From: Hemiscyllium ocellatum
Taxonomy: Eukaryota
Direction of reading: 5' to 3'
DNA: 64,000 nucleotides
Assembly (NCBI RefSeq): GCF_020745735.1
Contig: NC_083409.1
Coordinates: 29,532,048-29,596,047 of the forward strand
The position numbers and the translations under genes are program-made. Positions 1-64,000 of this stretch are shown one piece after another; position 1 is the first letter of the stretch; every line of letters starts with the position of its first letter. The notes under the pieces were generated by a model that worked only from the letters and a program-made list of their open reading frames with translations, ran no database searches and was not told where the DNA came from.

Positions 1-309
1 GAGATTTAACGTATTGTGAAATCGTGCAAAGGGAAAGATTAGATGGAAGAAATAACCAATAGGGATCTGAGTGAATAAAATGCAAAAGGAAAGATTTGTG
101 CATGTTAAAGGAGTGGCAGTCTTACTCTGGCATTGTTGCATTCGGAATACAATACACTGAAGCATAAACATTTTGAACAAATGTTGAATTGAACCATCTG
201 TTAATTTTACAAATTATTTGCTAGCATCTGAACATAATGCAAAGACTTATTTCGAATGTGGGCCAATTTGATGATGTTGATAATGTCTAAATTTTATAAT
301 TTATTATCA

Positions 310-396
310 AGTCATAGAGATGTACAGCACAGAATCGGATCCTTTGGTCCAACTTGTCCATGCCGACCAGATATCCTGAACTAATCTAGTTCCATC
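310..396 (-). mobile_element. CR1 LINE 3' tail fragment
   Basis: gtcatagagatgtacagcac...gtccatgccgaccagatatcc matches the reverse complement of the CR1 3' end at 43545-43635. Confidence 0.8.
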
Positions 397-397
397 T

Positions 398-1030
398 TCT
401 CTACATCAGGGAGACCAAACGTAAACTCAGGGCACATTTAGCTGAGCATCTCAGCTGGGTCAGCAGGGACCAACCTGACTTCTCCAGTCACTGCCCATTT
501 TAATTCCACTTCCACTCCCTTTTCAATATGACAGTCCTTGGCCTCCTCCATTGACATAGTTAATCAGACCACGAATTGAAGGAACAATACCTCATCTTCC
601 ACCTAAGCAGCTGACAGCCCAGAGGATTTGATATTGAGGTTTCCAATATCAAATAACCTCCCTTCCCAGCCTCTTTCCCACCCACCCCCCTTTCCATTCC
701 TCTGATCAACCCTTCCTTCCAGCTACCAACTGGATTCATTCCTCCCATCTACCAACCAGTTTGTATCCTCTACCTGTGTTCACCTATNNNNNNNNNNNNN
801 NNNNNNNNNNNNNNNNNNNNNNNNNNNNNNNNNNNNNNNNNNNNNNNNNNNNNNNNNNNNNNNNNNNNNNNNNNNNNNNNNNNNNNNNNNNNNNNNNNNN
901 NNNNNNNNNNNNNNNNNNNNNNNNGAAACATTGACTTCTCCACCTCCTGATTCTGCCTGGCTTGCTGTGTTCTTTCAGCATCCTTCTTGTATATCTTGGA
1001 TTCATCAACTGCAATTCTTTTGTCTCCACC
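398..1030 (+). mobile_element. Penelope-like element 3' end (GIY-YIG endonuclease relic + pseudo-LTR), interrupted by gap
   Basis: Translates LYIRETKRKLRAHLAEHL...EQYLIFHL (GIY-YIG C-terminal half); after the N gap, gaaacattgacttctc...gctgtgttctttcagc is the pLTR tail. Confidence 0.8.
788..923. other. Assembly gap (N run)
   Basis: Run of N. Confidence 0.99.
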
Positions 1031-1077
1031 ATTTTTTGTGCAATTCATTCCATACACACACCACACTGTTTATGAAC

Positions 1078-1630
1078 TGTTGCCTCTTAGATCCCTTTTA
1101 AATCTTTCAGCTGTCATCTTAAACCTATGTCCTCTAGTTTTGGACTCCCCTAACCCTGGGGAAAAGACCTTGAGTATTCATCCTATCCATGCCAGTCATG
1201 ATTTCATAAACCTTAATAAGGTCACTCCTCAGCCTCCAATGCTCCAGGGAAAATAGGCACAGCCTATTCAGCCTCTCCCTATAGCTCAAAACATTCAACC
1301 CTGGCAACATCCTTGTAAATCTTTTCTGAACCCTTTCAAGTTTCACAACATTATTCCTAAAGTAGGGAGACCAGAACTGAACACAGTATTCCAAAAATGA
1401 TCTCACCAATGTCCTGTGCACCTGTATATGACCTCCCAACTCCTGTAGTTGGGGCATGCTTGCCTTTATTGGTCAGTGCAAAACATCTTCTTCACTACCC
1501 TGTCTATCTGTGACTCCACTTTCAAGGAATTATGAATCTGCACTGCCAGGTCTCTTTGTTTGTCAACACTCCCAGGACTTTACCAACAAGTGTATAAATC
1601 CTACCTTAATTTGCCCTTGTAGCACCAGAA
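1078..1630 (-). mobile_element. CR1 LINE ORF2 C-terminal fragment
   Basis: ORF 1134-1457 contains LEYCVQFWSPY...LERVQKRFTRMLPGL...YRERLNRL, the CR1 ORF2 C-terminus. Confidence 0.92.
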
Positions 1631-2384
1631 TGTAGTACCTTATGTCTTACATCATTATGCTGTGTCTCCTTTAGATTATCATCAGATTGTTTTATGAGAG
1701 TTTAAAATAGCTCTAGAACTGTAAATTTTAATTATTGGAAAACTCAGTAACTAGATACCCAAAATAATTGCATTTCTGTATTATTTAAGTGATTCAGCAT
1801 GTTTGGTGACACTCCCCTTTAAGGTTGTGACCTGAAATTGTGCAGATGTTTTGTTTTTGTTTTATAGCATAATTTAAGACTGAGCTTTACAAATCCAAAT
1901 ATTGTTAAGCAACCTATTTCGATACCCATAGCAGGTGGAACTTGAATCTCGACCTTCAGTTCCAAATATTGGACATTACTACTCTACCTTAAGATTCTTT
2001 AATAGACCTTAGACTTTATGACAGTGTTTAAGATCAGGGAATCATGAGTTATTTACCATCTGTGACTTTTCTGTAGTTGGAAGAATATTTGAGCTAACTT
2101 GAGTTGGAGAAGTCATGTCCGTCTCTACCTGAACTGTATAAACAACTTTTTGCTGGCTTCCGACTTATTCAGAATTGGGTCAAATTCACGAGCGGTATTT
2201 AATGTGATAGCTTCTTTGCAGGCTTGACTCTAAGTGAATTTGATTACTCAGTCCTTTTGAACTGTCCATACTTTTCAGAGCTACCTTTTGATTCCATTCT
2301 TAATTTCCCCAATCCATTGGATTGTACTTGGATTGTCTGCGAAAGACTCATTCTTAGCCATTTCCTATTTATCTCATACGTTTA

Positions 2385-2730
2385 TTCATTTGTGGCATGA
2401 GGACATTACTGGCTGGCCAGCATTTATTGTCTGTCCATGGTTGCCCTTGAGAAGGTGGTGGTGAGCTGCCTTCTTGAACCATGGCAATACATGTGCTGTA
2501 GGTGAATCCATATTGCTGCTATGGAGGAACTTCCAGAATTTTGACCCAGTGACAGTGGGTGATCTATTTACAAATCAGGATGGTGAGTGGCTTGGAGGGG
2601 AACTTGCAGGTGGTGGTATTCCCATGTATCTACTGTTCTTATCATTCAAGTTGGAAGTAGTCATGGGTTTGAAACGTGCTGTCTTGGGTGAATTTCTGCA
2701 GCATATCTTGTCGATAGTACACTCTGATGC
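2385..2730 (-). mobile_element. CR1-group LINE family B, 3' end
   Basis: ctggctggccagcatttattg...gcccttgagaaggtggtggtgagct is the reverse of the family tail at 24860-24955. Confidence 0.8.
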
Positions 2731-3269
2731 TATTTTGCACAGTGATGTCATCCTAATTGATGATTTATCTGCTGTACATGGGTTGTTGCCATCTTAGTTT
2801 TATTTTCATATTCACGTAAGCAACGTGATCGTTGCTATTAACTGCCAACAATTGTTGTTGCTGAGTAAAAATGATTTTCTGATTAAATTCATCATCTTCT
2901 GATAGATAGATCACCTGTACCCAAGCTCAAATCCATCAGGTTCTTTAATCTCTGCATCTGCGGTAATTTGCTCCTACATCTTTAATGGCTTATTTGGGTC
3001 AAATCTATTTGCAAGAAACCACAGTGTCTTGTTTGACTGTGATCTCAGTTTTATACACCATCTCAAATCCATTGTTTAGATCAAAATATCACTCATTGCT
3101 ACCCATCTCTCAATGTTATCTTTAAAATGATGAACAACTGCATTACTTCATGATCAACCTCATGATGCTGGTCTAACTAGTAATTGTTAAAAGAAGGTTG
3201 AGTACAATTTTCTCTTGTTGGGATTTTACTTATCCTATTTGATTGCTCTTTTATATTTAAAGGACAAAT

Positions 3270-4010
3270 CTTGGGCTGTCAAGTTGAAAATTACATTTGT
3301 GCCACATATATGACAGGCAGTGACCATCTTTAACAACGCAGAATCTAACCATCACCCCTTGATATTAATTGGGATTACCATCACTGAATCCCTTACTCTT
3401 AACATTTTGTTGGTTACCATTGACCAGTATACGTAGCACAGGCTTTCAGCAGCCAAAGAAAACTCAACCACAGGACTTTTCATGCAAGCTGATAACAAAC
3501 TTTAACATAAAACTGTAGACACCAACTGAATTGAATCAGTTTGCTGAAAAGGGAGAATCTAAACAATGCCACTTGACATTCAGTAGCATTACCATCATTT
3601 ATTCCACCTCATCAACATATTACCATTGACCAGAAATTGAATTGTATTCACCATATAAATATTGTGGTGACCAGAACAGGTCAGAGGCTGGGAATCCTGC
3701 AACGAATAACTCATTGCCCAATTCCCCAGTGTCTGTCCACCATCTGCAAGGCACAAGTTGCCATCTTGAAAAAGGTCATTAGACAATCCCTTCCAAATTT
3801 ATGACCACTACCATTGAAAAGGATTAGGGCAGTGGCTACATTGGAAAACCACCACCTGTGAGTTCCCTTCCAAGGCACTTACCATCCTGACTTGGAAATA
3901 TATCGTCATTCCTTCATTAAAGGGAGCTCACCACCACTTTTTCAAGGGCATCTAGAAATGGGCAACAAATGATGACTCAGCCAGTGATGTCCACATTGCA
4001 TGAATAAATT
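3270..4010 (+). mobile_element. CR1-group LINE family B, two decayed fragments with 3' tail
   Basis: Similar to 24230-24955 (accattgaccagaaa, ccaccatctgcaaggcacaag, tail gggcaacaaatg...cacattgcatgaataaa). Confidence 0.75.
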
Positions 4011-4404
4011 TTAGGGAAGGCTAAGGAGAAGCAGAATAAGCAATATATTCTGCATACACACGTGATGGAACTGAACAACTGAGCACATTCCACCTAGAAG
4101 GATATTGTGAAATATTAGTTTTTGTAATTCATCAATTCCTGCTATACAATTCCTATTCAGTGTATAGAAATGCACTTATTGCACAAGATGATACACAGGG
4201 ACTAAATACAAGACCTATCCTCCAAGTTTTTCTTTGACTACTTCTGGCCGTGAAGACTTTTCAAATAAGTAAATTGTTGAAGTGGAATGTTTTCTTATTT
4301 CTGAGTAACAACTTTTTCTGTGGAGTACTCCCTCACTTTTGCAATCTTCGAAATTATGATTGAAGTGAAGCATCTTGCTGAAGAATACATTTTGAGTTTT
4401 ACTT

Positions 4405-4870
4405 GACCATAAAGCCATAAAACCATAAGGTATAGGAACAGAATTAGGCCATTGTGTCAGCTCCACCATTCAATCATGGCTCATAGTTTCTCAACCCATC
4501 CTCCTGCCTTCTCTTTTGATACCTTACTAATCAAGAACTTATCTACCTCTGTCTTAAATATACTTAATGAGTTGGCTTCCACAGCCTTCTGCAGCAGTGA
4601 GTTCCACAGATTAACCACGCTCAGACTGAAGAAATTCCTGCTCATCTCAGTTCTAAAGGTTTGTCCCTTCATTCTGATGCTGTGCCTTCAGGTCCAAGTC
4701 TCTTCTACTAGCAGAAAAATTTTGTCCATGTCTAATTTTTCCAGGCCTCTCTTTGTTCTGTATCAAATCACCCTCATCCTTTTTCACTCCATCAAGTATA
4801 GATCCAGACTGCCCCCATATGACAAACCCTTCATTTTTGTAAGCTTCTTCTGGATTCCCTTCAAATTGTC
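4405..4870 (-). mobile_element. CR1 LINE 3' end
   Basis: ORF 4481-4672 has RTEMSRNFFSLSVVNLWNSL; short tandem tail repeats ccataa at 4407-4428. Confidence 0.88.
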
Positions 4871-5751
4871 TTCAATTTCTTCTGATAGGAGTGTAAATCC
4901 TATTCTTAAAACAAGTTACAGACCCTGATTAATATCTGACCTTTAACCTGGAATTAAAATTATATCCCCTGAATCCCAAACACTAACATGCTCTCACTGC
5001 ATAAAAAGGCAACGGACTCTTCAGTGATGATGCTTTTAAAACATTAAGGCAAAAGAAAAAATATAACTGTATTAGCCAAGTCTGAAAACAACAGAATGTG
5101 ATAGCTTCTTATGGTCCATTGAGATTCCTGTCAACAAAATCGAATTGATGTAGCTGTGGACTGATGGAAGGTCTTCTAAACAACTTTGATTTGGGCAGAA
5201 CTAAAACTGGTACCAAATCTTTGGAAAATGGTCACCACTCAGAATTTTAAAATTTACAATGCAGTCAAACCATGGAGGTTGAGAAAACTTGTCAGGTTCA
5301 CAGGATATTTTAACTAGTAGAGAATTTAAGGATAGGGAAACTTGCTTTTACTGCAAGTCTTTGGAAGATTTTCCATTTTGATGATATAGATCCAAAAACC
5401 AGCAAACCAAGTGCAGAAAGGGTTGCTAGGCAATAATGAATACAGACGCCTCCATTGTGTTTCAAATTAAGGTTTTGTGGACCTTAAACGCAGTAAAGCT
5501 AGTGCCTCTTATCTCTCTCAAAAACTTTTTCCAAAATTGCTTGAGTCATTGTAACTAGCAGTTAACTACAGCTCACATTAAACATGATTGTTGCTGAAAA
5601 AATACATTTTTTTGTTGAAACTTTTCATCTTGTGCTCTTAGTATCGCCAATCACAGTCATTGTACCTGGTTTAAAATTTAATCAAAGTCTTGCTGTTAAC
5701 TGTCACTAAATATTTATGACTGCATTCTCCATGAGCGCACCTCTACCAATC

Positions 5752-6230
5752 GGGGCAACTCAGTGGCACAGTGGTAAGACCATAAGACATAGGAGTGGAA
5801 GTAAGGCCATTCGGCCCATCGAGTCCACTCCGCCATTCAATCATGGCTGATGGGCATTTCAACTCCACTTACCAGCATTCTCCCCATAGCCCTTAATTCC
5901 TCGAGACAACAAGAATCTATCAATCTCGGACTAAGCATTGCTGCCTCATAGCACCAGGAACCCAGGTTCGCTTTCAAACTCGGGCAACTGTCTGTGTGGA
6001 GTTTGCACATTCTCCATTGTTTGCGTGGGTTTCCTCCAGGTGCTCCGGTTTTCTCCCACAATCCAAAGATGTGAAAGTCAGGTGAATTGGCCACGCTAAA
6101 TTGCCCAAAGTGTTCAGGGATGAATAGGTTAGGTGCATGAGTCAGGGGTAAATATAGGGGAATAGATCTGGATGGAATACTGTCTTCCATGTGGACTTGT
6201 TGGGCTGAAGGGCCTGTTTCAACACGGATT
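5752..6230 (+). mobile_element. HE1-type V-SINE, interrupted by a CR1 tail
   Basis: tRNA-like head (gtggcacagtgg...ggttcg), V-domain ctgtgtggagtttgcacattctcc...gtgggtttcctcc, CR1-like tail gttgggctgaagggcctgtttc. Confidence 0.88.
5779..5931 (-). mobile_element. Young CR1 3' tail inserted in the SINE head
   Basis: taagaccataagacatagg...aggccattcggcccatcgag with CpGs intact; flanked by TAAG at 5775-5778 and 5932-5935. Confidence 0.85.
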
Positions 6231-6512
6231 CTAATTCAGTCAGAGTCCACTTTTCACTTGCAGGATAAATGTTGGTTTTCCTTGAGAATTGGTATCCTTG
6301 CAAATTGCCCTGGTGAACGCAGAACAAAAAACTTAAGAAAATGCAACATTTTAGCTCTGTATTACCAATTGACTGTCTGTGTGCATTAAACTGTATAATT
6401 AATTTCTAGAAAATTACATGGTAATCCCTCTTCAAACGTGAAAATATCCAAACAGCTGCATCTTTTCCAGATTTTTATTACTTGTAAATATGCATTCCCA
6501 ACAGTAGTAATA

Positions 6513-6672
6513 CGAAACAACCTTGATTATCCGAACATCAGTTATCCGAATTTTGGATTATCCAAACAAGATCTCAAGATCCCAATGCTTGGTTAAACTT
6601 TGTTATTTAAACATTCGATTATCCGAACAAAAGACTCCCTGCCTTTGTTGCTCAGATAATTGAGTTGCCCTG
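6513..6672. mobile_element. Tigger/pogo-like (Tc1-mariner) MITE
   Basis: TA flanks; imperfect terminal inverted repeats (caaccttgattatccgaac vs gctcagataattgagttg..ctg); internal repeats of ttatccgaa. Confidence 0.7.
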
Positions 6673-6714
6673 TATATGGTTTAGGAGAACCAGTGTGAAA
6701 TAGCTAGATTTGAA

Positions 6715-7080
6715 GGGTGCTTTTAAGGGAAGGACATAATTGCTATAGAAGTGCAGTGCAGGTTTTCTAGACTGATTTCTGAGATGGCAGGACTGACGTA
6801 TGAGGAAATATTGAATTGGTTAGGATGATGTTTGCTGGAGTTTAGAAGAATGAAGCTGATAAAATTATAACAGGGCTAGACAGGGTAGGTGCAGGCAGAT
6901 TGTTCCCAATAATGCAAGCTGGGGAGTCCAGAACCCGAAGTCACAGTCTCAGGACAAGGCTTGACCATTTAAAGGTGAGAAATTTCTTCATCCAAAGAGT
7001 GATGAGCCAGAGGAATTCATGACCGTAGAAAGTAGTCAAGGCCAAAACAGTGTGTGATTTTAAGGTGGAGTTGGTGGTTT
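6715..7080 (+). mobile_element. CR1 LINE ORF2 C-terminal relic
   Basis: Decayed LEEVQCRFSRLI...YEE.L..L...LEFRRM. Confidence 0.8.
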
Positions 7081-7597
7081 TCCTGTTTGAAAAAGTACAC
7101 AAAGTTTCGAGGAACATCCCATATTAGAACACACTGACTGGATAACAGGAAAGGGAAGGTTAACATCCTGAGCGTACAATGTCTGGAAGGTTATGCATTG
7201 AGCTAAAATGGTTATTGCATGTGATGTCACTCATAAATCTGGGCATTGTTATATTTAGTTTAACTGAAATGCCTCATTGAGTCGACTGCATTGTTGAAAA
7301 TGTTAGGTGGGGACTGTTTTGGACACAAAACATTTTTAGTCCTTGGGTGGGGGGAGGCAGTGGGAAATAGCATTGTCAGCGTCACTTATCATGCAAGGAA
7401 TTCCATCTACACTATACTTTATGAATCAGTCCATGTTGAAATGCAGCCTTTGAGGTAAGAAGAGAGTCGGGATATAAAGCAATGCTGTTTCTTCCTGTAC
7501 CACCTCCACCTGGACACCAGTTTACTGTTTCTCGTCGATGTGAACTGGCCACTTAAAGGTATGTAACATTAGTATGTGGTGACTGCTTTCTTGTTTC

Positions 7598-7905
7598 GAT
7601 TAGATTAGATTCTCTACAGTATGGAAACACGTTCTTCGACTCAACAAGTCCATACTGACCCTCCGAAGGCTAACCCATCCAGATCAATTCTCCTACCGTA
7701 TATTTACCCCTGACTGAAGTACCTAACACTCTAGGCAATTTAGCATGGTCAATTCACCTGACCTGTACATCTTTGGACTGTGGGAGGAAACCCATGTAGA
7801 CATGGGGAGAATGTGCAGACTCCACACAGACAGTTGTCCAGCGCTGGAATCGATCCTGGGTGCCTGGCGCTGTGAAACTGCAGTGCTAACCACTGAGCCA
7901 CCCAT
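7598..7905 (-). mobile_element. HE1-type V-SINE
   Basis: (gatta)n tail, reverse V-domain ggagaatgtgcagactccacacagacag, head gtgctaaccactgagccacc. Confidence 0.9.
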
Positions 7906-8394
7906 CTTGAATGGTTTCAATCACTTGACCAATCTTAAATGCTTCCCTTCAGTACGTTTAATTGGACAAATATGAACTGCAACCCCAGATTGTACTGTTC
8001 TGTTGAGTTCCAGGGCTCTGCAGAACTTGTGCTGATACAAACCAGCATGTTAATTAAATTGAGATTTTAAATTTTCGAGTTCTGTTATGAAGCATAAGAC
8101 TATTTTATTCCATCATGCAAATATGTTATAAATATTAGATACCATTAGGTGAATGATTTTCTAATTTTCTATTAGATATAAAAGTTAACATTGGAAAAGT
8201 ACTGATACTTAGCTGAAATCCATTGCAGAATAGTTAATTAATTAGTTAACAGTGTGAATGAACACAAATGATTTTACTTTTCGTGTTTTTGAAATCACTG
8301 CTCCCTCCAAATATCTGATTGGAGAAAAGTCTCTTACGCACTCAATGAATTATCAAAATGGTGCACTTTTTTATCTGTAAAATAAAATAATTGA

Positions 8395-8500
8395 GAATTT
8401 TGTGTTTTACAGCAATGACTGCATTCTGAAAGTACTTTATTGACTGTGAAATGCTTTGTGACATCCTAAGGTTAGGAAAGAAATATAATTGCAAGATTTG
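8395..8500 (+). mobile_element. DeuSINE 3' tail relic
   Basis: acagcaatgactgcattctgaaagtactttattgactgtgaaatgctttgtgacatcctaagg resembles 54410-54510. Confidence 0.55.
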
Positions 8501-10599
8501 TTAAAATTGTGATTTTAATATGAGGAGGGACGGTTTTAATATATGGTTGAGCACAGTTTATTCAAATAATTCTCTATTGTTTGCCTGCCTTGATTAGTTC
8601 ATCAATCCCACAGCAGAAAAGAGTCTTGCTGCTTGGCTGCAGTGCACATCTCCAATATACTGTACTGGTTCTCTATAAATTCCTGTACTTCTGGAAACTT
8701 TTTGATAATTTCTAAAGTTTTAGTATTTGTGTTAAAAGCAAGAATCCAGTGCTTTAGAACTAATTTTATATGTAGCGTTGTAGTCGATGATGTGTTGAAA
8801 ATAATGTCTCATTTTAGGAGTTTACTCCAGCTGTAGGATTTTGTGTAATATAGTTTTGCAGTTGTGCAACACTGGAAAATGTCTCTTGTTTTCTCTTTGT
8901 TTCACATGAGAAACATGTTATGTTGTATTGTTTGTAGTTACAACTTGAAATGAAGAATTGTTTTATTGAAACCTGCAATTTTGAAGCCCACATGAATTTT
9001 ATTGCACCCTGGAATGACAACATCTTTTAAAAAGCAGGAAACCTTCCCATCAATTATATACAGGCTCAGCTTAATACCACCAGGATACGATTTTTCTTCT
9101 GCTATTTGTAGTTATTTCCTCAAATTGCACGTTCGTGTTTTCTCACCTATATCTGCTGTTCACTGAGGTGTGTGAAATACTTTTATTAGATGAAATCACA
9201 TATTTTAAGAAATGTGAAGTTCAAATAAGGTATTTCTTTCTGTGCAAGTAGTTAACTGTGGACAATTGATGGTCTTTTTGTTTTTTTTTGCAGGGAAATC
9301 TTGCTGACAGACAAATGCAGCCATGACACTATGTTCCCATACTATAATTAGAAATCTCAGGCCACATGCTGTTGTATAATGGCAAAATCTTTGACTTGGA
9401 GTTGACTGTGCCACCTCATGTATTATGTATTTTGTTGGATATTTTATCCCTGGAGGCTTCAGTGTTTGGGAGCATTCACTAGTGTTTGTATGCAAGTCTA
9501 ACCTGTTGCATATTTTTCTGTCATGATGTTTGAGGTAAAAGCTAAGATTCTGCATTTTGCTGCTATCTTTGACTAAACAGATAAATTGTTTTGTGCTGGG
9601 GAGATTTGGGATTTAATGATCGAACAGCTCTCTGGGGTTCACGGATTAGTTGAGTGACATAGATAAGGAATATCTCATATTTGAAGTCCAATTAATTATG
9701 TTCAGTTGATCTTAGCCGGAGTAGTTCAAGCAGTTTTCGTCTGGTTTTGAGTGGGAAAAACCATAGAGTCTGTCTTGGCGTATCCTTATTGAGATTATAT
9801 TGAGTTGGGCATCAGGTGATGGAACTTACTGTGAAATAAACTGCTGATGTTTGATCTAACACTGAAATAAATAATGTTGCATGGCCAAGATATCAAATGG
9901 TTACAGGCAAGGAAATTTAAACTTTGTCAAGAGGAAAGAAACAATTCCTTATCTGTATTTTGACAACCATGTGTTCGATCAATGATAGAAGTTCAAAAAG
10001 AATTCTTTTTGACAAAAATCATGATTTTTGTTTTATTACCTTCACCTTTTAAACCACGCAAACCCAGCTTGGTAATATTTCTATTGTGTGAGGTGTTTTG
10101 ATCTTGGCGTTATCTTCCTCATCATGGAAGGAATTCATGTGCTTAGTAAATTAAACGTCGAAATGTCTAAATCATAAGCCTGTATCTGCAACCTATATCA
10201 GTGCCTGCGAGTTCAGAATTGAATCATGATCCATATCTTTGGTTGGCAAATCAATTTTGAAAAATAAAGTGGGAATATAGGACCACAAATTTTTTGTATT
10301 TGAATTTGTTCAGTGACAAGTTTGAACAAGAATAAACCTGCCTTGGTAAGAAGATGAATGCAAATTTATCTGACGAAACACACCAGGCAGTGGAAAATTG
10401 TGTGCTCTTAACTGTGCTTGTAAATCCAGTATACTTGGAAGGGAGCAAGCATTAAATGCTGCAAATACTAAGTAGTATATGTGGAGAGAGAAACAGAATT
10501 AATGGTTCAGTTTGATCCTCTGAATGCTTCTTTACAGACTGACTGCTGTGTTGATTTTGAAGTATTGTCAGAACATTGAGGGTGTGCTAAGTACTAATT

Positions 10600-11420
10600 T
10601 TCATTCTCTTGTGGAATATGGCTGTTGCTGTTTGGTCAGTAGTTATTGGCAGTCCCCAGTTAACCTTGAGAAGGTGGTGGTGAGCTGCTACTGTAGTCCA
10701 TGGTGAGCTGTCGGTAGAACCACAGTTCTCTTAGGGAGCAAATTCCAGGATTTCCTCTCTGCAATAGTGGAGCATTAACGGTATCTTTTCAAATTAGTTT
10801 TGTGAATGGCTTGGACAGGAAATTGCAGGTGATGGCGTTCCTATATATCTGTTCCTTTGTCCTTCTAGATGGAAATGGTTGTGGGTTTGGACAGTGTCGT
10901 CTAAGGATCTTTGGTAAAATTCTGCACTGCATCTTTTAGATTGTGTACACAGCTGCATCTGAGCATTAGTGGTGAAGAGCGTGGGTGCTTGTGGATGTGG
11001 TGCCAGTCAAGCGTGTTGCTTTGTTTTGGATGATGCCAGGTTTCTTGAGTGTTGGAGTAGCAGCACTCATCCAAGCAAGTGGAGAGCATTCCATCACATT
11101 CCTGACTTGTACCTTGTAGAGGGTGGAGAGACTTGGAGGAGTCAGGAGATGAGAGTTTCTTGCTGCAGTATTCCTAGCCTCTGACCTGTTCTTATAACCA
11201 CTGCATTTGTATGTGTTTATCTGAGTTTCTGGTAAATGGTAGCCTCCAGGATGTTGATAATGGGGGATTCCTTATCATTGGTGATGCCACTGAATGTCAA
11301 GGGATGGTAGTTAGATTGTGTTGTATTGGCAACAGTTGATGCCTTGCATTTGTCTGGTGCAAATGTTGCTTGCCGCTTGTCAGCCGTAGGCTGGATGTTG
11401 TTCAGGTTTTGATGCATTTG
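10600..11420 (-). mobile_element. CR1-group LINE family B, 3' ~800 bp
   Basis: Colinear reverse similarity to 24200-24955. Confidence 0.82.
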
Positions 11421-12914
11421 ATCATAGAAAAAAAATGCAATTCCTTTGTTTCATTCTCCAAAGGATTTACTTGCGTAATGCTTTGGTTGCACATTAATTT
11501 GAGGTGTTTTAAACTTTAAACATGGATAATAGTATCAGTGATTGTTTCTTGATTGCTCTTGTAGAGCTGTAAGAATGTTCAGCGATTCTTTGCACTAGCA
11601 ATAAATGGGTTTTGGTGACCTTGAAATTTTGTTGTCTCTTGTCACATATTTCTGATCCAAATCTCAGAATGAGCTAAATTATTTGCATGTTGATCTTCTC
11701 CAGTTTGGCGATAGCTGATTTGAGGTTAAGGGGGCTTTTGCATCAGTATTTCTCTACATATTACTTCAAAAGCTTTTTGATTGGTCAAACTCCAATGTAG
11801 TAGATTGTTACTTGTAGGTAGTTATAGGTTAATCATACTGCCCAGTTAAATGGGAGAGTGGGTCAATTGATGGAGTCAAGAAGGAAACACTTGCTTATCT
11901 GTGTTTTGACAAGCGCCTGAGAGGTGAATCAATGATAGACAGACAGAAAATCAAAAAATATTATTTTTGTCAAAGTCATAACGTTTCCTTTTATTAGCCC
12001 ACCTTTTGGCAAGTGAACCCAGAAACTAAACCTAAGTTATTGGAACAGATAGCCTTAGCTATTGCTGAATGGTGGAAATCTTCAAAAGCTAATTTAGTTC
12101 TGAATAGTCACCTCTCTGTTTTGACTATCAGTCTTTAAATAATGCAAGCCATTTTCTCACCAGTATTATGACAGCTGGGATAAAGAAGAATGCCATTTCC
12201 TCTGGCAATGTGTGTAGAATGTCATCTTAGATTAAGAGCTTATCCTTATTGAGCAGTTGTGACATAGTTCAAATGCTGAATGAATTTGAGTGCTGCAATC
12301 CATTTGTGTCATGCTGAGTTGAGATGGAGCTTTACATCTATGATTTTTAAAAGCTAAATACCTGGTCTCAGTTGAAGCCTCAGCCTAAACCAAGAACTTT
12401 TCAGTGATGATTTTAGTCAAGTCAGATGTTATGATTTCTTCTTGAGCTTTCTTGACCATTGCCTAGAAGAACCATGTCCAGTAACTCGATTCTTGGTTGA
12501 CTCCTGGTGCTTTGCTGAATGTTGTTTGGATGAGTAGTGAATGCAGGTAAGAAAAACATTTTGTAAATTTTGAATGACAATTTGTCACGAAAACAATGTT
12601 GATACATGCTCTGTTAGAAGTATCATTTATGCTTAATTTTCAAAATAAACTACATGTTGGGACATGCTCTGTTACTTGCTTCAACTAGTTTAATATTTTT
12701 ACAACACTGCATATGGAAGGTCATCCGACATAATTACATTCACAAAGACTTGTGGATTTATTCTTGAAATGATCTTATTCTGAAGTTGATGACATTTTTC
12801 AAGGTGTTGCACATTCAGCATGCAATCCTGCCGGTGATATTGGGACCATTTGATTGCTGAGAAAGAGAGTGTAGCTGTTCTTTTTTCACAGATTGACTGC
12901 AAAATGTGTAGTTG

Positions 12915-13010
12915 GCCCTGTTGTGGCACAATGTATTGTCTCTACTCCTGGACTGAGGGACCCAGGTTCAAGTCCCACCCCCTCCAGAGGTGAGCAATAA
13001 CATTGGTTAG
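12915..13010 (+). mobile_element. tRNA-derived SINE head
   Basis: A-box-like gtggcacaatg and B-box ggttcaagtcc. Confidence 0.5.
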
Positions 13011-13419
13011 TCAGAAAAATAGGCAAAATAAGAAAAAAAAACAGGTGTAGTCAAAACCCAGCCAGAATTTGTTTGGGGGTATGGATTGATGTCTAAGTTG
13101 CTGAAATGAAGATTGATGTTGAAATAAAGTAACACAAATGGCATGCAAATGACGTCTGATGAGGTTAGGTGGTACAGCTTTCTCCAAACTGTGCACTCAA
13201 CAAACTCAGAGTAAAAAGGAATGGACACATGATAATAATGAGAACCATTTGTTAGTTTTATACAAAGCTTTTATGCATTTCTCAAGTTGAATTCCATAAG
13301 AGACAGGAAAAACCTTCAGACTATAAATGAATAAATATCACAATAACTTGTTTATTGCGTAGCTGAGGGAGAATTTTTTCCAATTAGTGCCTTAGTTCTG
13401 TTAGGCATGTGAGAGGTGA

Positions 13420-13785
13420 CCTGACTGATTCAGACTGGTTATTTCCCCTTGTGGTGAATCGAGAACGAGAGAGCATATTCTCAGAATAAGGGGTGACCCA
13501 GCTGAGACAGAAATGAAGAGGAATTTATATAAAGGAACCTGAGGGGCAACTTTTTCATGCAGAGGGTGGTGTGTGTATGCAACAACCTGCCAGAGAAATT
13601 GGTGGAGACAAGTACAATTGCAACATTTAAAAGGCATCTGGATGGTATATGAAATAGGAAGGGTTGAGAGGGAAATGGTCAAAATGCTGGCAAATGGGAC
13701 TAGATTAATTGGGAATATCTGGTCAGCATTGACTAGTTGGACTGAAGAATCTTTTCTGTGCTGTATAACTCTATGGCTATGTGGT
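13420..13785 (+). mobile_element. CR1 LINE 3' end (two subfamily pieces joined near 13527)
   Basis: FPLVV..R...LRI.G....EMKRNF then a second aggggcaactttttcatgcagagggtgg...; tail ctgtgctgtataactctatg. Confidence 0.82.
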
Positions 13786-14429
13786 TGAGTAGCATCAGTG
13801 GAGAGAAATGGAATGCATGGATAAGATTCATGAGAAGAATATAGAGTATATTAGTTTACTGTATTGGAACAACAGTTCTGCGTTAACATCAGAAAAGAAA
13901 ACTAAATGAAATAGTGTCCCATAGCTTGAGAGGCTGTTTCAGGAATGATGACTATTATGTAGTTTCACACTAATTTCTTTATATAGATTGATTCTGTTCT
14001 GAAGGATCATTGGCCAAAACTTTTCATTGTGGGATTACTGTAAAGGATTCCATTTTGTAGTTGTAATTTATTGAAACAGTGTCAGTGTCCAGATATCAGC
14101 GACTGATGCAATCTTCAGCATCTCTGCAAATTCTTCCTATTATCTTCTCTGCTTTGTAGAGAACAACCTTGGCCCCATTTAATCTCTTAATGTAACTGAA
14201 GTTCCACCCCTTGGCCTAATTCCTTGAATATCCTTTGTGTGTTTCAGAAGATCTTTAGACATCACACTACAAGAAAGATGTAGAATTCAGCATAGTATTT
14301 TAGTTGAAGTCCAGCCAGCAATCTATAAATTTGCTGTGTAAATGATTATTTATGTTCACATTTACATAATGCTTGGTATCTCTACTTACTTGGTTCTGTA
14401 TTGTGGATTCTTGGCAAGACACAAATACA

Positions 14430-14627
14430 GGAGAAAGTGAGGACTGCAGGTGCTGGAGATCAGAGCTGAAAATGTGTTGCTGGAAAAGTGCACCAGGTCA
14501 GGCAGCATCCAAGGAGCAGGAGAATCAATGTTTCGGGCCTGAAGAAGGGCTCATGTCCGAAATGTTGATTCTCCTGCTCCTTGGATGCTGCCTGACCTGC
14601 TGCGCTTTTCCAGCAACATACTTTCAG
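14430..14627. mobile_element. Fold-back Penelope pLTR mini-element with TSD
   Basis: Inverted arms ~14463-14538 and ~14555-14627; TSD caagacacaaa(t/c)aca at 14415-14429 and 14628-14642. Confidence 0.88.
14539..14572 (+). ncRNA. Minimal hammerhead ribozyme motif (decayed)
   Basis: CUGAAGA-A-GGGC UCAU GUCC-GAAA-UGUU; CpG-decayed core, native 5' stem I strand lost. Confidence 0.6.
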
Positions 14628-14879
14628 CAAGACACAAACACATCCTATGTCTTGATTTTCCAAGCTCATCGTTATTAGCAGGGCTCTTCTTCTCATTTTG
14701 CCAGTCTCTGAAATGTTAAGGATCCTGGTATATTTGGTTCCCAATCTTAGTTATTCTGCACCCATAAGTCTGTAATGGAATAAGATCAAATGTGTGAACT
14801 TCTGTTATTAATTCATCAATTTTCTTCCAAATGCTTTGCATATTGTACCTTAATTTGACATGGTTTCTATTTTTCTGTG

Positions 14880-15350
14880 ATGTCACCTGAGTTACTCCTA
14901 TTTCCTCTGCTGAACTATTTAAACTTTACTTCATCCCTCTTACTTTTACCCAAACTGTTGCTGTTTCGTAGAGTCTTGACAATTTCTTTATTTTTGAATT
15001 TAGTCATCTCTGAATTCTTCGTTAGTCGTTTAAAACCAACTCCCATCTTAGGTATTTAATTCACTTGGGCACCTTCATGCTCAGCAAGCTAACTTACATA
15101 CATATCATTTGGGCACTGTTTGCAGTCTGTTTGAATTGAACATGTCCCAACAGAACACATGAGGTACCAGTGCTCAATGAATCAGAATCCCTGTCTCCCA
15201 CACTATTGTTTCAGCCATACATGATTCAGAAACAATACAAAGATTATTGCCTCTGAGGGCTCACGATTTAATTTCAATCTGAGCTACTCAAACCCTCCTA
15301 GCAGAACTCCATCCTGTTGTAGCTATGTGACTGGTTCATGATAGGTCCAT
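14880..15350 (-). mobile_element. Old CR1 ORF1/ORF2-junction relic
   Basis: Reverse similarity to the ORF1 esterase region at 40540-40880. Confidence 0.5.
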
Positions 15351-15359
15351 CCAGATTCC

Positions 15360-18300
15360 CATCATCCATTAGGTGAAAACTCTATTCCATATGTCTGCTT
15401 TAAACCTCTTGCCCTTACCTTAAATCCATGCCCCCTTGGTCATTGATCCTTCCACCAAAGGCAAAAAAAATTCTTCCTGTCTACTCTCTCTGTGCCACTC
15501 ATAATTTTCTATATCTTAGTCATGTTCCCCGTTCCCCACCCGCCCCGTCACTCTCCTCTGCTCCAAAGCAATCAACTCCAGTCCATACAATCTCTGTTCA
15601 TAACGAAAATTGTCCAGCCCAGGCCACATACTAGTAAACACCCTCTGAACTTTGTTCATTGCGATCATATCTTTCCGATCATGTGGGTTCCAGAACTACA
15701 CTCACGATACTTTAGGTGTGGCTTAACCAACTTTTTTTTTTACAGTTTCGGCATAATCTCCCTGATCTTCAACTTTATGGCTCGGCTAATAAAGTCTGGA
15801 ATTTATATGCCGGCTTAACCATTTTATCTGACCTACTACCTTAAGGTACTGGTGGGCATGCAAACCAAGGTTCTCCTTATTCTCTGTGCTTCTCAGCCTT
15901 CTGTCATTTGTCTTGAGTTACCTTGTTTGTCCTGCCCAAATGTATCACCTCACATTTGAATTGCATTTCTCACTAATCAATCCATCTGTGTCCTCCTATA
16001 ACCTAAAGTCATTCTTCTAACTGCTTATCACCCCACTAATCTTTGAATGCTTTACAAAATTACTGATCAGCCCTCCTTCATTGAAATCTAATTAGTTTGT
16101 ATCTCCCATGAAAAGCAAGAATCCTAACACCAATCCCTATGAAACCGCATTGTGCATGAGGATTCCAGTCACGTAATCACCCCTCTGCCTCTTGCCACTC
16201 AGACAATTCTGGATCTAATTAGCTAAATTTCCTTGGATCCTATGTCCTCTTAGCCTTGTTATCAGTTTCCCAGTGGGACATTGTCAAAGGCCTCGCTGAA
16301 GTCCAAGTAGACCACTTCAACTGCATTGTCCTCGCCTATACACCTGGTCACCTCTTGCAAAACTTCTGTCAGATTGGTCAGGCATTGATTTTGCCCTAAC
16401 AAAACCATACTGACTGTTCTTGATTAATTTCTGCCTCTCCACATATAGATTAATTCTGTTCTTTAGAAATTCTTCTAATAGTTTCCTCGCCACTGCGGTT
16501 AAGTTGACTATGTGTATTTTCCTATTTTATATGTTGTTCCCTACTTCAATAATGGTACCACATTGGCTGTCCTCCATTCTTTTGGCACCTCTGCTGTGCC
16601 AGAGAGGAATTGAAAATTATTGCCAGTGCCCCTGATATTTTCTCCCTTATCTCACTCAACAGCTTGGAATACATTTCACCTAGCCATGAAGGCTTATTTA
16701 CTTTTAAGCCTGCCAGACCAGTTACGATCTCTCTGTTTATGCCAATTTATTTCACTATATTGCAGTCCTTCTCCGTGTTTTCGATACTAAAATCATCCCT
16801 ATCACTAGTGAACACTGACAAGCAATGTTTATTTAGAACCTTACCTATATTGTCTGATTGCATGCACAAATTATTGATTTATTGCAGTGGTGGCAGCGCT
16901 AATATATGAGGAAAGATTTAGTCAGGTAGGATTGTATTGACTGGAGTTGAGAAGAATGAGGAGGTGGAATCTTATTGAAACCTGTCAAATCCTAACAGGA
17001 CTAGACAGGTTAGCTGTAGGAAGGATGGTGGGGAGGTCCAGGACCAGGGGTCATAGTTTCAGGATGGGGGGAGTGGTAGGGGGTAAACCTTTGAGGACTG
17101 AAATGAGGAGAAATTTCTTCACCCGGTGAGTGTGTGGAAATCACTACCACAGAAAGTGGTTGAGGCTAAAACATTGTGTTTTCAGGAAGGAGGTAGATAT
17201 AGCTTGTGCGGCACACGAAATGAATGACTGGGTTGAGGGAGCAGAGATATGATTAGCATACAGAGTTCGATGATCAACCATGATCATATTGAATGGGGGA
17301 GCAAGTTCCAGGGGTTGCATGGATTACTCCTGCTCCTATCTTTTGTGTTTCTTTGTTTCTGTTACTACTGTGGTCCTCAATGGGCCCTAGTCTTTTTCCC
17401 AGTTATCCCTTAACAAACTTTTAAAGCAATTTTGGATTTTCTTTTGGTTTTCCATATGTTCTTTTTTGCCTTGCTAATTTCCTGTTGCTAGGAAGTTTAA
17501 GTTTTAAGTTTCCTGTTGCATATTCCGCACTCTTCTCGGTCTTCTGTTGTTATGAGCATTTGGTATGTGCCATAAGCCTCTCCTTTTGTCTTTCTCTAAT
17601 CCTGTATATCCCTTGATATCCAACATTCCCTGGATTTGTTGGTCCCACTCTTTATTGGGACATGGTGGCCCTGTACTCACTGACACCATATCCCCCATCT
17701 TTTAATTTGCATCGTCAACTCATCTGACTTGGTTGCCAAACTCCTTGCATTAAAGTAAATACTCTCCAACGTTGCCAAAAAACCTTCTCCATCAGAAGTA
17801 GCAAACCTCCCCACACGTATACTGTTCCTATTCTGGTTCAGGTACAACCCTTCCACTGTGGTCCAACTGCACCCAACAATGGTACCATTGTCCCGGAAAT
17901 CTAAAGCCATTCCACCGGCATCATTTCTCCACTTGTCTGGATTAGCTTTGTTTCCTTATACATTAGCATGTGGCACTGGAAGAAATCTAATATAGAAGAG
18001 ATTACAACCTTTTTTTGGTTTATTAAAAATCTACTTCCTAGCTCCCTAAATCCTGCTTGCAGGACTGCATCCTTTTTTCTACCTAAGTAATTGAAACCAA
18101 TATATTCAAGACCTCTGACTATTTTCCCTTCCCCTTTCGAATGCTTTGCAGCTATTCAGTGTCCCTGGCACCAGGACACAACATGCCATCCTGAAGTATG
18201 TGGCAGCTATATAAATACCTGTCTGTTCCCTTTTACATTTGAGTTCCCTGTCACTATGGCCTACTATTGTTCTTCTCCTCATTTGCACAGGCCTACCATG

Positions 18301-18380
18301 GTGCCATCAAGTTCACTCCCACTGCTTTCCCCTGCACAATCATCTCGCCCAACAGTATCCATAATGATATGGGTGTAATG
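15360..18380 (-). mobile_element. Old, long, fragmented CR1 LINE (ORF1-APE-RT), interrupted at ~16900-17360
   Basis: ESIYFNARSLATKSDEL (APE start) at 17677-17910; aaggcctcgctgaagtccaagtagac (VYLDFSEAFD) near 16290; 3' end near 15380-15600. Confidence 0.8.
16900..17362 (+). mobile_element. CR1 LINE 3' end nested in older CR1
   Basis: RRMRRWNLIETCQILTGLDRL...RTEMRRNFFT; tail ctcctgctcctatcttttgtgtttctttgtttct. Confidence 0.87.
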
Positions 18381-18789
18381 CATTTTTCTCAGTGAGTTAT
18401 TTCCAGATTTTCACGATGCATTGTAATGAAAGTTAAGGTGAAATGGAACATAAAGGAAACATGCGTATTTGCAGTTATAAGTTTATTGAATTGACGTGAT
18501 AGATAGAATTGGGAGAGGAAGAAGGAAAATTGGTGAAACTTCAGCTGCAGAGAAGTCTTTAATCTATTTCACAAAGAGCTTGTGAATTTTTCCTCCAGTA
18601 TTTAGGATGCATTTGGTAAATCTTGTGAGCTTAACTGTCATTTTTTTAATAACAGTAAAGCGAATTGAAATATTGGAATTAGACAAAGTTGTTCTCTCAG
18701 TCATTTGTATATTGGGGAATTAAGCTGACACAAAAGTTGTGTGGTCATTTTAAGCACTCACATGATGTGACAAAAAGTATTTTGTCAGC

Positions 18790-19590
18790 CCAACCATTCT
18801 TAACTGTTTCATCAATTTCACCTTCTCTACATAATAAGGATAGGGTGAGGATGTTCTCTCATGATTGCATGCTGTTCAGTACCATTCATGATTCCTCCTA
18901 TACTGTAGTGCAAGTCCAAATGCAGCCAGACCTGGTCAGTATGAAAACTTAGCCTGAAAAATGGCAACTAACATTTGTAAAACACAAATGGCAGGCAATC
19001 ACCATCCCCAATAAGACACAACCTAACCGTTGGTGCTTGACATTCAGTGAATGTCTACAAGACACAAGTCAGATTTGTCCTAGGACACTTCCCCTTGTCT
19101 CGATGAGTACAGCTGCTAAAGCAGTCAAGAACCGTGACATCAGCCAGAACAAAACAGCACACCCGATTGGCATCACATCCACAAATGCCCATTCCCTTTA
19201 CCTTTAATGCTTAGTAGCAGCAGTGTATACCAATTACAAAATGCCCTGCAGAAATTCACCAAAGCTTCTTGCACCTTCCAAACTCATCACCACTTCCATT
19301 TAGAAGGATAAAGGCAGTAGAGGCATGGGAACACCACCACCTGCAAGTTCCCTTTCAAGCCACTCACCAGCCTGCATTGGAAATGTTTCGCTGTGCCTTC
19401 AGCTTTGGGTCAAAATCCTGGAATTTGCTCCCTTATGGTGCAGTGGTGTAGTGAGAGCACATTGCCTGCAGTGGTTCAAGAAGGGCAACTCACCACCACC
19501 TTCTCAAATGCAACTAGCGATGGGCAATAAATGCTGGCTAGCCAGTGACACTGACATCCCATGAGCCTTTTTGTTTGAAAAAAAATCCCA
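18790..19590 (+). mobile_element. CR1-group LINE family B, 3' part
   Basis: RT relic (VRMFSHDCMLFSTI) and tail gggcaataaatgctggctagccagtgacactgacatcccatg. Confidence 0.85.
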
Positions 19591-20289
19591 TGAGTGAAAA
19601 ATAAAAATAAATTTGGTGTAAAACTATCTCAATCTACGGAGATAGTTCTTCTAAACTTGGCAAAAACGTATGAAAAAGACATGAACATTGTAGTCTTTCA
19701 GCTAAGTCTGCAGTATATAATATCTAGCTATTTGTCTCTGATGTAATATAGCTGTAAGCTTTTCTTTTGCAGACTAATGTGGTACAGCCATACGAGCATG
19801 CTAATTAAACAGAATTAAATAAGTATGTTTCGTGACTTAATCATCTTTTGAGAATTCACCTCTGGTTTGTTTAAATGTTTGTGGGGAATTATCTTGAAAA
19901 TCACAACGACTAATATGAATAAGGAAAACACATGAAATCAAATCAGAGAGAATATTACTTAACTTTAGGATTCTTTGCTTCTGTATTTGGTTTATCTGAG
20001 CCATCAACAATTAACAGAATAGGGAATGCAATGGAGCAAGTTAACAAAAGACTCAGTACAATTACCCATCTGTTGCATTAGCTGGCTGCTTAGGTGAACA
20101 GATGGTTGCTTGAAGGACAACTTCTAGTGTTAGCTCCCAAAGATTCAAGATTTGTATTATTACGCATGCAGATTAGTGGGTGAAAGTTAACATTTCGACT
20201 TGTGCAGCCCAATGTAGTTGCATTAACATGCTGGATTAATTCAACAACTGTTCCCTTCAAGAGTCTGTAAAGGCATCTGGACTGGCACA

Positions 20290-21730
20290 GTGATGAATAA
20301 AAAGGTGACAGATGGAGTACAAGCTATGGAAATTTGTAAATATCTACTTTCGGAAGAACAAAAAGACAGCATTTTTTAAAATGGTGACGAATGTGTCAAT
20401 GCTTGGCTTCAGGAGGACTCTTGGACTTGATTCAAAAAAAATGTTACTATGCAGGTACAGCAAACAATTGAGGAGGCAGATATGGTATTTCAACTGTTAT
20501 TGTAAGGGGATTGTAAGTCATTGATATACTGTAGATTGTCAACAACTGAGGCCCAAGGACTGAGACATGCCAACCAGAGAAAGACTATTTATCTCAGCTG
20601 TCTGCTTTTTGTTGGCTCATTAATCCTTTCTTTTTCCAAGTTTAATGCATTACTCCTAACCTAGTATGATCTAACCTCATGTATTAACTCTTTATGTGTC
20701 ACTTTGTCAAATGCACCTTGGGAGTTTAGATATATTATTATCCATTATCCATTTTGCCTGTTAGATCTTTGAAGAACTCGAGAAAATTAGTTAAACCATA
20801 ATTTACCCTTCATACCTAGCTGCCTGTGATGGATTGCATTTTGTCATTCCATTTGTTCCATTACTATTTCCTTAACAATTATTTCTAACAATTTTCCAGC
20901 CACAGATGTTAAACTAACTGGTCTATAATTTTCTACATTCTGCCTCCCTCCTGTTTGAATAGTGGTGTTACATTAGCATTTTTCCAATCCACTGGAACCT
21001 TTTCAGTATGTAGGAGTTTTAGAATATGATAACTGATGCATTCACTATTGCATTTGCCAGTTCGTTTAAAACTGTAGGATTTAGGTCATGAGGCCATTGG
21101 GCCTTTCAACCTAATAGTTTGCTCAGAACTTTTTCCCTGAGTGATGATGATTGTTTTAAGTTTCTTCTTTTCTATAACCTTTGTATTACTTAGAATCATA
21201 GCATCCCTATAGTGTGGAAGCAGGCCATTCAGATCATTGAGCACACACTGGTCAGAGGAATAGAATGACAATTTATCTAAATGGAAAGAAATTTCAAAGT
21301 GCTTTGTTGGAAAGGGATCTGGGTGTCCTCATGCATTACAGAAAACTACTTTGCTTGTACAACAGGTAATAAGGAAGGCAAATGAACTTTGCGCATTTAT
21401 TACTTAAGTAATGAAGTATAAAAGTAAGGAACTGTTGTTGCAGTTGCACAAGGCCTTAGTGAAACCACACTTGGAGTATTGTGCGCAATTTTAGGCCCTT
21501 TACATGAGGACGGATTAGATATGCTGGAAGCAGTTCAGAGGAAGTTGACTGGAAAGATTCCAGAGATGAGTGGTTTGTCTTGTCCAGAGAGGTTGAGCAG
21601 TTAAGCCCTACACACTCCAGAGTTTAAAAGAAGTAGCATAAGTCTTATTGAGGTATATAAAATGCTAAAGGAAATTGACAAAGTCGATGTAGAGAAGATG
21701 TTTTCATATGTGGGGCAACCTAGAACGTTT
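20290..21730. mobile_element. Cluster of decayed CR1 fragments (+ 20290-20520; - 20690-21250; + 21270-21730)
   Basis: CR1 RT/C-terminal motifs, e.g. LVKPHLEYCAQF near 21455, reverse NYRPVSLTSV near 20900. Confidence 0.72.
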
Positions 21731-22469
21731 TTGGGTTTCAGTGGTGTGGACGTCTAGTATGTGAATTGCCATTCAGAACACTGAGCAAAAGACTGCTTTT
21801 CTAAGGAAGATGAGCTACCTGGTGAGATATTTGTTGCTTATTGTTGACTTGAGCTTTTATCACTTAAAGATTGGAAGTCACAGGTCTGAAACACACAGCA
21901 GTTCAGAAGAAAAGATCCATTCCAGTAGGAGTGCTGTTTCACAGCTTTAAAATAATCAAAGCCTTGAGTTTATTTCTTCGCAATCTGTGAGATAAGTCAG
22001 GCATTGGCTGGATGGCTGTTTTAATGAGATCTTTCTAAAATTATCCAAAATATATGCAGTGTTTTGTTTTTTTTATGTCCAAATTGGATCCCAACAATGC
22101 TACAGCAGAAGAAACTATGAGGGGAGATCTTGTCGTGCAGTGAGTAACATCTCTATGTCAAAGCTAGAAACTCCACATTTGGGTCCTGCTCCTGGACCAG
22201 ACGATAATTGCATTCACAATGTGGTCCAAATGGGTTGATTATCAATTGGTCAATTCTTCCAATGCGCAGAATGTGATAAGGACTGATAAGAGTGAGAGCA
22301 TCTCCTGATAAGCCATGCCTGTTGAAAAATCACACCTCTTAAGCTGCAGTCCCTGGCAGCAGGCGAGCAACTTGTTTCTCTTTGTGGGAAAATAATTAAG
22401 ATCATAAGAACAAGTAATGGCATAACTTTGGATTTTGCTTCTCCTGTTTGTTCTTCAATCTCTTGTCAC

Positions 22470-24955
22470 TAAAAGGATCAAGAGATATGGGGGAAAGGTG
22501 ATGTTGGGGTATTGAGCTCAATGATGAGCCATGATTATAATCATCAAGCACCAAGTTGAGCTGGTTGACTCCTAAAGGATGTTGCTGCTCAACTGGGACT
22601 GCAGCAGGCAGGGAGGAAACCAACAAGAGAGAGAAAAGTACTCAACCTCATCCTTACCAATCTGCCAGCTGCAAATGCATCTGTCCATGACAATATCGGA
22701 AAGACTAACCGCCATACAGTCCTTGAGATGAAACCCACCTTCACGTTGAGAATACACTCTATCGTATTATGTGCACTATGACCGTGTTAAATGAGACAGA
22801 CTTTGAACAGATCTAGCAACTCAAGACTGAACAACTGAGCATCTATGAAACACTGTGGGCCATCAGCAGCAGCAGAATTGTATTCTCAACATAATCTACA
22901 ACCTCATGGCATTTTCTTCCAACTTAACCATTACTGTCAAACCACGGGATCAACCCTGGTTCAAAGAAGAGTGCAAGAGGACATTCCAGGAGCAACACTA
23001 AGCATCTCTAAAATTGACTTGTCAACCTGGTCAAACTACCAGAGAGGACTGCATGTGGTCAAAGCAGCATAAGCACCTAGTGATATACAGAGCTAAACAA
23101 TCCTACAATCAGTGGATCAGATCTAAGCTCTGAATCCTGCCACATCCAGTTATGAATGATAGTGAATAATTTTGCAAATCACTGGAGAAGGGTGGTCTAT
23201 AAATATCCCATCCTCAATGCTGGAAGAGCCCATCAGTATAAAAGAAGCATTTGCAGAAGCATTGGCAAAAATCTTCAGCCAGAAGTGCTAAGCAGATGAT
23301 CCATCTTGACCTCCCCTCGTGTTCCCAGAATCACAGGTGCCATTCTTCAGCCAATTCTGTTCACTCCACATGGTGTCAGGAAACAGTTGGCACTATATAC
23401 TGTGAAGCCTCTGGGCTCCTCCAACAGTTTGACAGTAGTTTTGAAGACTTGCACTCCAGAACCTGCTACATCCTGAACCAAGTTTATTTCATTATAACTG
23501 GCATCTACCCGAAAATGTGGGAAATTACCCACATCTTCGGAATGCGACTTGAGAAAAGTTCTGGGATATACATACTAATGAATCGAAGCCTGCAGTCCAT
23601 TCTAAAGGATGAAAGACTTAACAGCCATCTAGGTTTGTTCAATGTATTGTATCAGTTGCATGACACTTTGATCTTGTGCTATAAATTCTGTGTCTTATGA
23701 TCCTGCTCCACGAGCTCTTTGATAAAGAAGCAGTGCTCCGAAAACTGATACTTCCAAATAAACCTGTTGGGCTATAACCTGGTGTTGTGTGATATTTAAC
23801 TTTGTCCACCTCAGTCCAACACCGGCATCTCCTCATCTTAATTATAGATGACAGAGCTAAATTCCAGATATGAGTTAAGAGTGACAGCCTTTGAAATGAA
23901 GGTTGTGTTTGACCAAGTGTGGTGTCAAGGAGGTCTAGCAAAACTGGAATCAATGGGAATCAGTGCATAAACTCTCCTCTGATTGGAGTCATAGCAGGAC
24001 ATAGGAAGATAGTTGTAGTTGGAGGTCAGTCATCTCAGTTCCAGGACACACTCAGTACAGTGTCCTAGGCGCAACCATCTTCAGCTGCTTCATCAATGAC
24101 CTTGCCTTCGTCATGAGGTCAGAAGTTGGGATGTTCATTGATGATGATGCCATGTTTAGTACAGTTTGCAACTCCTCACATATTGAAGCCATCATTGTTC
24201 AAATGCACCAAGATATGGTCAATATATAGGCTTGAGCTGACAGTTGGCAATTAACATTTGTGACAATTAGAGACAATCTAACCACCACCCTTGGCATTCG
24301 ATGGTATTGCCATCACTGAATTCCCCATTATCGACATCTTGGGGATTATCATTGACCTGAAACTCAGCTGGACTTGCCTGGCTACAAGAGCAGGTCAGAA
24401 GTTAGGAATACTGCAGTGAGGACCTCATAATGCCAAAGCCTGCCCACCATCTACAAGGCACAAATCAGGAGTGTGATGGAATACTCGCCACTTGCCTGGA
24501 TGGGTGCAACTCCAACAAAACTGAAGGAGCTTGATACCATCCAGGACAAAGCAGCCAGCTTGGTTGGCACCACATCCCTAAGCATCCACCGCCTACACTC
24601 AGTCATAACAGTGTGTACTAGCTACAAGATGCACTGCAGAACTTCACCAAAGATCCTCAGACAGCATCTTCTAAACCCGCAACCACTTACATCTAGAAGG
24701 ACAAGGGCAGCAGATACATGGGAACACCACTGCCTGCAAGCTCCCCTTCAAACCACTCACCATCTGGACTTGGAAATACATCACTGTTCCTTCACTGTCG
24801 TTGGGTCAAAATCCTTTAATTTCCTCCCTTAGAGCTTTCTGGGTCAGCCTGTAGCACATGGACTGCAGCTCATCACCACCTTCTCAAGGGCAACTAGGGA
24901 CAAACAATAAATGCTAGCCAGCCAGTAACACCCACATCCCTAGTTGAAAAAAAAT
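22470..24955 (+). mobile_element. CR1-group LINE family B, longest copy (APE end + RT + tail), interrupted by Penelope
   Basis: SVLGATIFSCFINDL...VGMFIDD at 24058-24147; MEYSPLAWMGA..T.LK.LDTIQDKAA; A-rich end at 24946-24954. Confidence 0.88.
23530..23838 (+). mobile_element. Penelope-like element 3' UTR/pLTR (family 2) with decayed hammerhead at ~23715-23750
   Basis: Reverse complement of 25470-25680 (ctataacctggtgttgtgtga; ttgataaagaagcagtgctccgaaaact). Confidence 0.8.
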
Positions 24956-25519
24956 GTTTTGCTTTTCAGTAAACCCAGATGGCTGCTCATTATAATATAG
25001 CCATCTTCATCCAGGAGTTTGGTAAATGGAAGAATGATCTCAAACTTAAGCCCTCATTAAATATTTGAGACAATCCTTTCCATCCTTTGCTCTGGCCAAT
25101 ATGTGGCCAGATAAATTTTGACCAAGGAGCTGGCGAATGGATTGTTTTTGTCATTTGGCTCTGTGCGGTTATGTTTATTACATGACTTTTTGAGGTTTGT
25201 GATGCAGTACCCTGCTGCTTCCTGAATTTTGTGTTTCAGGATGATATGCCATAATATTTATAAAAATATAATTTATTTATTTTCGCTTTGTTTTTCTTTG
25301 CTCTTCTTTCCACTGGTTAATTAACAAAATACTTTCCTTCAACCTGGTGAATAGAATCTTGTATTTGGTTCATGGGGTTGCTCCATCTTGTGCTTCAGAA
25401 ATCCTCCTCAGGGCTGCCCACTTAGATACCCCAACAAAAATTAAAATACCCGCCTTTTTCAATCATAGTTAAAAATCACACAACACCAGGTTATAGTCCA
25501 ACAAGTTTAATTGGAAGCA

Positions 25520-25554
25520 CACTAGCTTTCGGAGCGACGCTCCTTCATCAGGTG
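25520..25554 (-). ncRNA. Minimal type-I hammerhead ribozyme (intact, family 2)
   Basis: CAC-CUGAUGA-A-GGAGC GUC GCUCC-GAAA-GCUA|GUG: intact core, 5-bp stem II, CAC/GUG stem I, palindromic AGCU in place of helix III. Confidence 0.85.
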
Positions 25555-25945
25555 ATAGTGGAGGGCTCAATCGTAACACAGAATTTATAGCAAAAATTTG
25601 CAGTGTGATGTAACTGGAATTAGACATTGAAAAATTGATTGTCTGTTAAGCCTTTTATCTGTTAGAATACAGTGATCATTTCACTTCTTTCATGTCTAAA
25701 TCACAAAACCCTTCTTTTTAAAGTTGCATTCTTGGGTTAGCTGCTAACAATGGTGATAGCTAGACAATATGTTGAAGGTGTTGGCCCCCTGTGTTCTCTG
25801 TCTATGACCTGATGTTTAGATTGATTCTAATCTAATAAGTGAGATAAGTGTTTGACATAAATTCATGCAGTTTTTAAGCTCAGAGTTCTACATGAATGTA
25901 TGCAGTTTTTGAGCAAAGTGCAATGTAACTCTGCAATAAAAACAT

Positions 25946-26138
25946 ATGTGTGCATGTGGGTCTTTGTCTGTCTGTGTCTGTCTGTCTGTCTGGGGTGGGG
26001 TGTATGTGTGTGTGTGTCTGTATGTATATTGTGGGTGCAGAGTGTCTTAAGTCTGCGAGGGGGTGCATGTGTGAGCAAGGGGGTGTCTGTGCGTCTGTGT
26101 GTACCTGTGTCCGTGTGTATGTGTGAGTGTGTGTAGGA

Positions 26139-26170
<32 letters not shown>
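25946..26170. repeat. (TG)n / (TCTG)n microsatellite in the Penelope 3' UTR
   Basis: Directly visible; perfect TG run at ~26140-26170. Confidence 0.95.
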
Positions 26171-26173
<3 letters not shown>

Positions 26174-26185
26174 GTGCAATGATGA

Positions 26186-26710
26186 TCACCTGTAATGTGA
26201 CATGAACCCAAGGTCCCGGTTGAGGCCCTCCCTATGGGTACCGAACTTAGCTATCAGCCTCTGCTTAGCCACTTCCTTCTGCTGCCTGTCCCGAAGTCCA
26301 CCTTGGAGGATGGTCACCCCAAGGTCCGAGGCTGAATGTCCTGGACCACTGAAGTGTTCCCCAACTGGGTGGGAACCCTCCTGTCTGTTGATTGTTGTGT
26401 GGTGCCCATTCATCCGTTGTCGTAGCCTTTGCTCGCTTTCCCCAATGTACCATGCCTCCGGGCATCCTTGCCTGCAACGTATAAGATAGACCACGTTGGC
26501 TGAGTCACATGAGTACCTGCCATGTACAAGGTGGGAGGTGTTCCCATGCGTAATAGTGGTATCTATGTCCACAATCTGACACGTCTTGCAGCGTCCACCG
26601 TGACAGGGTTGTATGGAGTTGCCCTGAGAGCCGGGCAGTTCGCTACGAACAATGATCTGTTTGAGGTTTGGAGGTTGTTTAAAGGCAAGTAGTGGAGATG
26701 TGGGAAAGGT
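26186..26710 (-). pseudogene. Penelope GIY-YIG endonuclease domain (uninterrupted, 5'-truncated)
   Basis: CHGGRCKTC linker; NVVYLIRC..CPEAWYIGESEQRLRQRMNGH; VGEHF; GLNRDLG. Confidence 0.9.
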
Positions 26711-27489
26711 CTTTTTCACTCATCACTGTGAAGTCTTGATTTGTTTTCCTCTTTGTCTTTGCAATTTGCACCCTACTATCTCAGTGTCAACAACCGTCTT
26801 TGTTCTACTCCAGCATGTTTTATTTCAAATAACCCACACATTTTGACATTTTGTTGTTTAATGTTTCAAAATAAAAAAAGAAATAAAGAAGCTAGAAAAT
26901 AGTAAGGAACACAGTTCCTGTTAAGATTGAGATATATGCTACAGTTTAAGGAAACGTGTATTTTGGTTATTAGTATTGAATATCGCGTCTAACCATTATG
27001 TGAGAAGAAAATGTAATCAAGTCAAGTCAAGAGCATAGAAGGCATATTAAGGACACACATTGAAGCTTAATTCAGTGTCAAACATATTACACTAAGTGGT
27101 TGAATAAAGAATGTTAAAAGAAATTAACGAATATGTGTGAACAGTGGAAAACTAACACCAGAAAGATGCAACTTACAAATAAAATCAGAGATTAAAGAAT
27201 GTACCCTTTGCTTGGTACAGCAATACAGTTGAAGGTGATACCCAGCAGACATGTAAATCACAAACTTTTGTGGTGACCTTGGGAGTAGTGATGCTTGAGA
27301 ATTAATGCTATCAAGAGAACAGAAGCAGGTTGTTCAATCATCTTGAGGGGTTGGTTATATATTTTCTATATATGAGTAAGTATCATGTGTTGCATGAAAA
27401 TGGGTTGTATTAACAACAATTTTTCATGTCTGTGTACATCATTGCTTACAAATTTGAAATAGAAAATGAGAATCCAAAAATGTTTTTAG

Positions 27490-27578
27490 TCACTTGACCC
27501 AAACATTAACCCTGACTTCTCTCGACAGATGCTACCAGACATACTGAGCTTTTCTAGCAATTTCTGTTTTTGTTTTAT
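27490..27578 (+). mobile_element. Penelope pLTR tail relic
   Basis: gacccaaacattaac...cagatgctaccagacatactgagcttttctagcaatttctgtttttg. Confidence 0.65.
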
Positions 27579-28079
27579 CTTATCTATGTATGTCAGGGAT
27601 TGTGACTTTTTCTGCATCCAGAAACTGTGTCAAAGACACAATATTTTCTCAGCTTATTTGGATGGATGCAAAAGGGAAATGATTTATTAGCTTTCTGTCA
27701 AACTTCTGAATGATTAAGATTTTAAAGCTCTGATCAATCCAGTTCTTTTGACTTTAAAAAGCATTAAATGAGAAATTAGAATGGCTATTTGGAGTTAAAA
27801 ATTCTCCAAGTGATATCTGCAACAGAACATGGTATACTTAAAATTGAGTGATATTCTCTCTTGAGCTGTGAACTGTAAGTCTAATGTTCAGCAGTCTTGG
27901 CTCAGCGTAGAATTTGGAGAATTGCTGTCAGATTTTGGATTCTATCACTGCTCATTCTCAGGGTCTAAGACAAAGTAAACTATGTGTGACAGAAGCACAT
28001 ACCAAGTGATGCTGTCCGAAGAGTGGAAAATCTCTCAAATAATCTTGTCATGTATACTGTCAGAGAGGAAATTAACAAA

Positions 28080-28402
28080 TCTTAGAATCTCTACAGTATG
28101 GAAACGGACCACTTGGCTAATTGAGTCCACGCCCACCCTTTGAAGAGCATCCCACCCCATCCCTACAACCCTGCATTTCCCATGGCTAATCCACATAAAC
28201 TACACATCCCTGGACAATATGGGCAATTTAGCATGGCCAATTCACCTAACCTGCAGTGGGAGGAAACCCGAGCACCCAGAGGTAACCCAACCATACATGG
28301 TGAGAATATGTAAACTCCATACACACAGTCACCTGAGAGTGGAATGGAACCCGGGTCTCCTGGTGCTGTGAGGTAGCAGTGCTAACCACTGAGCAACCAT
28401 GC
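28080..28402 (-). mobile_element. HE1-type V-SINE
   Basis: Same architecture as 7598-7905. Confidence 0.9.
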
Positions 28403-28450
28403 CACTCAGATTGTGAAGGAGCAGGTCAGGGAGCATCCAAGGAACAGGAA

Positions 28451-28486
28451 ATTCGACGTTTCGGTCATAAGCCCTTCATCAGGAAT
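28451..28486 (-). ncRNA. Minimal type-I hammerhead ribozyme (one stem II mismatch)
   Basis: Reverse complement reads AUUC-CUGAUGA-A-GGGC UUAU GACC-GAAA-CGUC|GAAU. Confidence 0.8.
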
Positions 28487-28490
28487 CCTG

Positions 28491-28526
28491 ATTCCTGATG
28501 AAGGGCTTATGCCCGAAACGTCGAAT
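28491..28526 (+). ncRNA. Minimal type-I hammerhead ribozyme (intact, family 1)
   Basis: AUUC-CUGAUGA-A-GGGC UUAU GCCC-GAAA-CGUC|GAAU; predicted cleavage after 28522. Confidence 0.87.
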
Positions 28527-29699
28527 TTCCTGTTCCTTGGATGCTGCCTGACCTGCCACGCTTTTCCAGCAACACATTTTCAGCTCTGATACTCCAGCAT
28601 CTGCAGACCTCACTTTCTCCACTCAGATTGTGAAGGTAATAACAGAGTTTTAGAAATTTGTTATCAGAAAGATTTCTTCTCAAAGAACAGTGAAGAGGTA
28701 ATAGACATCTGACTAATTGATCAGTTGGATTAATGTTTGTGCTTTCATTTGCCTGGCTATGGATCAAGAACCAGGAGGCTAACAAATTCATCAAGTTGAT
28801 TGGACAATTTGTTTCTGTTATCTTGGTTCCAATGATTCTCAAGCATCATTACTGCCAGGGTTGCCCAAAAGTTAATGGTCTAGTCAAGGTACATAAAGCT
28901 TGTGATTTACCTATCCGATGGGATAACATTAATAGCAAACACTGTCCAAGTTCATCTACTTAACAAGACGTCTGTTTATTATAAATAAGTGCATTCTAAT
29001 CACAAGTAAGCAGCTATGTGTTATCAATATATGGCACTGCTAGTTAAAATTCTAAACTGATCTACAGACAAACTAAAGAAATTGCTTTCATAAATGAAAG
29101 GAGAAAATAAACTGTGTAATACAGTCCAATATTACCAGTCCACAGGGTTTGCCGAGGTGGTCTGTCCTAGCTTGTCAGAAATCTTTATTTTTCAATCTCC
29201 TTTATCCTCGCTTTTTCACTTGTTTGCTGGAGACGCAGCTGATGGAGAAAATAACAAGCTTTCTTCCAGCATCAAGTATTTTCACTGAAGAGAGATAGTG
29301 ACATCCATATAACATGCCCTTCCAGCAGTCTGAAAGTTTTGTGCTACATTGTTTGCTCACCCAGGACTATATCAGAAATTTATCAAAAGGCTGATGATGT
29401 TTGGCGCCCGTGACTGGTCACAATTGCACAAACCAATTAGCCACTTGCTGCCAACCAAATCTTATGCTGCTAACACGCAACCCTGGGGCTGTGCTGTCAG
29501 AACATTTTTCCCTGTTACTTTGTTAAACAGCAGTGCGATAACCAAATTTGATTAACTTGGTTTTTTAAAAGTCCAGCAAATCCTTATACAGTCCTTTTTT
29601 TGTTTGAACAAATCTTTTTTCCAATGTCGTCCACAATGAATAATACCGGTCTCCACCTTAACAGATGAAAAGCTGTTTCAAAAAAGTGTGTTTCATTAT

Positions 29700-30185
29700 A
29701 AGCTATGTAACAACACATATAGAATATTATTCACTTGCTTTGGATGAGTGCAGCTGGAACAACAGTCCAGAAGCTTGAAACCATCCAAGACAAAGCATCT
29801 TGTTTGATTGGCGTCCTGTCCACAATCTTGAACACGAACTCCATTCACCACCAATGCACAACATAAGCAGTGTGTACTGTTTACAAGATGCATGCAATAA
29901 CTTACTATGGCTCCTCCAAAAGCACATTAAAACTGACTTGTAAGTTCTGGAAAGATGATGGCAGCAGATGAATACAAGATTACCTCCTGGCCAAATTCCA
30001 TCCTGACTTAGAATTATATTGCCATTTCTCCACTCTCACTGCTCTAAAATTTTGGAATTTTCTTCTAAATAGCACTACTCCCTGCATCCAGAGGCTGCAG
30101 CAGTTCAGAAAGGCAGTTCACTTTGTGCACAGCAATTAAGGATGGGCAATAATTGCCATTGTAGCACCCACATTCCATAAAAGGA
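29700..30185 (+). mobile_element. CR1-group LINE family B 3' end (old)
   Basis: cacttgctttggatgagtgcagc...ccatccaagacaaagca...ggatgggcaataa. Confidence 0.78.
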
Positions 30186-30424
30186 TAAAGAAGGGCATCA
30201 ACCAGTGGACTTTGTACAAAATCTCACACACAAGAGTGTGAGAATGGCCAAAGTATTCTAGTTTCTTTAATGTGATTAAAGGATTGAAAAGTCCATCTCT
30301 AGGTTGAAAGAGAATGGAGATAGGGCAAGTAAAGAAACAAAAAAAGCTAAGGATTTGCCTAGAGCTAGTGTGCTGCTAGCTGAAAGCAAAAAATTTTGAA
30401 ACAAATCGAAAAAGGAAACAAAAT

Positions 30425-31720
30425 GGGGGTCAGATTTTCAGATCTGAAATTGTGACTTTGATGTTGAGTCCAGAAGATTGAAAGATGAGATGCTGCTTCT
30501 GAAACTTAGGTTGAGCCTCACCAGAAAGGTGCAGTGAGACAAAGATAGATACACATTTAAGCGCAAGTTTAAGGATTAAAATGATAAGACACTGTGAGTC
30601 CAGGGCTGTGCTTGCAGACAGACAGGTGATGTTTTGCAAAGCAAGCCCACAATTTATGTTTGATCTCCCAAGTGTAGACGAGCCTACATTGTGAGTGGTG
30701 CGTCCAGGAAAGTAGATTGAAAGAAGAGTAGATAAATCATTATGTCATCTGGAGAGGAGTTTGAATCTTTCAGAGAGCGTGAGAGACAGACAGAAACAAA
30801 GGCAGATTGTTAGACCACCTGCCTTAGCATGAAAAGATGCCGTGGGAAGGGGATGAGTTTTCATGACTGAGAAGGGGACCAGAATATGACAGAGTGTGCT
30901 GCTTTGGAAACGTGATACAGGCGAGCAGGGGAAGATGCATTTTCTAGTGACACCCCATTGAAGATACAGAAATGGAGCAAAATAATTGTTGAATATGGAG
31001 GCCAGTGGGATGGAAGTAAGGACAAGAAGAACCTGATCATGGAAGGGAAAGGGTTGAGAGCAGAGTTGTGGGAAATGTGATATCGGGTCACAGAGATATG
31101 CAACACAGAAATGGACCCTTCGGTCCAACTCGTCCATACTGACCAGGTATCCCAACCCAATCTGGTCCCACCTGCCAGTACCCCACCCAAACCCTTCCTA
31201 TTCATATCTATCCAGATGCTTTTTAAATGTTGCAATTGTACCAGACTCTACCACTTCCTCTGGAAGCACATTCCACACACGCGCCACCCTCTGCGTGAAA
31301 AAGTTTCCCTTTAGGTCTCTTTTATACCTTTCCCCTCTCACCCTAAACCTATGCCCTCTAGTTTGGACTCCCCCACCCCAGGGAAAAGACTTTGCCTATT
31401 TACCATAAACATGCCCCTCATGATTTGGTGGGAGAAACGTTTGTTTGAATCAAAGTGAAGACCTTGCAGAAGTACTTTGTGGATGGTAGAATCATCAGAG
31501 CAGAAATGATGGAGACTGAGGAACAGGAAGTTCTTATAGGATATAGGATGTAAGCAAACGTAATCAAAAGATTTGTGCAAGTCAATGGGCCTTTGCTGAA
31601 TATTGCCTATCACCCAGAAATGGCAAGATTGATTTCAAGGAAGGGAAGCAAACAGTCAGAGATGGACCCTGTGAAACCGAGCAATGGGTGAAAATTGGAA
31701 GCAATTAAGTAAAATAACTT
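30425..31720 (-). mobile_element. Old Penelope-like element relic (RT thumb + GIY-YIG), interrupted by CR1
   Basis: Similar to 32750-33580; QHLIF..GLNI at the 3' end. Confidence 0.7.
31085..31425 (-). mobile_element. CR1 LINE 3' end
   Basis: Close match to 47160-47465 and to the reverse of 43285-43630. Confidence 0.9.
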
Positions 31721-32434
31721 ATCCAGTACCAGCCTTACCCTTCCAAGTGCAGTTGCTGAGCGTACTCACTGAGCATTTCAATCCAACACATGTTTCCTGT
31801 GCAAACATGTTCAAGAGGAGTCATGCCAATCATGAATGGCTTGGCTTTGAAAAGACTTTAAAACATTAATCTTAAAATTTTAAAATAAAGAACTATTTTC
31901 AGCCAATAAGAAGTAATTGTAGAAGATTTGCCTCCAGTGCTCCAAAGGATTGTCATGATGTGGTTTGTGGCAATTTCCAATGATATGATAATAGTTGCAA
32001 TACAATGGCTTTTAAATGAAAGCTGGTTGGTGATTTGAAGAGGAAAAAAGCCATGTCTGCCAGAGGGAAAGAGTAGTCTGAACTAGATGGCCCCTTGAAA
32101 AAGATAATGAAGATGGCTGAATGGCTTCCTTCAGTGCTGTTTTAATTTCAGATTGTGCAGTAAACTCTGAATTTGCAAACTTATGTGTATCCCAAGAATT
32201 ATTTGAAAATCAAATGCTCAAATGTTTGTATTCAAGGTAGTTTCCCACTTTCTTTGGAATTCTAATTTCAAATGAATGGTTGCCTAGATTTCAATTTATT
32301 CTATTTATTTTCTTATCTCGTTTAAATTGCCTTTGGTTTAACAGAGAAATAAGTAGTAGCATAAACATGCCACAGCTTTTGAAAAGCAGTTTTGTCATTT
32401 TTGATTCTGCCATGCCTTCTGCCATTTATTGCTG

Positions 32435-34520
32435 GGGGGATGGTTTAAAAGTCGGGAAATCCTATTGTAGCTGTGCAAAGTGTTGGTCAGGCCATACCTG
32501 GAATACAGTGTATAATTTTGCTACTTGTTTTTCCAAGAAGTATATACTGGCATTGGAGGCTGTTAAAAAGAGATTAAATGCTCAATATGAAAATGGCAGA
32601 ACAATGGTGGTGCCTCACTGCCAGACTTGAAGGAGAAGACATTCCTACTGGAAATGGGACGAGGGAAGAGGGGCCACAGTGGCAGAGAATGTATCAAGTA
32701 AAACTAAAAGAAAGGGAAGAAATTGGAGTTGGTTTACAATTTTAAGGTATTGAACTGTATTAAGTCCAGAAGGCTGTAAAGTACTAAGTTTGAAGATGAG
32801 ATGTTGTTCCTCCAGTTTGCACTTTGATTCACTGGAGCACCAGAGCAAGCTGAGGGCAGGTAAGTGGGAATGTGGGCAGGATGTTGTATTGAAATGACTA
32901 ACGACAGAAGGTTGGGGTCATGTTTGTGCACAAATTGGAGGTGTTCTAAAGCAGCCATTCAGTCCGTGTTTGGTTTCCCAAAGTAGAGTAGGCCACATTG
33001 GGTGCAGCGAATACAATACATAAAATTGGAGGAGGTACAGGCGAAATGGTGCTTCACCTGGAAAGATTGTTTGCGCCCTTGGATGGTGGGCAGGGAAGAG
33101 GTGAAGGGGTAGGTTTTTCACCTTTTGCGGTTACATGGGAAGATGCCGTGGGGAGGGGGCTGGTGTTGGCTGTTGTCGAATGGTCTAGCATGCCAGGGAG
33201 GGAACGATCCCTGCAGAATGCAGACAGGGAGAATGAGGGGAAGATGTGTTTGGTGGTGGCTTTCTGCTGGAGTTGCCTGAAATGGCGGAGAATGATCCTT
33301 TGAATGTGGAGGCTGGTGAAATAAAACTGGAATGTGGCATCATCCAAACAGATGTGACGTAGGTGAAGGAACTGGGAAAATGGATGGAATCCTTGCAGGA
33401 TGTGGGGTGTGAAAGCTGTAGTGCAGGTAGCCATGGGAATCAGTGGCTTTGTGGTGGATGACAGTGGGCGGTTTGTTACCTAAATTGGAGACAAAAAGAT
33501 CAAGGAAAGGAAGGGAAATGTCAGAAATGGACAATGTGAAAGTTATCGAGGGATGGAAGTTGAAGGCAAAATGGATAAAGTTTTCAAGGTCCCGGTTGGA
33601 GTGTGAAACAGCACTGAAGTAGTCGTCGATGTACCAAAAAATAGTTGTTGGAGGGAGCCTGTGTATGGCTGAACTGACGATTGTTCCACATACCACATAA
33701 TGCAGCCAGCATAATTAGGACTCGTGGGTGCTCATAGTCACTCCTTTGACTTAACAGAAGTGAGATGAATTAAAGGAGAAATTGTTCAGTGAGAGAACAA
33801 GTTCAGCCAAGCGGAGGAGAGCAGTCAAGCAAGAAGCCGAGAACTCTCACACCATCCTGGTGGGGAATGGAGGTAAAGAACGATTGGGCATACATGGTGA
33901 GCAAGAGGCAGTTAGGGCCAGGGAACTAGAAATTGTCAGTAAGGTGGAGGGTATCAGAGGAATTGCGGATGTAGGTGTGCAGGGTCTGGGCAAGTGGAGG
34001 GAGGATGGAAGAAATGGAGGTAGGAACTGGCTGATGGGATGGGTCTACCGGGTTTGTGAATTTTAGCAAGGAGGTAGAGGCGGGCTGTCTATGGTTGGGA
34101 GACTACAAGGTTGGAGGCAGTGGGGGAAAGATCTCTGGAGGTAATGAGATCGGTGGCAGTCCTGGCAACAGTGCCTTGATTCCTAGGATGAATGGGTTAA
34201 CGTATCAAGAGCGGTTAAACTAGTTAGGCCCTTACTAAAGTTCAAAAGAATGAGGTACGATGTTATTGAAATACACAATATTCTGATGGTGCCTCATGAG
34301 GTAGATGTTGAAAAAATGTTTTGATGAGAAGGAATCTCAAATTCGGGACAATGTTACAGAATAAAGGGGCACTAACTTAAAACTGAGATACGCAGAAATT
34401 TTGTCTCCTGTAAAGTAGTGAATGTCTGGAATTCTCTACCTCAGAATTGTGGAGGGTAGATGAATTTAAGATCAATGAAACTATTTAAAGAGGAGACAGG
34501 TAGATAGTTTCTGAACAGCC
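32435..34520 (+). mobile_element. CR1 C-terminal relic split by a Penelope insertion (32435-32575 and 34178-34520)
   Basis: YILALEAVKKR ends at 32575; reading resumes as LIPRMNGLTYQERL at ~34178. Confidence 0.75.
32600..34175 (-). mobile_element. Penelope-like element: RT and GIY-YIG relic
   Basis: AELVLSLNNFSFNSSHF (~33765-33810), FWYIDDYF RT catalytic motif, LPFLDL, KATDSHGYL, KLEEQHLIFKLSTLQPSGLN. Confidence 0.9.
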
Positions 34521-34729
34521 TCCTCCTGCTGCTGCTTATGGCATTTTTCTTTCCATGAATTTGGATTTTGCTCTTTTTAAGTAAGTGGATTCTGGCTTTT
34601 ACTTTTACTAAAAAGTAGAAATAGCTCCTTTCTGAAATTTCAGAATTCAGACGTTGTGGCCTGAAACAGGTAAATCGCAGCCTTTTAAGGCTATTAACGG
34701 TCATGTTGATTAATTTCATCAACACAATT

Positions 34730-34985
34730 CATAAGTTTGTAAGATGTAGGAGCAGAATTAGAGTATTTGGTCCAATGAGTCAGGTTTGCCTTTCAGTCAT
34801 GGCTAATATGCTTCTCATCCCCATTTTTCTGCCTTCTCTTCATATCCCTTCCACTCATTACCAATTAAAAATCTGCCTAACTCCTCCTTAAGTTTACTCA
34901 CTGTCCCAGCATCCACCATACTTTGGGGTAGCGAATTCCACAGATTTACAACCCTTTGGGAGATGTAGTTTCTCCTCAACTCTGT
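34730..34985 (-). mobile_element. CR1 LINE 3' end
   Basis: gtaagatgtaggagcagaattag...gaattccacagatttacaaccc. Confidence 0.82.
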
Positions 34986-35035
34986 GCAATGTGAACTTCA
35001 GTCATCTCATTTTTCCATACATAGTCCCCTACTGC

Positions 35036-35611
35036 TGTGATATGGACCAGTGGACTGGACTAAACCCCTCCAAAATATATGAAGATGATAGCCTAGGTCC
35101 TAACTTTTTCTTATTTTAACGGTAAATGGAAAATGTTGCATTCTAGAGGCTTTAAGCAAACACACTTTATTTTTATACACAGTTAAAATACAGGCTAAAA
35201 AAAAGAATTGGTTTGTCTGGAACTCTACTGAAATGCTTGACAATATAATATATATATTAACTACTACTAATTAACTATGCCAACATAGTAATATTCCATA
35301 ACACACCTTGGCAAAGGCAAATTCAGCAGAATAGATTGTCTCACATATAATTCTAACAGCAAGATCAGACTCCCAACTTAGAACTGTAAAAGAGAGAGGA
35401 ATAAGTGCTAAAAGTTAAAACTAAAAATCCTGGTTCTGTGGGAGCTTGACCCCACCCATTCAGACTGCTTCTATTCTTAAAAAATACTCAGTGCCTCACA
35501 AGCTGTTAACTTTATTGGCTTCGAGCAAATCACTTTGTAACTCTGTCTCAGTCTTTCTTCAGTAAAAAAAAATGGAGAAAATACATGTCTCAAAACCATA
35601 GTAATGTCGCA
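35036..35611 (-). mobile_element. Probable solo LTR
   Basis: TGTGAT...GTCGCA termini (TG..CA, short imperfect inverted repeat), 576 bp, AATAAA on - strand near 35166; no clean TSD. Confidence 0.6.
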
Positions 35612-35849
35612 GCTATCAGTTTAGTGTGAAACAAAGTTGTTAGAAAAATATATCAGTTTCTGAATTCATCCTGTCCTTGTGATCTAATCACACTTTCCGC
35701 TGTAATGCATATACAGTGCTGGTTTGAATAAAACATGTAACTCGTATTGTCTGTTATTTGGCAACAACTTCCGTAGATATGTTACAGATGGCTAATCATG
35801 ACAGATGGTAGCGGGCATAAATGACACAGACTGGGGCATGCAATGTTTG

Positions 35850-36565
35850 TTTATGAATCACAGTTATTATGATATAGAAGGGCATCATTTGGCTGATCAA
35901 GTGCTTGCTAGCTCTCTGTCCCGTATTCCAATCAACAGAGACGATGTGACAGTGTAATGTACCATTGATAAAATGCAATGCAGCAAATTGCCATACCTAT
36001 TAAGACAGTACCTTCAAATCTCATGACCCTTTCCACTCAGAAGAACAAGATATGGGAGCATCATCACCTGCTTCCTTTCAAGCCACACACCACCTTCAGT
36101 TGGAGCTATTGTATTTCTGAAAGTTGGATTAAAATCCTCTATTGACAGCAGCCCGGAGCAGAATGCAAGAGACCTGCGGCCCAGAGCAGTGCAGTTCAGC
36201 TGCCGTGGGCCCAGTACGACGATAGCTACTGGCTGGGAACTGGTGGACCTACATCAGACCACAAGGATGCCCTCATAGAGTGTTATGTCTATCCTTTTTA
36301 GCTTTATTTCTTATTTTGCTAACTTATGTATATTTGTAATATAAGGTAACTTATTTTCTTTATTTTCTCGCTGTTTTTGTACCTAAGATCGCACCGCATG
36401 TTGGCAACATTGTACACTTTTTAGTGTACTACTGTTTTTCTGTAATTTGAGTACACCTGACAATAAACCTAATTCTAAAAATCCTGGTGCTCTCGATCAA
36501 CACTGTGGGTGTACCTGCACCAAATGGACTGCAGTAGTTTAAGAACCTGACTCACTATCCTTTCA
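35850..36565 (+). mobile_element. CR1-group LINE family B 3' end, interrupted at 36139-36477
   Basis: Family tail motifs on both sides of the insert (aaaatcct...cactgtgggtgtacctgcaccaaatggactgcag). Confidence 0.7.
36139..36477 (+). mobile_element. Non-autonomous retroposon with Rex1/Babar-like 3' tail
   Basis: TSD aaaatcct at 36131-36138 and 36478-36485; GC-rich 5' part, T-rich middle, tail tgtact...agtacacctgacaataaacctaattct. Confidence 0.62.
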
Positions 36566-36569
36566 GCTC

Positions 36570-37220
36570 TCTTCACTCCCCTGACCCTCAACAGTCTCAT
36601 AAAATCTTTTCCTGTTCTTCTCGATTACAAATCTAAACTTTCTGACAAGATGATATTTCTTCATCCAAGTGGCACACAACAACTGGCACACCAGATCCTA
36701 AATGCCTCTTTACAAAATCAACTATCAGGACATATTGGTCAAAGAAGTTGGCCTGGACACATTTTGGAAATTTTTCCCCTTCTTTTCCTTTTGCTTTCCT
36801 TTCCTTTTCCCCTTCAAAAATCAGGTAATTCAACAGCTGAATTTTGCCACATCTCTGTCATTTTTCTGCAGCTTTACTTTTGAACCCCTCTGTCTGTCTT
36901 TGTCTTTCACTGTTGGAGGGCAGTAGAATATCCCCAACAGTGTAATATTTTTACTGCTCCTCAGCTTTAACTCAAAATGAATCCTGTCCTTCATCCAAAG
37001 ACATGTTCTCTTTCCAATACTTCAGTGATCTCCGTTTTCTTGCCTATCTTTGCACACTTTATATTCACGAAACCTTAGTACCCAATTCTTACCATTTTAA
37101 GCATGTTTTTCCCACTGCAGCATATTCCCAAATGGCTATTTGTGCTTTTCGCTCACAAACCTTATTCACCACATTTCGTGCAAGCATACAATATTTTCCA
37201 AAGTACTTGAGAATGGTGGA
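36570..37220 (-). mobile_element. Old CR1 APE-domain relic
   Basis: EGEKFPKCVQANFFDQYV, comparable to GEEFVQCV...F..QYV at 41460-41510. Confidence 0.68.
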
Positions 37221-37337
37221 AGATTTATGTGCATGTATGTACATGTACTCACCTGTACATTCCAAATCAACTTTGATTGGAACTGAAGAGCAAGTGTTGA
37301 TTGTTAACTATGTTTGATGAAGTGACTTATTCATCTC

Positions 37338-37466
37338 ACATTCCTGATGAAGGGCTTTTGCCTGAAACATCGATTCTTCTGCTTGTCGGATGGTGCCTGA
37401 CCTGCTGTGCTTTTCCAGCACCACACTCTCGACTCTAATCTTCAGCATCTGCAGTCCTCGCTGTCT
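37338..37466 (+). mobile_element. Solo Penelope pLTR starting at the hammerhead
   Basis: attcctgatgaagggcttttgcctgaaacatcgatt...ccagcaccacact...cagcatctgcagtcctc; imperfect flanking repeat tgactta(t/c)t(c/t)atct. Confidence 0.85.
37340..37375 (+). ncRNA. Minimal hammerhead motif (CpG-decayed)
   Basis: CUGAUGA-A-GGGC UUUU GCCU-GAAA-CAUC; palindrome ACGU mutated to ACAU. Confidence 0.7.
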
Positions 37467-39099
37467 GACTTACTTATCTGTCAACTCAATATTGAACATT
37501 GTCTTTTTACTGCATTAGAAGAACTTGGGTTAGATGCATTATTTCGGTCTTGAAGTAGTTGATTGCTTATACAATTTGAATTGTCTCTTTTTTATGTTGT
37601 GAGGAGTACAGCTTCCCTGTGGATTGATTTGAGGATATCCTGTTTGTTGGTCGTGCCTTTGATTAAATTTTTCATTATGATGCACGTGTGTATACGCACA
37701 CAACTGGATATACAGTGTTTTGATGTCAGCCATTTGAACTCTGTTAACAGGTCAGACATCCAGATAAAACATACTAGCAAAGATGTTAGTGGGATCACTA
37801 TGTATGTGGTAGTGTTCAGGACTGAAGCAATTATTTAATTTAAGTGTCTACTATCAGATTAATTCTTGAACATAAATAATTCTGATGGAGAGGAAAGGAG
37901 GATTAAGGAGTTCTTTGAGATGAATGTTTTGCTGATAAGTTCAAGACTAATTTTTTTTCAGTATCATGATTTCTTGATTGTCCTTTATTTAAAATATTTA
38001 CGTTGCACTTTTGCAATGTTCATGCACTTTGAAGCACAACTTGTATCAGATGGAATGGACAAAGGATGAATCACTCGGTAATCCTTTTTAGTCCATAGTG
38101 AATATTAAGTCACAGCTGTAGACCAATCTCATAATTGGCAATAGTTGGTTATGCAAATATGCAATGGCATACATATCTTTTATACAGATTAATGGCTTTG
38201 TAAGACTGAGAAAAACCCACAAAATTGTTATTCCAAGTGAAATTTTTGGTGGATTTCCAATGTTTGATTTTTTTGCTTGTCTGAGTGAAGGTTAACTGAA
38301 CATTATAGTAACATTTTGGATAGCTTTTGGTATCTCATCTGAATGAACATTCTGCACATATACATTTAGACTAAGCATTGGCAGTTTGTTTATAAATCCA
38401 GGTAAAGGGCAAAAGAGGGAACAGTATGTACAGCTGAGTTCCACTTGTGCACATTCGTGCATATTTTTCAGTAGAGATCATTGGAATATTTCTCTTTGCC
38501 AAGGCACGTTTAGGTCAGTTATGGTTACCCATTGTTTGACTGATTGAGTTTATTAAGTGAGGACAAATAATATTTGAACAAGAGCAACGATGTCCATATG
38601 TTTAGCCTCTTTTCAAAGGTGTAAGATATTGCAAAACACTTCACAATTACATAATTCACCAAAATTAGATACAATGCCAAAGTAGATGAAGCTTGGTACA
38701 TAACATATTTGTTAAAGATAGATTTTTGACACTTGTATGAGTGGTGGAGATTTAGGAAGAGAGTTAAGAAACTAAGTGTTAAGTGGCTGAAATTCCGGTA
38801 CTATCATAAAGGAAATAGGTGATGTGTAAAAGACCCGAGTTGGAGGACTGCAGATTTTTTTTGGAACATTGTCAGTCAAGGTACAGATGAAAGGGAAAAG
38901 TAGAGCCAAGAATAATAAAATAAATGGGCAATGAAATGATTTTAAATTGAAGGAATGGGAGCCAGTTTGTAAGTGAGCACAGAGATGATGGATGAATGGG
39001 ACTTAAAACAGACTGAGTTCAAATTCGATATTTAGTATCATGTTTGGTCCTTGAGCAGCAAGGAGAAGCTGCTTGCAAGTCAAGTCACAATGAGCAGTA

Positions 39100-39420
39100 A
39101 TTCATAACTTCTGAGTCTAGGACTTGTACATAATCAAGCTGTCTTCATTAAAGTCCTAAAGAACTATTGCTTTGGGAGTGGTGCCTACTTGTGCATAAGA
39201 TTGAGCTCTCCTTTGCCCATTCAGGTGGATATAAATGTTAAGGTACCATGATTCTAAGAGTTTCCTGGTATATCGGTATGATGCCTCCCTCAAAGAACAT
39301 CACGAAGTAGGATGAAATGAGCATTCATTTCATTCATGTAACTTGCTATGAGCTAATCAACTGTCTACAAGACAAATACTTGCTTTCAGAAAAATTTGTT
39401 TTTGTGAAGAACTTTACAAA
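39100..39420 (+). mobile_element. Highly decayed DeuSINE
   Basis: ggacttgtacataatcaagctg...tgcccattcaggtggatataaa...cctcaaagaacatcac. Confidence 0.5.
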
Positions 39421-39429
39421 ATCTTGTGG

Positions 39430-42400
39430 CTCCTTTTTTTTTGAGGTATTTTAGGTGTTGGAGGTGATTTCCTCAAAATCCAGGAGCAGCAATTACTGAT
39501 TTATATGTCGTTGCACTGTTTTGGGGGGAAAACAAGGTGAAAACAATGGAACTTTTAAAAGGAGGAAGACAGACAAAAGGCAATGACCACATGGTCAGTG
39601 CGGGAGAGAGAGAAAGTAACCTACACTGCTAACTGACACAGCAATGAATCTGCACAGTTACACCTTTACTGTTTGAGTTCAAGTATCTCTGGGAGTCAGA
39701 GTGTGTCTAGGAAAACTGAACAAACCCCAAAATTCACAGCTGACCTTGGAAGAACCTGTGTGGGAGAGCTCACAGCATAGGAACAGTTAATTGCATAGAT
39801 TTTAAGTCTACTGTTGTGAATAGATGGCTTCTTTCTTGATTTATATTTTTTATTGAGATCTGTCTCTTGATTAAATTTTTAAAATATAAACGGGAGTTAG
39901 CCTGGAGCACTTTTTCAGAGCAAAACAATAATGCTATTTTCTAGGTCTACAGATTGCGAAGGAGCAAAGATGGCCTTTAGTGATATGCTGTTCCTGTTGG
40001 ATGTAAGAGTTTAGGGAGAATTTCCATGTTACTAATGATTATGTCTGCAGGAAGTGTCTTTGGTTGTGAATCCTATCATATCGCATGGATCAGTTGGAGC
40101 GGCAGTTAGAGGCAGTAAGGAATTTATAAGTGCTGGGGGTCCGATGGACGACAGTTGTAGGAAGGGAGAAAAACCATATATACTGTTCAGTTACTGGGTT
40201 AACTCGAGGCAAGGTAGAAAGATATACAGGTAGGAGGCTTCTGTGGCTATCCCGATTTCAAACCAGTATGCTGTTATGGAAAATATAGTGAGTAATGGAC
40301 TGTCAGGGGAATGTAGCATGAACAGTCAAGTTTCTGGTATCAAGACTGGCTCTAATGTAATGAGAGGTACTTTTGGGTTCCAAGCGATCAGTTATGATAG
40401 GGAATTCTAGTCAGAAGCATAGACAGATGCTTCCGCAACCAGCAACGAAAAATCAGAATGGTGTGTTGCCTCTCTGGTGCCAGGATCAAGGATATCTCAG
40501 ACAGGTGCAGTATGTTCTCAGAGGGGAGAAGGAGCAGCAGGAGGTCATTGTACACATTGGAACCAACGTTAAAGGAGGGGAAAAGGATGTGATTGTGAAA
40601 GGGAAATATAAAAAGTTGGGCAGGAATTTAAAGAGGACCTTGAGGTTAATAATATTTGGATTATTCCCAGTGCTACAAGCAAGTGAGGTGAGGAATAGAT
40701 GTATAGAGCAGATGAATGCGTGGCTGAGGAGCTGGTGCAGGAGAGAAGGGTTCACATTTTTGGATCATTGGTATCTCTTCTGGTGACCTGTACAAAAATG
40801 ATGGATTGCACCTGAATTGGAAGGTGACTAAAATACTGGCAAGGTGATTTGCTAGAGCACTTTGGGAAAATCTAAATTAGTAAGGTAGGGGGATGGGACT
40901 CAGGGAGATAGTGAGGAATGAGATCAATCTGAGACTGGTACAATTGGGAAAAGGAGCAAGTCAAACAGTCAGGGCAGCGAGGAACTAAGCAGAGAACAAG
41001 GCAATACTGATAAATTAAACTGCATTTACTTCAATGCAAGAGACCTAACATGGAAAGCAGATGAACTCAGGGCATAGCTCGGAACTTGGGACTGCAATAT
41101 CATAGCAATTACAGAAACGTGGCTCAGGGATGTTGTACAAAGTATCAAAAGGGGGGGGGGGGTGCCAAGAGAGGAGGGGGAGTGGCATTTTTGATAAGGG
41201 ATAGCATTTCTGCTGACTGAGGGAGGATATTCCTGGGAATACATCCAGTGAAGTTATTTGGATGGAACTGAGAAATAAGAAAGGGATGATCACCTTATTG
41301 GGATTGTATTTATAGACCCACCCAATGGTCAGTGGGAAATTGAGAAACAAATTTGTGAGGAGATTTCAGTTTATCTGGAGGAATAGTAGGGTCGTTATGG
41401 TTGGGGATTTTAACTTTGCAAACATATACTGGGACTGCCATAGTGTTAAGGGTTTAGATGGAGAGGAATTTGTTCAGTGTGTAACAAGAAAATTTTCTGA
41501 TTCAGTATGTGGATGTACCTACTAGAGAAGGTGCAAAACCTTACCTGCACTTGGGAAATATGGTAGAGCAGGTGACTGAAATGTCAGTGGTGGAGCCATT
41601 TGGGGCCAGCGACCATATTCTATCAGTTTTAGAATAGTGGTGGTAAAGGACAGACCAAATCTAAAAGTTGAAGTTGTAAATTGGAGGAAAGCTCATTTTG
41701 ATGGTATTAGGCAAGAACTTTCAAAAGCTGATTGGGAGCAGATGTTTGCAGGTAAAGGGACAGTTGGAAAGTGGGAAGCCTTCATAAGTGAGATCACGAG
41801 AATCCAGAGACAATATATTCCTATTAGGGTGAAAGGGAAGACTGATAGCTGTAGGGAATGCTGGATGACTCAAGAAATTTAGGTTTTGTTTTAGAAAAAG
41901 AAGGTATATATTAGGTATAGACTGGAGAGATCGAGTGAATCCTCAGAAGAGTGTGGATGTGTGGATCCTCGGGAGATGGGGGAGATACTAAAAGAGTATT
42001 TTGCATCAGTTTTTACAGTGGAGAAGAACGGACAGAATGTGATGAAATAGTTGGTAACATTTTGAAGAATGGCCATGTTACAGAGGAGGAAGTGCTGAAT
42101 ATCTTGAATTGCGTAAAAGTGGATAAATCCCTAGGACCTGATCAGGTGTAACCTAGAATTCTGGGGAGCTGGTGATTGCTGGGCTCTTTGCTAAGATATT
42201 TGTATCATCAGTAGTCACACTTGGGGTGTCGGAAGACTGGAGGTTGGCTAATGTGGTACCACTATTTAAGAAAGGTGGTCAGGTCAAGCCTGGGAACAAT
42301 CTACCTTTGAGCCTGATATCAGTGGTGGGCAGGTTGATGGAGGGAGTCCTGACGAATAGGATTTACATATATTTGGAAAGGCAAGGATTGATTAAGGAAA

Positions 42401-43635
42401 GTCAGCATGGCTTTGTGCATGGGAAATCATATCTCACTCACTTGATTGAGTCTTTTGAAGAAGTAACAAAGAGGATTGATGAGCGCAGAGTGGTAGGCGT
42501 GATCTATATGGACTTCACTAAGGCTTTTGATAAGGTTCCTCATGGGGGATTGGTGAGCAAAGTTCAATCTCATGGAATACAGGGAGAACCAGCCATTTGG
42601 ATACAGAACTGGCTCAAAGGTAGAGGATAGAGGGTTGCTTTTCAGACTGGAGTCAGGTGACCAGGCTTGGTGCAGAGTGTTGCTTTTCGTCAGTGAAATA
42701 ATTGATTTGGATTTGAACATATGAGGTAAAGTTAGCAAGTTTGCAGATGACACAAAATTGGAGGTGTAGTGGACAGCAAAGAAGGTTACCTCAGATTACA
42801 AAGAGATTTTGATCAGATGGGGCAATGGTCTGAGGACTGACAGATGGAGTTTAATTTAGGTAAATGTGAGGTGCTGCATTATGGGAGAGCAAACCTTACC
42901 AGAACTTATGCACTTAATGGTCAGGTCCTGAGGAGTGTTGCTGATCGAAGAGACCTTGGATTGCAGGTTTATAGTTCCTTGAAAGTAGAATCGTAGGTAG
43001 ATAGGATAGTGAAGGAGGCATTTGGTATGTTTTCCTTTATTGGCCAGAGCATTGAATACAGAAGTTGGGAAGTCATTTTGCAGCTGTATAGGACATTGGT
43101 TTGGCCACTATTGGAACATTGCATGCAGTTCTGGTCTCCTTCCTATCGGAAGGATGGTGTGAAACTTGAAAGGGTTCAGAAAAGATTTACAAGGATGTTG
43201 CCAGGGTTGGAGGATTTGAGCTATAGGGAGAGGCTGAATAGGCTGGAGCTATTTTCTCTGGAGCACCTTATAGAGATTTATAAAATCATGAGGGACACGA
43301 ATAGGATAAATAGTCCAAGTCTTTCCCTTGGGTGGGAGAGTCCTGAAGGGCATAGGTTTAGGGGGAGCGAGGAAAGATATAAAAGGGACCAATGGGACAA
43401 CTTTTTGATGCAGAGGGTACAACATGTGGGGAATGAGATGTCGAGGAAGTGGTGGGGGCTGGTACAATTACAGCATTTAAAAAACATCTGGATGGCTATG
43501 TGAATAGGAAGTGTTGAGGGGGATATAGGCCAAGTGCTGGCAAATGGGATTAGATTATGTTAGGATAACTGGTCGGCATGGATGAATTGGACCAAAGGGT
43601 CTTTTTCCATGCTGTATATCTCTGTGACTCTATAA
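39430..43635 (+). mobile_element. Near full-length decayed CR1 LINE (5' UTR, ORF1 zinc finger + SGNH esterase, ORF2 APE + RT, 3' tail)
   Basis: CRKC near 40045; VIVHIGTN...MNAWLRSWCRREGFTFLDHW; LNCIYFNAR, ITETWL, VMVGDFN; WRLANVVPLFKKG; QHGF; IYMDFTKAFDKVPH; KFADDTK; tail ctctgtgactctat; stops, frameshifts and internal deletions. Confidence 0.95.
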
Positions 43636-44689
43636 CTAAGTACATTCAAGTTCTTGATTATCTTAATGTTGAGTTAATTGTCTGAGTGTTAATTAATGAC
43701 AAGGCGATGCCATTGTGGGTTCTTTCAACATACTTGTCTTTTTGACTAAACTGAAAAATTACAATGTTGGAGACATTTCAATGTTACGCAAAGGAAGGAA
43801 TACGCCAGGTCAGGATGTGATATGATATTTGTGGATCAGTTTCAGAGTTATTTTGGTCTCTAAACTCTCTTCAAATTGCACTAGCTTTTTTAGAAGCACG
43901 AGAGGAGGTCAGTCGTCTCTCCTATTATAAGAAAATTGGGGGGAAGTTCATAATTCTAACATCGAAGCTTTGAGAAAGTAGCAACAGTTTGTCAAAAGAT
44001 TGCGGGATTAAATGAATAGCTATGCAATGACTGTAAAAATAAGGTCTATTTCTGGTTATGTATTGATAGAAAAAAACAAGTTGGTGGTTTGTCTCATGCC
44101 TGTTGCATCATCAGAATTATACTTTCCCAGAGTTGAAATCTGGGAACTTGGTATATCCTTTAGATCTCTTTTTTTTAGCTCTATGACTCAGAATTTAAAA
44201 CATAAGTTAGCATGATTTTATCTCCATGCTGCCAGAAGTCTGTACATTGCCCAATGTAAGCGATACAACACGATAGCCCAAAATATCCACCTGCTCTTGT
44301 CTGAAATTAATTTTCACTTGCTTTATATTTAAATAATTATTTTGTCACAAAATCTTACTTTCATTGGCCTGCTCAGCTCATTCTCAAGAACATGTACAAT
44401 ATGTTATATGACAATGCTGCAGGTTTGCATGTAATTAATATGTGCAGAGAAAGAAATACAAGTACAGAAATGAATACATCTGTTTAATTCAAGTAGTTGC
44501 TTCAAATTGTGAAAATCTTTACTAGTGAGGAAGCAAATCCATAACTGATGTGCTCATAACTGGAATGTGAAAGATTCAATTTGGCTGACTTTATCTCTTT
44601 GGGATGCTCAGATTTTTCTAAGTTACTTCCTATTGTCTGGTCTTTAGACAGTTGGAGCTGTTTAACTTGAATACAAGTCAAAAGTAAAC

Positions 44690-44875
44690 TTCTGCAGATA
44701 CTGCCTAATCTACAGAGTATCGCCAGCATCTTCTGTTCTTATTTCAGATTTCTAGCATCTGCAGAAAGTGATGAGAGAACTGATGAAAGGTCATCAACTT
44801 GAAATGTCAACTGTGTATTTTTATGCACAGATGTTGACTGACGAGTGTTTTCAGTTTTTTTTTTCATTTTCAGAG
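44690..44875 (+). mobile_element. Two tandem old Penelope pLTR relics; decayed hammerhead at ~44777-44812
   Basis: cagatactgcc...tttcagatttctagcatctgcag then ctgatgaaaggtcatcaacttgaaatgtcaact...cacagatgttgactga. Confidence 0.68.
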
Positions 44876-45709
44876 TAGGATGTATGTCTGAATGCACATT
44901 TTCTTTCAATTCTTAAGTGACTTTAGAACTTGGAAATTATTTTAGATATGATTTATGTTGTTTGATAGAGGTTAAACTTAGATTCTGCCTGATTTGATGA
45001 GCGGTAATGTAAGAAATATCACAATTTCTGTGTGAAATCTAAATTTTGAAGAGACTGTTGATTATTGAAACTTGATGATTTCAATATGGATTGTTCTTCA
45101 CGACTTAAAACTGAAAAAGCTGTTGCTTTTTTTGTTGGCTTTCTTTTGAACAGATAATATCCCAAATTTCAGATTCTGAATCATGCGTTATTATCACAAA
45201 CTCTTTTCTTGAACTTTGCAGTCCCAAATGATTGATTTCTGCCATATCCGCATGCTTTTTTTAAAATACTCCACTCATTGTCCACTTAAGCTGTATCGTG
45301 AGCATTGCAGGAATTGATTTAATGACTTTTTTTGAAACTTCCTCCAGTACTTTTATTCCCATTCCATAAAGTTGTTGATTATTGTGTTGTCAATTTTTCC
45401 CGTAATTGATGCAAATGGGAAAAAAATACTTACTATTCCGTCAGCGGCATCACAATCTGTGTTCAGTGTTCACACAAATGCTTGATAGCAGGGTTAGTGG
45501 TCTAATGATCAGAAATGGGAACCCTGGTTATGAAATTTAGCCATGTATGACAGTGACTCAATAGAATTTTCCAGTACTGCTGAGATCATCTAAGTAAACA
45601 AGGATAACGATATGGTCCTTCTTGTCTCAGCTGACCTGCTGTTTCATTTTTTATTGGAATCTCCCCCTCATTCTTCCTGTCAAACTGAATGTTTTCGTTC
45701 ACAGCCAAC

Positions 45710-46740
45710 AAGCCATATCTGGAATTGGAAAGAAAATTCTCAAGTGGGTTGAATCAGCCCTGCACAAAAGAAGATGTTTGTGCTTGATGGAGGCCAGTCA
45801 TCTCAGTCTTAGGTCATTGCTGCAGGATCCCCTCAGGATTGACTATTTGGCTTAATCTTCTTCAGCTGCTCCATCGATGACTATCCTTTTGTCATAACAT
45901 GAGAAGTGGGAATTTTTACTGTTGATTGAGCCGTGTTCAGTTCAGTCACTCCTCCTCAGATATTGAAGCAGCCACTGGGGGTATGGAGTAATATCCAGGT
46001 AACACTCGGGTTTGGGCTGAGAAGTGGCAAGTCATGTTTGCAGTAGATAGTGCCAAGCCACAACTATGTCCCGTAAGAGAGACTACAACATGACAAGATT
46101 ATCATCGCTGAAGCTCTCATTATCAACATCTTGGGGATCACCATTGATCAGGAAGTTAAAGGAACCTACCATATAAATACTGTGGTTACAAGAACTGGTC
46201 AGAGGCTGGATTTCTGCAGAGAGCACCTCATCGTCTGACGCTGTATAGTCTGTGTGCCATCAGCAAAGTGCATCAGGAGTATGATGAAATAGTAGTCACA
46301 AACCTGGAAAGTATAATTCTAAACGGCAATCAGTAAGCTTGACACTGTATAGAGCCAAGTAGCCTGCTTTTTTGGTACTTCATTGACCACTTTAAACATT
46401 TATTGCCTGTACTATTGAAACATGATGGTAGTAGTGTTTACCATCTACAAGATGTGTGACAGCAATGTCTCGTTCATTAACATCTTCCAATAACATGATG
46501 TCTCCCATCAGGAAAAATAAGGGCATCAGATGACTGGGAACAGCCTCACTTGCAAGTTGATCTCCAAGTCACTTATCTTGAACTATATTGCTGCTTCACT
46601 TTAGATCAAAATCCTGGAAATTTCTCTGATAGCTCCCCAATGGATGTACCTATACCACATGGATTAGAGAGGTTCAAGAACATGGCACATCCTCACTTAC
46701 TGTAGGGCAATAAGAGAATCTCGCATTCTATGAATGTGCA
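45710..46740 (+). mobile_element. CR1-group LINE family B (old)
   Basis: atcttcttcagctgctccatcgatgac...tgggctgagaagtggcaagt...aaaatcctggaa...gggcaataa. Confidence 0.8.
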
Positions 46741-47055
46741 AAAGCTTTATTTAAAATGTAGTTAGGATGCCCTGAACTATCTTAGTCGGATCTATCAAAA
46801 TATGTTTTTCTTAATATGAATGTTATGCTTTGTGAATCTTTGGCATTTTGAAAGTAAATTTTTAATGACTGTATGATGAAAAGGTTATTTTCTTTAAATG
46901 AATTTCAATTTATTCAGTGCCCCTGAACCCACCCACCTCCAATCTCACTTTCCCTAAGCGCAGATTTTTGCCTGAAGCACAGCTGAATGTGTCCTGATGA
47001 TCTGTCAAATATTTTGCTTAACTTGTCTTTGGGTGAACGTGGATTGTGCATGAGT

Positions 47056-47975
47056 GTCATAGAGATGGACAGCACGGAACCAATATCAAGATACGTGAGT
47101 TGGAGATCAACTTGCAATGAGGCTGTTCCCAGGCATCTGATGCCTTTATTTTAGTCCCATTCGTCCATGCCGACCTGATATCCCAACCCAATTTAGTCTC
47201 ACCTGCCCACACCTGGCCCATATCCCTCTGAACCCTTACTATTCATACCCATCCAGATGCCTTTTATATGTTGCAATTGTACTAGCTCCACCACTTCCTC
47301 TGGCAGCTCATCCATACATGTACCATCCGCTGTGTGAAAACATTGCCACTTAGGTCTCTTTTATATCTTTCCCCTCTCATCCTAAACCTATGCCCTCTAA
47401 TTCTGGATTCCCCCATCCTAGGGAAAAGACTTTGTCTATTTATTCTATCCATGCCCCTCATGATTTTATAAATCTCTATAAGGTCACCCCTCAGCCTCCG
47501 ACACTCCAGGGAAAAGAGCCCTAGCCTGTTCAACCTCTCACTATAGCTCAAATCCTCCAACCCTGGCAACATCCTTGTAAATCATTATAGTCTTTCAAGT
47601 GTCATAACATCCTTCCAATAGGAAGGAAACCAGAATTGCACGCAATATTCCAACAGTGGCCTAACCAATGTTCTGTATAGCCTCAACATGACCTCTCAAC
47701 TCCTGTACTTAATACTCTGACGAATAAATGAAAGCATACCAAACGCCTTCTTCATTATCCTATCTACCTGCACTTTCAAGGAACTATGAACCTGCACTCC
47801 AAGGTCTCTTTGTTCAGCAACACTCCCTAAGACCTTACCATTAAGTGTATAAGTCCTGCTAAGATTTGCTTTCCCAAGATGCAGCGCTTCACATTTATCT
47901 GAATTAAACTCCATCTGCCACTTCTCAGCCCATTGGCCCATCTGATCAAGATCTTGTTATGCTCTAAGGTAACCT
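47056..47975 (-). mobile_element. CR1 LINE 3' ~900 bp, same subfamily as 39430-43635
   Basis: MGQWAEKWQMEFNSDKCEALHLG; LPGLEDLSYSERLNRLGLFSLECRRLRGDLIEIYKIM. Confidence 0.93.
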
Positions 47976-48989
47976 GAGTGCCCACAGGCCGTTGAGTCCA
48001 TTGTCCCACAAACAACTCTGATTCTTGCTGACTTGGTATTTGCATTTTTGATTTTTAAACAGGAGTCAATGCAAAATCTCTTCCGAGTTTCCACTTGTTT
48101 CCACAGAGACTATTTTGAGTAATGTCTGGATTCTGTCTGATCCATTAGTAACTGGAGTCTGCTTGGCCCAGAATGGGTGTAGTTGAGGGGTGCAATGTAG
48201 CCAGTTCCAGTCTGCTCCCGAGTGCATCCCAATGCTTTCCTGTTCCTGTTTCTGTTAAGGTGGCCATCTATTTCTCTATTGAAAGCTGTGATTGAACCTA
48301 CCTCCAACATACTCTCAAATAGTACATCTCAAATCCTAACATTTGCTGTGTTAAAATGAAGATTTGTTTGTCATGTTGTTTGTATTCTGTTTGCCAAACA
48401 CTTAAAATCACTACTTTTATTGTTCACCTTTGTATCTTTGAGAGAATTTATTCTCTCCTCATGTTTTTGAACATTTTAATTAAACTGCCTCTCAGGTGGG
48501 AAAGAAAGGGAAACAGAGATATGAAACAGCTGAAGAAAGATCAAGAGCTGAGAGTGGAATTTTACAATGGGGAAGAAAATAGAATGTTATTATGGACTCA
48601 ATAGGCAGTCAGCACATCCTTTGGTAATAGAGCATTGGAAAATTGATAACTTGGATTTGTCAGGTCATCAGAAATTCTCGTATGAGTTGGGCAGAGGAAG
48701 GTAGAGTCCCAACTTGAATTGAGGTACTTAGAAATGGAAAAGATGGCCGACTTCACTTCATGATTGGTGTCTGCAAGTATGTAAATAAAGTCCTGGAAGA
48801 AAAGAGAATATACCTGTGGAAGTATAGGGAGCTTCATTATGGATTGTGATGGAGAATCTTTGATTTCCAAATCATGACTGAAGTCCTGATACGCTAACTT
48901 CAATGGGAATTGCCTCAAGAAGTTTGAACTTCCTCTGGGCAATTCTCCACTCCTTGAGACCCTTTGGAAATGTGTTCATGACCGTGAGC

Positions 48990-49298
48990 TAGAGATTAGA
49001 TTCCCTATCATGTGGAAATAGGCAAACAAGTCCACACCGACCCTCTACAGAGTAACCCACCCAGATCCATTCCCCTACCTTTACCCCTGGCTAATGCATG
49101 TAACATGATGGGCAATTTAGCTTGGCCAATTCACCTGATCTCCACATCTGTGGATTGTGGGAGGAAACCGGAACACCCGGATGAAACCCATGCAGACACA
49201 GGGAGAATGTGAGAACTCCATACAGACAGTGGCCTGGGGCAGGAATCAAACACTGATACCAGGCGTTGAGGCAGCAGTACTAACCACTGAGCCACTGT
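48990..49298 (-). mobile_element. HE1-type V-SINE
   Basis: gattagatt tail, gggaggaaaccggaacacccgg, ctaaccactgagccactgtg. Confidence 0.9.
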
Positions 49299-51059
49299 GG
49301 GTTGAAGACTTTGAACTGTTCTATGGTAATTAACTGAATCATTCCTGGTAACTATTATATGGAAAATCCTAGTTTAACTAACTACTGAACTAACATATCC
49401 CCCAATCCCCCTCCACTCCCATATCTCACACGAACCTTCATTGTTCAACTACTCGTGTTGACCCAATCCGACTAGTCCCCAAGCTTACTACCCCTCCTGA
49501 CTTCATTAGTACCTGACCCGACCTAACTACCCCGAATTTCTGTACCTGCTATCCTTCCACCTGCCATACTGCCCACCTATACAATCATTTCATTTAATTA
49601 CCCAATCTACCCATTTACTCATTCACCCATTCATGCATTTACAAACATTGGTATGGTACATTCAAAGTGATAATGCAACAGTGAGTGCGGTTAATGTGAA
49701 GCATATCTTCAGTACTGATTGACTTTCCACAGATTTCTCTGTTCAGGGAGTTGTTTGGGTTTCTGCCAGTAACAGACTTCATTGTTTGAATGCCAATCAG
49801 AAGATTTTTAACCATTGTCTTTCATCTGGGGTTGGATGGAGGACAGTGTTTTAATAAACTTGTTTAGTTATGGGATAGTAACAGCTCAGTTCATTTTTTA
49901 TCTCTCGCTTTCAATATAATATTTCTTTCTTTGATTACTTTTGCAACTTGTAAATGGATCACTGTTTTTATTGAATGTAAACATTTTTCATTTTTCTTCC
50001 ACAATATGTATAGAAATGGTTGTATACTAACTGCTTAAAATCCAAGTATAGTGATGTGAATGTTTCTGTATGTCATAGGCCTTTAATTATTGCTTTTGGA
50101 AACAGCTTATTTAGAGTGATTTTGTTGATGTCTGAAATTTGCGCCTAACTAAGTGTAGGGATAGGTTACCTGATATTTTTTGAGGACCTATCTTCATGCC
50201 AATTTCCAGTTGATGAAATAGTATTTCATAGATATTTGTATGTATGCACTTTCTGTTGTTAATTTAATATAGTGTGATTTTTCTTCATGTTTTGATCTTC
50301 CTGATCAATGGGCATGGTATACTCTAAGGGAACTTTGAACCTAGACTGTGGAGGTATACAAAATGCTGCCGCAACCTCTGGTCACAATTCCTCACTGTAA
50401 ACTTATGTTTAGTATCTAACATTGCAAGTTTTGTTTTGTATAGTGAATATTCATCCGTAATGGGAGTGTGTTCCCTTAACAATGAAACTGTTCAAAAAAA
50501 GGAAAAGCAGCTCTGGATGTACTTCCTATTGTTTTGAAAACATTCAGGCATATGACTAACAACTCAAAAAGTATTGGATGCTCGTCTGGTAGGAGGTGTG
50601 TTTCTAAGTATTTTAGATGGAATTATTGGGACAATTTCAGGGCAAACTTCAATGCTGAACAGATTCTGATTTGGTAAATATTTGCTTCACTCCAGACATG
50701 CCAGGAATTTGCTTGCCGAGTCGGATCCTGACAGAATTGTCGTTTAAATGCCAGGAAATGTTCTACTTGGACTGTGCTTGGATTCTGACTTGATAATGAG
50801 CTCCTTGTGCAGGTTTTTATACTTGGAAATTGTTGATCATTAGTTCAGACTGAACAGCAATAATTCAGACTGAACAAACCAACATCCACTTAAAACAAGA
50901 TTTGCAAAGCTCATATTTGATGTTTTTAAATATGTTTCTGTATGATAATGACAATGGCAAGATTATTCATTAAGTTGAGTATTGGAAAGACAAAATATAA
51001 GCATCTTTGCTGGAAATGCTGTTGCTGTACAATGCTTTGTTGATGGTTAGGTGTTGTCA

Positions 51060-51145
51060 TTCTGAAACATAAACAGAAATTACTGGAAAAGCTCAGCAGA
51101 TCTGGCAGCAACCGTGTAGATCAGAGTTACCATTTCAGGTGGTCT
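51060..51145 (-). mobile_element. Penelope pLTR tail relic
   Basis: aaacagaaattactggaaaagctcagcagatctggcagca. Confidence 0.65.
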
Positions 51146-51436
51146 TGGATTATGATTATGGCTTTTTGTCAGAGATAACTGCATCTCATGAGCTTTGAAT
51201 GTTTTTTGATGGTGGCTTTAATCTTAACACCTTGGAATTGGAGTTTGAAAATGTTTGCTGCAATGAAATGTTCTATGTACTGTTAAACCAGCAGGGAACC
51301 TCTGCTGCATGGGCAGCATTCAGCTATTGTTAAACTTTACATTCTACAGTGTATTGGAATAGCATTTTCTTGCATTTGTAAGCTTGTACTTGAGGCATTG
51401 CTGTCAGTGAGGATAATCTTAAAGTGAATGGTTTGA

Positions 51437-51515
51437 GAACATAGAACGTAGAAAAGTACAGCACAGAACAGGTCCTTTAGCCCACGATGTTGTGCCTAGG
51501 TTTAATCCTAATGTT
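51437..51515 (-). mobile_element. CR1 3' tail
   Basis: gaacatagaacgtagaaaagtacagcacagaacaggtcctttagcccac. Confidence 0.75.
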
Positions 51516-53984
51516 TTCTTGAAAGGCTCGAATACATTTTATGTATAGAAACAAACATGAGTGGAGAGTGGTGGACCATTGAGGCAGCTTTGTTGTGAGT
51601 TTTATAATTTTTTTTGTTCATTGTGAAGTTTGGAATAGTTGTACCATGAGTTAAGATAAAAAAGAGTTACTGTAGAGAAGATTGAAGTTCTGTTGTCTTT
51701 GCCACAGCTTCACTATCTGAACACAATATGAATAATCTTTATATTTACTGGTTGACTTGATCGCTTTTGATGTCTGCCTCTGTGCAGCTGTTGCCTTTGG
51801 TAGTTCCCTTCTAATTTCCATAACCTGCTCTGTTCACTGAACAGGTGATGTTTTAAAGAGCTTCTTGACTGAATTGAACGCTACTTGGGACTAAACTCCT
51901 CTTCCCTGAGTAGCAGCCAGCTTCATTTTTATGTTTTGTAATCTAACGAGAGATTCAACCTAGAGGTGGCATCTCCTGGTTTTCTGCAATAATTGTTCTT
52001 AATGTTGAACATGAACCACATCCAGGTTGGCTTCATGAAAGACACTTAATGCTTTGTTTGGAGTCTCAGGTAATTGTACTAAAATGAATTTTTTCTCTGT
52101 TGCATCTTGGCTGAATTGGCATTAAAAATGCCATTCGTTTTTTTTTTCATTGAGTGAAGTGGGTTGTATGTGATTCAAATTCACCATAGTGCTGGCCATC
52201 AAAATTATTAATCAATGAATGTTCACAGTGAAGCATTTGTCATTTAACTGCTATTGTGTTTGATGGGTTAAGTTCACCTCCAAGATAAGTTTTTGAGTTG
52301 ACTAATTGGATGGAGTTGATATATATTGTTGACAAGTCAATACCAGTGGAATTATGGGATGTGGGATTTTGTCTTTCAAATTTTGCACATGCTTTGATGG
52401 AAGTTCCTTTTCGTTTTGTGCTACTGAACAGCAAGTTACCAGGTTTTACTTCGACTGTGTTGCAGTCGAAGTAATATACCTTAGGTGAAGGAGATTTTAT
52501 TTTAAAACATCTGTTCCTTCTTTAGGTGACTACCAATGGCCTGAACAGTAGCTATATGCCTGAAGCCAAGATCTTGCACTTTCATGATTTCTTTTCTCAC
52601 TTATCGCATTCCTGACTAAGATAGCGAGCTAACAAATCAATACCATTACTCATACATGGAATGACCCTTTGGACAGGGTACTGGACACCTTTTGGAGCAG
52701 TGCTTAAATGTGAATATTGCCAAGGTAGAAGAATGTGAATGAAAATCGTGTAGAAGAATAGATTTTTAAATTGGAAATTTGCTTTGTTGTGTTGTGCTAA
52801 ATTGAGAATGAGCTGTACTCTATTAATAGTGCAACTTGGGAGGTCATTGCTGTACGTCAACTTGGGCTATGATGATATTTCTGGATATCTTCAGAATGTA
52901 AGTGTTGACCTTCACCTGCCAGAAGCCCTTTGGAATTCCAGGCCCCTGTGGAACAGGCATTTTAGCTTGCACATGGCCTTTATGGCACAGGAATAAATCT
53001 ACTCACGTGTTGAGTAACTCAGTACAATTCTGAATCCCATGTAGCCAAAATACAATCTTTCTGGCTCAAATGATTCTCATTTTATATTTTTTTCCTCATT
53101 TAATGCCACTTCATTCAGTTAAATCTTTTTGGACTTGAAACTTTCATCTATTTTGAAATTAGGATCTATAGTGCTAAAAATAACCTTTTGAAGTCTCTAT
53201 TTCATTCAGCAATTTTAGACTTGCAAGAGCATTGGGTTAACATTTGCAGAATTTTTTTGTGAACCAGCATATTGCTCCTTTCGTCCTGGCAGTGTGATCT
53301 TGTCTGGTTGAGTGACTATAGCGTCAGTCAAACTCCCAATTACAACAAAATGCTGCTCTTAATTAGGCAGTCTGCAGTCTTTGTAGCAGCTCTGACTGAC
53401 ACTGGTTAACAGAATTGCTTTTCTTCGGTTCTGTAAATGCCACCTTCAAAACTAGTGTTTCCAATATCTTTGTCTCCTCAACTGATAATTTCCCTGCACT
53501 GTTGTGTTCACTCCTTTCTGGAACTGCCAGAAGCCCAATTATGTTCTGTTACAGCAATGTTCACAATCAGTTGATCATCTTCCGTTTCAGCCATTGCCAA
53601 TGTGATGTCACTGTCAAACATATTACCCTTTCCCTCTTTCAGCATTCAGAAGACACAATGTCCCCTTTGACGCTATAGTTCATTCATTAATTGCCAACAC
53701 CCATTTTCCCCATTTCTGTGGCATTTTCCGTTGCTCAGAAGTAGATGCAACACCTTATTTAACTCAGAGATTGAGGGTTTGGGTCTCAATTCAGACCGAG
53801 CAGATGGATCAGGAGGTGCCATCTTTTGGATCAGCTATTAAACTCATGCTTTCTCTGCTTTATTAGGCAGAATTCAAAGATCCTGCGTTGCAATTTTGAA
53901 GAAGCAAAAGGGGGTCCTGAATGGCATGCAACTTTGAATCATCACGACAAAAACAGATTATTGGGCTTTAATTGCATGTTTTGA

Positions 53985-54360
53985 AAAAAAAATCCAAAGA
54001 ACTGCAGATGCTGGAAATAGGAAACAAAAGCAGAAATTGCTTGAAAATCTCAGCATGGAAAGAAAGGAGGTAAAAACAATGACTACAGATGCTGGAAACC
54101 AGATTCTGGATCAGTGGTGCTGGAAGAGCATAGCAGTTCAGGCAGCATCCAACAAGCAGCGAAATCAATGTTTCGGGCAAAAGCCCTTAATCAAGAATAA
54201 AGGCAGTGAGCCTGAAGCGTGGAGAGATAAGCTAGGGGAGGGTCGGGGTGGGGAGAGAGTAGAGTTGGATGCTGCCTGAACTGCTGTGCTCTTCCAGCAC
54301 CACTGATCCAGAAGCATGGAAAGAAAGCAGAGTCAACATTTCAGATCCAGTTACCCTTCT
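53985..54360 (-). mobile_element. Older Penelope pLTR (53985-54066 and 54313-54360)
   Basis: aactgcagatgctggaaat...aaaagcagaaattgcttgaaaatctcagca / aaagcagagtcaacatttcag...acccttct. Confidence 0.72.
54067..54312 (-). mobile_element. Fold-back Penelope pLTR mini-element with perfect 15-bp TSD; decayed hammerhead at 54163-54198
   Basis: TSD agcatggaaagaaag at 54052-54066 and 54313-54327; arm ~54264-54312 is the inverse of ~54101-54153. Confidence 0.88.
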
Positions 54361-54539
54361 CTTTGTTGTTGTCAGCTTGTTGCATAAAGTTGCCTGCTAT
54401 GCTTCCTACGTTACAGTGGTGACTCCAGTTCAGAAGTACTTGATTTGCTGTAAAGCTCTTTGGGTCCAGGTCCTGTGGTCATGAAAGATCCTATATAAAT
54501 ACAAGCCTTTCTTTTTCGCTCTTTCTTGTCCAGGGCCTG

Positions 54540-55210
54540 AACACTTTGTCCTAGATGCATTAGTGATTGAGTTGCCCTTCGTCCTCATTCATCATCGGTA
54601 TTTGTCACTCACAATAAAGTCTCTTCTTTAGAGGAGACCAAACACAAGTTGAGGTGAGTACTTAACTGAACTCATCTTGTCAGTGTGCAAGTGTGACTTT
54701 CAGTCACCTGCCAATTTAATATTTTATTCCACATACACTTGAATCTCCCTGTTTTTTGCTTTCATTATAACAATGTGGAAAGTAAATTTCAGCTGGAGGA
54801 ACAACATGTAAAATTTTGTTTGGTTTTTCAGTTTTCTTGCCTTCATATTGAGATCAAAAATTTAAGGTCATAATCAATTAACATTTTTCTGGGTAACTGC
54901 TTCCTTTCTTTGCTGGTGCCATTTGCAACTCCTTGAGACACATGTTATGTTCAGCAATCTGTCCAGTTACCAACCTGCTTTGCCTTGCTGCCTCTACCAT
55001 TTTGTCATTAAATCTTGTCTGACTTCCATCCTCTCACAGACTTCACTTTTTTCTTCCTTTCGGTCTCTTCCCCACTCCACTATTTCCTTGCCTTTGTACT
55101 CAATTAAAATCTGCTACATCACGGTACTAATGAGAGCTAAACTCAGCATCTGTTTCTATAAATGCTGATGACACATGTACTTCCATTGTTTTCTGTTTAT
55201 GTAACTTATT
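54540..55210 (+). mobile_element. Very old Penelope 3' end
   Basis: ggagaccaaacacaag (ETK), agctggaggaacaacat (LEEQH), decayed pLTR tail. Confidence 0.6.
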
Positions 55211-57599
55211 TTAAAATGTTCAAATGTTAAAGGAAAACTGATCTTTTGTTGTCCAGCTAGGTGTTTAATCGATTCACTGGGCAAAGATTTCTTGAAATGT
55301 TACATATGCAATTGAAAGGCAGAGGGAACTTGTGTGGGTTGCTTTTGTGAGAGTGAACTTCATGGCAGCAGAAAATAAACAGGAAGTGGTGTAGTGGGAC
55401 CTCTTTGTTCAGCAAGCCAGCAATTATGGCCAATGAAACCCAGTACTTCAGCACTGGTACTGGTATAGTAAAAGTTCACAATTGGAAGCTTAACTTAAAG
55501 TCAGCTTGCTGCACCTGACTTATACATTCAAACATAATGAAGATTGAACTTTAATCCAAGATAGAACAACGCCAAAATGTCCCATGTTATTTGAAGCTTT
55601 TCCTGTATATGTTCCATGTTTTCACAGAACTCCTGTGGCAGGTGTATTTTTAGTTACTGTTTTGTTAGACTGGCTACTGTCAGAGGAAGTGGTTGAGTTG
55701 GGAAACAGATGGCAGCTGTGATAGAAGAACAAACGATCAAGGCATACATTATGCTTTTGTCCTCCTTTTCCCTGCCTCCTTCCCAATTAAATCCATTAAT
55801 AACTTAACCCTAACCTGTATGTTTGCTCCAATTATAATGACATTTGCACGTTTCCAGCAAAGGAGGTAACCATATTAGAATGTTCTACTATGCACTGGAA
55901 ACTGTGTTCTCAGACCAGAAGTATTTTGACAGAGTTTTCTTAACAGTGTGTAATTGTTAGTTGGATATTTGGAGACGAGCCTGGAAGGGGCATGCTGCAA
56001 TCACTTCTCACGTTGCTTAAGCTCACTTGATGTTGGGTGAGTTGAGGCAAAAATGTTCAAATGCTCCAACATGAGCATGCCTTTGAAATGAGCCATCTTA
56101 TTTCATCAAACTCTTCTTGACCTGATAGGGAGGTTGCAATGAAGAGATATATACTCCCATTTAGTAGAAAAAGGTGACCAACAGTTTGAAAGGCCAATTT
56201 CAAGAACTGCGGCAAAAGAATGTGCCTGGTGTGCCCAGGAATACTGGGCATTTTAAAGCAACAAATTTATTCTAGTTATTTTTTTAGGAATATATAGCAG
56301 TATATTGACAAGTGCAATGTTAGTTCGAGTTTTCTGAAAGTATTATGTCAGGTGTTTGTGTCTGGTTTGGCTACTAGCAAGTTTTGTTTTCGTGGTAAAA
56401 TTGGAAATAACTTGGATTGGTGTCAGCCAGCTAACATCATCAAGGGAATGAATGAAACAAACTTGGTTACATGTCACATTGAATGTAGCTGCAGCTTTAG
56501 ATTGGGAATTAGTCAGATGCTAGCCCCTCGGGGAATAAATATTTTTGTTGCAGTATTTTTTTAAACTCATGACCATTGAGATAGACACTCCAATGCAAAC
56601 AGATTGGAAGCAGCAGGAGCATGGCCCCTGTGATGCTGCTGTCAGGTCTGTTCTGCTACAGCCACGGCTTAACAGATTTCAGCCAGCAGGAAGCTTTTTA
56701 TAAGGAGTTTGGTATTCATTGATCTATTATTTTTTCAATGAGGGTATAAATGTCGCATTTCTGTAAATATTTTATTGTAGGGAGCTTGGAATACAATAGC
56801 CTGGGATTGGAGATGGAGAAGCAACTGTGGACTACTTTGTACTGCACACTCAGCTAGTCCCATGAGGTCAACCCATTGAAGAGTGAGCTAGTATTTATAA
56901 GAATGGGTCACTCTTGGCTTGTTCCAAAAACCATGCATTTTTCTCTAAAGCCTCCAACCTGAGGGCACGACAGGAATATTTGGTGTGATTTTATAATTCT
57001 TTGATGGAAAGGACAAATGCACAAGATGCAGCATAAAATCATGAAGAATTATACCAAGATGAGATGCTATATTTATGACAGAACTTCTAATTAAGTTCAG
57101 CAGAGCAGAGATAAAAGAGAAAAGATTTAAGAGAAAAGTTACAAATTTTTGAAGGGTTTGAATGATTGCTGATGAGGCACATGGTGAAAATTGGTGCTAA
57201 TTGCTAAATTTTGGAAAAATATTTTCATTATTGATATGCATAATGCATTAAATAACAATCAAAGTTTCATCAATTATAATGTGGAATTAAATTCAAATGA
57301 AAGAGAAGATGGGATTAATTACGTAGCTGCATACATGTAAGCAAAGCATAGCAAATGGTCAAGTTTGATTCTGTGATCCTGTGCTGTCTTTTCAGAGCGT
57401 CACTGTGGCATCCAAGCAGGAATAGAATGTATGAAGTGTCACAGACGGTCAATAAAAAAGCTCAGTCTGTAATTTAAAACACTCCCCCAAAACATGTTTT
57501 TGAGGTAGTTTTCTTTGATCATTGAAATACATCTTCACATAAATGATGAGTAACTTTTGTATAAGTCAAATAAATAGTGAATTTAAAAAAATTGCTTTT

Positions 57600-60122
57600 C
57601 TGAGGATAACTGGGGAGAAGGTTGGACCACTCAGAAATGAAGGGAGGAACTTGTGCTTGGAGGCACAGGATGTGGGTTGAAATCCTAAATGAGTACTTTG
57701 CATTGTTAGTCATCTAGCAGAAGGATATGGAGGATAGTGAGATTTGTGTGGAGCGTGCTCATGTGCTAGGGCATTTTGAGATCAAGATAGAAGTGGTGTT
57801 GGAGCTCTTGAAGAGCTTTGAGGTGGATAAGTCTCCCAGGGCCTGATGATATTTACCTCATCAGGTTATTGAGAGAGGTAAGAGAGGAGATTGCTGAGGC
57901 CTTAACCAAGGTCTTTGCATCCTTAACCAGAAGAGAAAATGCTGGAAAATCTCAGCAGGTCTGGCAGCATCTGTAAGGAGAGAAAAGAGCTGACGTTTTG
58001 AGTGAACTGACCCTTTGTCAAAGTTGAGGGCAGGAAATTGTTCTGGTGGGGGTGTCCAATTAGAGGTGGAATGTTGGAGGGATGTGAAAGGATCTGTGGA
58101 GTGGAGGGAGGACTCTTGCCCAAAGAAGTGAGCACAAAGGCAATGGAAGAAGAGTTCAGCATCATGTCGAGCCCGGAATTCATTGAGGTGGGGACGTAAG
58201 GGTACAAAACTGAGTCCTTTGCTGAGAACAGCACGCTCAGCCTCAGAGGGGGGAAGGTCAGAGGGTATGGTGAACACACGGCAAGGGCTGAGGCTGGAAG
58301 AGTTGGGGTTCGAGGGATTGGGACTGTTGGAAGGTGGAGGTTGGGCAGGGGTGTGGATGAGAAGTTGAAGCTTGCTTCCTTAACATCTGCAAGAAACATG
58401 AAAAGTTTGAAGTTAAGGTGTCAAATAATATGAAGGATGAAATGAAACTGTGGACCAGGACAACTTTGAGAGAGAGTAAGTTGGTGCTGCTGGAGAGAGG
58501 TGTCAAGTGCTTTCATGTGGCGGCACATGGCCCTGAGTGTGGCTTTTAGGATGCGGGGAGAACAGCAGTTGGAAAAATGTTGTAAATTGTGCAAGTACCT
58601 GTAATCCTGTCGGCTGCATGCAGGATGGAATTTGAGTTGAAATCTACGTGGAGTAAGTCGGAGGCAAAGACAGTCACTGAGGAAGGATCTTTGTATCCTT
58701 GCTAGCTACTATAAGACTGGCAAGTAGCTAATGTTGTTCCTCTGTTCAAGAAGGGGAATAGGGATAATCCAGGAAACTATAGACTGGTGAGTCTCACATC
58801 AGTGGTTGGGAAGCTATTGGAGAGAATTCTTATCGATAGGATTTACATGTGTTTGGAAAAGCATGGCTTAGTTAGGGACAGTCAGCATGGCTTTGTGCAG
58901 GGCAGGTCATGTCTTACTAACTTGATTGAAATTTTCAGGTGATCATGAAGGTATCAATGAGGGTAGAGCAGTGGATGTGGTTTACATGGATTTTAGTAAG
59001 GCTTTTGACAAGGTCTGTCAAGGTAGGCTCATCCTAAAGGTTAAGATGCATGTAGTCCACGGTGACATGGCCATGTGGATTCAGAATTGGCTTGCTCACA
59101 GAAGACAGGATAGTGGTGAAAGGGTGTTTTTCAGGTTGGAAGTCCATGACTAGTGATGTTCTGTACTGGGACCTCTGCTGTTTGTGTTATATATAAATGA
59201 CTTAGATTAAAAAATAGATGGGCAGGTTGGTATGTTTGCAGACAAAACAAAGATCTGAGGCATTGTAGTTAGTGTAGAAGGTTGTCAAAAGGATACAGTT
59301 GCAGATATGGACGGAGAAATGGCATATGCAGTTTAATCCAGGTAGGTGAGAGGTGTTGCACTTTGGGAGATCAAATGTTAAGGAAAAGTATGTAGGTAAT
59401 CTGAACAGCATTGATGTACAGACGAATCTTGGGGTTCAAATTCATAGTTCCTTGAAAGTGACCACACAAATAGATAGTGTGGTAAAGAAGAAATATGGCA
59501 TGCTTGCCTTTATTGGTTGGGGGAATTGTTTACAAGAGTCACCAATGTCCTGTTGCAGCTTTATAAGACATAGGTTAGACCGCACTTGAGAGTATTGCGT
59601 TCAATTCTCGTTGCTTCATTACAAGTAGGGTAAGGAGGTTTTGGAGAGGGTGCAGAAGAGATTTATCAGGATGCTGCCTGGCTGAGAGGGTATGAGCTAT
59701 AAGGAGAAGTTAGAAAAACTTAGGTTTTTTTCTTGAGTGTTCAAGGCTGTGGGGAGACTTGACAAAAATCTATAAAATTATGAGATGCATAGATAGAGTT
59801 GTTGGTCAGAATCTTTTACCCAGACTTCAAATATCTAATACTAGAGGGCATGTGTTTAAGGTGAGAGGGAGAAATTTCAAAGGAGACATGAGAGGCAAGT
59901 TTTTTACAGAGAAGCAGGAGTGTGGAACGTACTGCCAGGGTGGTGGTGGAGGCAAATACGATAAGGGTGTTTATAGGACTTTTAGATAAGCATATGAATA
60001 TGCAAGGAGTGGAGGGATATGGACCAAGGGCAGGTAGAAAGGTTTAATTTCATTTGGTGTCATGTTTGGTACAAGATAATGGGCTGAGGGTCTCATTCCT
60101 GTGCTGTTTGGTTCTATGTTTA
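57600..60122 (+). mobile_element. CR1 LINE ORF2 RT half + tail, interrupted by Penelope
   Basis: ILNEYFA; ANVVPLFKKG; NYRLVSLTSVVGK; VDVVYMDFSKAFDKV; MFADKTK; tail gtgctgtttggttctatg. Confidence 0.93.
57925..58687 (-). mobile_element. Internally deleted Penelope element (pre-RT ORF region fused to pLTR) with 13-bp TSD
   Basis: VFTIPSDLPPSEAERAVLSKGLSFVP...HDAELFF (Penelope pre-RT motif); TSD tctttg(c/t)atcctt at 57912-57924 and 58688-58700; decayed hammerhead at 57988-58024. Confidence 0.88.
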
Positions 60123-60379
60123 TAATTGCTTCTGACCAGATAACAGAAGTTACAGTAATAAAAAAAATACAGGAAATACTCAGAATATCAGGCAGCATCT
60201 GTGCTGAGAAACCTCAGTAAGAAGTGGCCAGCAGAGGATGGAGCTCCAGAGAGTTTAATGAGTACTTTGTAGATTTTCATTCAGTCCCAAAAAATTGTTT
60301 CTGCAAGATCTGTTTTTAGTACTGAATTAATTGAATCAAAAAAAGAATGAAGAGCTGAAGCAAATATTTTGACTTGAAT

Positions 60380-60750
60380 GAAGTAAAGATAAAAACCTAC
60401 ATGTATGTTTATATGACCACAGGACATCCTAAAACACTTAACAGCCATTGAAATACTTTGAAGTGTCGTCACTGTTGTAAGTTAGGAGATGTGACAACCA
60501 GTTTACCTCGGGCAACTTCTTACAAACAGAAATTTGATAGTCACCTGAAAATGCATTGCTATGATATTGATTTAAGGGATCATATGGTGATAACTTCCCT
60601 TCTCTTTGAGAAAGTGCTCACAGAACATTTTTCATTCGTCAAGTGAGTGACTTGGTTTAAAATCACATTGAATTATAGCTTCCCCAACAATTTTATTTCT
60701 CCCTAATACTGCACCGGACTATTAGCTTTGACTTTGTGCTCAAGTCCAAG
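60380..60750 (-). mobile_element. DeuSINE (SacSINE1-like)
   Basis: Reverse tail acaggacatcctaaaacacttaacagccattgaaatactttgaagtg; head-side ttgactttgtgctcaagtcc. Confidence 0.7.
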
Positions 60751-62484
60751 ATTTGTTTGAAAAGAAATGGGGACACGTGTTGTGATTTGAAGAATGTTGG
60801 ACTCGATGTTTTTGACCTAGGTTTGTGTTCTTTTACAAGATGTCTCTTTTCTACTCACAATATAAACCAATCTTAATTGGATTTGACAGAGAAGCAGAAA
60901 CGTCTGTTGGTTTGACAAGTAAGATGAGTACAAGCTTGTGACATGGATCTGCTAAGAAGGAAAATGTTGGTAATTCCTTTGGCATGAAAGATTTACTTGA
61001 ATTGTTTGTCTCCGAGTTCATATTTTTCAGCATAGTTATGATAACAGTAAGAAATTCAGGACTAAATGTGATATCCTGTTAACTTATCCCTTTTGGCCCT
61101 TGATCATGGAGGTGTTTATGGTTATTGGTGGACAATTCTAGATGGGCTAGCAACCTTTGACTTTGAGTCCAGTCTGAGCGGTGACAGATTATTTTACCAT
61201 GGATGACATGACAATTGTATCTGATCCTCATTTATTATTTGTGCTTTTAAACTTTCAGGAGCTTTTACTGAGTAACATGAAGCACAGTATCAGAGTTCTC
61301 ATGACCCTATTACTATCCTGACTTCGAGCGAAAGACTGGTGAGGACAATTCCAGTGTAGCCACTATAGCTTAACTCTCACATCTGCTTGTCTTAATAAAA
61401 TAAGAATTTAACTTTGCGTCTTCTGGCTTCTCTGGCAGTATGCCATATTTAGTACTGTCCGTACTTATTAGTTTGAGCAGTCTGGGAGGGAGGCTTCAAT
61501 ATAACTTGCCATTTTTGATGTGCAGTTTAGTTTCCTCTTGAATTTTTTTTATGTTTAGTTTTTGCATAAGTTAAGTTTATCACATAAGTGCACTCATGAG
61601 AAAATCACCTAGCACATTTAATCAATCTTTTAAAAACTGCTTGTTTTCTTTTGTCTTCTGCAAAGGTTGCTATTACAGATCTTTAAAGGAAACCTTATTT
61701 TCTCTCCTCCCCCATCCTTTCAGTTATATTCACCCCTCAAGCCCAGTGATTACACTGAGTTTGTCTTTTGGTAACTCAGTTCATGCTGACCATTTGACCT
61801 TAATTAACTGGTGGTAGTATTAACTTGTGTAGGTAATCAAAGAAATCGTTTGAACAATTACACTTGAATACTTGCATCAATAAAGTTTTCATGATGGAAG
61901 TAGATCATTGAAATGGATCTCAGAGAACCATGACAAACGCCTTGCAGAATGGGCAAACTCATTTTTGTTTACTTTTGGCCATGGTAGAACTGACTAAATG
62001 TTTGGTCAATGAAGGAAGTTGCAATGAAATTACCTCTTCTCCTTATTCCATGAGTTGTTGCTGAGAAAAGTTGTTTCTCGAGCCCATGATAAAGAACAGA
62101 AGTTATTTTTGTCTTGTGAATATTGCAATTTAATTCATTTAGGGAATGCTTAAGTCTGAACATGGAGCCTACACTCCTAATTATTCAAAACAAGTAACAA
62201 TACTGTGACAACCAGGGCTCACGCTGCTTGGTTTACAGCTGGTATTCTCTAGACTCTTTTATTCTGACTCTTTCAAGAGATGAGTTAGTGTAAATATTGG
62301 GTCTTGTCTTCACGGTTTTGCCACACTGGTTGCCTGTAAAGCCTCTGAGAAACATTCTGCTAAATTTTAGGGGAAATCTGTTTCTTATGAGCACCTGTTA
62401 GTTTTGCAGACTTTCGGTTGATCGATTTAGGTCTAAAACTGCGGTTGCCTGAAATGTTCAAAATCAACTTCCTTTCTAATTGTA

Positions 62485-62654
62485 ATACAACGTCAAGGAG
62501 CAGCTCAATAGGAAGTGGTTGTGACGTGTATGTGCATCTTCACACGGAAATCTGAAGCTGTGTTGTTCAAGCTGTGACTTTTTAGCTTGATGCTGTATAC
62601 TATGTTTTAATTTGAATTTGAGAAGGCCAGACTTAAATTTTGTACATTTGAAAG
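62485..62654 (+). promoter_or_regulatory. Candidate promoter/5' UTR of the downstream exon
   Basis: ACGTCA (~62491), GGAAGT (62511), TGACGT (62522), CGGAAA (~62545) clustered in unique sequence with retained CpGs. Confidence 0.4.
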
Positions 62655-63219
62655 ATGAGTGTGTTCAGAAAACAAGTTTCCTCTTCTCGTGGTGAATACA
62701 GAAGATCCCTCTCGGACTCAGCTCATTGTGATAGGAATCCCAACAGTCTGAGTGCTTATCAGTGGCGCACACCTTCAAAACCAAAATGGAAAATTTACAA
62801 GCGGGCCCACTCGGAGCCTTTGAAACCAAATATTGCTTATAAATGGCACTCTGCCTCGGGTTTCTCGTGGACCACTAGCAGACGGATTTTTTCTGACTTG
62901 AATAACACCAGTTTATCAGACCAGGATCAGCCAAAATCAGCTAAGCCTCACCTTAAAAACACTGGATCAGATGATGTTCTGGAACAGTCTCCTGCCCAGG
63001 TGGTGCAAGCAGGTGCCAAACTCTCAATAATCCCATATCATAGATCAATTTCTGAACCTGGTTGCTCTTCACACATTGAGAAACCACCTTTGAGACAAGT
63101 CCACTCAGATGCTGAGCAGAGAATTGATTTTATGCGTGGTTTCTTCACTACGGTATCGAACCGGCTTTCAAAACTATTGAGGCACAAAGAAGAACCAGAT
63201 GTGGATTCAGTCCAGGAAG
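62655..63219 (+). CDS. Candidate coding first exon (188 codons + 1 nt); Ser/Arg/Lys-rich, probably disordered N-terminus of an unidentified host protein
   Basis: Longest ORF in the window and not repeat-like; true ATG with A at -3; AAG|GTAATA donor after 63219, shortly before the in-frame stop at 63249-63251; repeated RxxS(D/EP) motifs. Confidence 0.68.
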
Positions 63220-63849
63220 GTAATATGTCTCAAGATGCCTGGCTGCTTTAGGCAGATGTTGATAACTTGTGAGTTATGAAAGGCAATCACATTTTAATTG
63301 GTGAAATGCAATGTTTAAGAAAGGCATTGAAGGAGGAGAAATAGATCTGTGGGCACCCTACACTCCTAAAGGTTCAGAAGCTGGAGAAACTGGTGCTGTA
63401 TTTTTGGGACAAATCACCACTACTAAAAATATGATTCTGTTCTTTGATTGCATTGTGGTCCAGTGTTCACTTTTGGTTTCCCCACATGGAAGTTAATATT
63501 GGGGTTCTGGAAAGAGAATATAATTGGGCCATGAGATGGTTACCCAGCTTGAAGCGTCTTGCTTATCAAGATGTTTGAAGAGCAACAAAAGAGAAATTTC
63601 CTCACCGAGAGAGTGGTGAGTCTGTGAAATTGTCTGCTCCAGAAAGTTATTGTGGCCAAACATGAATGTTTTCAAGGTGCTGGATATGGTTGTTAGGGCT
63701 AAAGGAATGTGGAAAAAACAGAAACAGGATATTGAGTTAAGTGAACAGCCACTACCACATGATGAAGCAGAATCAAAGCATTGCATGGTCTACTGCTGTT
63801 CCTATTTTCTGTGTTAAGTGCTAGAACTGGCCATTTGAGGATAATTTAG

Positions 63850-64000
63850 ATTAGAGTGGTGCTGGAAAAGCACAGCAGGTCAGGCAGCTTCCGAGGAGCA
63901 GGAAAATCGACGTTTCGGTCAAAAACCCTTCATCAGGAATAGAGCTTTTCTCAAGTGGGAGGATTCGACGGAGAAATTGTTAAGGGTGAGGACCAGTTCA
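63850..64000 (-). mobile_element. Penelope pLTR fused directly to an RT-domain segment (runs off window)
   Basis: pLTR 63850-63945; 63953-64000 (-) translates ELVLTLNNFSVESSH, matching the RT motif at ~33765-33810. Confidence 0.85.
63905..63940 (-). ncRNA. Minimal type-I hammerhead motif (core intact)
   Basis: AUUC-CUGAUGA-A-GGGUUUUUGACC-GAAA-CGUC|GAUU. Confidence 0.75.

What the first reader, a model, noticed from the sequence alone, without database searches (positions are those of the whole stretch)
28402..28636. 199-bp fold-back mobile unit with back-to-back hammerhead ribozymes on opposite strands
Seen: a perfect 18-bp TSD brackets two copies of AUUC-CUGAUGA-A-stemII-GAAA-CGUC|GAAU pointing away from each other, only 4 nt (cctg) apart, inside a ~67-bp near-perfect hairpin with CpGs intact (so probably young). 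Established: Penelope pLTRs carry minimal type-I hammerheads, and inverted pLTR arrangements occur. Inference: RNA from either strand contains one ribozyme plus its antisense, giving an ambisense, rod-like, protein-free unit reminiscent of viroids/retrozymes. It may be a one-off integration product or a MITE-like family mobilised by Penelope RT/GIY-YIG.
Basis: partly seen in the sequence, partly recalled or inferred. Interest (0 to 1): 0.85.

Follow-up and report, generated by a model that had tools for sequence, protein, structure and literature searches.

The report
Head-to-head Penelope mini-insertion with hammerheads
This 199-bp hairpin-shaped insert is a miniature, probably dead-on-arrival Penelope-type retroelement insertion in which two hammerhead-bearing end fragments were joined head to head during integration, a known by-product of this transposon class and not a new viroid-like mobile unit.

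Summary
A perfect 18-bp target-site duplication brackets 199 bp. Inside are two 67-nt inverted arms (65/67 complementary), and each arm starts with a Penelope-type minimal hammerhead motif. The two motifs lie 4 nt apart and point outwards.

The long arm (28491-28618) is a complete ~128-nt non-coding unit: a hammerhead plus 96 nt ending at a fixed 3' end. The short arm is an inverted copy of unit positions 1-67.

The same 64-kb window holds two more TSD-flanked fold-backs of this family, at 14430-14627 and 54067-54313, and one simple copy. Each fold-back has a different junction and different arm lengths.

Head-to-head inverted pLTR copies with palindromic junctions are a published hallmark of Penelope-like elements, and a purified Penelope-like element (PLE) enzyme extends both target strands in vitro.

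A read-through transcript of either strand folds into a ~-130 kcal/mol hairpin that buries the ribozyme. The dimer partner that these minimal hammerheads need is also missing.

First-stage notes on other pieces of this genome report the same class repeatedly; they are unchecked. This is a new member of a known kind, of low to moderate interest.

The parts
28402..28419 (.). Left copy of the target-site duplication (18 bp; 17 bp if the last C of the unit is counted as element)
   Evidence: 18/18 identical to 28619-28636
28420..28420 (.). Single base (a) between the TSD and the short arm. It is either filler or unit position 68, because its complement T matches the family consensus ...CCTGCT
28421..28487 (-). 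Short inverted arm: reverse complement of unit positions 1-67 plus one extra inner base. Its outer end is 3'-truncated inside the unit
   Evidence: Inverted repeat I1, 67 nt, 97%; nhmmer model positions 1-67
28451..28486 (-). Left minimal hammerhead motif: helix I AUUC/GAAU, core CUGAUGA, bulged A, helix II GGGC/GACC with one G.A mismatch, GAAA, ACGU, C17 at 28455
28487..28490 (.). Head-to-head junction cctg between the two unit 5' ends. Read per arm, each arm has one extra G before ATTCC, and the centre is ct
28491..28618 (+). Long arm: a complete ~128-nt non-coding Penelope-type unit, from ATTCC (5' strand of hammerhead helix I) to the family's fixed 3' end ...CCTCACTTTCTC(C)
   Evidence: blastn and nhmmer against other copies; alignment A1; no open frame through it
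28491..28526 (+). Right minimal hammerhead motif, intact: AUUC 28491-94, CUGAUGA 28495-501, A 28502, helix II plus loop 28503-14, GAAA 28515-18, CG 28519-20, U 28521, C17 28522 (predicted cut after it), GAAU 28523-26
28537..28556 (+). Most conserved block of the family (TGGATGCTGCCTGACCTGC); function unknown, a candidate protein-binding or promoter element
   Evidence: Invariant columns of alignment A1; 10 matches in the window against 0.01 expected
28619..28636 (.). Right copy of the target-site duplication
14430..14627 (-). Second, older fold-back insertion of the same family (198 bp). The long arm is on the - strand and ends in ...CCTCACTTTCTCC. The junction lies inside hammerhead helix II. 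The TSD is 14415-14429 / 14628-14642 (14/15)
   Evidence: (arms 78 nt, 90%)
54067..54313 (-). Third fold-back insertion, of a related subfamily (247 bp). The long arm runs ~65 nt upstream of the hammerhead. The 50-nt short arm covers unit positions ~46-94, with 110 nt between the arms. The TSD is 54053-54066 / 54314-54327 (14/14)
37340..37466 (+). Simple (non-inverted) full-length copy of the unit. It starts at the same ATTCC. The TSD is 37324-37336 / 37467-37479 (11/13), with 3 nt of 5' filler

Best explanation
The 199 bp between the TSDs is the product of one Penelope-like-element (PLE) integration event using a short, non-coding, hammerhead-bearing template RNA of ~128 nt. That RNA is either the pLTR end of a PLE or a non-autonomous derivative of one. 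Shown: one arm is the complete unit with the family's fixed 3' end abutting the TSD. The other arm is an inverted copy of unit positions 1-67 abutting the other TSD copy. The two meet head to head at the unit's 5' end with 4 nt of filler. Inferred mechanism: the PLE endonuclease cut both target strands about 18 bp apart. Reverse transcription primed on one strand started at the canonical internal initiation site, 96 nt 3' of the hammerhead cut site, and ran to the RNA 5' end. The second arm was made in one of two ways. Either a second priming event on the other target strand ran to the same RNA 5' end, or the RT jumped or snapped back onto the nascent cDNA. The ends were then joined. The result is a palindromic, non-autonomous, probably inert insert. 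The hammerheads are passengers carried in the copied RNA. They were not used to define the insert's ends, and they cannot fold in a transcript that spans the palindrome. The architecture recurs because it is a frequent outcome of PLE integration, not because the fold-back itself replicates.
For: Anatomy: TSD, arms and junction. [quoted passage not shown] Unit boundaries are defined. The 3' end ...CCTCACTTTCTCC abuts the TSD in both the 28k and 14k copies, and the 37k copy has the equivalent end. Four independent 5' ends fall on the same ATTCC: both 28k arms, 37k and 63k. Recurrence with variable junctions: of the four insertions in the window with recognisable TSDs, three are fold-backs, with junctions at unit position 1, inside helix II, and ~65 nt upstream of the hammerhead. 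Their short arms cover positions 1-67, 4-94 and 46-94. They account for 3 of the only 4 inverted repeats of 30 nt or more within 400 nt in the 64 kb. Literature: PLE insertions 'often' carry an adjacent inverted 5'-truncated copy (PMC8557442). Head-to-head inverted pLTRs with palindromes at the junction, solo pLTRs and trans-mobilisation by pLTRs alone are described in PMC3846280. The purified Anolis PLE protein cleaves and extends both target strands. It starts RT internally ~85-92 nt 3' of the hammerhead cut site and does not need hammerhead cleavage for insertion (PMC11167929). Here the 3' end is 96 nt after the cut site, and none of the 6 arms begins at the cut site.
Against: No PLE RT/GIY-YIG ORF lies in the window; the only RT is LINE-type. 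The link to an autonomous PLE therefore rests on motif type, architecture and literature. In the in vitro PAc system both strands used the same RT start sites, yet all three short arms here begin at non-canonical internal positions, so the second-arm step is not simply the published reaction. The dual-priming and snap-back variants cannot be separated: the 28k copy fits both, and the asymmetric 14k junction fits dual priming or a later central deletion. No genome-wide census was possible. One unchecked first-stage note (s1-147447) reports a fold-back 'present twice with the same junction' elsewhere in this genome.
Confidence: 0.75

Rival explanations
1. The fold-back is itself a propagating non-autonomous family (a hairpin SINE or MITE-like element) that is transcribed as a whole and re-inserted by PLE RT/GIY-YIG, keeping its junction.
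For: The long arm keeps the complete 3' end where PLE RT would initiate, so a read-through transcript could in principle be re-mobilised. First-stage notes from other windows speak of 'families', and one of 'the same junction twice' (unchecked).
Against: No second copy of this junction exists in 64 kb. The three fold-backs present have three different junctions, arm lengths and loop sizes. The short arm's outer end lies at an arbitrary internal position.
Confidence: 0.1
2. The unit is a SINE-like element mobilised by a LINE, and the inversion is classical twin priming.
For: TSDs of 13-18 bp and 5' inversions are typical of L1-type target-primed reverse transcription (TPRT; established knowledge). 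A decayed LINE lies in the window at about 40-44 kb.
Against: The 3' end has no poly(A) or microsatellite tail. In twin priming the inverted segment lies upstream of the direct segment in the RNA, whereas here the two arms cover the same unit positions. The hammerhead has the specific traits of PLE min-HHRs. The distance from the cut site to the 3' end is comparable to that in the PLE in vitro system.
Confidence: 0.07
3. The inversion arose after a simple insertion, by a DNA-level event such as fold-back repair or replication template switching.
For: Palindromes can arise by such routes (established knowledge).
Against: The TSD copies abut the outer ends of both arms, within 1 nt on the short-arm side. 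The same holds for the other two fold-backs. Three independent post-insertional inversions, each ending exactly at a TSD, are unlikely.
Confidence: 0.04
4. It is a functional ambisense ribozyme RNA (viroid- or retrozyme-like), or a hairpin RNA / miRNA gene.
For: Each strand carries one sense hammerhead. The hairpin is extremely stable, z about -18. Sub-threshold Rfam hits to miRNA hairpin families were found, for example MIR6136 at 54.8 bits.
Against: The hammerhead fold has essentially zero probability in the fold-back RNA. The antisense is transcribed first on both strands, so the duplex zips up from the loop. Minimal PLE hammerheads need a second sense copy to work, and the nearest on the + strand is 8.8 kb away. 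There are no tandem repeats. All Rfam hits are far below gathering scores, 54.8 against 99. The left copy has a helix II mismatch.
Confidence: 0.04

Closest known systems
Head-to-head inverted pLTR arrangement of Penelope-like element insertions (Evgen'ev & Arkhipova 2005; Arkhipova et al. 2013, PMC3846280; Craig et al. 2021, PMC8557442)
   Same: A TSD-flanked insert in which an inverted, shorter copy of the terminal repeat abuts the 5' end of the direct copy. The junction is palindromic and the terminal repeat carries a hammerhead.
   Different: There is no ORF and no second direct pLTR. The whole insert is only two terminal fragments (128 + 67 nt). The short arm is also truncated at its outer (3') end.
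PLE minimal hammerhead ribozymes (Cervera & de la Pena 2014, PMC4209133; Lunse et al. 2017, cited in PMC6765202)
   Same: CUGAUGA / GAAA core, an extra nucleotide between 9 and 10.1, the G10.1-C11.1 pair, helix III reduced to A-U with palindromic CG (ACGU), and type-I topology.
   Different: There is no tandem sense partner for dimer formation. The neighbouring copy is antisense on the same strand.
Anolis Poseidon PLE (PAc) in vitro integration (Frangieh et al. 2024, PMC11167929)
   Same: RT starts at an internal site roughly 90 nt 3' of the hammerhead cut site (96 nt here). Both target strands are cleaved and extended. Uncleaved RNA is the template: no arm here starts at the cut site.
   Different: In vitro, both strands used the same RT start sites. 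Here the second arm starts at variable internal positions.
L1 twin priming 5' inversions (Ostertag & Kazazian 2001; from my own knowledge)
   Same: An inverted 5' segment is created during TPRT, and the TSD is retained.
   Different: The arms here duplicate the same RNA segment and do not cover adjacent segments. There is no poly(A).
Animal non-LTR retrozymes (Cervera & de la Pena 2020; Li et al. 2026 preprint, 10.64898/2026.07.22.740005)
   Same: Short non-coding units carrying a type-I hammerhead, related to PLE pLTRs. Dispersed 'monomer' copies are known.
   Different: Retrozymes are defined by head-to-tail tandem arrays that yield circRNAs. This locus is head to head, not tandem.

Membership tests
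PLE minimal (dimer-type) type-I hammerhead | Conserved core boxes CUGANGA and GAAA in type-I order, with a cleavable H17 | tested here: met
   CUGAUGA 28495-28501, GAAA 28515-28518, C17 28522; mirrored on the - strand
PLE minimal (dimer-type) type-I hammerhead | [quoted passage not shown] | tested here: met
   A at 28502; GGGC/GCCC helix II. Criteria from PMC4209133. The left copy has one internal G.A mismatch
PLE minimal (dimer-type) type-I hammerhead | Helix III reduced to about 1 bp with palindromic 15.2/16.2 | tested here: met
   A-CG-U (ACGU) at 28518-28521
PLE minimal (dimer-type) type-I hammerhead | A second sense copy nearby (tandem) to form the active dimer | tested here: not met
   The only neighbour is antisense. 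The next + strand copy is at 37344
PLE minimal (dimer-type) type-I hammerhead | Self-cleavage | not testable with these tools
   Needs an in vitro transcription assay. Rfam hammerhead models gave no hit even at E<=10; I expect that, from my own knowledge, because a motif with helix III reduced to 1 bp should score poorly on them
Penelope-like element insertion | TSD, plus a fixed non-poly(A) 3' end set by internal RT initiation | tested here: met
   18-bp TSD. The same 3' end abuts the TSD in the 28k and 14k copies, 96 nt after the cut site
Penelope-like element insertion | Inverted 5'-truncated copy head to head with the direct copy | tested here: met
   described in PMC8557442 and PMC3846280
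Penelope-like element insertion | Terminal repeat belongs to an element encoding a telomerase-like RT plus GIY-YIG endonuclease | tested here: inconclusive
   No such ORF in the 64 kb; the only RT is LINE-type. The rest of the genome could not be searched
Non-LTR retrozyme | Head-to-tail tandem repeats, each with a hammerhead | tested here: not met
   No tandem copies at this locus
Propagating fold-back (MITE-like) family | Several copies with identical junction and arm lengths but different TSDs | tested here: not met
   In the window, 3 fold-backs have 3 different junctions. Genome-wide testing is not possible with these tools
Ambisense hammerhead RNA (Avsunviroidae-like) | The ribozyme can adopt its active fold in transcripts of each polarity; multimeric or circular RNA | tested here: not met
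   Pair probabilities are 5e-14 and 5e-33 in the fold-back RNA, with a hairpin of -125 kcal/mol. There is no tandem arrangement
L1-type twin priming | Inverted and direct segments are adjacent, non-overlapping parts of the RNA; poly(A) tail | tested here: not met
   Both arms cover unit positions 1-67, and there is no A-tail
Rfam miRNA precursor families | Score at or above the gathering threshold | tested here: not met
   Best hit is MIR6136 at 54.8 bits against 99

The most novel reading that the evidence does not exclude
Some of these hairpin minis may not be dead ends. They could form a self-perpetuating class of PLE-dependent hairpin retroelements. In that case a fold-back whose long arm keeps the RT initiation site is transcribed and re-inserted with its junction intact. 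Alternatively the two arms fire divergent transcripts from an internal promoter, each beginning with a free hammerhead. The perfect hairpins could also feed small-RNA silencing of PLEs.
Probability: 0.1. Interest if true: 0.6.

Novelty: new member of a known kind. Interest (0 to 1): 0.25.

Why it matters
The locus by itself is ordinary repeat biology. Its value is as a natural record of the still poorly understood PLE integration reaction. These very short, TSD-delimited insertions expose both ends and the inversion junction at single-nucleotide resolution.

In this one window they already suggest four things:
- The 3' end is fixed, about 96 nt after the hammerhead cut site, comparable to the in vitro RT start of an Anolis PLE.
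- The template RNA was not hammerhead-cleaved.
- The template has a defined 5' end at the base of helix I. Both arms of the young copy carry an extra G there, which may be a copied cap.
- Head-to-head products are common, at 3 of 4 TSD-delimited events.

A genome-wide census of such minis could test in vivo whether both target strands prime reverse transcription or whether the cDNA snaps back on itself.

Tried and rejected
- **Rfam, gathering thresholds, whole window:** no family matched.
- **Rfam, permissive E-values on 28300-28750:** only sub-threshold miRNA and snoRNA hairpin hits and no hammerhead model. I reject these as hairpin-driven. The MIR6136 hit shares a ~16-nt CGACGUUUCGG.CAUA string that I did not explain.
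- **Metagenome scan with the family's conserved 21-mer:** 7 loci, all matching only the 21-mer. Four have 62-65% GC, and none carries the unit. No related external copies were obtained, and the other collections hold no vertebrate DNA.
- **The search of earlier findings by sequence:** blank.
- **Pfam on all ORFs of 130 aa or more, and on the ORFs of 50 aa or more that I picked in 40054-44215:** only a decayed LINE (a GDSL-like match, a weak APE match and an RVT_1 match), with no GIY-YIG or PLE RT. PDB matches of the RT fragment are R2 and LINE-1.
- **ARAGORN on the upstream repeat:** no tRNA.
- **Coding potential of the unit:** no frame is open through it, and the ATG inside CUGAUGA closes after 17-18 codons in all copies.
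- **Structure of the isolated unit:** the 129-nt unit alone is no more structured than shuffles (z -0.71), so a rod-like fold is not a property of the unit.
- **Snap-back as the sole mechanism:** it fits the 28k copy. It does not fit the 14k copy without a later deletion, because that short arm contains ~17 nt missing from the long arm. For the 54k copy there is no microhomology at the would-be priming site.

Full report
**1. What is there**

The sequence and the repeat search confirm a perfect 18-bp direct repeat at 28402-28419 and 28619-28636, bracketing 199 bp. Inside, 28421-28487 and 28490-28556 are inverted repeats of 67 nt with 65/67 complementarity. The mismatches are at 28465/28512 and 28431/28546.

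The 28-nt string CTGATGA-A-GGGC-TTAT-GCCC-GAAA-CGTC occurs at 28495-28522 on the + strand (exact) and at 28455-28482 on the - strand (one mismatch). Shuffles give 0.00 expected matches. The helix-I strands AUUC/GAAU flank each copy. The two AUUC starts are separated by cctg at 28487-28490. C17 is 28522 on the + strand and 28455 on the - strand. The one omission is that the - strand copy has a C-to-A change that breaks a helix II pair.

**2. The hammerhead type**

The motif meets every sequence criterion that Cervera & de la Pena list for the minimal hammerheads of Penelope-like elements (PMC4209133):
- a G10.1-C11.1 pair;
- helix III reduced to A15.1-U16.1 with palindromic 15.2/16.2 (ACGU);
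- type-I topology.

Rfam's hammerhead models do not detect it, even at E<=10. I expect that, from my own knowledge, because a motif with helix III reduced to 1 bp should score poorly on those models.

These ribozymes are reported to be inactive as monomers and weakly active as dimers of two sense copies. In one PLE they are protein-assisted.

**3. The unit**

The right arm does not stop at 28556. It continues to 28618, and 28491-28618 is one complete copy of a ~128-nt repeat. Other copies in the window were found by blastn and nhmmer and aligned (A1).

- **3' end.** It is fixed. ...CCTCACTTTCTCC abuts the TSD in the 28k copy and, on the - strand, in the 14k copy. The 37k copy has the equivalent end. 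There is no A-tail or microsatellite.
- **5' end.** It is also fixed. Both arms at 28k, the simple copy at 37340 and the copy at 63940 (- strand) all begin at the same ATTCC. At 28k each arm carries one extra G there. That G is absent at this position in the 37k, 63k and 54k copies. It is compatible with copying of an RNA cap, which is an inference.
- **Coding potential.** No reading frame is open through the unit.
- **Conservation.** The best-conserved block is TGGATGCTGCCTGACCTGC, not the ribozyme.

**4. The fold-back is recurrent but not fixed**

A window-wide search for inverted repeats of 30 nt or more within 400 nt gave only four. Three of them are fold-backs of this family.

| Copy | Size | TSD | Short arm (unit positions) | Junction |
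|---|---|---|---|---|
| 28420-28618 | 199 bp | 18/18 | 1-67 | At position 1 |
| 14430-14627 | 198 bp | 14/15 | ~4-94 | Inside helix II; the long arm starts at about position 19-22 |
| 54067-54313 | 247 bp | 14/14 | ~46-94 | The long arm runs ~65 nt upstream of the hammerhead; 110 nt between the arms |

A fourth TSD-delimited insertion, 37340-37466, is simple.

In every fold-back one arm carries the canonical 3' end and the other ends at an arbitrary internal position next to the TSD. It fits a structure generated anew at each integration.

First-stage notes on many other pieces of this genome describe the same class. They are unchecked. One of them (s1-147447) claims a repeated junction, which I could not test.

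**5. How it was most likely made**

Head-to-head inverted copies are a textbook peculiarity of PLE insertions:
- Arkhipova et al. describe inverted pLTRs with palindromes at the junction, solo pLTRs and trans-mobilisation by pLTRs alone, and they propose self-priming (PMC3846280).
- Frangieh et al. show that a purified Anolis PLE protein cleaves and extends both target strands. It initiates RT internally at +111..118 of the ORF, with the hammerhead cut at +26, so ~85-92 nt after the cut. It does not need hammerhead cleavage, and no RNA-seq reads end at the cut site (PMC11167929).

Here the 3' end lies 96 nt after the cut site. None of the six arms begins at the cut site, and five of the six contain the whole ribozyme.

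I therefore read the locus in these steps:
1. A staggered double cut about 18 bp apart.
2. Canonical TPRT of a ~128-nt RNA to its 5' end.
3. A second, inverted arm made either by priming from the other target strand or by a jump or snap-back onto the nascent cDNA.
4. Joining with 4 nt of filler.

The two sub-variants cannot be separated here. The 28k copy fits both. The 14k short arm contains ~17 nt missing from its long arm, which favours two independent cDNAs unless a central deletion occurred later. The two arms at 28k differ at 2-3 positions. One short-arm variant (GACC in helix II) is shared with the 63k copy, a weak hint of two template RNAs. All three short arms start at non-canonical sites, and the in vitro data do not predict that.

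**6. Why it is not a viroid-like unit**

Folded as RNA, either strand of the 199 nt forms the 67-bp hairpin. MFE is -129.9 and -134.5 kcal/mol, with z -18.1 and -17.4. The hairpin alone is -124.8 kcal/mol, against -9.1 kcal/mol for the active-type fold of the isolated motif. The ensemble probability of the helix II closing pair is 5e-14 and of the innermost helix I pair 5e-33.

The ribozymes diverge from the centre. On either strand the antisense arm is therefore transcribed first, and the sense ribozyme emerges directly next to it, so co-transcriptional folding also favours the duplex (inference).

The dimer partner required by this ribozyme class is absent, and there are no tandem copies. 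The isolated unit is no more structured than shuffles (z -0.71). The Rfam miRNA hits are far below threshold.

**7. Limits**

No PLE ORF lies in the window. The RT at 42172-42630 sits downstream of a GDSL-like match and a weak APE match, and its closest solved relatives are R2 and LINE-1. No vertebrate genome could be searched: the metagenome scan returned only chance 21-mer matches. The PLE assignment and the 'no fixed family' conclusion therefore rest on this window plus the literature.

**8. Verdict**

It is a new member of a known kind. Interest is low to moderate, mainly as a natural read-out of PLE integration.

Noticed in passing
window 25520-25560 (- strand): A second, unrelated minimal hammerhead family: CUGAUGA-A-GGAGC-GUC-GCUCC-GAAA-GCU-A, with a 5-bp helix II and an AGCU helix-III palindrome. 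No inverted partner lies nearby.
   Followed up: partly
window 44690-44860 (+ strand): An old, decayed copy of a related family in a permuted, tandem-like order: unit 3' region (...ccagcatctgcag...) followed directly by a CUGAUGA hammerhead and the next unit's 5' half. This is the pLTR- or retrozyme-like head-to-tail arrangement. It lies just 3' of a decayed LINE.
   Followed up: partly
window 40373-43503 (+ strand): Decayed LINE: an ORF fragment with a GDSL-lipase-like match (40373-40786), a weak APE endonuclease match (41325-41525) and RVT_1 (42172-42630). The closest solved relatives are R2 and LINE-1 ORF2p. It is not a Penelope RT.
   Followed up: partly
window 28200-28405 (- strand); also near 7869 and 49263: A SINE-like repeat with a GGTTAGCACTGC... 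head (3 copies in the window, 0 expected). ARAGORN finds no tRNA in it. The 28k fold-back is inserted immediately beside its 5' end.
   Followed up: partly
window 14430-14627 and 28420-28618: The two fold-backs of the same subfamily have almost the same total length (198 and 199 bp) despite different junctions and arm lengths (107+91 against 128+67+4). This is probably coincidence (n=2; the third is 247 bp), but a genome-wide length distribution would show whether there is a ruler.
   Followed up: no
window 28452-28525: The sub-threshold Rfam hit to MIR6136 (54.8 bits, E 1.5e-9) is not purely structural. The model consensus shares CGAC-GUUUCGG-CAUA / UAUG-CCGAAAC-GUCG with the outer part of the hammerhead hairpin. 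Whether that miRNA family is itself a fold-back of a ribozyme-bearing repeat was not examined.
   Followed up: no
window 53999-54066 (- strand): An older fragment of a related unit (...ccagcatctgcag end) lies directly beside the 54k fold-back, whose TSD overlaps it. This is nested insertion of one mini into another, in line with PLEs' reported tendency to insert into or next to earlier copies.
   Followed up: no
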